A DNA stretch of 64,000 nt from Octopus vulgaris (Eukaryota): the NCBI GenBank assembly GCA_951406725.2, contig OX597827.1, forward strand, positions 44,516,001 through 44,580,000, read 5' to 3'. The position numbers were made by a program, and so were the translations under genes. Below are positions 1 through 64,000 of this stretch, one piece after another (position 1 is the stretch's first letter; every line of letters starts with the position of its first letter). Under the pieces are notes generated by a model. That model searched no databases. It was given only the letters and a program-made list of their open reading frames with translations, and was not told the DNA's origin.

Positions 1-737
1 AAATGGAATTACAAATAATTTTAATTAATTGAAATAACAGATGGGGGAGGGATGCTCCCACCCCTCTCATTTACTGGGTTTTTTTTGCTTGCTTTTTTTT
101 TACAATCAAACAAGATATCTGATATTAAATCATTATCATAGCCTCATTATTCATTATGAAGAATAACACAACTATTTACTTTATTTTATTTTGTTTTAAA
201 AGAAAACAAAACCAAAAAAACAACCATTTTAATGACAGTTTAAAATCCATCATTGTATGATGAGGTCCTCCAAAAAAGGCCAAAAAATTATAATATAAGT
301 TGTTTATTATTTTGCTTCCCTCTAAATTACTAAAAAAAAAAAATCAATAAAGCTAAAAGGAGGAAACATTTGCAAGCACACAGCGTACCACCACCACCAC
401 CACCACCATCATAAAGACTCGCTATGTGCGATGATGCTATTTCTTTACCAAACAACACATTCCTTCATGATTAGAAATGTAGGAAAAGTAATAAATGGGA
501 GGAGGAGGAGGAGGAGGAGGAGGGAGGGAGGGAGAGAGAGTATGTGTCAGTGTGCACTTGCGCGCATGTATGCGTGTGTGTAGCTGTTCGACTTGCATTA
601 CAACACTGATGTTGCACTAAGTAGACAAATATTCCAAAAATTGCAACAAACAAACAAAAATCAATGAAAACAAATAAATAAATGCCTCTAGCAATTGTGG
701 GTGTGGCAGGGAGGGGAGAGGCACTGTGTGTGTGTGT

Positions 738-775
<38 letters not shown>

Positions 776-1092
776 AGGGGGGGATGATTGGAGAGGTAAG
801 AAAAGACTTGCTCAGCTCCGTAGTAATGATAACTAACTACTATAGCAGTAGTTGAAACCTTGCTTCTTCCTCTTCTACAACAACCCACACGCCATTCCAC
901 CTGCGGCCCCTCCCACCCCACCCCACACCCACCATACATTAACCGATATTCCTGCACCAACACTGTGTTACCAATAGTTTAGATACACAAGCCAGACAAT
1001 TTATTGAACACATAACCAAAATAGAAATTTTGTTTGATTTTTGGTCGTTTGTGTTTTAAGAGTGGGGGTCGCTTTGTTGCCCACACCATCAC

Positions 1093-1133
<41 letters not shown>

Positions 1134-1732
1134 CCATTTAAACAGCCACTCAAAATATTGATTATTTAATTTCTTTGAGAATAAAATCAAGGCTCCTTTA
1201 CCTTCATAATAAAAGGAAGCAGGCATAAATTGGATGAATAATCTCATGTTGTTTGGTATATTACTGGCATTCAGGAAAACCTAGTTAGTGTAACAAACAG
1301 ATAGGACCTAGAGATCTTTATGAATAAAAAAATAATAAAGCTTGACTTTAGATGGTTTTGGTTCATAATAGTGAAAATGTAAGAGCAATGAAAGCCTTTG
1401 GCTTAAGAGTGAAAAGAATACCATAATGATAGCATGGCTACAAAAGAAAGCAACTAGTCAGTGTTAGATTTTTTGATATATTTCAGTGGAAACATTTTGG
1501 TAGGTGGATAAGGTAGGAGTGGCTAGAAGACAGCATGTAAATATAAGATGAAAATATTTCTATTATCAATATATTTAATCTTTCACAAAATGTCTACTTT
1601 GTTAGAGTAGAAGGTTTTTATGTTTGCCAACTACTCTAGTGCCTCAAATTGCAGAGTTCAAAGACCTGAAGTCCGGTGAGGTTTATGTGTATATAACTGC
1701 ATTTATATTACTGTATACAAACATGTATGTAT

Positions 1733-1932
1733 GGAGGTGCATGGCTTAATTGTTAAGGTGTTGGACTCCTGTTCGTGTGTGGTTTCAATTCCTAGATCAG
1801 GCAATGCATTATAATCTTGAGCAAAACACTTCATTCTACATTGCTCCAGCTCACTCAGCAGGTAAAAATGAGTAATCCTACAAGGGTCTGGCATCCCATC
1901 CAGAGAAACCAGGAGACCAGCCATATGCTCCT
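1733..1932 (+). mobile_element. tRNA-derived SINE, family D (CORE-like middle, V-domain-like 3' part)
   Basis: A-box-like TGGCTTAATTGTTAAG and B-box-like GGTTTCAATTCC, then CTTGAGCAAAACACTTCA...TTGCTCCAG and TGGCATCCCATCCAG. Homologous copies at ~4655-4885 (-) and ~20857-21070 (+). Domain names are from recollection of SINE families. Confidence 0.7.
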
Positions 1933-2687
1933 CACAGAGTAATGTGAACTAACCATACATGTATGGATGTGAACATGCATCATATGTGTATGAACTTACA
2001 TGCAACCAGAAAAGATGCACAAACATTAAATTCCCTCACTAAATAATTGTTATAATATCAATTAAAAATTACCAAAATGTACTTATTAACCAGTCAACAT
2101 TAAGATTACTTTGTCAAATATAATGCATATTTATTCAGGGTTTTTGATTAATTATGCATTCTCTTATAGAATTGAGATTTTGATGATGTAATCATTTATT
2201 TTTAGAATGGCATTGTAGAGTAGGTGTGAGAAGCCAGATCTGGCCAGTTTAAACAAAAATCAGGTAGAATACATTTGGGCCAAGTATGGCTGGTATAAGT
2301 AGGAAAGGGTTAAGCTTTCACAAGGTAAAATGTTGAGCCACTTTCAAGTTCACCAGTTGCACCTTGCATGGAAGATACGGTTACAGGTCAACTACTAGAT
2401 TTTTCTCTTAAGACTTGAATTAACATTTCATGTAACAGTTTATACTAACAACAATAACATCACCAGAATAAGTGATCATTCAGCTGACTACCTGGCTGAA
2501 TCCAGCTTGACTTAGAACTATGCAACAACATTACCAAGGATTACCAAAGACAGATAGACAGACACAACAGGAGACATCTTACTGCTTCTATGATGAATAA
2601 ATAATTATTAGGTGTTTCCACATACAATAGCAACCAAAATCAAAATACCTCCTGCCAGAAGTTAAAACCAAGTCGCAAGGCACTGAT

Positions 2688-2724
<37 letters not shown>

Positions 2725-5527
2725 TGTGTGTCTGTGTGCACGTACTTTAAGATGTAGTTTCAGTCATTTGATTGTAGTCATGCTAGGACTCATATCAACC
2801 CGAGGAACTGCTTTGATAGGGTACATACTTTATTGATCTCTACTTACTGAATTGCTAAGTCACTCATTTTGAAATAATGCCTATAAAACAAATATAGTTA
2901 CAGGCATAAACATTATCATGATGCAACAGGCATCCATACAAATTCCATTTACCAAATTCCACTTTCAAGGTATTGGTCAACCTAGGATTTCAGTAGAAGA
3001 CATTGCCCATGGTGCCATGCAGTGAAACTGAACCTGGAATTGTGAGGTTGCAAGCCTCTTACACACACACACACACACACATACACACCAGAGAGTGAAA
3101 AAGATCATTACATATGGCAGAATCAATAAAAGATGGTTTATACTAAAACACCACCACACAGCCCCAGTGCAGTGTACATGTCTACAATACTTAACTCATA
3201 ACAGACCAATGCTTATACTAAATGCTGAGTGCAGTTTTACTGCTCTAAGTAGTGAGAACACCAATGGAATATATATTTTCCTTGTTAGCTTTAAGTGTTG
3301 AGTATCGGTTAAAGAGAGAGAGAAAGAGAACCATGATCCATCATGCTACAGAGAAACTACAGATTGGTGTTGCTAGGAACCAATAGACAGGAATTTGCTT
3401 TGTAACTAAATGGAACTTTGAACTGGGTTAACCCAGGATTGAACAGTGAATATGCGTAAATTTTAAAACAAAGTGCTCATATGACAGGGTGGAGGAGAGC
3501 ATTTGAGAAATTCTATCTTAGTACTGTTTTTATTAACCAATTTTGTTTTATTTTGTTTTGTTTAAAAATATAAACAAATAATATTACGAAAGGTTGGGTC
3601 TTTGAATATATATATATATGCACAAGCCATGCTAGAGAACAGAACATTTAATAATTCTATCTAATAATTACATCATGCTTCAGTTATAGTTAAAGAAAGA
3701 TGTTTTTCAGTTCAAAATATGAAGACCATTATAAGTGTGTGTGTGTTTTGAGGTGTCCCACACACTAATATCAAAGAAATATATGCAGAGGGACAGTAAT
3801 ATGTTTTAAGAGGTTTGTTTCACAACCACTTCACTCCAGGTTCAATCCCTTTGAACAGCACCTTAGGGAAGGGTCTTCTTCTTCTGTAGCCTCAGCTGAC
3901 TAATATCTTGTGAGAGGATTATGATAGCCTTCTACAAACTTTCTGTCTATCATAAATATGCACTTCTTAAGTTTATATATTGCACTAGGCAGAGATAGTA
4001 ATTACAAATCATTATTGTATCTTGTTCACACACCAAATCATTTCATCCAGTTTTTTACATATTCTATGAGTTATGAGTAGATTTCTTTAAGTTTACTTAA
4101 ACACTCCTGACTAAATCAACAAGCTAGAAATACAGATGGTAAAATCAAGCAACTAGCAAAACATTTGACAGTCAGTATCCTATCAATGGTAGCAAGTCCA
4201 CAGTCAAAAAACTAAACTCTCAATGGCAGAATTCTTCTAGTTCTCAATAAATACCATGGATAGCATATAACCCAAATAATGTGTTGACTTGTAGTACCAG
4301 GAGTACTCAAGTTCAAATCTTTGCAGAGGAAAATGCCACCGACAATATAGCCCGACATCCTACACATGATTTTTTAAAATCATTTGCTTCATGATATAAG
4401 CAATGATTCCACCCATAGATTCTTGTGATTCAAGAAAAGGGTAAAAGAAGTCATTTAGGCATAGGCCTGGTTATCACAAGGTTAGCAACTTGTACTATTT
4501 CTTGGTGCTATATTGCATAAAGAGCTAGCCATCATTGGTGCTACACTAAAAGTATATTTTTTAAAAAAAGCCACATGGCAAATGAGCACGATTTGGTAAC
4601 ATGTACCATGCCCTTTACTAACTGTTTTAAGTACTTATTATGGTCACCAGCAGATACAGGCACCCTCTGGACTAGCCTATTCTTCGACCCAGTGACATAT
4701 ATAGGGTGTGTCAGCTAGAGGGAGACAGACAGCCACAGTAATACTTGGCTGGTTTTCAGCTAAAAAGACTAGAGCAACATAAAAGGAAGTGCCTTGCTCA
4801 AGGACATAATGTGCTGCCTGGCCCATGAATTGAACTTATGATATTAGCTGTAAGCCAAACACCCTAACTATTAGGCCAGATGCCCATATATATATATATA
4901 TATATAAATGACAAGTTTTGTTGGTTCCATCTATTTACATGTCAGCTCATTACTTTTAAGTAACATGGATATTGTATCACTGTAATAAAAGTCATTAATA
5001 ACTAAGAGTTCCACTATCAAACCATCTTACAGGATGAGTAAAAGCAAAAAAAAAAAAAAAAAAAAATTCAATGTATACATTTCTGAAAACTATCTTCAGC
5101 AGTAGAACCACAAAAAAAAAAAAAAAAAAAAAAAAAAAACTGATTTGTCAAGTCAGTGATGTGTATGTTGTGCTAAATATAAGTAGTCCTACACATAATC
5201 ACTAATTGAAAAGAACACATTAACATCATTAGATGTATTTAAGAAGTGCATTATTAAAGAAGTCCAACACAAGCAAGAAACACAAAAGTTTCAAATACTG
5301 GACAACTGGCCACTTGCTCACAAATTCAAACTTCTCTTCTGCCAATGAATGACCTATGCCTTGAAGAAAGAAGTTTGAGTATATAAACTCCATCTACTGC
5401 TTGTCTCAAACTATCTGACGGTAGGGTTCCATTCCTACTTTACAGTTGAGTTGATAGCTATAGAAATGGCATCCAGCTGTAAAAACAATTGCTTGAAGGA
5501 AGATGAAGGAAAAAAATCTTGCACTGA

Positions 5528-5608
5528 CTGGGAAAAAAAAAAAAAAAAAATGAAAGAAAAAAATCCTGCGCAATAAATATTCAGATAACACTTTCGACTA
5601 AATCTCAC
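5528..5608 (-). other. Candidate short (81-nt) GT-AG intron
   Basis: Donor GAG|GTGAGA at 5608, then a long U tract and acceptor CCCAG| at 5528. Confidence 0.5.
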
Positions 5609-5693
5609 CTCAGCCGTCCGCCAAGTTCTCACTCTCAGGCTGATGCGAGATGATAATCTAATGGGTAGTTATGCATCTAAGTATCTAACTGAA
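5580..5693 (-). other. Extended RNA hairpin with GAGA tetraloop overlapping a 5' splice site
   Basis: Minus-strand stems UUCAG/CUGAA, GAUACUU/AAGUGUU, GAUUA/UAGUC, AUCUCGC-a-UCAGCC/GGCUGA-g-GUGAGAU and GAGU-GAGA-ACUU. The G.U wobbles only work on the minus strand. CpGs are retained in a CpG-poor region. Confidence 0.55.
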
Positions 5694-6061
5694 GATCTTG
5701 CCAGCAAAGAGTGGAATAATAAGTAAGGATTTTTGTTGGCGGCTATTTCTTTCTTTCTTTTTTTTTTTTGCCTTTCTTTTATGTATAGAAACAGGCAGCT
5801 GTTTTGGACATGAGAAAAAAAAAAATGTTTTTCTGTTCATTCATAGTTGTTTACTATTTTACTATCTCACTATCTTTCTCTCTCACTCTCACACACACAA
5901 TATACATAGAAAAAATGCATAGTAACTGATGAAGAGCAGACATGCACAAAAAATAGATTCTGTGTAGATAAAAGAATTCAAGTAAGATAATAACATATCA
6001 CATACCTAAGATATTGGCATGACCCATATATATATATATATACATACATACATACATACAT

Positions 6062-6110
<49 letters not shown>

Positions 6111-6509
6111 TACACACAACTGGCTATCATTTCACAGAATAATACAACATAAGATATAGAGAGAGGGGAAGAAAGAAAGAGCTAAAAATTACATCACATC
6201 AATGTTGAAAATTCCAGAAATAAATACACATTAATACAAGATGAACTTGGTAGGTAGATTAATACCAAAATAGAAACAAAGAAAGAAAAGTAAGATGTCA
6301 TGTCAAGCATATGAAATAAAAACTAACCGATGGAATCTAATTATACAGCCAAAATGTATGTCTAAAGTTTTAAAAAACTGAATTATCAAATCAGAAAATT
6401 AAGGCAAAACGTTAAAAAAAATAAAAATAAAAAAAGATAATGGTGGGGAGAAAAAGACTAACAATAAAGAGTAAAGAAACAAGACAGAAACTAAATGAAT
6501 GACAGGTAC

Positions 6510-6677
6510 CATGTTTGGATTGAAACCAGATCCTCTATTTAACAACAATATCATGAACACATAGTGGGTATGCTGGCACAGTCATAACAAGCAAGATAAT
6601 GAGGTTAGTGGGCTTGAAGCACTTGCATGTGCAGCCATTCTTTTCACTAAAATAACTTCTGACTTAATGCATACATG
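6510..6677 (-). other. Candidate non-coding (UTR/lncRNA) exon
   Basis: Acceptor TTTTTATTCATATCTCTCTCAG| and weak donor ATG|GTACCT. Stops in all three frames. Confidence 0.35.
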
Positions 6678-6980
6678 CTGAGAGAGATATGAATAAAAAG
6701 ATAAGATAAAAAATTTGTCTCCCTTAAACTTGGGAGTCTCTTAAGAGCCAGCCGGCACTTAATTCCATTCAGTTAAGGGCATGGCAGATAAATCATCTTC
6801 CTGGAAAGGATGCCAGTCTGCATCAGATTAAAACATTCCCAGTTTATTTGGTACCACTTATCCTAGGTAGTTTGGTACATCGAATTAGGTAAATGAGTTG
6901 TTTGACAGAATGAAATGGTGGCAGCAGATTTAAAATGTGATTTTGAGCAGACTCTAAGCTCTCATCTGTTTATTGACTTA

Positions 6981-7428
6981 GAAGCAGGCATGGCTGTACA
7001 GTTAAGAAGCTTGTTTGTGGTTTCAAATTCAGTCCCACTGCATGGCACCTTAGGCAAATATCTTCTACTGTAATCTTTAGCCAGCCAAAGGCTCCCTGAG
7101 TGGATCTGGTTAATAAAAACTAAAGCAAGCCCATCATGTGTGTGCACACATATGCATGCCTTCATGCATATGTTGTGCGCATGCATGCATGTGTTTGTGT
7201 GCGCCCTAGTCTTGACATTACATAATGGTTTGAAATGAGCATTACTGCCATACGGGGTCATTTTTTTCCAATCTTCTATGAAAAACATGCCTGGTTATGG
7301 GGTAATATTACATGGCTTGAAAACAGGTGAGGGTTAGTGGCAAGAAGGGCATCTACTTGTAGAAAAATCTGATGAATGGACTTCATGTAACCCATGCGAG
7401 CAAGGGAGAGTGCACAGTAAAATGATGA
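6981..7428 (+). mobile_element. SINE family A head + microsatellite hinge + type-2 tail (GGAAGGGCATCC module, (GAT)n end)
   Basis: Head TGGCTGT...TTCAGTCCCACTGCATGGCACCTTAGGCAAATATCTTCTACT, a TG/CA-rich linker, tail AAGAAGGGCATCTAC...AAATGATGAT. Similar composites at ~9455-9750 (+), 15745-16170 (-), 20215-20560 (-), 29740-30155 (-), 36610-37000 (+). Confidence 0.75.
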
Positions 7429-7647
7429 TTTACACAGGAATATAATCTTGCCCAATTCATCTCCCAAGAACTGTCAGGTGTAACAAGGTGATAGTGGTAA
7501 ACAGTTAGGATATACAAATCCTACATTCATACATTGTCTATCATATTTGTTAATTCATCTACTCATTCATTTGCCTGAAGTAAAAGGACATGGAATTTAA
7601 ATTACTAAGGAGTTACGGAAAAGGATAGTATTTCAGTGAATCGTAGT

Positions 7648-7679
<32 letters not shown>

Positions 7680-10662
7680 CAATGATATAGGCTTGCTGGA
7701 AGCCATTCACTAGAGAAAAAGAATGGTGAGGGACATAGCAAAGACCAGATCTCTTTACACTAAATTTATAAAAACATTTATTTTCCAAAACAAATTTCTA
7801 TCTGGTAGAAACTGTATCACCAGTCAATAAAACACCGTTTCAAGAAGATAGGTTAGAGGAAATGAACTAAGTCCACTCTTCAACTGTAGCAACATTAAAC
7901 GCTACTTTGACTACCAAAGAATTAAATCAGACAGTGGTTGGTGTTCTTTAGCCCCAAGTCACATTTAACTGACCAGACCAACAATCAAAGGCATTCCAGC
8001 TTTCTTATTGCTCTTTTTTGTTTTGTTTTTCTTCTCAGATAGTCCAAACCATGCTAGCATGGAAGACAAACATTAAATGATGATGGTCATGATCACAAAA
8101 TAATGTATCTAGGACTACTGTCATTCATTGTCACCTTCCTATTTTCAGACTGAAGAGCGCAAGCTGAGAAAGATTTGCATGATTTTTTTCTACCAGTTTA
8201 AGAGAGTGAACCATTAAGTGGTCATTTGACCTACCAGAAATAACAGCCAAAATTGCCCTCAGATTACACTTAGCCCTTTCTAATTAAAAAATAAATAAAA
8301 AACAGAATAACAGGACACTCAATGCTGGAATGTCAATGACCAGTGGGCTGTTCAGCCAGAGCTTGAGCTTAACACCACCAACCAAGTACAGGTGGTAAGA
8401 TGTACTGCCCATGACCATCTCTTCTCCCATTCAGAAATAATTTAGGGTTGTTGTGTGTGAGGGGGTTGTTCCCCACCACTGCTTGACAACCAGTGTTGGT
8501 GTGTTTTATGTCCCAGATCAGTAAAAAAGAAATGACAGAATAAGAACAGGGCTTTAAAAAAAGCAGAGGGTGGGGGTTGATTTGTCCAACTACATTTTTT
8601 AAGGCAGTGCCCCAGCATGGCTGCAATCTAATGATTGAAACAAGTAAAAGATACAATATTCATATTACATAAAATTGACTTGTCTAAGATGTTTCCAGTA
8701 TGTGATACTGGTTTATGAGAGAAAAAAAATGAAGTGTGTTGAGAAGATCCCCCCACTCCATTGTCTCTTCAACAATAAATAATAAATAGCTAGTGCAGTT
8801 CTCAGCATATTTGTTTTAAAATTAAGAATTTATGTGTTTAGTCTATCACAGAAACCAAGACAACTATAGAAACATAATTGAAGCAGTTCAAATGTGGTGC
8901 ACCCCAATAAATTTGCTTGAGTAATGCTAACTGCAGAAATACAGATGTTAAAATGACAAGTTGAGCTTTTATATATAATAATTCTTTGTGTTAATACAAA
9001 ATAATATAATTTTGTATTGTGTAAGGGATGTATAAGCAGAACAACCACAAATGCTACAAAACAATCGAGAAACAGGGAGAGCAATCAACACAAAACTTTT
9101 TTTTAAGTGTAATTAGATGAAGAAGGGCAGCAACCATAACCATATATTTCTTAGGACTGCTGAGCAAAGTAGAAATTATCCTCAGGTCTGGTTCAAATAA
9201 TAGCAAAAGAGTGGAATCTGCAAAAGGCACTCATGGCCCAAGTGTTGGTGTTTAAACCCGACAACAGACAAGCACCCATGATCAGGAACTATAGGAACTA
9301 ACAAGCTACTGTGGTTCCTTTCTACCAAATTTTAGTCATAAGGCACTTCTTTGGTAGAAGACACTTGCTTTAGGTACTATACAGTAGAATTAAACATGGA
9401 ATGATGTTGTTCTGAAGGAAACTTCACCTCACAGCTAAGCCTATTTCAAAACAGTCCTGGGCTGACCAAAGCCTTATGAGTAGATTTGGAAAATAGATAC
9501 TAAAGGAAGCCTCATGTGTGTGTTCACTGTCTTGATACCATGTAATGGTTGTAAACAAGCTTCACCATCATACAAACAATGTTACTTGTTTTCAATCATC
9601 CATAAAAAGCATATGGCTATGGGGAAAAATAACTTTGCTTGTTAATAAATGAGGACTTGCAACAGGAAGGGCATCTGGTTGTAGAATAACTGCCTCCGCA
9701 AATTCCATCTGATCCATGCAACCATGGAAAAGTGAATATTAAACAATGATGTGGATATATATATTACATTAATATTACATCACATTAGTGGGTTTCCATA
9801 TAGAGAATTGTCTATAGTTGTTGGCATTTCCTTCATCTAAGTGCAGAATTATCTGGTGGAAAGAGTGGGAACAATTCCTTCAAATCAGTGAAGTGCAGTC
9901 AATTCTGTTGGTATCTGAAGTGTTCATTTAAAATTTGCCAAGAGAAATGAAAAGGATTCAAAAAACCCAGAAAAGGCAAAAAAAGTAAGAAAGACATTTA
10001 CATTGGTAAATAGTAAGTGAACGAATACTACAAAAGTTACTTTACAAATAGCCCAAGAGAAGTAAAGCCTCTTAGTATAAATAAACAATTAAGTTTCTGG
10101 ATCGAGTGGCCAAGGAACACTGACAGCTACTGTGAGAAAGATTATTGTTCTAATATGAATTATGTACAATGAAGCTGGAAGTAAGGAACAAGCACAAGCA
10201 TGTACAAACATAAACTATAAACTTGTTTCACGAAAAAAAAAAAGCTGATCTTGGGCAGCAAATTGGCAGTTGTTACCATGCTAGACAGAATACCTTGGAG
10301 AATGTTCCAAGTTCAAATACAGCCAAGATCAACTTTGCCTTTTGTCCTTTCACAGTCAATAAAGAGAAGTACCAATCCAAAGCAAGTGGGTTGTCAGATC
10401 TTTAAGAACACCAGTCTAGATACCTTATAGTATTTGTTTTGGCCCTTTGGGTTCTGAGTTTGAAATCCCACTATGGCCAACACGGATGCTAAACCAAGTG
10501 ACAAATTAATTCTATTACCCAAGTAGTGAAATTCACCACTCTGTTGTAAGTATTTACACCAGGTTTCTGCTTTGAGAATACCTTCCTCGCACCAGCCTCA
10601 GAAACCCTGTAATGAACAAGTAACAGGTACTTCCCCACCAACTAATGGACAGAAAGAAAAAA

Positions 10663-10710
10663 GAGAATAAAAAAGACTGCCTTACTGAGAATAAAAAAGA
10701 CTGCCTTACT
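10663..10710. repeat. Perfect 24-bp tandem duplication
   Basis: GAGAATAAAAAAGACTGCCTTACT x2. Confidence 0.9.
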
Positions 10711-11373
10711 GGACAATTGCCATTAGTCACAGAGCGGGTTGGTGGGGGAATGAATAAATACAAAGGAAGTCAATAACCTATGAGATATTAAAAAAGATGC
10801 CAGTTATTTCTTTACCTAACGGCAAAAGTAGAATAGAAGAGACTGATTAATCCTCAATTATAAATGATTTCTTTCATCGGCACCAAAACTACAGTTGATT
10901 AAACTTTAAGGGTAAAAACGGCTGATGCTTCATCAACCATACCTTTCAATCTATTACAACCATTTTATTTTTGTTTGTTTCATTTTCTATCTATCAGAGT
11001 TTGATAAATGTGACAAATATATTGTTCTTGTCCATTGTTTACATCATGGAATATGCAACAGAAAGAAAGTGAGTTATTTAGTTATTCAGTTAACTTTGGT
11101 GAGAAATACACTAGAATGGTGGTTCTTGTTGTTGGCTGAAGAATAGACTTGGGTGGTGGGGAGAGAGAAAAAAAAAGAGAGAAAATTGCAAGCCAAAGGA
11201 ATTTTGGTCAATTATACAACTCCAGCACTGCTTCTAGCAGTAAGCTAACCCCCTCCTCAGAGTACCTATTGACAGCTAGCAACAAAAGAATGTGTGTCTT
11301 GCCAAAGGACAGGATGTATATGAGTAGGCAACACAATTTTAAGACTTTGACCATTGTCCAGTAAGTAGTTTAA

Positions 11374-11578
11374 CCCTTTCGTTACCATATTTATTTTGAG
11401 ACGCTCTGTGTTTCTTCCAATTATTTTAAATATAACAAAGAATTTAGTAGAATAACTTTGTTATCATTAAGATAGTGTTAGGAACATCAATTGTAACTAA
11501 GGTTTGGTGGAAGATTTTAATTCAAAACTTTTGAAAACAAGACATTTGTACTACAGAACCAGGTTGGTAATGAAAGGG
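11374..11578. mobile_element. piggyBac-like MITE (family P1)
   Basis: TTAA|CCCTTTCGTTACC ... GGTAATGAAAGGG|TTAA (TTAA TSD, CCC termini). A diverged relative in the opposite orientation lies at ~21666-21890. Confidence 0.8.
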
Positions 11579-11582
11579 TTAA

Positions 11583-11794
11583 CCCTTTAGCATTCAGATT
11601 ATTCCGTCAAATGTAATGCTTTTTATTCACCTTGTTTTGAATTAACCATTTATTTCACAGAGATTTCAATGATGTGATTATTTTCTTTCAGAATGACACT
11701 GTAAGATAGGTGTAAGAAGTTGGATCTGACCAGTTTAAACATAAAGGAGGCAGAGAATATTTTGGATGGATATGGCAGTTTAAATGCTAAGAGG
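11583..11794 (+). mobile_element. piggyBac-like MITE (family P2)
   Basis: TTAA|CCCTTTAGCATT ... AATGCTAAGAGG|TTAA. Shares its left TTAA with the P1 element. Other copies at ~2095-2309, 21337-21562, 24348-24547. Confidence 0.8.
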
Positions 11795-11872
11795 TTAAAA
11801 CACTATCAAGCAAGGACTTAAATGGATTAAAGGTAAATAAAAAATAGAATATAGATCATTGTTCCCTTCAAC

Positions 11873-12089
11873 TCCTTTAACACTATCTATATCCAGCCAA
11901 AATATTCTACTTGTTTAAGTTCAAACTGGCCAAATCTGTCGGGCCTCTCACACCGATCCTACAATATCATTCTAAAAATTAATGTTTACCTCAACAAAAT
12001 CTCAAAGTTACAAGATAATGCATTCTTAATTCAAAACAATATGAATAAATAAGCATTGCTTTTGAGAGAAGAATATGAATGCTTAAGGG
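11873..12089 (-). mobile_element. piggyBac-like MITE (family P2), inverted copy
   Basis: Reverse complement aligns to 11583-11794 (TTGTTTTGAATTAA, AGAATGA, CCAGTTT, AGAATATTTTGG.TGGATAT). Ends AATGCTTAAGGG|TTAA. Confidence 0.75.
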
Positions 12090-12146
12090 TTAAAGTTCCC
12101 TTCTGGAAAAACACGACAATAGAAAAAAAGAAAACTATAAACCTAC

Positions 12147-12409
12147 CTTCACAAGACAAGATGATTGGAAATGTCCTTATTGATATGCTTACAATGATGA
12201 GATAAGATAGATAGATATATATATCCGATAGCAAAAATATCCAATGATTGATTATTTTTGTATATCCAAAGATTTTGAAGAGATATCAAGATGGGATGCA
12301 GCAGCTGTGGTAGATTGTTGGGGGAAGTTGCTAAGTGAATTGCAACTTGACCATAACTGCATATTTTGCAGCCAAATAGTGAGGAAAACACATTAAAAGC
12401 AGCAGACAC
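12147..12409 (-). other. Candidate exon (probably non-coding/UTR)
   Basis: Branch-point-like TACTAAT, acceptor TTTTCCATTTCTCTCCGCAG|G and donor AAG|GTAGGT, with an alternative donor GTAAGC at ~12192. The open frame is not a recognisable protein. Confidence 0.55.
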
Positions 12410-14230
12410 CTGCGGAGAGAAATGGAAAATCATTAGTATAGAAAACAGGAAAGTTAAAAGTAAGAAAATGGAAATGAAATTTAAATAATCATAAACATTA
12501 ATTTAAGTAATCATTGATAGGAATTTATTTAATCATTGGTAAAACTTAATTGAGCATTGATATGGAAAGCCGACACAAAATGATAACAGCATCATCTGTA
12601 TCACCACCACCATCATCATTAGTGTTAAATAAACATCAAAGACAGACAAAACTAAAAGTAGCCCAAGTCAGCAAAAATATTTCAATAAAGTTCTCATTTA
12701 CTCAATAGGATCCAAAACGCTTGGAATTTCCCTCAGAAATGCAGTTTTGCTTGGTTGGTAGGGGTTAGAGTTCATACATCTCTCCCATAATACAGAAACT
12801 TATTCAAACTGGCAATTATGACCAGGGATTTGTTTTCTGATTAATGCAGAACAAGTCTACAATGCAGTGGCAACCTTCTCTCTACTAAACCACATGATCA
12901 CCACTACACCTGCCACCTAACCAACTCCCTGTTCTTAAGGTATTATACTGGTGTTGATAGGATTGTTTGCTGACAAACAGAATCTAATGGCAAGCGTCAT
13001 CTACTACAGCCCGGGGCCAGCCAAAGCCTTTTGAATGGATTTGGCCGACAGAAACTGAAAGAAGCCCATCGTGTGTGTGTGTGCGCGCGTGCGTGTCCGT
13101 GTTTGTCCTCCCACCATCACTTGACAGTGGCTTGGCAAAACTGACCGATAGAATAAGTACTAGGCTTACAAAGAATGAGCAAAGGTTGACTTCTACATCA
13201 TTTGGTTAAACTTAATGCCCTCACTGATACTGCAGTGCAACTGATATTTAACATACCCATTTCTCAAATGGATAAATCAGCAGAGATGTAAATAAATATC
13301 TGTAACAGCTTACTGGCCTTTGCACCAAGCTGTTTTTCCATGGATACATTATATGAAGATTATCTTCTGAAGTACTATGTACGTACACACACACACACAC
13401 ATAGAGGTAGACCGAGGCAGAACACATTTATGTATGCAACTTAAATCTCAGTAACTGATGGATGTAGAAGAAAGTAACACTTCTTTTATTACTGTTATCA
13501 CACAGGCTGTAAGGTTAAACTGTTTGTCATTTTGGTATAAATATCTGAGGGTATTGACTGCAGCAGGACAACCAAGAACACAAAAAGAAAACCAAAAAAA
13601 TCTATCTAAAATTAGCCTGAAATCAGAACAACCACATCACCAACAAGAATAATATGAAGAATTTATAAAGGTGATGGACCTCAGAGCACAGTGTGGTGAA
13701 TTAATCTCATTTGGCACAGTAAAAAGAATTTCATTTGGCACACCTGTCTGGTTCTGAAAATATATATTTTCTTGTTACTCCTAAGGCAACAAAAGGTCAT
13801 CAACCAGCATCCACTCTTCCCTGCTCACAGCTTTACTGCAAGGAGGTTTATCTACTATATTAGTAGAATATGAGAAGTAAACATAATTTCATATTGAGGA
13901 AGAAATCCAAAAATACGTAGCATTTTATTTATGCTCCAAATTAGCACCAATAAGATTCTAAAAAAAATTAATTAAGTGCTCACTTGTCCAGCAATGCCAA
14001 ACACAATAATACCTAAGCTGCAGTTCAGCAGTAGCAGCAGTAAGAATTTCCAACATTTGCCAAGAGCTACAATGTTTGGAATCAAAGCTACAAATTCTAA
14101 GGACGAATACAATTGATTAAAATCTCAGTATGTGACAGGTAAATAATTTATTGACTTCCCTCTAAGATTGAAAAGAAAAAGCAGTGAGCATAACTAAATA
14201 CTGTAGAAGCAATTTATTTGATGCCCTACC

Positions 14231-14980
14231 AATAATAATAATAATAATAATAATCCTTTCTACTAAAGGCACAAAGCCTGAAATTTGAGGGAAGGGGATT
14301 AGTCAACTACATCAACCCCAGAGTTTCACTAGTACTTAATTTATCAACCCTGAAAGAATGAAAAGCAAAGTCAACCTTAGTGGAATTTGAACTCGGAACA
14401 TAAAGACGGAGGAAATACTGCTAAGCCTTTTTGCCCAGTGTACTAACAATTCTGCCAGCTCACCGCCTTAATATCATCATCATCGTCATTTAACATCCAT
14501 TGTTCATGCTGACATAGGTTGGACAGTTTGACTAGGCTGGTAAGCTGGAAGGCTGTGCTAGGCTCCAGTCTGATTTGGCATAGTTTTCTACAGCTGGATG
14601 CCCTTCCTAATGCCAATCACTCCAAGATTGAGTGTATTGTGTGCTTTTATGTGCCACTGGCATGGGTACCATTTGCATGACACTGGTATCTGCTACGACT
14701 GTGATTTTGCTCGGTTTGATGGGTCTTCTTCTCATGCCAAAGGCTTTGGTCATTGCCTCCGTGAGGCAATAATAATAATTCTTTCCACTATATGCACAAG
14801 GTCTGAAATTTTAGTAGGGGAATAGGGTTAACCAATTACATCAACCCCAGTGCTCAAGTGGTACTTATTTTATCAACTCTGAACAAATAAAAGACAAAGG
14901 CAATCTTGGCAGAATTTAAACTCAAGAAAAGCTGCAAAGTATTTTGCCTGGCATGCTAATGCTTCTGCTAGCTCACTGCC
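14231..14980 (-). mobile_element. Cluster: SINE B (14231-14467), family C retroposon tail (14474-14766), SINE B (14769-14980)
   Basis: Reverse-complement matches to the SINE B copy at 43290 with CpG decay. The middle element has GGATGCCCTTCCTAATGCCAA and (CAT)n. Confidence 0.75.
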
Positions 14981-17213
14981 ATAATAATGATGATGATGAT
15001 GATGATTTTGCATTATATTAATGCACAACATGAATATGTCTACTATTTAAATGTGTCATATAAGGTATAGAGCTCGTTCATCATCTTGTCAGCAAAATTA
15101 CATAAATTTGTTACTTTTATAAGCTGGAAGCCAATGGGCAGAGGGAAGACTGCAGGCTTAATATACCACTAACATTGCCTGACCAATGAAATAAAAACAG
15201 ATTCCAATAGCCAGCCGCTATAATGAAGCGAAATAGCTATGTCTATACCCCCCCCCCACGTAATACTTTCAATTCATTATTCATGTGAATTCTGCATAAG
15301 CCAGGTCAGTCCTTGTGTGACAAGCGTAGGGTCAGACATTGCATTGGCAAAGAAACACAAAAACACTGACCACCAGCAGCAGTCATCTGCATTGTAATAC
15401 ACCAAAACCAACACCGACAGATATTGAGGACATTTTCTGACTGGGTAAAATTTGAGAACCAGCAGCAATCTAGTTCTTCATTTCTTTTTGTCTATGTCTA
15501 TCAATTACATTTTCTCTTATTCATTCCAACTCTCTAATTAGGTAATAGGGATAGAGGAACCACTTTCTGCACTTCAAATACAAGTTTTAAAAAAACTATA
15601 TTGAAAAATCTTTTAGCTTAGAACAGAGGGGGTGACAAACAAGACACAAAATCAGAGGAAACAGAAGTAGAGTCCACAATGAAGTTCCAATTTTCAGTTG
15701 ACAGTACTTCACTTCACACTCTCACCATGTTGTTCAGAAAAAACATCATTTTAACGTCCACTTTTTCATGCTTACATGGGTTAGATGAAATTTGCTGAGG
15801 TAGATTTTCTATGGTCAGATGCACTTCATTTTGCCAACTTTCACCACTTCTCAAGTAAGGTAATATTTCCCCATGGTTGGACCTTTTCATGAAGGATTGG
15901 AAATAAATGACACCACTTGCATGATGGTGATGCTCATTTTACAACTATTACATAACGTCAAGACAAGGAGACACAAACACACACCACCATGCATGCACAT
16001 GTATGTGCATGCATGGTGTTGAGAAACTGAAAGAAGCCCTTCTTCTATGACGGGCTTCTTTCAGCTTTCATCAACTAAATCAACTTCGGTTGACCCAGAG
16101 TTATAATAGGTGTCACAAAACAGGACTGAACCAGAAACAACCTTTACTGCACAACCATGCCTATATCCATCATAATTCAACATCTCTAAAAATCCTATGG
16201 CCGTTATTACCAAGAGAAAACCAGTAAAACACTCAGGCATACAAGAAGAAACCGCAGTGTGCAAGTCAAAGAGCAAGCTAGCTTGTGTCGATAACAGAAC
16301 TCACAAACACATACAAAAAACAAAACAAAAAAAAACCCACTGAGGTAACTGAAATCATTCTCAAGTTATGGGGGCAATGAAACTAGCCAGCTCAATTCCA
16401 ACATATGAAACACAAATAAATATACTCAGCATACAGGATTAGTTTCAAATCCTTTATAATCTCCCCATTCAATTTTCTTCCTTTATGTGGACATATATGT
16501 CCACTCTCTTTCCTCAAAATTATCTATTTGAACTCGCTGACATATGAGGTGTATATGACTAACTCTTCTCTACCTGAAAACATCCAACTAACTGTACATA
16601 ACATTTTAACCTCCTCTTATTCACAACCTTTTATTTTTAATCAGGTTACTCCAGTTCTTGTCATAGCAGACAACACTAATTGCTTAATTAGTCAATTTGT
16701 CTTTTCTGAAGCTGTAAAAAAAAGTCGAAGCACACGCTGCTCCAATTATTCCTTTTAACAAACAGACAACAGGTTATTTTTCTCTTTGGCTTGCACGACT
16801 CAAGATTCATTGCCAATATACAACAGCACTTTCAGAAAGCATTCTTCTATACTGATAAGGAACAATTCAACAAAATATCAGGCTACTATAATTACAAAAA
16901 GAGAAAAAAAAGAGTTTCACTGTCAGCTATGAATATGTATTAAAGTGCTTGTCACCTATACAAAGAGAGGATGATTGGTGTGACCAAACAATATGTGGCT
17001 GGCATCCACAATGTATAAGTACATAGTCAACAAAAGCTTCTCAATAATGTTTTAAAATGAGACCATTTCTGCCAACTCTGAAATGAGCACTCCAACTGGA
17101 AAATATCCTGGATGAAAAGACACTTAGTAAGCAGATGATGTCCTTGAGCAGCTATAAAGTCACTACTGGAATACAATGTTAACAAATAAAGAAGCATGGT
17201 GCTTCAACAAATA

Positions 17214-17575
17214 GGCGCAGGAGTGGCTGTGTGGTAAGTAGCTTGCTTACCAACCACATGGTTCTGGGTTCTGTCCCATTGCATGGCACCTTGGGCAAAT
17301 GTCTTCTACTATAGCACCAGGCTGATGAAAGCTTTGTGAGTAGATCTGGTAGGCGGAAACTGAAAGAAGCCCGTTGTGTGTGTGTGTTTGTCCCTCTACC
17401 ATTGCCTGACAATGGATGCTCGTGTGTTTACGTCCCATAACTTAATGGTTTGGCAAAAATGGATGATAGAATAAGTACTAGGTGTACAAAGAATAAGTCC
17501 TGGGATCAATTTGTTTGACTAAAGGCGGTGCTCCAGTATGGCCGCAATCAAATGACTGAAACAAATAAAAGAATA
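17214..17575 (+). mobile_element. Near full-length SINE family A with type-1 tail
   Basis: GGCGCAGGAGTGGCTGTGTGGTAAG (A box), GGGTTCTGTCCC (B-box-like), CCTTGGGCAAATGTCTTCTACT, (TG)n, tail GATAGAATAAGTAC...GCTCCAGTATGGCCGCA...GACTGAAACAAATAAAAGA. Confidence 0.85.
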
Positions 17576-18706
17576 ATGAAAAATTCTAAAAATATATATA
17601 ACAGATTGGCATTGATTAATTCTCATCCAATCGAAGTATACTTTTTGAAGAAACAATAGCTAGGAATTAATACCATTCAAAACAAATATCACTAACAAGA
17701 CTGTGGCCATGCTGGAGCACTGCCTTGAATGGTTCAGTCAAACAAGTTAGCCCCTGTATGCAAGTCCAGTACTTACACTATTGGTGTCTTTTGCCGTACT
17801 GCTGGATGTCAACAAACCAACACCAGTTAAGTACTAAAGTGGATAAACATTTACATACACACACACACAACAGGCTCCCACAGTTTCCAATATATAAGTA
17901 CATAGTGAAACACCTATACACTAGGCTTTGTTTCCATCTACCTCATTCATTCACAAGGCATTAGTTTTTGACATGTGAAGCCGTGGCAATCATTTCTAGA
18001 GAATATTGTAGCAGGTCATGTTGTAACTTTTACCAAGAGATTCAGTAAACCCTATAATGTGATCACCACATGAGATAACCAATGATTTCTGTAAATAATA
18101 ATGCTGCAGACAGCTTCGAAAAAAAAAAAAAAAGATAACCATGTTTTCTTCCTATATTATAATTTGTATTACCTTTCTTGTTTATTTCCAATTGTTGCCA
18201 CATAGAGCAATCTTTCCTTCTATTAAGTACAATTCAACTATGAAATTTAACATGTGTTGTTAAAACAAGAATGTATGTGTGTGCGCTTGTATCTATGTAT
18301 GTTTATAAGTGGGGGGGGGGGGTGTATAAATTCATAGATAGTTAAACAGACAGACATAAATACAGAGAGAGGAGATGGAGATGGATAAGCAGATAGATAG
18401 ATAGATGGATAGATAGATATGTAAACAAACTAGGAGAAATAACTCATAGTAACCAGTGGCTTGAGGATGTATTCTAGTAAATATTAAGTGCTAAGTGTAT
18501 GTATGATTTTCAAAAGAAATCATCATTGACTCAATTAGCTGAAGCATTGAAAGAACTAAAGACTTCCGTCACAAAATGAAATCGGTTAATAAAACAAATT
18601 ACTAAACACCAAAGTTAACAAACTAGTTGGTTTAGTAACAACAACTAGCCATAAAAGAAAAAAAAAAGCCAACCACTCAAAAGCAAAATAATAAAACCAT
18701 AAAAGC

Positions 18707-18930
18707 AGCGGCAAGCTGGCAGAATCGTTAGCACACTAGACAAACAAAATACTTATTGGCATTTCATTTGACTTTACATCCCGAGTTCAAATTTCACTAA
18801 AGTCAACTTTGCCTTTCAACTTCTTTGGAGTCAATAAAATAAGTACCAGTTGAGCACTAGGGTTGGTGTACCTGGCTAGCTCCCGTCCCTAAAATTACCG
18901 GCCTTTTGGCACCAAAATTTGAAACCAATA
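18707..18930 (+). mobile_element. SINE family B (Meta-domain-like core)
   Basis: GCGGCAAGCTGGCAGAATCGTTAG...GAGTTCAAATT...GTCAACTTTGCCTTTCA...AAGTACCAGTTG. Confidence 0.8.
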
Positions 18931-21900
18931 TTAAAACCACAAAGAGATGAACGAAGTTATATTACATACAGAGAAATCTCAAGTGACCACTAGAAGAATT
19001 CACTAAGGACCTGCATCAGTGAGAGTCCGAGTTTGTACATTCACCAAAGGGTTCTCTCACCTGAAACCAACATTTCTTCCTTTTAACAACACACAGAGGT
19101 AACTAAACTGTTTGATGATTAATAAGTCAGCCACACCTACCGCCACCCAATCTGTATTCACTTGTGACATGCTATCCGTGTTAGTCATACAAATCAATGA
19201 CAGTGCTATTGATTAGTAAACAGTCTCTGTACTAATCATACAAAATACCACTGGCAATATAATCGCAATTGCATAACAAGGATTCCTTTTTAGTCTTTTT
19301 CCTAATGCTTCGAGGTAATCCTACTTTTGAAAAATTATATTTGGGAGGCAGCGGGTGGGTGAAGAAGAGGGTGCAGTGTTCATTAATTGTTAGGTCATTT
19401 TACTCCTCATATGAGCAATCTATTATTGGAGTAGATATTATTAACCATGGTGGAATTTAAAGCGAAAGACATGCAATACAAACTGCTATAAAGCCTCCCA
19501 TCTTTCTCTCTTACTTAGTCATCACTAGACAGCAATAACAAAAAAAATATATTAAAAGCAAGCAAAACAATAGCACTTACAATTAAGAAATGACATAACA
19601 AACAAATAAGTAAAACTGAAGTAAGTGGATTAACAACAATTTGGGTAAATATTCTCAAATTTTCCAGATTAAAGTATTAGAAGATAATGTTAGCAAAAAC
19701 TTTATTGATATATAAGGAAGAAATAATTATTTAAAATGCTCAAGTTTTATGATGGCATTGCAACAGACAACTTTCTTACAAAACACAAGTGTGGATCAAT
19801 CTAAATGTAAGACAAAATACACAACTAAGACATCAAAACTAGACATAAATGGACATTAGTTCATATATTAAAACACCTGCTTTAACAATCCTTCTATCTT
19901 GAAATAATATTTCCTGCACAGCAAGAAATCTCGTTAATTTATGAAACTTAAACAATACATTCCACTCCAGTCATCTGCTCTTTAAATATTCATCAGAACA
20001 GTAGAGATTTTGCGTAAGCAAACTTCAAGTGAAAGGTACACACCATGTAACAGACTGCAGCAACATGGAAATATACAAGTTGATGGAAATACAATACAAG
20101 CATTCTGAACTAGGATATAAAAACAATGATGATTTGTCAGTTTCTTTAAAGCAATATATAGGAAATCTATTTTTCTTTATATTCTATTATGTACATACAT
20201 AATATCATCATAGTTTTGGCATCTACTTTGCTGTGCTTGTTTGGGTTAGATGGAATTTATTATATACAGATTTTCTACAACCAGACGCCCTTCCTGCTGT
20301 GACCCTTTATCTCCCAATAGCCAAGTCATGTTTTGCACAGAATACCGGAAATGAATAACATTCATTTATAACGAACACGCAATGTCAAGACAAGGAGGCA
20401 TAAGTATACACACATGCGCGCACACACACACAGATAGAAAGATATTAGGGTGTCTTTCAGTATCTACCAACCAAATCTACTCACACTCATCCAAAGTGCG
20501 ATGCAATTAGACTGAACCTGAAACCATGTAGCCGGGAAGCAAACTTCTGAACACATGACTACAAGTGGCTAAATGACAAAGATGTAAGAGTATAGCACAG
20601 AATGTTTTGCAAGGTTTTCAACTTGTCTACAGTTTGAGTTCAAATCCCACCTAGGTCAACTTTCATCCTAACAAAGTTGTTTAAAAAAAAAAAAAACAGT
20701 ACCAGTCCAGAGCAGTAGATTAGAGGAATTGTTTAAGCAGTATCATTCTAAGTTCAAATCCTGCCTCATCACTGAAAGATGTTAACCCTTTTATCAAGAG
20801 ATGCAACCAACAGTATCAGCAATTTGGGGGGGGAAAAAATCAATGGAAACGTAGTGGAGGCATGTGGCATAGTGGTTTCAATTCCTGGACCGGGTAATGC
20901 ATTATGCTCTTGAGCAAAACACATCACTTCATGTTGCTCCAGTCCACTCCACTGGCAAAGACGAATAATCCTGCGATGCAACAGCATCTTGTCCAGTGGC
21001 ATGTGTATGCCACAGAAACTGGGGAGAAAGGCCTTATGAGTCTACATGGCTCAAGAAGGAGCTACATCCTTTTAATGGAAACAGCTTCTTTGATTGAACT
21101 GGAAGATCCACTGTCACCACCACATTACAAAAGCAATAGCCACTGGCAGTTGTATTTTAGCCACAGATCATCATTGATGCAGCAAGCCAATGATCTTGAC
21201 CGTACCTTTTATTAAAACCATTATCTTGGCTACATCATCCATTGTGACCAATATGGTTGCTATTAGTAGAAACCTTTTTTTTTTTTTGAGTAGCCATAAT
21301 TTACTCTGCTGAAGAACACAAATGTAGCAGAGTTAATCCTTTAGCATTGAGATTATCCTATGAAATGTAAATCTTATTCATTCATATGATTTTAATTAAT
21401 CATGCGTTATCTTGTAGCTTTGAGTATCCAATGATGTGATTGTTTAATTTTTGAATGGCATCATAGAGAAAGTGTTAGAGGTTGGACCTGGCCAGTGTGA
21501 ACAGCATGCACAGAACAGGTTGAACATTTGGGTCAGATATGGCTGTTTTAAATGCTAAAGGGTTAACAAGAAAAGAAGAAGATTCAAAAGAAAATATCAT
21601 CAGTATCATTGTGAGAATATGCTGCTGCTAGATATAGGTTTTAAAACATGTAGCCCTTGTTTTAACCCTTCTGATACAACAAACCTGAGACCTTCCCCGG
21701 TTTTACAATGCAATCTCCCAGTTTTAAAGTAATCTAAATTAACACCTTCCTTCAAACTTACATGCTAATTTTTATCTTGTACACCAGCTCAATAGTGAAA
21801 AAGTTATTTTATTAAATTCTTCAGAATTTTCAAAATCAACGGAAACAAAAGCAGTGCACATCAACAGAATTATGATAACAAAATGGTGACAAAGACGAGT

Positions 21901-22304
21901 ATTTGCCCAAAGATAATTTTGTGATTAGGTGGAGCAGATTAAGCAAGGAAATTATGTGGAATCCTTGTTAATTTAAGCAAGAGAAGATTAAAAATTTAAG
22001 AGCAAATTCCTTGCAGAAAAGAGCAGACAACTAAAAATATTTTTTTAAAAAATACAATAAAAAAATAAAGCGAATTTTTAAAAAAGTAACATCCACCAAA
22101 ATCAAAGAGAAGCAATTAAATGTGAATTGGGTAAACTAGTTTCAATAAAGCTATTTTCAAAATGAACTTTCTGTACAAATGTTAAAAAAAAAAAAATATG
22201 AAGTCATTGACATAGCTAGTTACTTTTTGCTTCAAGAGATTCACTAAAAATAACTACGTATCTAAATGTATAATTGTGAGGAGGGTTAATGAGACAAGTC
22301 TATA

Positions 22305-22705
22305 TGGGTGGCCTGCTAAAAATAGCAGCAAAATCTCCCTCAAATTACAGGCTGTCTTACAAAAGAACACACAAGATGATGATGTCTAAATAAAAGATGC
22401 ATTTGATCATAGATCTGCTGAATGAGGATTAACCTGGGGTTAAATAACCACAACAATGGTATCTATAAGTTAACAAGCAAACTTTTGTTTAAATAATTGC
22501 TCAACCTACTCGGAAAAGCAGCCGAACTTCTCTCAAGTCAGAGAGTACCATCTTTAGAAAGGGAAAGTCTCATAAGATTGTATTATAGATGTTAGCGTTA
22601 GATACACACCCTGTAAATAAACAAATAAATGGAGAGATAAGATGGTCATAATGGAATGCTATTTGATCATAGATCTGCTCACTCCTGACTGACCTAAGGT
22701 TAAAA
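22305..22705 (+). repeat. Two copies of unclassified interspersed repeat family E
   Basis: Shared motifs CTGCTAAAAATAGCAGC.AAATCTCCCTCAAAT and TTTGATCATAGATCTGCT...GACCT. Also at ~8215-8370, 26790-26960, 53440-53760, 58700-59060. Confidence 0.6.
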
Positions 22706-24790
22706 TCCTAATATTACATTACTCCAATTCTAACTCTTCCACATAATTTGGTATCACAGTATCATAGCAACTGAAACATGGACCAGTGGAGAACAAGCAG
22801 CAGCAGTAGAGTGCTCTACAATTTAAAGAGTAATCGGAGTAAAGTCTATTTTAGAGTGGTGTGATAAAAAATAACTGGAATATTTTCACTAAAAGCAAAA
22901 ATAAAAGAAAAATAAACAATTACGGAAAAACAAAATAAAAATGAAATAAAGAGAGGTATTATATAAAATTCTGATTATGAGTACAATATAAATTTTAGGT
23001 CATATGACCACACCCACCCTTCTTTCTCTACATCCCCCCTCTCTCTCTGGCCACAGTTTGCTATTCAACCAACTTTCAATTTCCTCATATGAGATCTGAC
23101 CTAGAAGTAAAGCAGGTTGCGCACATAGTTTACAGATTACATTTTGGTGAAATGTCAAAGCAAGCTTCCATGGTGTTGGTGGTGGTAGTGATGGCAACAG
23201 CCAAGTTCTATTTCAGGAGTGTTCTATGATAACACACTAGATGGACTGAGGGAGAGCTTGAAGAGTAACGCTGAGAGGAATCTAATTCCACACTGCATTT
23301 CATACCCACCAAAATCCACCTACCTGAACTAAAACTGTTTTTTATTTTTTAAAAAAAAGACAACAGAGAAGAAAAAAAGATAAAAACAAAAGCATGTGAC
23401 TTTCATGAAGTCGTTGACATCCCTTTTATGCTTTCGAATTGGAACATGTTTGCTCACAACCAAAACTGTCACACAAGGAAATGTGTGCACATGCAGACAT
23501 TTAATACTTGTCATATTTCTAATGAAATAAATATGCATCAACAGATTTTGAAAGTATGAATTCAGAGGGATATAATAAATTAACTGTGTGTGTGAAGAGA
23601 GCAGAGTATCCTGCGCGTGCGCACACACACACACACACACACACATGCATGGCTGTGTAGTTATGTTTGTTTTATAACCATATGGTTCGAAGTTCAATAC
23701 CATCAAACAGTCCCTTAATCAAATGTCTACCATAGCCTTAGAGTGACTGAAAGTTATTGGTATAATACCCAGTTTTTGTATAGAAAGGTGTATAGATGGA
23801 TGAGATGAACTAAAAAACTTAAGGCCATTGTTTACTGATTTAAGGACGTCCAATGTCTGAAATCAATAAACAAACAACAACAAAGAAAAAAAAAGCTGTT
23901 AGAAATATAGTTTACCAAAAAGCTTTTCAACAAAATTACAATGAAAGTTTGTATTGCTCTGTTACAAAATGATACATTTTGAAGTGTTCATATCCAAATT
24001 ACAAACTTTCGTTTTCGGCAGTTTGGTTTCAAAAAGGCTACCAACAGTGTAATCTTTTCATATGGCACTGAGCATGCACTACATGGGAGAAAAACTGTGG
24101 CCACATAAATTCAGACAAAACAGTTCAAACATTTATTTCCACCACAGATAGAGGGGAAATGAATCAAAACATCCAACAGCTGCTATTTCACTTTTATTGG
24201 AGAACCATCAAAGCAAAGCATCCCTTAAGTAGCTGCCTGTATTACTGAAAATCTTTATACATCAGCCATCTCTTTCTAAAAGCTGGTTACATTGGATTAT
24301 GGGCACACTTATACTCATAGTCCTTTATATTTCACCAATGATTTAACCCTTTAGCATTCAGACTATTCTGTTAAGCATTGATTTGAATTAATCAGGCATT
24401 ATCTTGCTGCTCCTAGATTTCAATGATGTGATAATATATTTTTAGAATGACACTGCATGGCTGGTGTGAAAGGTTGAATTTAGTCAGTTTGCACTTGAAA
24501 CATGTAGAATGTTTGGGCCTGGTATGGCCAATTAAAATGCTAAAGAGTTAACTATAAAGAAGAGTCAGATTCAGAATTGAGGTCACCACTACTTAGGATC
24601 AGTAATGAATTTAAAATATAAATTGCTTCTTCATGTTGTAACATGAAACAGACAATAAGATAAACAAACATCTCTCACTCTCTCTATCACTCACTCATTC
24701 CAAGATAGGAGGACAAAAGTCTGTGGAAGGGAAAACAGGGCCAAATAACGTGACATGATATCTAGATGACTTTGATGTAAAATTATTACA

Positions 24791-25160
24791 TTGTTGATAT
24801 TATGTTAAACTGTCGTATGTCCAAATGCGCCCATCCCCCCAATATTTATTTTTGCTTGCAATAGCCGGTTCTTTTGGTCTATCATATCTATAGCTGTTTC
24901 AGATGAAAATTGTCAAAGTGTAGTACAACGGTTTAGCATTTTTCAAAAGTGTTGTAAGTCCTACATACGACAGTTTTGCAAAGATATTTCTGACTGAAAA
25001 TATCATACATAATGTAGAGTTATGATTTTAACGCACCCAACAAAGTATTATTAAGCTGAAACTGTTGCTAATGTAAAAAGAAATGGAATGGTGAAACTAC
25101 TTTTTCGTTTTCTGAAATGCAACGTTTTGGACTTACGACACTTTTGCATAATAGCAACAA
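24791..25160. mobile_element. MITE with ~35-bp imperfect TIRs, superfamily undetermined
   Basis: Left end TTGTTGATATTATGTTAAACTGTCGTATGTCCAAA versus right-end reverse complement TTGTTGCTATTATGCAAAAGTGTCGTAAGTCCAAA. Internal partial TIR copies at ~24945-24980. Confidence 0.75.
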
Positions 25161-25285
25161 CAAGTACTACCAGAATTACACAAGAAAACTCTAAAGACCA
25201 ATGGAACATTTTTTTCTAATATTAACGAGGGCAGAAGCGTTAAAAGGAGGAAGGTCTTGAGCCTTATAAATCCAGAGAACATTAC

Positions 25286-25366
25286 CTGCCTCTGGGAAGT
25301 GTACATAGTATAATAAAGCGATGTGCTCATGAGTTTATCCCAGTTTCCCATAGCACAGATTTTCAT
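25286..25366 (-). CDS. Possible short alternative first coding exon or uORF (27 codons, MKICAMGNWDKLMSTSLYYTMYTSQRQ)
   Basis: ACC-ATG start context, open for 81 nt to a phase-0 donor CAG|GTAATG, local CpG retention. No homology recognised. Confidence 0.2.
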
Positions 25367-28300
25367 GGTTCGTACATATATGAAGGACTATGACACAACT
25401 TTTAAAGTTACCAACCACACTTTAGCCAGACAACAAACAGAAATAAAAATTACAATGCACCAGCCAGTCACCCAATGATAAACTGGACTTAACTCCAGAC
25501 AATAAACTCTTGTGTTTCTTATCTAAAATGCATTAAACAGAACAAAGGTGGTGGACAGAGGAAGATATATAAATACCAAACACATCAAAAAGAAAGATAA
25601 ATGATCTTTATCTATTTGGCATTAACAAAAACCATGTAACTAAGGAGAGGTAAGAGAAATCTTAAATACAACAACAAAAACAATATTAATCACATCCACC
25701 ACCCCGAAAAAAATTAAGCCGGAAAAGGAGGCATAAACAAACAAACAAAAGGAATAAGTACATACATGAAAACGCACGCAGTCAGCAAGAGAACTGAAGA
25801 GAAAATAAACATTCTAATAATGGTAGTAGCTAACCTCTACAGGCAGTCAAATGCGTCAGTAAGTATGTCAGCTTTAAAAAGAACAATTACTGTTTGAAAT
25901 AATATTTCTTCCTTTTTTTTCTTTTTTTGGCAAGAGAAATAGAGCAGCCACTTTTGAAGTTCTTTCAAGATCACAAAACTGCTGGCAAGCACACACATAA
26001 TAGTTATTATTATATCTGGTGAATTAGTCTAGTCTAAACTGTACATAACACTCTGTGTCACCGTCAATGAATTTAACCCTTTCAAATTATTCTGAATTAT
26101 CGATTTCTTACAATAGTCTCAAGGCTGTATATTTGTACAGAAAAATGAAACGAGCTTGCATGACATGTAGCTGCCTCATCCAACCCCTCCCCTCTCTCTC
26201 CAGGCAATATGAAATTAAAAGAAAAGGAAAGAAAAATTAAACTAAATCACCAACTTTGCAGGCAGCATCTTCACTTATGACCTTCAAATCTTGCTGTGCA
26301 AGATAAGACATTACATAAAAAGGGCAAAAATCCCAGAATAGCTTCTTACTTATCTACTAGAGGCAGAATTTGAGGCCTAAATTTCTAAGTTCAAATCCAG
26401 CTAACCTTAATATTTATTCCTGAGACATAGGTGGCAGTTATGGGTGTGATAAAAAATATCTTAATTCTTAATAACACACAAAGCAAGAAATTATACATAC
26501 GGAAAAGTGAAATTTTGAGGTCTTCAATTCTTTTCTCTCTGGGGCATTAACCAGCAAAAAACAAAATGACTATACCACTGAGAGCTACGACTATTGACAA
26601 TTTGTGTATCCTCACTCTATGATAATATAACACTGCTTATAGGCAGCACAACCAAGCAACAGTTGAGCAAATAATAAAATAAATAAACTTAGTACTATGT
26701 ACATGTGTTAGTCAGTGAGTTATTTCCTTGTTGGTCATAGCTGCCATCAGATAAACCAACTCAAGATTATCTTGAGTCAACAAAAGAAGCCTCTATGTAG
26801 TCATACTACCTGCTATAAACTTCAACCAAATCTTTTTTCATTCATAACCTAAAGCTTTAAGTATAGAAGGATGCATTGGAAAATGTACTTTCTGATGGCA
26901 TGATCACAACTAGAATGTCTTTGGAACTTGATGAGAACTGACTTGGTGTTTAACATCAAGATCTCGATTGCAATAGACTCTAGTGAAACTCAATTTTTGT
27001 CTATCAAGTAGAGTTATATTACCATGGGCCACAGCTCAGTGACTATAGCATGCATTATTCCAACAAGACATACATATGGCATATCCAGAGCTAAAAATTA
27101 CATCTTGTCCTTCAATGATATATTTGTATTCTCAAGACAGGGTGCTCCATCAGCAGTGATCTGAGGCTATGCAGTAACAACATCAAAAAGAAATCAGATT
27201 TATAGAAAATCTATTGGGAACCCACTGAATAAGGTCATAGACATAAGATTCAACAAAAACAAAAATCCAGACCAGTCAATGTTGTTGCTTGTCTTCCAAG
27301 ACATAACAACCAAATTCAGATTAACCATACCATTTTTAAAAACGGACACATTGAATAATAGAGTATTCTGGAGAATAAAAAAAAGATGTGTTGGTCTCAG
27401 TTGGAATGCCTTGAGATCAGTCTTTTGACCATTAGAATGGACATGAAGTTATTTTATGCAATTCATTTTATTTCAAGATAAGGCTGTGATATGCAGGAGA
27501 TTTCGCTGCTATTTCAAGTAGATGGGAAAAAAATACACAGGCCAATCATGGGCAACCTGTGTTCCCATGAGACATTCCGAATGGCAAACCTAATGTCTCA
27601 TGTTGCCTGCTTCTCAAAAAAAGGTTGTCCATGCCAGATAAAGAAGTTGCTTTTGGCTTGTCAAAAATCTACCAATGTCTAAGCTCTACCAAAATATAGT
27701 ATTAGTTTTGATTGTATGGCTTCACCTATTATAGAAAACCTCTTTGTTGTTGAGTACTATGTAAGGTAATCTCTGATGGATGTAAGTTTCAAAGTATTAA
27801 TATTTATTGTTTCCGACAGCAACACACATCATGGAAAACAAGTGTCACATCTCAAGGCATGAAATGATAAAACAAGGTAAGTTAGGAACATGATACTCAG
27901 TTCGAATCCTTACATGATCAATGTTTAGGGACACACACATTATATATATATATACACACACCTAAAAAAAAGTGGGGGGGGAGAGTAATGTAGATAATAC
28001 AGAGAGAGCTTAATTTAGCTTTAACAAGGAAGCAGGTTGTTACTGTATGAACAAACAGCCTAGCCCAAGCTCAACAATTACTTACATTTCCCATCCCCGA
28101 AAAGGTGGGTTGGGGGAGATGTGATTTCAGTGCAGCTTGTTGAAAAAAAAAAGAAAAAAAAGAGACCGTGAACTAAAGCTGTCCAACATATCTAGACTTG
28201 TCATTTCTGAATTTTATTCTCAGTGGCATCAGCATGCAAAAGGAAAGCCCAAAGAACAAAACAAAAAAAAATTATCAAAAGCCAACACCAAAACGCTAGG

Positions 28301-28914
28301 TGCATCATTAGCCCAAAACTATCCCCTTTCTAATCCTTAGGAATAAAAACCAAAGGAAGTAAAGATAACACATAAAATTGCTTCCAACTTGAATTACTCC
28401 TTTCATGTCTTAGGGGACAATACTCTGAGCCTTGTTTTCAGTTTTTAAAAAAATTATATTTTACTTTCTCCATCACCAATTCCTTCACCTTCTAAACAAA
28501 TAAATGCAGAGAAAACATTTTTTAGATCAGCATGTATGTGTCCAAACACACAACTAAGACAAGTGTCTTCTATTATAGCTCTGGACTGACTAAAGCCTTA
28601 GAGTGGATTTGGTAGATGGAAACTGAAAGAATCCCATCATATATGTATGTGAGTGAGAGAGAGAGAGTTTATGTCTCCTTGTCCTGATATTACCCTAAAA
28701 GTCCTAAATGGGTATACTGTCATACAAGCCAGGTCATTCATTTCCAATATTCTGTAAAAGCATTTTTGGCCATGAGAAAATAATTAATTCACCAAAAAGC
28801 TCATTTTTTTAAAAGCAATTTTGAAATTCATCAACAAAATACAGGTTTAATCTTACACCACCAAATGACAATGATAAATGAAGGTAAAAATACATTATAA
28901 GATTTGCATTAAGT

Positions 28915-29206
28915 ATACACTATATATATATATATATATATATACATATACACATATATATATATACACACATATACACATATATATATATACACATATA
29001 CACATATATATATATACACACATATACAACATATATATATATATATACACATATATATATACACATATACACATATATATATATACACACATATACACAT
29101 ATATATATATACACATATACACACACATGTATATATATATATATACACACACACAGATGCATGGTGTATGTATTGATCTGTATATATGTATACTCATGTG
29201 TGTGTA

Positions 29207-29242
<36 letters not shown>

Positions 29243-29245
29243 CAC
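28915..29245. repeat. Compound (TA)n/(CA)n/(TG)n microsatellite
   Basis: Direct inspection. Source of the spurious IY/HT/CV ORFs. Confidence 0.95.
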
Positions 29246-31955
29246 ACTCGGTTTGCTCACAATATTTGGAAACACACACACACACTATGGGCTTCTTTCA
29301 GTTCCTGTCTGCCAAATACACTCACAAGACTTAGGCAGACTGAGGCCAGTAATAGAAGGCATTTACTCAAGGTACCACACTGTGCAGTTGAACCTGGAGG
29401 CAGACAGAAAACGAATTTCTTAAACGCACAAACATACACATGCATGCATGCAAAGATGAGTGCTTGGAGTGAGGGAGTTCTACATTCCATCTCTTCACAT
29501 GAAAAGTATTGCACAAAATACAATATATATCTTGACACACCCTGCTATCAAGTTGTTACATAGCTCTGCACATGAAATAGAATTTTAAAAATCTATTACT
29601 TGAAAAGCAGATAAGGTTTAGTGACAGGAAAGGCATCCAGCTTTAAACTGAAGCCTTAGTATACATGTTCATCCAACCTATACAGGAATAGAATAACAAA
29701 TGTAAGACATTTACATATGTATACGCTATCATTATCATCATCAATATTTTAATGGTCACTTCTCCATGCTTGCATGGGTCAGACTGAGTTTATTGCAGAT
29801 TTTCTACAGCTAGATGCCCTTTTATTGCCAACCTCACCCATTTACAAGCAAAGTAATAATTTTTTTATGGCCAGACATGTTCTCGTAGAATATGAGTAAA
29901 AAAAAAAAACACTGCTATCATGACATCTGTCTTCCATGCAATGGTAAAACAAAGAGATTCAAATGTATACTATACACATACTAACACACATATGCATACA
30001 TGTATATAAAATGATGGCTTCTTTCAATTTCTGCCGATCAAATCATTTTGCAAGACTTTGGTCAGGCCAGGGCTACTGTAGAAGAGGTTCCACACAGTGG
30101 CACTGAGCCCAAGACCATGCAGTTGGAAAGAAACCATGACCACACAACCATGCTTGCATACACACACACACACACACGTGTATATGCAAACATATATACA
30201 TCCACACACATATATGTATTAATTCATATATATACACATATACACAATTAATGCAGTGAGCTAAAAAAAAGAAAAGAAAAACTTAGATTAACTAAGATTA
30301 TGCCCCGAGGTACATTTTGTTTTTTCACTGTCAGCTATCAGCTACATTGTTAATATTTATAATCAGCTTTAATACACCCACTCCCTCTATTTATCTGAGA
30401 CTTGCCAACGGGATTGAATATATTTCACTACGAAGGTCTGATAGTGCCAAAACAAGTATGCTTCTTACATTAAATGGCTGAAAGACAAGATTGATTCCTA
30501 TACTGCATTTTCAACTATATTTTCCAAATTTTCAAATAATTAATAGATCATATTGGAGTAGCCACATTTGCTCATTGTTGGAATTTTCTAAACACCCCTT
30601 AGAGTGAGTTCTATTAATTACACAGATCATCTTGGCTGACCAAAATTCTTCAATTCCCCCAATTACATGTGGGGCCCAATCAGGTTTTGGTGCTTTTCAT
30701 TCATCTTTTACTTGTTTCCGTCAGTGGAGTACAACAACAAAGGGGCATCCTCTGGAAGAGTTTAGTCATTCCATCAGTAGCCAAACTACTAGGTTAGGGA
30801 TGTAAACAAACCATCACTGATTGTGAAGCGGAGATGGGAGACAAAGACATAAATATATATATATGCATACGTATATGCAAGTCTTCTTTCAGTTTCCGTC
30901 TACGAAATCCACTCACAAGGCTTTGGTCTGAACCCAAGACCACATGGTTGGCAAACAAGCTTCTTAACCACACAGCTATGTCTGTTCACAGCTTTTCTAA
31001 CATGAATTATATACGTCTGCCACTACTTCATTCATCACTTGGTAATGTGTGTGTGTGTGTGTGTGAAGAAAAGACAAATATACTTAATTGTTGCAGATCT
31101 CTCTCTTGCTCCAAGATCTACTTCTGCTACTGAGTAATGAAGTTACGAAAATTCAGTATTTCCCAGCATACAAGTCAAATTTTTCAGACCAGATCAGACC
31201 AAAATTTACCATCAAAAATGGTAGGTCGACTCATGCAGCAAAACAACTTTGAAGGACCAAAAATCGCATGTGAAACACAGCAGGATTTGGAAAGATAATG
31301 ATGATGTTTGAATTTCTACCCAAGTATTATGGTGATTGTTTTCTAGAAATATGGTAATTAATGCAAAATAAATTCTGCTGGTGAACCTTATTGAAATGCT
31401 GTAGATTACATAAAATTAGATCATTAACTTAATGAGTAAAACAGCTTCCTCTCTTCTGTTGAATTATGATGTCTGTCAATTGTGACTAAGCTGGGATGTA
31501 CTTCATAGTTTATAAACAAATAAATCGGTAGTTATCTGCTCAATGTACACAAGAGAGAATAGTTAAATTAGTGTTACAAAAATTAATGTAATGAGCACAT
31601 AACTATCTAATTATCAATGAGTGCAGAAAAAAAATTACATCGGTGACTGGTATTAATTTGATCAGCTCACCAAGTACAGAAGACAACTCCAGACATGTTT
31701 CAGTCTTATTAAACCTCCTTAGCATAGAGCAGACTTCATTGCACTTCTCATAAGAGAATCACCATGCTGATGGAGTGAACTGGATAATTAGCATATTTTA
31801 ATAGCTCAGGATTTTAGCACATAAGTCACCAAGATTAATTACTCACAAAATCATATTTAATGCAGAGTGTACGAGTTGACTGCACTGAAATTTGAACATA
31901 AAATGACATCTTTCAAATAACACAATGCACTGTGCTATCCATCATCCTCTCTATA

Positions 31956-32300
31956 GGCATAAGAATGGCTGAGTGATAAGAAGTTTGCTTCTCAATCATA
32001 TGGTTTCAGGTTCAGTCCCACTGCGTTGAAACTTTGGACAAATGTCTTCTACTATATCCTCAGGAGGACTGAAACCTTGTGAATGGATTTGGTAGACAAA
32101 AACTGAAAGAAGCCCATCATGTGTGTGTGTGTCTCTTGACACCTGGTGTTTTTATGCCCCTGTGACTAAGCAGTCTGACAGCAGAAACTGATAGAATAAG
32201 TACCAATAAAGTACTCGGGTCAATTCATTCAATTAAAAATTCCTCCAGGTAGTACCCCAGCATGACCACAGTCTAATGACTGAAGCAAGTAAAAGATAAA
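31956..32300 (+). mobile_element. SINE family A with type-1 tail
   Basis: Collinear with 17214-17575, CpG-decayed. Confidence 0.8.
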
Positions 32301-32368
32301 AGGTAAGATACTGATAATATAAAAAATAGAATAAAATAAAATGTGGAAGTTAAAGAAACAGAAATTAC

Positions 32369-32548
32369 CATCAGATCAGCCAATCAGACAGCCAGCCCTC
32401 TCATTATCCCTTCCAATGTGATACACAATCAACAGCTAACAGATAAAAGCGTTGGCAATGCAAGATTTTAGCTTTCCATCAGCAATCATGTGAGCTTGGT
32501 GTGTGTAACAACATACAAGGTAATGAAACCTCACACCACAACATCCAT
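32369..32548 (-). other. Candidate non-coding exon
   Basis: Acceptor CATATTCATTATTTAG| and donor ATG|GTAATT followed by a U-rich intron. Stops in all three frames. Confidence 0.4.
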
Positions 32549-33509
32549 CTAAATAATGAATATGAAATGTTTAAAAAAATAGAAAAAGAAACACCTTAAC
32601 TATAGGAACCATCACATGTGCACTGAATAGTATTTAGTGAATTGAGTAAAGAACCCTAACTGCCACCAGTTTCTCTCTCTTCAGAAAATGCTATTTCTGG
32701 CACTGCTCAAAGTAGGTACACCTTTGTACCACAAACCAATTTCTTAATAACATTCTGAGAAAAGTTCGCTGTTGTTGACACCTCACCACCACCACAATGC
32801 ATTTCAATTTTTTTCCTTTTACAGACATCTTTCAAGTCTGAACAACCAACAGAAAGAACACAGCAATGCAAGCCATTAGAACAACAGTTCTTCGCCACCT
32901 ATTGTTATGGTTTGGGACAATGGTCAAAGTGAACAAGTGGTTTTAAAATGTCGTAAGTGTCACAGGTCTCTCAAATGTAAATCCTGTGGGGAAAACAGTC
33001 AGTTAAATCAACACTCAGAACTTGGACTGGTACTTATTTTACCAATCCTTCTAAGAACAAAAGGTGAAGTTGACCTCAAATGGCTTTCGAACACACTATG
33101 TAAAAGGTAGTAACAAAATACCACAACACATTTTGTACATTAGTCTACCAAGCCTGCTTATGTCTTCGAAGCCTCTAGAGGGTTTTAAGCTGCCAGTGCT
33201 TAACTGTATCAGTTACATTGGCATTAAACTCTATTTAAGAAGCTGACTTTTACTCAGACATTAGCCAAGTGATCCGATAACTTCCTCAATAATACAAGAA
33301 TATGCTTGCAAAGAACTTGAGTCCAAACTTTTTTATATGCATGCTGTATGGTTAAGAAACTTGCTCTTCAACCATGTAGTTTCAAGTTCAATTCCATTGC
33401 ATGGTACCTTGCGTATGTGTCTTCCACTTATAAACCCTAGACTAATCAATGCCTTGTGAGTAAATCTGGGGAAACCAATCATATATATATATATATATAT
33501 ATGATTGTG

Positions 33510-33693
33510 CAGGTGGCACGTAAAAAACACCCACTACACTCGCGGAGTGGTTGGCGTTAGGAAGGGCATCCAGCCGTAGAAACACTGCCAGATCTGACTG
33601 GGCCTGACGAAGCCTTCCAGCTTCACAGACCCCAGTTGACCCGTCCAACCCATGCTAGCATGGAAAACGGACGCTAAACGATGATGATGATGA
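33510..33693 (+). mobile_element. Family C retroposon 3' segment (young, CpG-intact)
   Basis: GGTGGCACGTAAAA...GGTTGGCGTTAGGAAGGGCATCCAGCCGTAGAAAC...CATGCTAGCATGGAAAACGGACGCTAAACG(ATG)n. An older copy lies at ~34845-35022. Confidence 0.8.
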
Positions 33694-33741
33694 TTGGTTT
33701 CCCCACCACTGCTGTCTACCATATATGTATATGTATGTATA

Positions 33742-34632
33742 TGGTTCTTGACTGATGACTGAGGGCTTCGAATGTCCCGTCCTGTGGTTCTTGTGTCGTC
33801 TCTGTGGCGTTTCATGTTCTTGTCCATGTCTGTAATTATTTTTACTGTTTACCTATATAATCGGCGGCTACGTATCCACAATTGTCCTTATATGATAAGT
33901 ATATTTTTTTCTCAAGCATTGATACGACTCTTAATCTTTCTTTCTCTCTCTCTCTCCTCCCTTATTCCCCCTCCTTTCTTTCCCTCTCCATCCGTTTCCC
34001 CCCCCCTTCTACGTTTCTCTATCTCTCTCACCTCCAGCCCCCTCGATCTGTCTCTTTCTTCTCCTCCCTCGTCCACCTTCTCTCTCTTTTCATCTGTCCC
34101 TTTCTCTTGTCTTTTGTTCTCACGTGACCGCTGACCGCTGTTGAGCGCTCTTTTCGTTCCAGCAGCCGTTGAAGCAACACGTACTTGTTCGTCTCCCTGT
34201 GGCCATTAGGCACAACTTCATAAGCCAGCCCCATGCTCAATTCGTCCTGTCGAAAGACCCTTGTCCTACGTCCTGGTTTTGTTTTGTTGTTTATTTTTTA
34301 TACTTTATTTTTACCGTTATTGTTTTTACGTTTTTGTATTCTTATTGTTGTCACGTATTCTGTATTTTTGTTCGTGTACTTCGTTCGTTTTCCGTCCTCG
34401 TGTTGTATACATTCGAAGCTTTCTTCCAGGGGATCTAATGCACTTGGCTTAGATTTCCCGTGGCGGGCTGCCCATATCGGAGCAATCTCAAGATTAATCA
34501 GCCGAAATTGCTAAGATGATCTGGTTCTTGACTGATGACTGAGGGCTTCGAATGTCCCGTCCTGTGGTTCTTGTGTCGTCTCTGTGGCGTTTCATGTTCT
34601 TGTCCATGTCTGTAATTATTTTTACTGTTTAC

Positions 34633-34639
<7 letters not shown>
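33742..34639 (+). mobile_element. Non-autonomous retroelement with 118-bp identical terminal direct repeats (Penelope-like/retrozyme-like partial tandem, 780-bp period)
   Basis: 33742-33859 is identical to 34522-34639. No TG..CA LTR ends, no credible ORF, embedded in TA-rich microsatellite, CpG-intact, with hammerhead core motifs at the repeat junction. Confidence 0.7.
34481..34542 (+). ncRNA. Candidate hammerhead ribozyme with non-canonical strand order
   Basis: AGCAA-UC|UCAAGA ... CC-GAAA-UUGCU ... UCUUGA-CUGAUGA-CUGA. Stems III and I are each 6 bp, perfect and in catalytic register. Stem II is atypical. Confidence 0.4.
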
Positions 34640-34665
<26 letters not shown>

Positions 34666-34688
34666 CACACACACATATATATATACAT

Positions 34689-34721
<33 letters not shown>

Positions 34722-35537
34722 TATAAAAAAACATGAACCTTAACACCCACATACACACAACAGAACTTCTGCCCACTAAATTCACTCAAAAAGCTTTAGT
34801 TGACCTGAGGTTACACACACACCAGTTCTGCCTGACTGGCTCATACCTGTGGCATGTAAAAAGCACCCACTACATTCTCAGAGTGGCTGGCATTGGGAAG
34901 GGCATTCAGCTGCTGTAGAAACCTAATCAGATCAGATTCTGGTGCAGCCTCCTGGCTTGCCAGTCCTCAGTCAAACTGTCCAACTTAGGCCAGCATGGAA
35001 AGCAGATGCTAAACGATGATGATACACACACACACATACATATATATACACACACACACATTCTACAACCTCAGGCAAGCCAAGGTTTTGTGAGTGAATA
35101 TGAATATATATACACATACACGCACGCATACATACATATGTACGTATATACACATTTTCTAATCGATATGACTTTACTGAAGTGAAAATCTTAATTCAAT
35201 CTATATGAGTTACAGTTACGTCCTTTCATAATGCTTACATCAGCATGATACGCTTGCTTTATTTAAATATAAATATGTATTCACTATTATTATTTGAGTG
35301 TAAAAATATTGATTCATACATAATAAAGCAAAATCACTTGCACAGTGAATATATATAATATATCAATTTATACATGCAATTATATATCATTGTTTACGTT
35401 CACCTTCCCATGTTTGTACAACTCTACCTGAGGCTATGATGACATTTGCCTAAGATGCCATGCAGTGGGATCAACATCCAACACTTTGTTGTGAAGCAAG
35501 GTGTGTGTGTGTGTATGTGCAAGTGTATCTATGCATG

Positions 35538-35912
35538 TATTCTTTTATTTGTTTCAGTCATTTGACTGCGGCCATGCTGGAGCACCACCTTTAGACGAGC
35601 AAATCAACCCCAGAACTTATTCTTTGTAAGCCTAGTACTTATTCAGTTAGCCGCTTTTGCTGAATTGCTAGGCTATGAGGACATAAACACACCAGCGTCA
35701 GTTGTTAGGCAATGTTGGGGGAGGAACAAACACACATGCATATACATATATATGACGGTCTTCTTTTAGTTTCTGTCTACCAAATCCACTCACAAGATTT
35801 TGGTCGGCCCAAGGTAGTAGAAGACACTTGCCCAAGATGCCATGCAGTGGGACTGAACCCGGAACCTTGTGGTTGGTAAGCAAGCTACTTGCCACGCAGC
35901 CACTCCTGCGCC
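35538..35912 (-). mobile_element. Near full-length SINE family A with type-1 tail
   Basis: Reverse complement is collinear with 17214-17575 and includes the 5' GGCGCAGGAGTGGCTG and B box GGGTTCAGTCCC. Confidence 0.88.
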
Positions 35913-36147
35913 TAGGAGTATATTTTACTTAAATCTTTTGTTTCAATCATCAGACAGCAAGCATATTCAGGTACTAACTTTGAAGGGCTCTGGTCAAACA
36001 GGTCAACTCCAGCACTGTTTTTTTTTTAATATGGTACTTATTCCATTGGCCTCTTTGTCAAATCGCAAAGATACAGGAGCATAAATAAGCCAACACTGGT
36101 TGTGAAGCAGAGTGGGGAGGTTGGACACACACACACATATATATATG

Positions 36148-36373
36148 TATAAGGTGCTGAAATGTTCCTGGCTTTAGGAAAAGGAAAATACAGGAGGATC
36201 AGTTAATTAGGATTTTATTCAATATTATCATAAGAGATATTCTTCTCTCAGATTCATAGACTTATTGCAGTTGTCCTTCAGTTTTTCTAAGTCCTGTGAA
36301 AGAAAGAAGGTTGGGACTTCAACCAGGCCTTTCGCGTTGTCCATATAGCCAAGAACTTTTCAGTAGCCCCTCA
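36148..36373. mobile_element. Degenerate mariner-type MITE
   Basis: Imperfect TIRs GGTGCTGAAATGTTCCTGGCT and AGCCAAGAACTTTTCAGTAGCCCC in a TA context. Confidence 0.6.
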
Positions 36374-37149
36374 TGTATGTTATGTGTACACCCACACCCA
36401 CAACAGGCTTCTTTCAGTTTCCATCTACAAAATCGCCTCACAAACTTTGATTCGCCTGAAGTTATAGGAGAAGACATTTGCCCAAGGTGCCACCCAGTGG
36501 GACTGAACCCAGAGTCATATGGTCAGGAAACAAGCTTCTTACCACACAGCCACGTCTGCACCCTTCTTGCATGTATTTTTTTTTTTTTATAAAATGTCCT
36601 GGACACAGAAACTATTGTAGCTAAGCAGTTTGCTTCCCAACCGTGTTTCTTAGGTTTAGTACTACTGTACAAGCATCTTGGGCAAGTGTAATCTATCTCT
36701 TCTACTATATCTCTAGGTCAAGGTCAACCAAAGCCATGAATGAATCAAGTAGACAAAAACCGAAAGATGTCTGTTGAACATATAGGTATATGTACACAGG
36801 TATGTCTCCTTACTTCATATGACAGTTGTAAACGAATGTCACCGTCAAGCGAGGTGTGTTTCTAATCTTTCATGAAAATGTCTAGTCAGTGGAGATATTA
36901 CATTACTTCAAAACAGTTGAGGGTTGGCAATGCGAAGGGCATCCAGCTGTAGAAAATCTGCCTCAACAAATTCCGCCTGACTCACATAGGCACGTTAAAG
37001 TAGATATTAAATTAAAAGTGTGTGCGCACAAGACAAAGAAACTATCTTCGACGTAAAACCACTGGTCCAAATGGGGGGGAAATAGTATCTTAGACTGCAT
37101 ACAATTCCCAGGAAATGTGGTGACAACACAATAATAACAATGATTTCTT

Positions 37150-37585
37150 TTATTACCTCAGCCTTAGCGAAGGCAGAGGTATTGTTTTCAGTTTTGCTTG
37201 TTTGTTTCTCCATGGACAAGATATCTGAAGAACCACTGGATGAATTGGGATGAAACTTTCAGGGATGTTTCTTTTTCTTGTCTTGAGACAGCATTCACCC
37301 AGGGTGGGTTCAGCTGGCTTCATTCATCCTCAATGCTGTATCTCTCATGACTGGCATGAACTGATTAGATTTTGGAATCAATCCAGTACCGGACAAGGAT
37401 TCTGGATTATTTTTCCTGTATTTTTTTTTACTTAATTTTTGAGAGTAGTTCATTTTTAGCATTCTCGTTTGTGAGAGCAGTCAAGTTTAATTCAGACATT
37501 CTCATTTTAAAAATCATCTCTGTCTAAACACTGAGAGGAGGTTGGTGTTGCCTTGGCAAAGGTTTGCACTCTGTGGGTGCTCTTA
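37150..37585 (+). mobile_element. Helentron-associated (DINE-1/HINE-like) non-autonomous element
   Basis: T-rich target. 5' ACCTCAGCC with nearby inverted GGCAGAGGT, a GTTT repeat, 3' subterminal GGCAAAGGT, then stem-loop GCACTC-TGT-GGGTGC and Ts. Confidence 0.6.
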
Positions 37586-38324
37586 TTTCTTTAAAGTAAT
37601 TCTAGATAACTTTCCATCGGATGTACTTGTTATCTGTTCCAAGAAAACTGAAACGGTTTCAGACAAGCGTTTCCCTCTACTTGTCTCTCGATATTACAAG
37701 CGTATGGCGGGACTGGGGAAATGGGGATAATAAGATATGTTTCGACTAAATTTTACTAATCACTCTTTGTTAATAAGCTTCACATTTCCCAGTAAATGGT
37801 GATTTAATTCCCGGACATATCTGCATTGAAGAAACCATATATTCCTTACTCCACTTGTCCCTTCTCTCACAAAGAAAAAACAAAACAAACATATCTATAC
37901 ATAAAAAAAAAACCCACATAATATATGATTATGGTTGACAAAGTGTTTATGTGCCATTTTTCTGAAGAATAAAGACAAAAGAGCGTTATTAATTCTGCTA
38001 GCTGCCGTGGTGCACACCATTTAAAACGATTCCTGTATATATAATGAATGCAAAAGCTAGCTTTGACAAAGATCAGGCAAAGAAAAAAAATATTGAAAGA
38101 AAACTCCGCAAAAGAAGAAAGAATACGGCTCGCTTGCTTGGTGATAATGTCTTCGTCGCCCACCCCACCTAATGGATTCTTTGAAAACATTAAACTATAC
38201 TAGTTTCGTGTGTGAGTGTATGTGCGCATCAATGTATGTAAAATGTTCTGTAGAGTGTGTGTGTTTGTGCGTATGTGCCAATTTAAGTATATGATGCAGT
38301 GTGCCAATTTGTGTGTGTGTGTGT

Positions 38325-38329
<5 letters not shown>

Positions 38330-38364
<35 letters not shown>

Positions 38365-38600
38365 GAGCTCACTCTCGACTGACAGCAACAGCCTTTGAAG
38401 ATTAACAGAAATAGCCAGCAGTCTTTTCTACATAACTGACAAATGGATACAGCTGCACTAAAGAAGGATGAGATGAAGAGCAAGATGAAAGAGAAGAGAG
38501 AGAGAGATGAAGTGAGAGATAGAGGTGGATGGCAGAAAGAATGAAAGAAATTAGAGAAGGAAGGGTTAAAAGATAACAAACAGACACGAGAATAAAATAA
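38330..38600 (-). promoter_or_regulatory. Candidate promoter or 5' exon of a minus-strand gene
   Basis: Long pyrimidine tract, Inr-like TCAGTT (38439-38434) and TCAGTC, (CT)n, acceptor CTTCTTTAG| at 38458. Adjacent to the CpG-decay boundary. Confidence 0.4.
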
Positions 38601-38788
38601 AACTAGTTTGATTATGTTTGTTGTATAGTTTCATGGTTACGTTTTGTAGATTTTTCCTACGAACAGAAGATGCTAAGAACTAGGCCAAAAATACAAAACA
38701 CTTCCTGGATTGAACGGGAGGAAATGTAGCTAATTAAACAGTGTTAATTATATACTCACTGTAACTGTATAAATACGAGGGTGTGTGG

Positions 38789-38848
<60 letters not shown>

Positions 38849-38985
38849 ACAGATAGATAGATATGCACACATACTCATAGTGTTGCACACTCGTATGCGA
38901 GTGCCACGAATCTTATAAAAACAGAACATAGATTGAATAAATCTCGATGGGCAGAACTTGATCACAGTCAACCCTTTTATAATAA

Positions 38986-39020
<35 letters not shown>

Positions 39021-39399
39021 GCACACAAACACCAAATTCTACTGTAACAATATCAAGTACTTTCATCCGTAATATTGTCACGTGAATGTATATTTTATAC
39101 TGGTTTATGTCCTAAGAGACGACAGAAAAGGTTGTCGATAGGAAGGGCATCCGACCGTTAAACACTCAAACCATAATATTATTATTAGGGACTACATAAG
39201 TAAGAGCTTTAATTACCCCCAAATAAATTTAGAGACCAAGGAAGAAGAGGAGCTTTTTATTACGGCCACCTTTATTTTAAAAGATTGCTGCAGTGGCTTA
39301 AGCACTTTAGATTACATATAGAGCCATACATATTTTTTTTTTCATATGTTTATAGACACATAGCGCATGCTGTGTGTAATGTGACTACTTAAGTCTACA

Positions 39400-39428
39400 T
39401 ATATATATGTTTGTGTATATACAGTATG

Positions 39429-39460
<32 letters not shown>

Positions 39461-39587
39461 GCGTGTGTGTATGTATGTATATATATAGTGTGTGTGCATA
39501 TACAGTATGTATATAGCGCGTGTGTATATACAGTATGTATATATATATATATATATAGCGTGTGTGCATATACAGTATGTATATGTA

Positions 39588-39621
<34 letters not shown>

Positions 39622-39790
39622 GTGTGTATATACAGTATGTATATGTATGTGTGTGTATATATATATATATATATATAGTGTGTATATACAGTATGTATAT
39701 ATATATATATATATATACATACTGTATATACACACACATATATATATATATAAATATATATACACACACAATGTATGCATATACACAGTG
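39400..39790. repeat. Higher-order microsatellite-derived minisatellite (unit contains TACAGTATG)
   Basis: About six TACAGTATGTAT units separated by (TA)n and AG(C/T)GTGTG. One inverted unit (CATACTGTA) at ~39718. Confidence 0.85.
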
Positions 39791-41142
39791 TAGCGATAGA
39801 AGGGTAAAAGGAACTCTTGATGCATGAGAGTAAATTGTGTAATACACACACACACTTGCACAGTGAGTGCACTAGAAGCAAATAAATAATATAACTCAGG
39901 TAGGAAGAATATATGTGAGGATGCCGAGTTGAAATTACTGAGAGAGGTGGGGAAGACACACACACAATGCTGAAAGGTCACAAGAATTATTAATTATGTA
40001 AATTTTGAAATAAAAACGTTTACTCTCTCTCTCTCTCTCTCTCTGTCTTTCCGGATATTTTATCTTGCGATTTTGAGATGTGTGTGTAAATTTATCTTTT
40101 CATTGCAAAAATAAGGCAAAATTTTAAAGGATCAAACTGAAAATTTTATCAATTGAAAAATAACCTAAATAAAAATTCAGAATTATATTTAGAAATTTAA
40201 AAAGAATATAAACAAAAATGCTCACAAACATGCATATTTGTGTGTCTGTAAACACACACGCACACTAATATATATATATATATATATATACGCGATCTCA
40301 TACACACTATACACAAACCGATCAAAGTGATATTTTAAAAAGAAAAAAATAATTTCGTAAGCAAATCGATGTCTTTGTATTTAAAGCTCATTTGTTATGC
40401 GATAATTTCGGAATATATTTTGGAAACACGGAACATTAAAATCGATAGCGTAATTAAGATTCCTCGATTAGGTTGCTAACGGGCATTGAAATATCACCAG
40501 ACACTGAAACCAACCAAATTTTTGACGATGCAGGAAAGAAGCAAGAACCAAAACAAAATTTTAAAAAAAATTCTAAGCAAAAACAAAATATAACTATTTC
40601 AAATTAGAGATATATCTTATCAAAATGCCTTTTTATAAATTATTTATAAATTAACAATTATGCTCATTTATATTCCAAGTTCAAATCTCGCTGAGGTCGA
40701 TAAAATGAAAAGAACTGATAAAATTAACCTAATGCAAAATGAATTCTTGCGCCGCTCTATATGCAAGAAAACATTACTATCAACATCATTATTTTATGGT
40801 GATCGTTAAGTGTAATACATTAGTTTTAAGATATTCCAATCCAGAATGTAAATGCCACCACTAGCATCAACCATCCCTCAAATAGACGACAAATTAAAAT
40901 ACCAGTAACGTTGATGATGTACTTGTTAGCTTAACAACTGGTTTAAGAGAGATACCAAGAGATATTCAGCATTGTTTAAAAGGAAAGATAAAAACCGACA
41001 TTAATTATTGCCTTTCATCTTTCCGGGGTCGATAATAAAGTACTTGTCAAGTACCAGAGTCAATGGTGTCGACCAATCCTCTCTCTTCAAAACCGCAGGC
41101 ATTGTGTTCTTACTCAGAAACTATCTTCATCATTATTAATAT

Positions 41143-42445
41143 GGCGGCGAGCTGGCAGAAATCGTTAAAGCGTCAGAAAAAAACCCAATGTCATGCGGCT
41201 TTTCTTCCGGCTCATTATGTTCTTGAGTTCGAATCCCGCCGAGGTCAGCTTTTGCCTTACATCCTTTCTGAGGTTCAAATTCCGCCGAGGTCGACTTTGC
41301 CTTTCATCCTTTCGGAGTCGATGAAACAAGTACCAATTGAATACTGAGGTTGATGCAATCGACTAGACCCCGCCCCCACCAAAAAAAAAATTCAGCCTTT
41401 GTGCCTATAATAGAAAGGATTATAATTCGGAGGAGGGTCTTCCGAAATGCGTGTATTACATTCTAAACTACAATAAAATTCTCTACACATGTTCTTAATT
41501 AACAAAAGAGTAATAAAAAAAAAACTTAAATACCAAGAACGAAAATCTAAAGCAATCCAATCACTATCAGTAACACCTCAACAACAAAACACCGGATATT
41601 ACTTCTATGATAAGAATGTCTGCAACCCATCCAAAACTTTTTTTTTTTATGCTAAGCATCATGCCAACAACACTCACGCAGGTACGCACACACATACAAT
41701 GAGTTTAGAATCCTTTCATTCTCACAATGTACAAATTAACGAGCCGTCTCAGAAAGAAAAAGAGGACATGTTGTTAATCTGTTCCTGTTGTATAGCGAGC
41801 ACCTAAGAAGAAAATACAATAATCCTAAGGTACAAGGTCCGAAATTTTGAAAGTAGGTATTATCCGATTACGTCGACCTCAGCGCTCAATTGGGTACTTA
41901 TTTTATCGACTACCGAAAGGATGAAAGGCAAAGTCGACCTCGGCAGAATTTGAACCCAGAATTTAAAGACGGAACGAAGTGCCACTAAGCATTTTTCTAG
42001 CGTGCTAATGATTCTGCAAGCTTGTCCTCTTCAATAAAAATAATTCCTTCTACTAACGGCACAAAGCATGAATTTTTTTTTTTTTTTTTTTGCAGGGTGG
42101 GGGATAGTACATTACATTGACCCTATTGTTTCACAGGTACTTAATCTAACGACCTCGAGAGGATGAAAGACAATCGACCACGGCGGAATTTGAATTCAGA
42201 ACGTAGCGACAGGCGAAATACCTATTTCTATTTCTTTACTACCCACAAGGGGCTAAACACAGAGGAGACAAACAATGACAGACAGACGGACTTAAGTCGA
42301 TTATATCGACCCCAGTGCATAACTGGTACTTAACTTATCGATCCCGAAAAGATGAAAGGCAAAGTCGACCTCGGCGGAATTTGAACTCAGAACGTAACAG
42401 CAGACGAAATACCACTAAGCATCTCGCCCGGCTTGTTAGCCGCCT
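41143..42445. mobile_element. Cluster of SINE B copies: 41143-41424 (+, internal ~50-bp duplication), ~41826-42030 (-), ~42045-42225 (-), ~42225-42445 (-, variant tail)
   Basis: Shared core TTCCGCCGAGGTCGACTTTGCCTTTCATCCTTTCGG in both orientations. Confidence 0.85.
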
Positions 42446-42802
42446 TCAATACATAATGATGATGATGATGTCGAAGGTACAGAGCCATTTAGATTAACAA
42501 CAGCTGACATAACTTTCAACAGAAAGTATAGAAATATCCGAGCCTGCCTGGTTGGGTTCCAGCAATTTTCATGGTAATAATGGTCCGATAATATCCGTGA
42601 TTGTAATAAGCGGCTTCTACTGTATAAATGCATCTGACAAAGATATAGAACCTGAAATTTGAAGTGAAACTGAGGAGCGAGTTAGTATTTGCGTTATATA
42701 CTGCCGTGGTACGTTTTGCAATTAATTGAGTGTAGGATCGAAGTTCTTTAAGTGCTGGTAAAACAATTAATAGTATAAATTGTTCCCACCAACTCGACAA
42801 CA

Positions 42803-43160
42803 ACTCACAGCGCCGCATAACATACATAAAGAACAATGAGACACGGAGTCAATAGCTTTTAAGATATTCACCTCCACAAACATATTTACAACACCACCTA
42901 GATTTTACTTCCCTGAAGCATACAAATTAACTTTTGAGAGATATTAATTCCTAATTTCTTGAATGATCTCAAGTTTCAAGCAACTTAACGAAAACACTAC
43001 TCACAGCGCAACAGAGTGCTCAACAATAATAGATAGTGTCAATAGTTTTCAAGATATTCACCTCGAAAGACACTGATTCTAAAACAACAGACGAGACTTT
43101 TCGTTCCCCGAAGCCATGCAAATTAACTTCGAGATTAATCTAATTCTTTGAAATTATCTC
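42803..43160. repeat. Diverged ~196-bp tandem duplication
   Basis: ACTCACAGCGC, GTCAATAG.TTT.AAGATATTCACCTC and CAAATTAACTT each occur twice in the same order. Confidence 0.7.
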
Positions 43161-43289
43161 CCCTTATTATTAACATCCTCACCAAAAATATATTGTACAC
43201 AAATTCCATATTATATCGATTTCAAAATTTCCCACAAAATTTCAAGCCTTGTTCCTAGAAAAAATAAGATTATTATTAATTATTATTAA

Positions 43290-43497
43290 GGCGGCGAGCT
43301 GGCAGAACCGTTAGCACGCCGGGCAAAATGCTTAGCGTATTTCGTTCGACCATACTGTTTTAAGTTCAAATTCCGCCGAGGTTGACTTTGCCTATCATCC
43401 TTTCGGGGTCGATAAATTAAATACCAGTTGCGTACTAGGATCGATCAAATCGACTGCCCCTCCCTCCCAAAATTTCAGGTCCTTAAAGGATTATTAT
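43290..43497 (+). mobile_element. Full-length SINE family B (tRNA head, Meta-domain-like core, (ATT)n end)
   Basis: GGCGGCGAGCTGGCAGAACCGTTAG (A box), AAGTTCAAATTCC (B box), GACTTTGCCTATCATCCTTTCGGGGTCGATAAATTAAATACCAG. Confidence 0.88.
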
Positions 43498-43613
43498 CAT
43501 GGCGGCGAGCTGGTAGAACCTTCAGTACGCCGGAACAAAATGCTTAGTGGCATTTCGTCCGTCTTTCATCCTTTTGGGGATGATAAAATAAGCACCAGTT
43601 GAGAACAAAGATC

Positions 43614-44025
43614 GGATCTTTTCGGTTTGAACGCAGTTTTTTCTAGCGGTGTCATATGAAATTGTCACCCATAATTATGAACCTAGTATCGATCTATTGC
43701 ATTTCAATCTATTTTAGGGTTAGGGGAGGGGGGAAGGGTATCTTTTTTTTTCTTCACAAATGTAAATAAACCCAATCTGTTTCTTAAACGAGGGACATAT
43801 TCATACGGCACATAATGTTGTTTACCTCAATGGACGTCAGTGATTGGTTGAAATTGCAGAAACTGAAGAGAAAAACAACAAATATCTTATAACCTATAAA
43901 ATTTTCTCAATAAAGCCAAGAGAAAAAGATGTTTTATAAACACATTCTACAAGTATATGAAGTTTAAAATTTTTTAAGTTACCTAGAAATTATGTTAAAA
44001 ACTGCCGTTCAAACCGAAAAGATCC
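43614..44025. mobile_element. MITE with ~28-bp TIRs and 8-bp TSD (Merlin- or hAT-like), nested in a SINE B copy (43501-44105)
   Basis: TIRs GGATCTTTTCGGTTTGAACG-CAGTTTT and AAAACTGCCGTTCAAACCGAAAAGATCC. TSD CAAAGATC at 43606-43613 and 44026-44033. Confidence 0.92.
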
Positions 44026-45933
44026 CAAAGATCAATGTAATAAATTTACCCCTCCCAGAAATTACTGACCTTGTGCCCAATTTTGAAATTCAGTATTATT
44101 ATTATTCGCACAGCAATTTATCATGTCACCCTTTTACTTAGTTCTCCAAATCTATGTCATACTACTCCATTTTAGTTATTTCCCTTAACTCACGATTGGT
44201 CATACAAGTATTTGTCAACTGAAAGGAATGATCTCGTGATAATATTGTTAAGTACATCAAGTGACAGTATTCTTCTTATCCGTCGATAAAATAACAACAA
44301 AGAGATATCGTCTCCCGTCTCCAGCACTTAACTGGTAATTTACTTTATCGAGCTCACAACGATGAAAGATAAAGTCAGCTCGGGACTAGATTTGTACTTA
44401 GAACATAATGGGTAGGAGAAATCGTTGGTTTTTATAACTTCTAGACCATAAGGCAAATTTAAAGCTTAGCAATGGTTCTGTCAAATTCAAATCTAAAATT
44501 ACTGTAATTAATGGAGAAAGGACACATAGTGAACGGCAGACGCTCGGTTGTGACCATTAGAATAGCGACTGAGCAGTCGCACTACTCAAATTTGACCTAA
44601 CTGCGTTCAACAGGGAAAGCCTTTTTATAAGACCTGCTCAATTAGGGCTAATGAACAAGGGCCAATATTACCACAAGTATTTGCAAAGATGTGGCCTCAT
44701 CACGGCCTGTTTTCGGAGTCCCTTTGATTTGTACCTTATTCCTGGTAATAACTCCTTCCAAAATCCTATCTTAATGAATTTTTGTAGGAATCACGGAGAA
44801 TAAAAAAAATAAGTTTTTATTTCCGTTGATTTTTTTTTCTTTTTTACTAGATAATTATGAGGACATTGCAAATTAGAAGAATAAAAGCCTTCTCAACGAG
44901 ATTTTTGAGAAAGCAGACGATCGACCCCATCCCGCCACGCTGCTGAAAAACGAATGATAAAGTGTCGGCACATCCATTTGATCTCAAATGAACAGAGGAA
45001 TCGATACTAGATATCGATCGAACGAGAACATTGTTCAACCATACAAATTACAAATAGCTGGTACTGAAATTTTTATCTGCTGGGAAATGAAGAAGTTATG
45101 GCTTCAAAGAAAATAAGCCGAAAATTCGGTTTGTTTAAGTAGGGAAATTAAGAATCGGGGAAAGCTGTGAAATGCTCATATTTCAAGAAATTTTGTCAAA
45201 AAGTCGACCTCAACATACTTTTTTTTTTCCAGGTCAAAATACCATACTCGCTACTAAATACATTCCATATAATTCCATGGAAGCAAGTCTAAGAAAATTA
45301 TTCTACGTGGTTAACAATGTGTGTGTGGATGATTGAAAAAAAATTTACATATATTGTTTTTACTTTAAAAAAAAAGTATCCTAAGTTAACGACCGTATGC
45401 TATATAACACTGTAACAGCTGCTGTATGAAAATATACTACATACTTTACGAAAATATGAGTTTAAAATACAGAAAGGAGAATCAATTGTCGCAACTGAAG
45501 GTCGTCACCACCACCGACTTGTAAAGACTAATGCGACAGTTGCTCATCAAGTGTTCACTTTTGGAGGGAAAAAAGAAGGCGAAAGGTAAAATGAGGGTGG
45601 AGACCAGTTCAAATGTTTGAAACAGAAGGAACTCTAAAATTCGGACCCCCTTGTGCTATTTATTAACCCATTTGGTTTGGCCGATAGAAAGTGTGCAACC
45701 TACTTGATATGCACCTCTTGAATAATTTTAGGTGTGCAACCTACGGGACAAGGGGATTTCCAGAATGCACGACGTGCATCGCCCAATCTGTTCGGTCACA
45801 GCAAGCACGAATGGCCTAAATTGAAAAGATACAGCGTGTGTGTGTGTGTTTAAAATGACGCTATTCAGCTACTACCGCCATCCTGCTAACGATCCAAAGC
45901 CAATAAGAAATATATAAACAGATGGCTGCCTAA

Positions 45934-46316
45934 TCTCTCTATATATAAACGGCAGTTTGTCTGTGCGTGTTACTGTGTGTCTGTTTGCTCGTACCCTCAC
46001 CCTGACCACGGCTTTCAACCGATTCTGATGAAACTTGACACACACAAAGCCCAATGTCATAATTCAAAACTAACGCAGCGAAAATTTTGAAAAGTTCCCC
46101 CAGTTCTGAAAAAAATCGATAAATTCGATATGGGGTCGAGAATCAGAAACACAAACCGCAAACTGTCTAGGGGACGCAACTCCACCTTTTTTAACTAAAA
46201 AAAAAATTTACCATCATTTTTTCCCATTTTTTTGCTGTTTTTTGGCTATAACTCTCTAAAAATGCTTTATAGTTATTTCCCTTACAAACCTGAGCAACGC
46301 CGGGCGATACTGCTAG
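45934..46316 (+). mobile_element. Non-autonomous Helitron
   Basis: A|TCTCTCTATATATAA 5' end, subterminal hairpin CCTGAGCAACGCCGGG, CTAG|T 3' end, no TSD. Confidence 0.85.
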
Positions 46317-47982
46317 TCAAATATAAAGAAAACTTCTTGGTGAAATCTGGAGCTATATATTCTAGTGTGTGTGTGTGTGCGCGCACACACACACACACAC
46401 AGATGAGAGAGATCAGTTTGAACAATACCATCGTCCTACGGACATGGCTTGCGTTAACTACTTTCAAACGAATAAATAAAATTATAATTTTTGTAACTAT
46501 CAACCTTACATTCAGAAAGATGTAAATATTGAAACATTGTTTCATTTCTAAAAACAAAAATAAAATGAGCTGTTATAATCCTTATCTCATAAGCTGTGTT
46601 AGTTTAAATATGCGGAGTTGACAGTAGGTGATCTTGTTTAAGAGAAATAAAGACGCAAAAAAAAGAAGAAAAAGTATATGCTTCTTTTTCTTCCTGACTG
46701 ACCTAATTCACTTTTAAAATGCTGTTTCAAACAGACGATACATAAAAATACGTGACTACCAAAATTAACATCAACGATAGGTGCTGATAGAAGAGAAAAC
46801 TCAACTGAGGCAACGGCTGGGGCAGTGGGAGCACTAACGCTAAGCACGACTGCACTATAGTTTCGAACACGCAACGCAAAGGCTAAGCAAATAGTAGAAA
46901 CTATTGCTCAATTTGACAGGAGGCCAAAAGAAGAGCTGGCACAGGCATTTGAATGAAAGGTCACCAGTTCACGTAAATGTCTAGAAGTTAAAATCAATGC
47001 TGGACAAATTCGAGCTCGGGGTAGTAAAACTAGTTCAGTCCAACCTCTTAGAGTTCCTGAAAAATTGATGCTACATACAGAGTATAGAAGAATGGCAGGC
47101 AATGCGTACTCCGAAGTGGACTTAACCAAACCCTTGCCTTCGACTGGTGTTTACTTTAGAGACCCTAGAAAGAGAGGAGAATACTGCAAGCGCTCTACCA
47201 ATTGTCATCTATCTACTTCGTATCACAAATTTAGGGTGAGGAATTGAAATTGATTAAATCATAGTACTTGGCTGGTAACTCATTTTATCTATCTGGGATA
47301 AGGGACAAAATAAGAGACTTAAGTGGACCCACCCCCACATTCCGACGTAAAGCTCAATATATGCTCCTCCATATCAAAATCCTTTCCGACCAACAAAAAA
47401 CCTCCAAGGAAATGACACTCGAGATAATACAGTCCTTGACATTCCCCCAACTCCCACAAAAATAAAAACCGGATACTCAAAACTGAAATGCCTTTGATCG
47501 TAGTCCTATACTATCAGACTTGATCCGGGTCTATACAACCACCACCACGAACCACTTGTGTGATACAATGGTCGACGCTCATGTAGTCTTTTATTTCTCA
47601 ACAATTTGAGAAGGAAAACATTAAATGCATTTCTGCTTTGCTTAAACCAACTTATTTTTGTTCCAGTTTTATATCTGCGTCGTCTGGTGCCACATTGTGA
47701 AATGCAAAATTTTTCATGTGGGAAACAGTAAACGACATGGCAAATGAGAGGAGATCGAAGAAAAACATGAACTATTTCTTGCGCTTACATTTTAACACAC
47801 ACCAATTGTTTACAAGTATTTTTTCTCAGTAAACTATCATTTGAGCGTGCTTTATATATATATAAACTTACACATAGGTCATACACACACATACATACAC
47901 GAGCTGCATAATAAACTTACTACATAGGACACACGCAAGTGTATTTTCAAATTCAAAGTAATAATAGTGTGTGTATGAATAT

Positions 47983-48031
<49 letters not shown>

Positions 48032-48249
48032 AACAGGCACACACATACACGCATCAATATATAAACACGTGTTTGTATTAAGATACCAAGAAAACAGTTT
48101 AGCTGGCAAGTTCTTTCAAGTCGTATCAAAACCATTTAACCAACAAGAGAGAAAATAAAATTAAAGAAAGAAATAAAAACAACCCCAAAAACTCAGCATT
48201 ATTATTATTACTACACACGTGTATCTTTCCCAGTATTAATAAATTTACA

Positions 48250-48560
48250 TACGACCTGTATCTCCGGTCTAAAACACCGCCCTTTTTTCAAGCGCGGACA
48301 ACGCAACACAAGGAAAGAAAAGAGAAGAGACAGAGCCACGGTTAGAAATGCCCTACTTTAAATAGATTAACGCGCGCACACACACACACAGAGAAGGGCG
48401 CGGGCACCTACCTTACCTATTACCCCCTCAGACTGACTGCATGTCTGTATTTCCTCCTCCTCTCCAAGCACTTACACGAACACAGAGGTATATTACTGTG
48501 TTACATGTGTGTGTGTGTGAAACAGTGAAAAAGAAGGTAGTCAGTCAATGATCGACAACA
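48250..48560 (-). promoter_or_regulatory. Candidate upstream first exon/promoter segment
   Basis: CpG-rich unique sequence, Inr-like TCAGTC at ~48436, donors TAG|GTAAGG (48416) and GTAAGT (~48475). Confidence 0.35.
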
Positions 48561-49899
48561 TAGCAACAATAAACTTGCAATTTATGCACGCACGCACACA
48601 CACACATACATACATACATATGTATGTATGTATTTTTGCAAAAATAGATTTCAAGGAAAACGAAGGATGATGACCGACGATAACCGAGAAAGCGTTAAAC
48701 GATTAAAAATTACTTGCAGGATATCGCACAGAATAGATATATCACACACACACATACATACATGTATGGAGTTCTCAAATGAGTTTGAAGCACTCAATAC
48801 ACGTAATAGAGTGTATTCATTCGCAGTTGGCAATAACTTGGAATGATTCGATACTCGCTTTAAAAACAAAAATTTGTTTGGTTTTTTTTCCTCCCGTTTC
48901 GCTCAGAAATAAATATACGCACACACAAACAATACGTAGATATAAACCAAAACATTACACATACACACAAAATACATAAACACAACTATGACAAAATTCT
49001 TAATTAGGTACATACTACATATTAATACACGTACACATTCCACATAGCTACACACTAGTTTCACACACACACAAGCATTACATGTGTACTTATTGTACCA
49101 CAGCAAACACAATACTCAATAAATACACCCGGCTTTCTGCATGTATGCATTGTTCGTGTCTGTTTTAAACCTGATTTCAAACCCGTAACGAAACGTTTCG
49201 TGCAAGTAGTCCTGTTTGGCGAGCTGACTGTATCCACACACACAAACAACCATAATTCGAAATGATTACGGTTTTTAAGTAACACTGACATTGAACAGAG
49301 AATTATGGACTTAAAAAGAAGAAAGAATCAGCTATTAATACACACTTATCATACGTGTGCACATATACATATTCACACACGCACCAACACACATAGCTAA
49401 TACATATATGTGTGTGTGTCTATGTGAGTAGATAGATATATGGGTAGATAGATAGATAGATAGATAGGTAGGTAGACAATGATAATAGAATATATATATA
49501 TATATGGATACATTTACAATACTCAGTGTATTTAAATGTTTGGTTGGTTGGCACTTGGCACTTACAAATATCAAATACAATAGATTTTAATTTTTTTACT
49601 AACGTTTATTTCATATATACATAAAATTTGTCTCCACTATGTACACAGCAACACATACATACACACACACATGTATATGCATACATAAAACACACACACA
49701 TATGCATACATAAAACACACATGTATATGCATACATAAAACACACACGCACATATATATCTATAACACAAGAAAAAATTTCTAAAACTCAGTAACCTCGA
49801 CCAACTTAAAGCAAAACAATATATATATATATATGTTATAGCAAATAAGAGTGGTAAACGCGGTAGTTAGGGAAAAACAAAACATCAACAACAAAAAAA

Positions 49900-50240
49900 T
49901 AAATTCCACGTTTGAAAAATCTGCAAAAATTTAAGAAGTGGAAGTGAAGAAGAAATGGCGACAAGCGATGGCAGCAGTGGCGGTGGGTGAGAGAGGATAG
50001 ATAGGTTTTAATAGAATAGACGGCGAATAATGGGCTCCATTTTTACCATTTGAGCTGCTTTATGAACGAAATGGAGGAAGACCAAAAAGTAAAGCGAACT
50101 GTGATAGGAATAAAGGCGACAAAAACTGACTGACTGACTGACTATGGAGAAGGAACAAGGAAGGCAAAAAGGAAGGGTTTTTTTACAAACAGAGAATAGA
50201 AAATTGGGGTGTGTGAAAAGACTCGAAGCTTGCAACCCCT
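49900..50240 (-). promoter_or_regulatory. Candidate TSS/5'UTR segment
   Basis: (TCAG)n Inr-like array at ~50125-50142 followed by pyrimidine-rich, CpG-containing UTR-like sequence. Confidence 0.3.
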
Positions 50241-50635
50241 GTTGCCCTTTTTCTATTTACAGAAACATCAACGTAAACACACTCATTTTTATATGAGATA
50301 AGGATAGATGCACACACACACATACATATATATATATATGTATAACAGAGAGGAAAAGATGTGTAGATATAGAAAACAAATTCTCTCATACTAGTGTATT
50401 TAACATAATAAACACAAAGCTATGAGTGTATATATATATATATATACATACATAAAAGGATAAATAGACATACACACGCATACCCAGTATATAGATGAAA
50501 CAGATGCATATATATGCACACATGATATATGATAGGAAGGGATGAAAGTGCGCGTGTGTATAAACAGGGTTCTCGCAATCTGGGGTTCATAACGAAATAT
50601 GATAAACACACTAAGTTTTCTTATACATACATCTT

Positions 50636-50669
<34 letters not shown>

Positions 50670-51357
50670 GGGGATTTCTGGTTGTATGTACATGTGTTAC
50701 TGTATATTATGCACGCATTTACAATTCTTCCGTTTGGAGTGCGTGTATAAAACACGAGCGTTTATATATATAAGTGTGTGTGTGTACTAAGGTATGACTA
50801 TGATATTTGGTTTAAAGCAGATGGTGGTGGTGGTGGTGGCAGAGACGAGTTTTGGGAAGAAAGAAAGCAACTCCGACGCTCTCCAACACAACAAATCGAT
50901 TTTAAACCAAATAAAAAATAAAGAAAACTGAACTACAAATACTCACTAGCTAACACGAATCCCAATTCCAAAAGTACGGTAAGCGAACAGAAACAACGAC
51001 CGACTGAACAAACCAGGGCATTCATACTCCTTCCATAAAACCATCACAATCATCATCGTGTGTAAATTAAATCATCATTATTATTATTTTGAGCGAATAT
51101 CTGAGTCGCCCGCCCAGATGCCGGGTCCCCCCCTCCAACGAAAAAAAACAAGCACCTTTCAACCTATTTATTTATTACCTACCAGTAAAATCCCACACAA
51201 ACAAGACCACAACAAAAAACCACACATTAATCGTCTTTAAGAACAGAATAAACAAATAATAATACAAATCTATGCATTGTACGTTGCAGATAGTAAACAT
51301 GGACATACGGAAAAGACGAGACAGTCACGACTGGATACACTTTTGATTGTGTGTGTG

Positions 51358-51397
<40 letters not shown>

Positions 51398-51454
51398 TCA
51401 AGGGGCCCGCAGGTTGAGTGCTGACCTGGGGCGAAAAAACACGCAAACACCCAC

Positions 51455-51497
<43 letters not shown>

Positions 51498-51659
51498 ACA
51501 TACATACATATAGTTTTATATATTTATCATATATATATATATAGATGTGCATTGTTTTACTGCCTGGAATCACACAAGCTATTACAAGCTTGTCCGACCA
51601 TTGTTTTCTCAGAGACATTAAACTAATGGTAGCTCGCTTTTAAATCGTGTGTAAATGAA

Positions 51660-51818
51660 ATATATATACACATACACATTATATAAATATATACTTATAT
51701 ACATACATACACACACATATATAAATACATACACACACACACATATATAAATACATACACACACACACACATATATAAATACATACACACACACATATAT
51801 ATACATACACACACAAAC

Positions 51819-51849
<31 letters not shown>

Positions 51850-52120
51850 TATAAATACATACACACACACATATATATATACATACATACACAAACATAT
51901 ATATACATACACACAAACATATATATATACATACACACACACATATATACATACACACATGCATATATATGTATATATACACATACACATATATGTATAT
52001 ATACATATATATACATACACACATACACATATATGTATATATACATATATATATACATACACACATATATATATATATACACATACATATATACACACAC
52101 ATATATACATACACGCACGC
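51660..52120. repeat. Compound (CA)n/(TA)n/(CATA)n microsatellite
   Basis: Direct inspection. Confidence 0.95.
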
Positions 52121-52489
52121 AGTATTGATAAGCCACCAGAAGGAAGTAAAAACGAGCGTTTCAACTACATATGAAGGAGAAAAAAGGCGAGTTATATTAT
52201 CACAAGATAAAATTTTTAAATGTGTAAGAAGAATGCGGAGGTTAAGAGAGTTGGTTGGTGGCTGCGAGGGCGATCATAGGGGAAGGAGAAGAACCAAGAA
52301 GAAGAAAGAGATCGTTATTGCTGTTGTTGTTGTTGTTATCGTCACGATGATGATGATGATCGTCATCATCATCAACTTTTAGTCATCGTTATTATTTATC
52401 ATCGTCGAGTTGACGACTGTCGAAACAAAAACAAAACAAAAGAAAGAAAATAAAGAACAAGGAAATATAAAGATGGATTATATATTGCT

Positions 52490-53100
52490 TCTTTGACTTA
52501 CTGAATACAATAGAATGCATGTCGCCGGGGGAATTAATAGTCCGCGATGAAGAAGAAGAAAGAAAGAAGAGAGAGAGAGAGACGGACAGAAACAAGGGAG
52601 GAGGAGGAAAAAGACGTCGGAAGGAAGAAGTGAGGGGGGAGAATACAGGAACTACGTCTCTCACACTCCTTTGTTTACCTCTCTCTCTCTCTACCTCTCA
52701 CGCACAAGCTTGCCTCTCTTCACTCACACACACACACACACGTACATTTACATACATAGCACTCCTCACTATCACTCGTAGTCTTCCCTCCCTTCCTTTC
52801 TATCTCTCTCTCTCTTTCCATTGCCACCTCTATCCTTGAACGTCTCCCTCTCTCTATTAAAGAGCAGTCCCCCTCATCCCATCTCTCACTACATATTAAT
52901 CCAGTGCTCTTTCACACACACAATTCCTACCATTTCCCTTATTCTTGCTTCATCCCAACTTTCTCCACTACATCTAACAATACTTCTCCTTCTCTCTCTC
53001 TCTCTTTCTGTTTTTCTCTTTCTTTCCTCACACCGTGCCCCACCATCATCTATCGCTTTATATCATCAGTCAGCGAGATCTGGTTGGCATAAAGGGAATT
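52490..53100. promoter_or_regulatory. Candidate bidirectional promoter (purine/pyrimidine strand switch at ~52650)
   Basis: GA-rich on the left and CT-rich on the right. Minus-strand donor CA|GTAAGT at 52501, plus-strand Inr-like TCAGTC at ~53066. Confidence 0.3.
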
Positions 53101-53134
53101 TTTAAAAACTGAACGAACAAAACATCAGCTACAC

Positions 53135-53189
<55 letters not shown>

Positions 53190-56100
53190 TATATATAAAT
53201 ATATATGTATATATATATAATATATAATGTGGTGGAGGTGATGGTGGCGGTGGTTGTGGTAGTGGTAGCAGCAATGGTGGATCGATTGACCGAGAAGAAA
53301 GACAAGCTACGCGGCAACAAAGAATTCATTAACAGCCAAAAACCAGCTCAAATCAGAAAGGAGGTAAAAAGAAGGATAAGTGAATAAAAAGAGATAGCAA
53401 AACAAAAAAATTTCTAAATAAATATGGCCAACGAATCTCTACGCGTTCTCTTAATCTGCTAATGATAGCAGCCAGATCTTCCTCAAATTATTTTCCCCAG
53501 TCTTACAAAAAAGGAGTGGAGATGGGGGGGGGAGGACATACTAATGTAATCATAGATAAATTAAATCCAAGTAAAGGATACTAGAAATAGTAGCTAAATC
53601 TTCCTTAATTATATTCTCTGGTCTTAAAAATAAAGTGGTGAGAAGGAACACTAATGATGTAATCCCAGATAAATTAATTCTATGTAAGGAACCAAATGGC
53701 CACAGCTGAACTACCTCTTAAGTTCAAAGGTAAAATCTGCTCGGTCAGACCTGACCATGTTCGGTGACGAATATAGAATAAAGTAGTTATAAAAACTGTG
53801 TCCAAACATTATCATTTGACCTTTCACCATCAGGTATCCATCAACGAGTTATTAGAGACCATACATCCTTTATAAAGTGCAAAAGAATAGAGAAGCTTAC
53901 AGAGGCTTTTTATGCTTTATTATTATTTTCTTTCTTCCCACAAAGCCAGTAATGCAAGTATAGTTATCTAAATCGGAGCCGAAGACCGTTTACTAAGAGG
54001 AAAATTTATTCATTTACGAGGTATTGTAAATAATACGAAATGATTTCTGATACATTACAATACATTGCACAAAGTCACAAATTTGGGGCGAGGGCAGTCG
54101 ATTATATATCGACATTAGTGCATGATTGCAGCTAACTTTATCGATCTCTCTGCTGAGACGCATCAAAAAATAATAAAATAAAATAAAAAATGTCGACTCG
54201 AGGGAATGTAAAATTGGAAAATGGAGAATACATATAAAGCAAATACCAAAAGTAGGGTTTATATCAAGGCCACCGACATAGTGTTATTAATAAGACTTGA
54301 TATTTGTAATACAGGGTTCATAATCTACAAGTATTCCATTTGTAACCTGGATATGTTATGATAAAACAGGATTAACTCTTTTGGTACGTCCTTACATTGA
54401 TTAATTTGCCTGCAATATGACTTGTTACTTACGATGTCTCGACTTGGGAGGAATAAAAGACAAGTCCGAATCCGGTGCCACTAAATACGGTTAAAGAGTT
54501 TCGGTCCGGCAATTTAACGGTTTAATAAATCTGGATCAAGACTGATGGTTCCAAGTGAATAAAGAAAGACTTCCGGAGTGTCCAGCAAGATGTACCAACA
54601 ACATACAGAACCTAACTTGGTTGCACAGCTGACACAGACACACAAGAGATACTGATGTCACCAATGTGACAGGACCAGAGAGAATTGTTGATCAAATATA
54701 TGTCTGAGCAGAGGCGTTCATGCATGGTGTATCTAGGATGGACTACATTCTCCAAATTGTCCTTTCATTTTGCCCTTTTTAAAATACAATATGTGATTTA
54801 GTTGTTATTTTCAGCAGATTGTCACCATGTAGAGAGACTGGTTCGTATAGGACGAAACGTTAAGGTAAAATATTTGAGGGAGATTTGGCTACTATTTGCA
54901 GCAAAAGCGAGCCGCCTCGCAGACTCGAACGGAGTACAGTTGTTGTTGCCAGTCTTGGTGCATTCGGAATCAAAGAGATCCAAGATGAAGTGCAGAACGG
55001 TCAAACAATGCCAACCAAGAACAAGATGAGAAATCTTGTAAAAGAGAGAGACGAATACAATAATAATCGATTGTATCGGCTCAAATATATTACTGCTATT
55101 GACCGACCAGGCCAGAAACGCTAGTGGACAATTTATACGCACGCACGCGCACACATACACAAACTATCGATTTATTCAGCACTATTAATCAGTAAATAGC
55201 TCATCTTTCTCTCTCTCTCTCTAAGATTCAACTGTTTCACTTGTATTCTATATAGGTCGAGCCAACTTGGAAATTAATACTCTCGCTGGTTGTTCAACTT
55301 ACAAGAAATAGCAACCCAAAACTCTCCTTCAAAGAACACTTCCGTCTTGAAAACTGGACGGACACATATACGCACAAATATATAGTAACGTATAAGCCAT
55401 ATTTATGACGGGGGACCCCTTCCCTTTGATTACAGATGTATCTGATCGGAGATTAAACAACATAAACGAAATACTATCATGTAAAGAAAGAAAGGCCTTT
55501 GAATCGGCGTTCAATCATTTCTGAAAGTCATGGTCCTCTCTCAACTAGTAATTTAACCCAAGAGAGAACGGATGAAGGGGACATCAAAAGGCAAGAAATA
55601 GGTGATAATTCCACAAAATCGACTTCAGAAAAAAGTAAAAAACGTATCAATAATAATAGTTTTTAATTTAGACACAAGATCAGTAATTTTGAAGATGGGA
55701 GGAGGGAATCAGTCGATAAAATAAAGTACTGACGTCTATAGTATCCATCCCAGTTCATTTTATCGACTCCGAAAGCATGAAAGGCGAAATTAACTCAAGC
55801 GGGAGTTGTTCATCACACATTTTAGGGGTCGGTGAGAGAACAACCAATTCGACAGAAGCCACCAGTAATTGACTGGTGCTCATTTATATATATTTTTTTA
55901 CCAACCCGTAAAGAAATATAAAAAAAAAAAAGCTGGTCGGATTTGAATTGTAAAAAAAAAAAAAAAAGTAGAAAAAGGTACTTGAATACTGAGAAACATT
56001 TCTATTTTAATCAGCGCCTCTGTTGCCTGTTCTGACACAGTCTCTTTTCAAATACAAAACCGAAACGATGATATAAACAAGTCAAACAAAGCAGGCAAGC

Positions 56101-56623
56101 ATGGCGAACGATTTTCTCGCTCGTTTCTAACCTCGCAACTGCTCCTCCCACGTTTTATCTCTTTATAACTAAATCCAAGCTCTCATTACCACTGTTTAGT
56201 AGTTAATAAGATGAGGGGGACGGGAGAAGTGGATGGCAGATAGAATCAGTACACCATTGAACAACAAAATGTTTCTGCGGTTCAGTTTAATAACGTCTCT
56301 TCGCAACTCCGAGTTCAAATCTCATCAGAGTTTTACTTTGCTTTCTTTGATTCTGGCATCAAGGATTGATTTGATCAAAGCAGCAGCATCTGTGTATGTA
56401 CTGCGCTTAATTCAATCGATTAGAAAACTATTAACACCACCATATTCCTTGGTTTAACCCCTGATCGAACTTATAAATCAATCGTAGGCGCTCCAGTTAT
56501 GATCATTCCATCTTTTTGAGACAGTATTTACTACAAAATCCATGTGTCCTATTTGATTGACTTTCAAGGAAAGAATAAAGTCACAAAATCTATATTTCTA
56601 ACACACACACACACACATACATA

Positions 56624-56656
<33 letters not shown>

Positions 56657-56659
56657 GTA

Positions 56660-56712
<53 letters not shown>

Positions 56713-57641
56713 CAATTTCTTAGTCTTCTTTCAAAAGTTGATAGGAAAGAAAATCGAGACGACGATTGCAATTCAAACTATCTATTGTATTCAATACGGA
56801 AGATTGGATACAACAGATATAATTTGTAACCAATACAAAGTAAACAAGCACTTATCGGCTCACCAACACCATCACCGCCATTAAAATTATCCTTTTCTCT
56901 TCTTGTCTTTCAATGAAATGAAATTCGTAGCATCATGCAAATAACTACAAAAGAATTATCTTTTTCGATATGAAATGGAATAAAAATTAGAATTTTAATA
57001 TTTTGGAAATATAGCTTAGGATCTTTTCCTTGCCGTTCAAAAGGAAAAGATCCATAGCTTAAAATGGACGGTGAAGCGGAACAATGCATGCAAATATGAT
57101 GAAATTATTACTACACAAAAACACAAAATATGTAAACTATAATAATAACTGTGATAAGATTAAGAGAGACCTGAAGTAGATTTATAATTTTGTAGATTAA
57201 AATTAAAACTCACAAAAGAGCCTAGCAGTCGACGACTAAGGAAGGGATTCTGCATTTAATATTAATTTAAATATAATAATTGTCCAAGTATGGAAGGAAG
57301 AATCAAACTAGATAGATTACAACTGAATACACACACACATTTAGGGAGCGGCTTTTTGCTTTCAAGTTCTAAGGAATGCACACATCACTGAACTAAAATT
57401 AGAGGATTTAAAACAAGTCCTGATCATGGACGTTATTATCATCATTATGTAGGCTGCTTTCTTCCTTTTAAAATCCTATTATTACACACAAATCATTATA
57501 AGTCAATGAGTGTGTGATAAATACAAAACCATACACACTTGGTTGAATTGATATTTTCGTTTGCTGAGCTGAAACAAAAATCAGAAATGTAGGAAGGGCG
57601 GTGTAGAAAAGAAAGTGAAATTAATATTATATATATGTATA

Positions 57642-57685
<44 letters not shown>

Positions 57686-57797
57686 CAATGTAGTATATGT
57701 GGTGGTGGGGAGACAGAGAGCGGGTTTCGTGGAATAAGCAAGAGTAACAGTACTTAATACAGAAATATAAATACTTTTCTGTATTTCATCCTTACAA

Positions 57798-57879
57798 AAG
57801 TGAGTCAAGGACCGAGAGTTTAGTGCTTAGCAATTTGATCAGTGCCATGCACGACTCTCGGCCCCTCGAGTCGTCACTT
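57798..57879 (-). ncRNA. Candidate pre-miRNA hairpin
   Basis: AAGUGA/UCACUU basal helix, ~15-bp UCGAGGGGCCGAGAGU/ACUCUCGGUCCUUGA with one bulge, then GUGC/GCAC and UGGCA/UGCUA and a small loop. A GC-rich island in AT-rich DNA, single-copy in this window. Confidence 0.55.
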
Positions 57880-59439
57880 AAGCAACTTTATACTGATTAA
57901 AAGTATTTTTTTTAAAAGTGTGCGCATACATATATATGTATACGATACATACTCCTATTTTTATTCTCTTATACGTGTGTTTGTGTCTGTGTCTGTACAC
58001 ACTGATCAGCAACTATGAGCATAAGAAACTACACAAAAAGGAAATGACAATCAGATTTCTTGCTTGTGTTAGTTAAGACTCAAGAAACAGATGGAGAAAG
58101 AAATACACATACATTGTACAGCCTTCTCTCTATCTATCACACACACACATATCTATATCCTCCCCTACTTCTTTCATCTTACTGCCCTCCACCAAATCTT
58201 TCTAACCTACTACTACCCTTTCTATCAGACACAAAAATACACGCACCACTCTAACCCTCCTCTTCCTCCTCTCCATTTCTGTACAGTAATAAATTCTACG
58301 CGGCGGTACTCGGGCAGTGTCTATGTGCCAGAAAACAATCTCGGTACTCCTTCATGTCAGTGTTAATTTGCATAAAAGCGGGACCTGGATGATATTATAT
58401 TCTAAGCCCGCCCGCTGCAGAGAAATAGGCAGTGGCAGCGGCTGGTTGGCTCAACTGGGTGGTTCGGTACTAGCAACTTAAACTTTCTATAGCCGTTATG
58501 ATTGTCAAGAGATTGTATGTATGTATATATATGTATGTGTATGTATATATAGAACAGGCAAGCATATTTATCACACACACAGCCAATGCCGATAAAACAG
58601 ACACACGCACACACATTAAAGACACATAACTAACTATGGCTTGAATTTCAAAAATCATACAATAGAAACCGACGGGCAAATCAGAGCTTCAAAGTAGGCC
58701 GGTTGGCATGCTAGAAATAGCAGCCAAATTGCTAGCTACCGCCTTCAAAATATGGAACATTATAGTATGTAGTCCGAACTTACTTATACTTATGTCTGCA
58801 AAAAAAAAAAAAAGCCGGGATAGTCACGACCAGATCGTCAACGCCAACCTTGAGGATTAAAGAACAGCATTAGCATCTAGCATCACAACAACTAAACCAA
58901 ATAAGTGGCACTCAAACAGCTAAAAATAGCAGCAGTACATATATCCCTCAATTCACATCCTCAATATCTTAAAACGAGAGGTCATGGCTACAACACCTTT
59001 TCAATCACATTCGATCGGCCCGATGAGAGCCAACTTGTAACTAACTAAACAACAACAAATACATCAATTCAAACAAAACAATATTTAACAACACAAAACT
59101 TTCATTCGTCATAGGCAATTTAGCAATTTAGTTGGGGTTAATTTTCCTATTCGAGAAAAAAACATTTTGCGGAAATAACACCATAACTAAATGTGTTATG
59201 ATGGCTTAAAGATGTCCACTGGTTGTTTTACTGCCATTTAGTTATTTCCTTCATCTTCAATCCTGTACTACTGATGAAGAAAAAGCCAAGAGATTTTGAT
59301 AATATGGTAACAACTTCCAAGCCACGCCTTGATAAACGATTTTTTTTTCAATATAAAAATATCCAATATATAAAATGTCTTGCACATACTATATAGACTA
59401 TATGTATTTCATATATATATATATATATGAAACACATTG

Positions 59440-59610
59440 TTTTTCTCTCACTCTCTCCACCCCCCCCCCTTATTCCTTTCTGCTGAAGAGCGTATGCTCG
59501 AAACGTAAAAGACTTTTCCATTTTTCCCGAGCGTTAAACGAAAACACCTGCTTGTTGTTCCTACAGCTGTCTTCGTCTTTTTTATTCCTCTTAATTTGAA
59601 CTACAAATAT
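59440..59610 (+). mobile_element. Penelope-like terminal-repeat remnant with minimal hammerhead motif (59483-59507)
   Basis: CTGAAGA-GCGTATGCTC-GAAAC-GTA with palindromic ACGT stem III, after a pyrimidine tract. Stem I is degenerate. Confidence 0.55.
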
Positions 59611-60986
59611 ATATACACGACAGAGAGATCACCATATATACAGATGTATATAAAGGACACACACACTTCATAAATACAATCAGCATTCCTAATGATCAAA
59701 ATATTCTAAAAGAGACCGGCAACAATCAGAGTACTTAGGTGACAGAATGGCGCGCGCGCGCGCACGCACACAGTATATAATGAACAAGTACCATGGGACT
59801 CAGGAGGATTAAGTCAAATATGTTTAAAAAAAGGAAGTGCAAAAAGTTTATGAGGAGTGGAGAAGAGAGGAATGGACGAGTCGAGGAAAATAAAAAGACA
59901 AAGATCAAACTGAAGTGTACAAAAAAAAAAAATAATAATAATACGAAAAGCGGTGAATAAAATTATACATATGTCTATCTAGTTCGCCGGCTCGTCGACA
60001 ATGGCACAGGAAAAAACTTGCCAATATATATAAACCAAACGGGTAGTGATAAAAAGTAGGGTAGAAAATTTGCATCGACGACCGTTTTCGTATTTACACC
60101 GGTCTAAATAAAACAAAACAAAAAAAAAAAAGAAACCGGTGTTCCGTAACTTATAATTTCGACAAATAGAGATCAATAAAATACCAGACTGGAAAAATAA
60201 AACACAAATAATCGAGGAAATAGCTTTTAAAGGCGACAAGACTCACACACACACACATATATATATATATACACAAAGATATACATGTATATACATTTAT
60301 CTATACATACACACGCACACACACATATCTATACATACATAGGCGCACACACACACATTATATATATATACAATATATATATAAACACATATATATATAT
60401 AGTGTGTGTGTGTGTGTGTGTTTTATACGCTTGGTTATGGCCATACTTTTCCAAAACTATAGCAATAATCTGAGGATAAAACCATTTAGCAGGTCTTGAT
60501 TAGATAGACCAATACTGAATTACTAACAAAGCGGTACATTTCCATTTGAAATTATGAAGAATTGCTAAGAATAATAATGAACATGTGCTGACGGTGGTCC
60601 TACTAGGTGGATTACCCAAAAAATAAAAAAATCCGTAAGCATCGACCTACATATTTAACAGTACAAGACTTGGTTTTCATCTTCCTTCATAGACATTATT
60701 ATTAACATCAAATAAAACGACCAAACTGACTCATTTTAGTTTTTCTTTCTTTTTGTCAACAAACCCAAGACCATACTGGAGTACTGCATTTGGAGTACAC
60801 ACATTAATTTGTCTGTCTTTCTCACACACATTTTTATATACACACGTTACATTCGTATGTGTATATGCATTTATATTTTTTCACGTGTAAGTGTAGCTAG
60901 CAATTAACGCATACACATCCATTCGACAGTCATTAAACACAAGCGTACACACTATATATATATATATATATATACACATCTCTCTA

Positions 60987-61054
<68 letters not shown>

Positions 61055-61125
61055 CTTGCCGCCTTTAAAAGCTATTTCCTCGATCATATATACACACACA
61101 CCCATCTGACGCATGCATGCATGCA

Positions 61126-61160
<35 letters not shown>

Positions 61161-62301
61161 GTATTGACACACATATCCTTAAGTACACGCACACACACAA
61201 ATCCAGCTATTGCACGTTACACAACAGTGTGCTGCGTGTGTGTAATAATCATAATTCCTCAATGGCTATATATATGCAATCACAATCGATTGCTAATTAA
61301 GAAAATGTATTCACCATCAGCACTATCCACAAAATTTAAGGAGGAGATAGGATGATGAGAAAAATATTCAAACCAAGAAGATTAATGACGAAGGAGAGGC
61401 TGAATGGAATTAGCTTAGAATATCTGCTGCAAGACTCATCATCAGCAACTAAGATAATAGACGGTTGATCTTAGTCAAACGTTGTTTGTTATTTTGGGAG
61501 AAGGCGTGGAATTCATGCATAATATATTCAGAAACGTCTGGTGCAGGACACTGAAGTTTTTACTTCCTTGCAAACTGTTTTGTTGTTTGGCTTAACACTG
61601 TACTTCCATTGGAGACCACGTTCTGTACTTTTCTCAGTATGTGTGTAAGTGTAAGCATGTGTGTGATTACACAAACACACATTATATACATATATATATA
61701 ACTGTGTCACGGGGAATAAACTACATATTTGGTCCGTTTTATAAATAAATCTATAACCACCACCACCACCAATTATAATAAAACCTTTATACACAAATTT
61801 TAAAAATAACCACAATCAAATCGTGGTACTTCCCTTCCTCATTGATGAGATAGATTTATTTATAATTATTCAAGTTTGTGAATATATCTAGCCATTAAAC
61901 AGAAAAAACACTTGATTTTTCACACGCCGGTCGCGAAACTAACGAAATATGTGTGTGTATGTGTGCATATACATACATACACACACATACGTTTGTGTGT
62001 GCATATATATATATATATGTATGTGCGTATACATATGACACGTGTGTACATGTGCTAGTGCGTATGTGTGTGTTCGTGTACAAGTGCACGTGTGTGTATC
62101 TAAATCACAACTTTCAACACCTTTCCTACCGCCCTTTCCGTTCATATAAGACACCCCCCTGTATATATCGGGCTTCTAACTAAATCATATTAACGAAAGT
62201 TAAGGGACCATTTTGTATAAAATTTTCCATTCTGTGATAGAGCCATAATTACTGCAATCCAGTAATGTGAAAGGCGGGGAGAGTGTACCAAATTATTTTT
62301 A

Positions 62302-62355
<54 letters not shown>

Positions 62356-62659
62356 TATAAAGTGGTATACCACAAACATATGAAGATCGTGAGAGATGGA
62401 CTAAGAAGAAATAAAATGCGTTTAGCTGGGCGAACAATTTGCAGGAAATAATCAAGTCAAGGTTAATTATCATTTCACTCTGAACAATAATCGATTTTAG
62501 AGATGGCAGAGGTGGTCGGAGCTAACTTGCGTTTAAAGGCGGCAACAAGGCAGTAAAGAACCAAAAAAAGAAAGACGAAACAAAATACGGATTTCATTCG
62601 ACAAAGAAAGAAATCTATAAAGGTCAATATACCTTTATAACGTAATAATATTAACAATA

Positions 62660-63085
62660 ATAATTCTCTCTAATTTTGGTACTAGGCCAGCAATTTATGA
62701 GAGGAGAGGCCAAATCAATTATATCGACCTCAATACTTGACTGGTACTTCATCTTACTTCAAAATGTAAAAGAGCCGGAATAATGCCGCTAAGCATTTTA
62801 TCCGACGCGCTAATAAATTCTGCCAGCTAACTGCCTTTATAATAAAAACCCTTTCTGTCATATATACAAAAGGCAAAAGGCCTGAAATTTGGGAGGAGGG
62901 GGGGACTGGTCGATGATATCGAACCCCAATACTCGACTGATACTTATTTTATCGACCTCAAAAATGATGAAAGACAAAGCCGACTTCGATGGAATCTGAA
63001 CTCCGAATGAATGTAAAGAGCTGGGGGGGAAGTGCTGCTAAGCATTTTTGTCCGACGCGGTTAACGATTCTGCTAGGTCGCCGCC
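62660..63085 (-). mobile_element. Two tandem SINE B copies
   Basis: Reverse complement of the GGCGGCGACCTAGCAGAATCGTTA head and the core, with CpGs intact. Confidence 0.8.
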
Positions 63086-63167
63086 TAAATAATAAATTGA
63101 TCGCAACGGAGAACAAACGGAACAAAAAAAATACAATAAATATATTCCCAGTTAACTGATTAATTAG

Positions 63168-63213
<46 letters not shown>

Positions 63214-64000
63214 ACCCCAGTATGGCCGCACGCAATCCCAATGATTGACACTGACATGTAAAAGATATATATTTGTTGTCGCTAATATGAAGATTGCAGG
63301 ATATTTAGTAGATTCCTTGTTCGTTCGTTGACATAGTTTTTTTTTCTTTTTAATTCCGACATCAGTTGAAAATATAACTACCATATTTTTCTCGCTCTTC
63401 CCCATCCTTTGTCTCTTAGACTTACACACGCATAGAAATTTTGAAAATGAAAAAAAAAAAATATTTCTATTGTATATATTAAAACGAACAAAAAAAAAAA
63501 CACTTGAACTGCTATGAATTTCGAATTACATATAACAAGTGTGGAAACAGAATCTTTTTGGTTTTTTTAAATGCATTAAATTACAGATTTTAAATTTGAA
63601 TTGCAGTAAATTAGGGTTAGAAATACTATCATTGGTAAGTTTCGGGCCTAAACTGAAGGCGCAGAGTGAATAGAGGATTTTAAAAGGGAGAGATCCGTTT
63701 GAATCGGACAAGGCAAAACTACACACATGGTAAAATTTCTAGCCAGCTTTTTATACACACATATCACACACGTATAAACACACACGTGTGTTTATGGAGA
63801 TTTATATACATATATATTGTATGTATGTGTGTATGTGTATATATATATATATATATAACACATATTAATCCAGTATAACGCAGTCGCTCACATATATGTA
63901 CATATGTATATATAATCTGTATATATATATATATATATTTATGTGTGCGTGTGTGTGTGTATCACCACTGCCAGCCACCATCAGTACGGCAACCAACCAA

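Follow-up and report, generated by a model that had tools for sequence, protein, structure and literature searches.

The window analysed in this work is a stretch of 64,000 nucleotides of Octopus vulgaris DNA (contig OX597827.1), in which a hairpin on the minus strand lies at the centre of two copies of a repeat placed back to back, each with what appears to be the relic of a hammerhead motif, and with a (TA)n microsatellite on one side (Table 1). A first-pass annotation, made from the sequence alone, had described the hairpin as an 82-nt fold-back with about 30 bp, and this was confirmed: the minus strand folds into a single stem-loop of 32 pairs and -38.1 kcal/mol (z -6.47), a value equalled by none of 200 shuffled sequences, while the plus-strand fold of the same segment reaches -29.5 kcal/mol (z -3.47). 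In a scan of 31,960 windows of 82 nt the hairpin ranks 17th among non-overlapping folds, those placed above it being simple-repeat folds or two-loop folds. No fold in the window has a lower energy than that at 15985-16066 (-52.3 kcal/mol), where two adjoining near-perfect short hairpins occur, the first of which resembles part of a common SINE-type repeat.

Table 1 Features of the hairpin locus (positions are those of the 64,000-nt window)
Feature	Position	Strand	Basis or remark
Hairpin, middle part of the two back-to-back repeat copies	57798..57879	-	Folding and alignment to the repeat family
Predicted 5p arm, if processed	57841..57862	-	Predicted only; basal UG at -14/-13
Predicted 3p arm, assuming processing with 2-nt overhangs	57809..57832	-	Predicted only; invariant in four relatives
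Repeat copy 1, sense on minus	57720..57832	-	Second-best window hit of the family profile (57832-57721, E 1.3e-6)
Repeat copy 2, sense on plus	57832..57918	+	Highest-ranking window hit of the family profile (E 1.1e-9)
Junction of the 5' ends of the two copies, 1-2 base overlap	57832..57833	.	Both profile hits start at 57832
Broken type I hammerhead	57832..57878	+	Window sequence versus family
Second, partial hammerhead relic	57800..57832	-	Alignment to the family and profile
(TA)n microsatellite	57628..57681	.	About 40 bases outside the full end of copy 1

The stem extends to 36 pairs and is followed by open flanks, and the imperfect stem-loop accommodates two arms of 20-27 nt; this arm length criterion for microRNAs, as well as the Microprocessor motifs considered below, was taken from the accessible text of PMC11701709. 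The 5p and 3p arms proposed in the annotation are both present in the sequence (5p 57862-57841, 3p 57833-57811), but as quoted they leave no 2-nt 3' overhangs when paired: the centroid fold joins base 1 of the 5p arm to the final base of the 3p arm, and an overhang would require the 3p end to lie at 57809. Rfam returned no family for the window at gathering score and, over the hairpin, none at a meaningful E-value.

The arms of the hairpin are widely dispersed in the genome. A 22-base pattern taken from the base of the stem has 646 genomic matches with at most 3 mismatches, versus 23 for its reversed control, a 21-base pattern covering the loop and the 5p arm has 57 versus 0 in the control, and inverted arm ends spaced 40-70 bases apart are encountered at 65 other loci (control 0). 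Contigs from three related organisms match positions 57797-57835 with 4-6 differences and then diverge into other sequence. The 23-base pattern of the 3p arm recovered itself and 2 matches at 3 mismatches (control 1), such a small number being due to divergence of the 3p part of the hairpin. Both arms of the window align to one and the same repeat arm, and in the window the two highest-ranking hits of a profile derived from 77 other copies are 57832-57986 (+) and 57832-57721 (-), which have a common start base; the hairpin consists of two repeat copies joined at their 5' ends. It is a near certainty, on the basis of these sequence comparisons, that the hairpin is repeat-derived, and since this applies to the loop as well as to the two arms, the fold can be explained without invoking a microRNA function. 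Compared to the majority sequence of its subfamily, the window copy carries approximately 8 substitutions and 3 small indels, none of which is compensatory.

When the window copy was folded together with 71 other copies, these 72 loci having been chosen by arm match rather than at random (8 loci, being the window itself, duplicates and chance hits, were dropped), its hairpin ranked 19th, with 18 copies folding better, down to -72 kcal/mol. A stem of 27-36 pairs is present in only 10 of 27 other family hairpins. The annotation had also remarked that G.U pairs favour the minus strand; the gap between the strands does exist, but it is not special to this locus, given that 8 of 26 other well-folding family copies have a gap of at least 8.6 kcal/mol. 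The strand preference of the hairpin is attributable to three G.U pairs, located at single transitions or at a variable site, in what would once have been a near-perfect palindrome.

The majority sequence of the repeat fits a generic descriptor of the type I hammerhead, as did 1 of 20,000 shuffled sequences. The corresponding fold has a helix I of 3+5 pairs around an internal loop, a first core box with U3 and A8, a helix II of 4 pairs closed by G-C, a GAAA box, a helix III of 4 pairs and a GUC site. An exact descriptor of the family retrieved 20 intact copies (control 0), which represents a count and not an independent test, and when the generic descriptor was applied to 1.43 Mb of loci, 26 of the 29 matched loci were family copies. 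Among 31 old copies, 79% of the helix cells are paired versus 20-44% for slid controls; covariation in the hammerhead helices of these same copies is not in excess over shuffles (411 of 500 as high), little covariation being expected because dead copies decay freely. At one pair of stem I, 17 of the 31 copies have U-G and 11 have U-A. The Rfam hammerhead model is not represented among the matches listed (150 of 155, covering 11 loci). The majority sequence is a predicted ribozyme, namely a type I hammerhead with a U3-A8 core, and the comparison of copies defines an old repeat family of this type with 20 intact cores. The twenty copies in which the hammerhead core is fully intact are located at loci L174-L193, and an extra copy in L181 displays a double change in stem II by which the pair is kept. 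A second U3-A8 hammerhead-like motif, dissimilar to the hairpin's family, is common to the minus strands of L099 and L123.

In the window, repeat copy 1 is 5'-truncated inside stem II of the hammerhead and extends to the full 3' end of the family near 57720, where the end motif could be aligned, while repeat copy 2 is 5'-truncated just before the hammerhead core; the right limit of copy 2 is uncertain, as the profile alignment extends to 57986 through simple sequence. On the plus strand, the core of the relic is found at 57835-57841 with a C at position 8 (57840), stem II (57842-57852) is intact, the GAAA box following 57854 is two bases short, and the cleavage triplet at 57870-57872 is followed by a 3-base duplication. 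The relic on the minus strand is devoid of the first core box, its G12 is changed (57822), and so is the stem III base adjoining the cleavage site (57804). Judged from sequence, neither of the two ribozyme copies in the window is intact, and the generic descriptor, when run over the whole window, found no hammerhead.

The way in which family copies begin and end is asymmetric. The end motif of the family has 148 genomic matches (control 0) and the ends sit in (TA)n, TA periodicity extending 12 bases outward from the end in 23-28 of 30 copies. A second end within 1.5 kb was observed in none of 30 copies examined, and among 15 back-to-back loci one full end was found in 12, no full end in 3, and truly both in none, one double hit having been discounted as lying in another repeat. 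Family copies are 5'-truncated to a variable degree, with an inverted partner, the end of which is shorter, at a distance of 0 to approximately 400 nt. In the longer ones, low-complexity sequence continues upstream for 700 nt or more, and the inverted partner is joined to them at various depths. Neither an RT nor a GIY-YIG frame was detected in the approximately 700 nt of upstream family sequence recovered, no full-length copy was found, and the last pattern used for upstream extension gave 27 matches versus 33 for its control. The family may represent either what is left, at the 3' side, of a coding element now extinct or a passenger that encodes no protein, similar to a retrozyme. Three partial direct copies separated by microsatellite spacers are present in L020 and two direct copies with another repeat between them in L181, and the loci fetched contain no clean tandem array of hammerhead-bearing units.

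An arrangement of this kind has been described for Penelope-like elements (PLEs). According to the accessible portions of the corresponding literature, PLE insertions possess an inverted 5'-truncated copy, a tail at one end and a bias towards (TA)n (PMC8557442), the one-ended tail being explained by two RT start points (PMC11167929), PLEs of Schistosoma carry U3-A8 cores and paired hammerheads on opposite strands (PMC4209133), and 31 recently active Penelope-like families are listed for Octopus vulgaris (PMC13282606). The inverted 5'-truncated copy at the 5' end, the one-ended tail and the (TA)n target bias are all seen in the family studied here, for which a Penelope-type hammerhead insertion is likely. 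The (TA)n microsatellite next to the full end of copy 1 is likely a target-site remnant, and it would as such be linked to the window copy.

A coding partner for the hairpin's repeat family was not found. The same genome contains a young coding Penelope-like element, which served as an internal control: of 30 loci, both ends were in view for 10 inverted insertions, and in all 10 a long end is combined with a short one, in (TA)n. The GIY-YIG-like end of this element reaches a Pfam E-value of 0.02, below the cut-off. This young element (L161:2066-3025 on the minus strand; L194-L223) is represented by 150 scored matches out of 21,882 candidates, all of which are 100% identical over 152 aa, and many of its copies occur in inverted pairs. 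At its 3' end an unusual hammerhead-like fold is observed, having a C at core position 4, a palindromic helix III and an extra U before the GAAA box. Sequence likeness does not significantly tie this element to the family: one of five family copies gave z 3.4 and the others z of at most 1.1, and the family profile had no hit to the young element outside simple repeats.

The explanation which we favour, and which we consider probable, is that the hairpin consists of decayed back-to-back copies of a hammerhead repeat, likely generated by a Penelope-type insertion, and that it is probably a non-functional by-product. In such a scheme, a Penelope-like RT/GIY-YIG protein would nick a (TA)n site, upon which its RNA would be copied from two start points near the RNA's 3' end, on opposite strands. 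Both cDNAs would stop within approximately 50 nt of the cleavage site and would then be joined, thereby producing a near-perfect palindrome, which later point changes and small indels would convert into an imperfect one. Decay of the outer left arm would open the stem below 36 pairs, leaving the outline of a pri-miRNA with a stem of microRNA size; this outline would thus result from the loosening of the outer arms by decay.

The alternative that survives best accepts the same repeat origin and adds a later recruitment of the window copy as a lineage-specific microRNA, which we regard as unlikely. The minus-strand transcript would then be processed by Drosha and Dicer, and the mature product would likely be the 3p arm (approximately 57832-57809). 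A canonical animal microRNA is characterised by reads from both arms, fixed 5' ends and 2-nt 3' overhangs. A resemblance to miR-92 in the plus-strand arm, and to miR-252 in the 3p arm, was considered but dropped since the seeds differ and the common letters are repeat-derived. Evidence in favour of recruitment comes from organisms B, C, D and E (four studies), in which the 82 nt of the hairpin have 0, 0, 1 and 0 changes, respectively, and no indel, while the flanks differ. One change in 82 nt against 11 listed events in the 174 adjacent nt (a poly-T run being left out) corresponds to P 0.065, and against 20 events, when 9 unlisted letters of organism E are added, to P 0.003; for organism E alone P is 0.016-0.11, so that the binomial test ranges overall from 0.003 to 0.11 according to which flank changes are counted. 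These relatives are, however, close (approximately 3-6% different), they were found through shared exact 31-mers, which favours invariant runs, and the flanks are richer in simple sequence than the hairpin. The sole change, at 57845, falls in the 5p arm outside a seed and leaves the 3p arm invariant, yet it breaks a G-C pair and no compensatory change is present in the stem. Just outside the stem, at 57791-57792, two letters common to all four relatives are different in the window, which indicates a lineage- or individual-specific double change in the latter.

As regards processing signals, the stem of 36 pairs with open flanks and the basal UG would suit a microRNA, whereas CNNC at +16-18 and the apical UGUG are absent and the GHG motif is partial, a G typical of the family at +5 having been lost from the window copy (motifs according to the accessible text of PMC11701709). 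Precedent for repeat-derived microRNAs is provided by Made1 and mir-548 in the part of PMC1784062 that was available, and 35 Octopus-restricted microRNA families are reported in that of PMC9699675. On the other hand, a squid miRDeep2 list contained no match to either arm, a full-text literature search with words from the arms returned no arm match and one unrelated paper, and the readable supplements of PMC9699675, PMC8125070 and PMC11701709 likewise contained no arm match. No RNA data were present among the sequencing runs listed as matching the stretch, and with respect to a host gene, a Pfam scan of 148 of the 282 candidate frames in the window and the next 20 kb produced one sub-threshold hit. 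Of the pre-miRNA interpretation given in the annotation, the pre-miRNA-like geometry is retained, and the sequence is kept in the four relatives, but the arms and the loop belong to a high-copy repeat.

Another reading takes the hairpin for a MITE with an internal deletion, derived from a DNA transposon that targets TA, in which the arms would represent terminal inverted repeats. It is considered very improbable because of the asymmetry of the ends: while the copies are palindromic, their ends lie beside TA and one copy has a 22-base inverted end, two full ends are almost never seen in the 30 copies and 15 back-to-back loci mentioned above, variable truncation affects one strand and one side only, and a complete hammerhead fold is unexpected in a terminal repeat. 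One 1.8-kb locus with two inward-facing ends would also agree with a MITE, although its interior is composed of other repeats only; at this locus (L110:456-2251) two 45-base inverted family ends are 1.8 kb apart, and L110 was rejected as an autonomous element on account of the same content. Frames resembling, by eye, a Tc1-type transposase are present in L036:1924-3006 on the minus strand. A high-copy match to a MITE had been put forward in the annotation as an observation that would speak against a pre-miRNA; a high-copy repeat match was indeed obtained for both arms and the loop, yet the repeat concerned is not a MITE. Finally, a coleoid microRNA that is old, single-copy and independent of mobile DNA has a next to negligible probability, since the DNA search with a 121-nt stretch, which returned only the locus itself, skips common words and is therefore misleading as to copy number, and three pattern searches and the profile reveal that both arms are repeat-derived.

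Should the hairpin be a by-product of insertion, as we favour, a caution follows: Penelope-type inverted insertions in the octopus genome yield dozens of pre-miRNA look-alike hairpins per family, and such look-alikes satisfy tests of folding energy, of strand bias and of occurrence in close relatives, while a standard DNA search called this hairpin single-copy. The broader proposition, which is likewise unlikely, sees the locus as a functioning microRNA of the octopus lineage that originated in a back-to-back hammerhead/Penelope insertion, and insertions of this type as a source feeding the expansion of coleoid microRNAs. If true, retroelements would be able to generate new microRNAs by a single insertion event, with at least 65 ready-made hairpins supplied by one family, and if the microRNA is real, the origin of many new cephalopod microRNA families would become directly testable. 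In the accessible main text of PMC9699675, the terms searched led to no passage that derives microRNAs from repeats, and a literature search confined to titles and the openings of abstracts revealed no Penelope-derived microRNA hairpins.

With regard to known systems (compared here through the accessible parts of the cited sources), the hairpin's family resembles Made1 and mir-548 (PMC1784062) in that a dispersed palindromic repeat supplies many pre-miRNA-like hairpins. Made1 is, however, a MITE of DNA-transposon type whose two ends are equal, and the products of mir-548 have been sequenced, whereas the palindrome described here would arise at the insertion of a retro-type element and any microRNA product of it is a predicted one. 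Octopus- and coleoid-specific microRNA families (PMC9699675) share with the hairpin its size, imperfect stem and presence in several related species, but they rest on small-RNA reads in two species. A further correspondence is with PLEs (PMC8557442, PMC4209133 and PMC11167929), the hammerhead of which lies in the pLTR and from which the family does not differ in its inverted 5' partner, one-ended tail, (TA)n targets and variable 5' truncation, nor in the type I hammerhead near its 3' end, the U3-A8 core of which is as in the Cercyon elements of Schistosoma. It departs from them in the RT/GIY-YIG frame, which was not found in the family sequence recovered, in a tail difference of approximately 60-70 nt as opposed to 30-40 in PLEs, in a helix III of 4 pairs and a 9-nt loop rather than the minimal form, and in that many insertions are so short that the pair constitutes a palindrome of 80-260 nt. 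Metazoan non-LTR retrozymes (bioRxiv 10.64898/2026.07.22.740005) differ from the family, for which the loci fetched contain no clean tandem hammerhead units and at least 700 nt of low-complexity sequence lies upstream; they are nevertheless similar to it in being non-coding, as far as the family was recovered, in carrying a type I hammerhead, and in their tie to PLEs.
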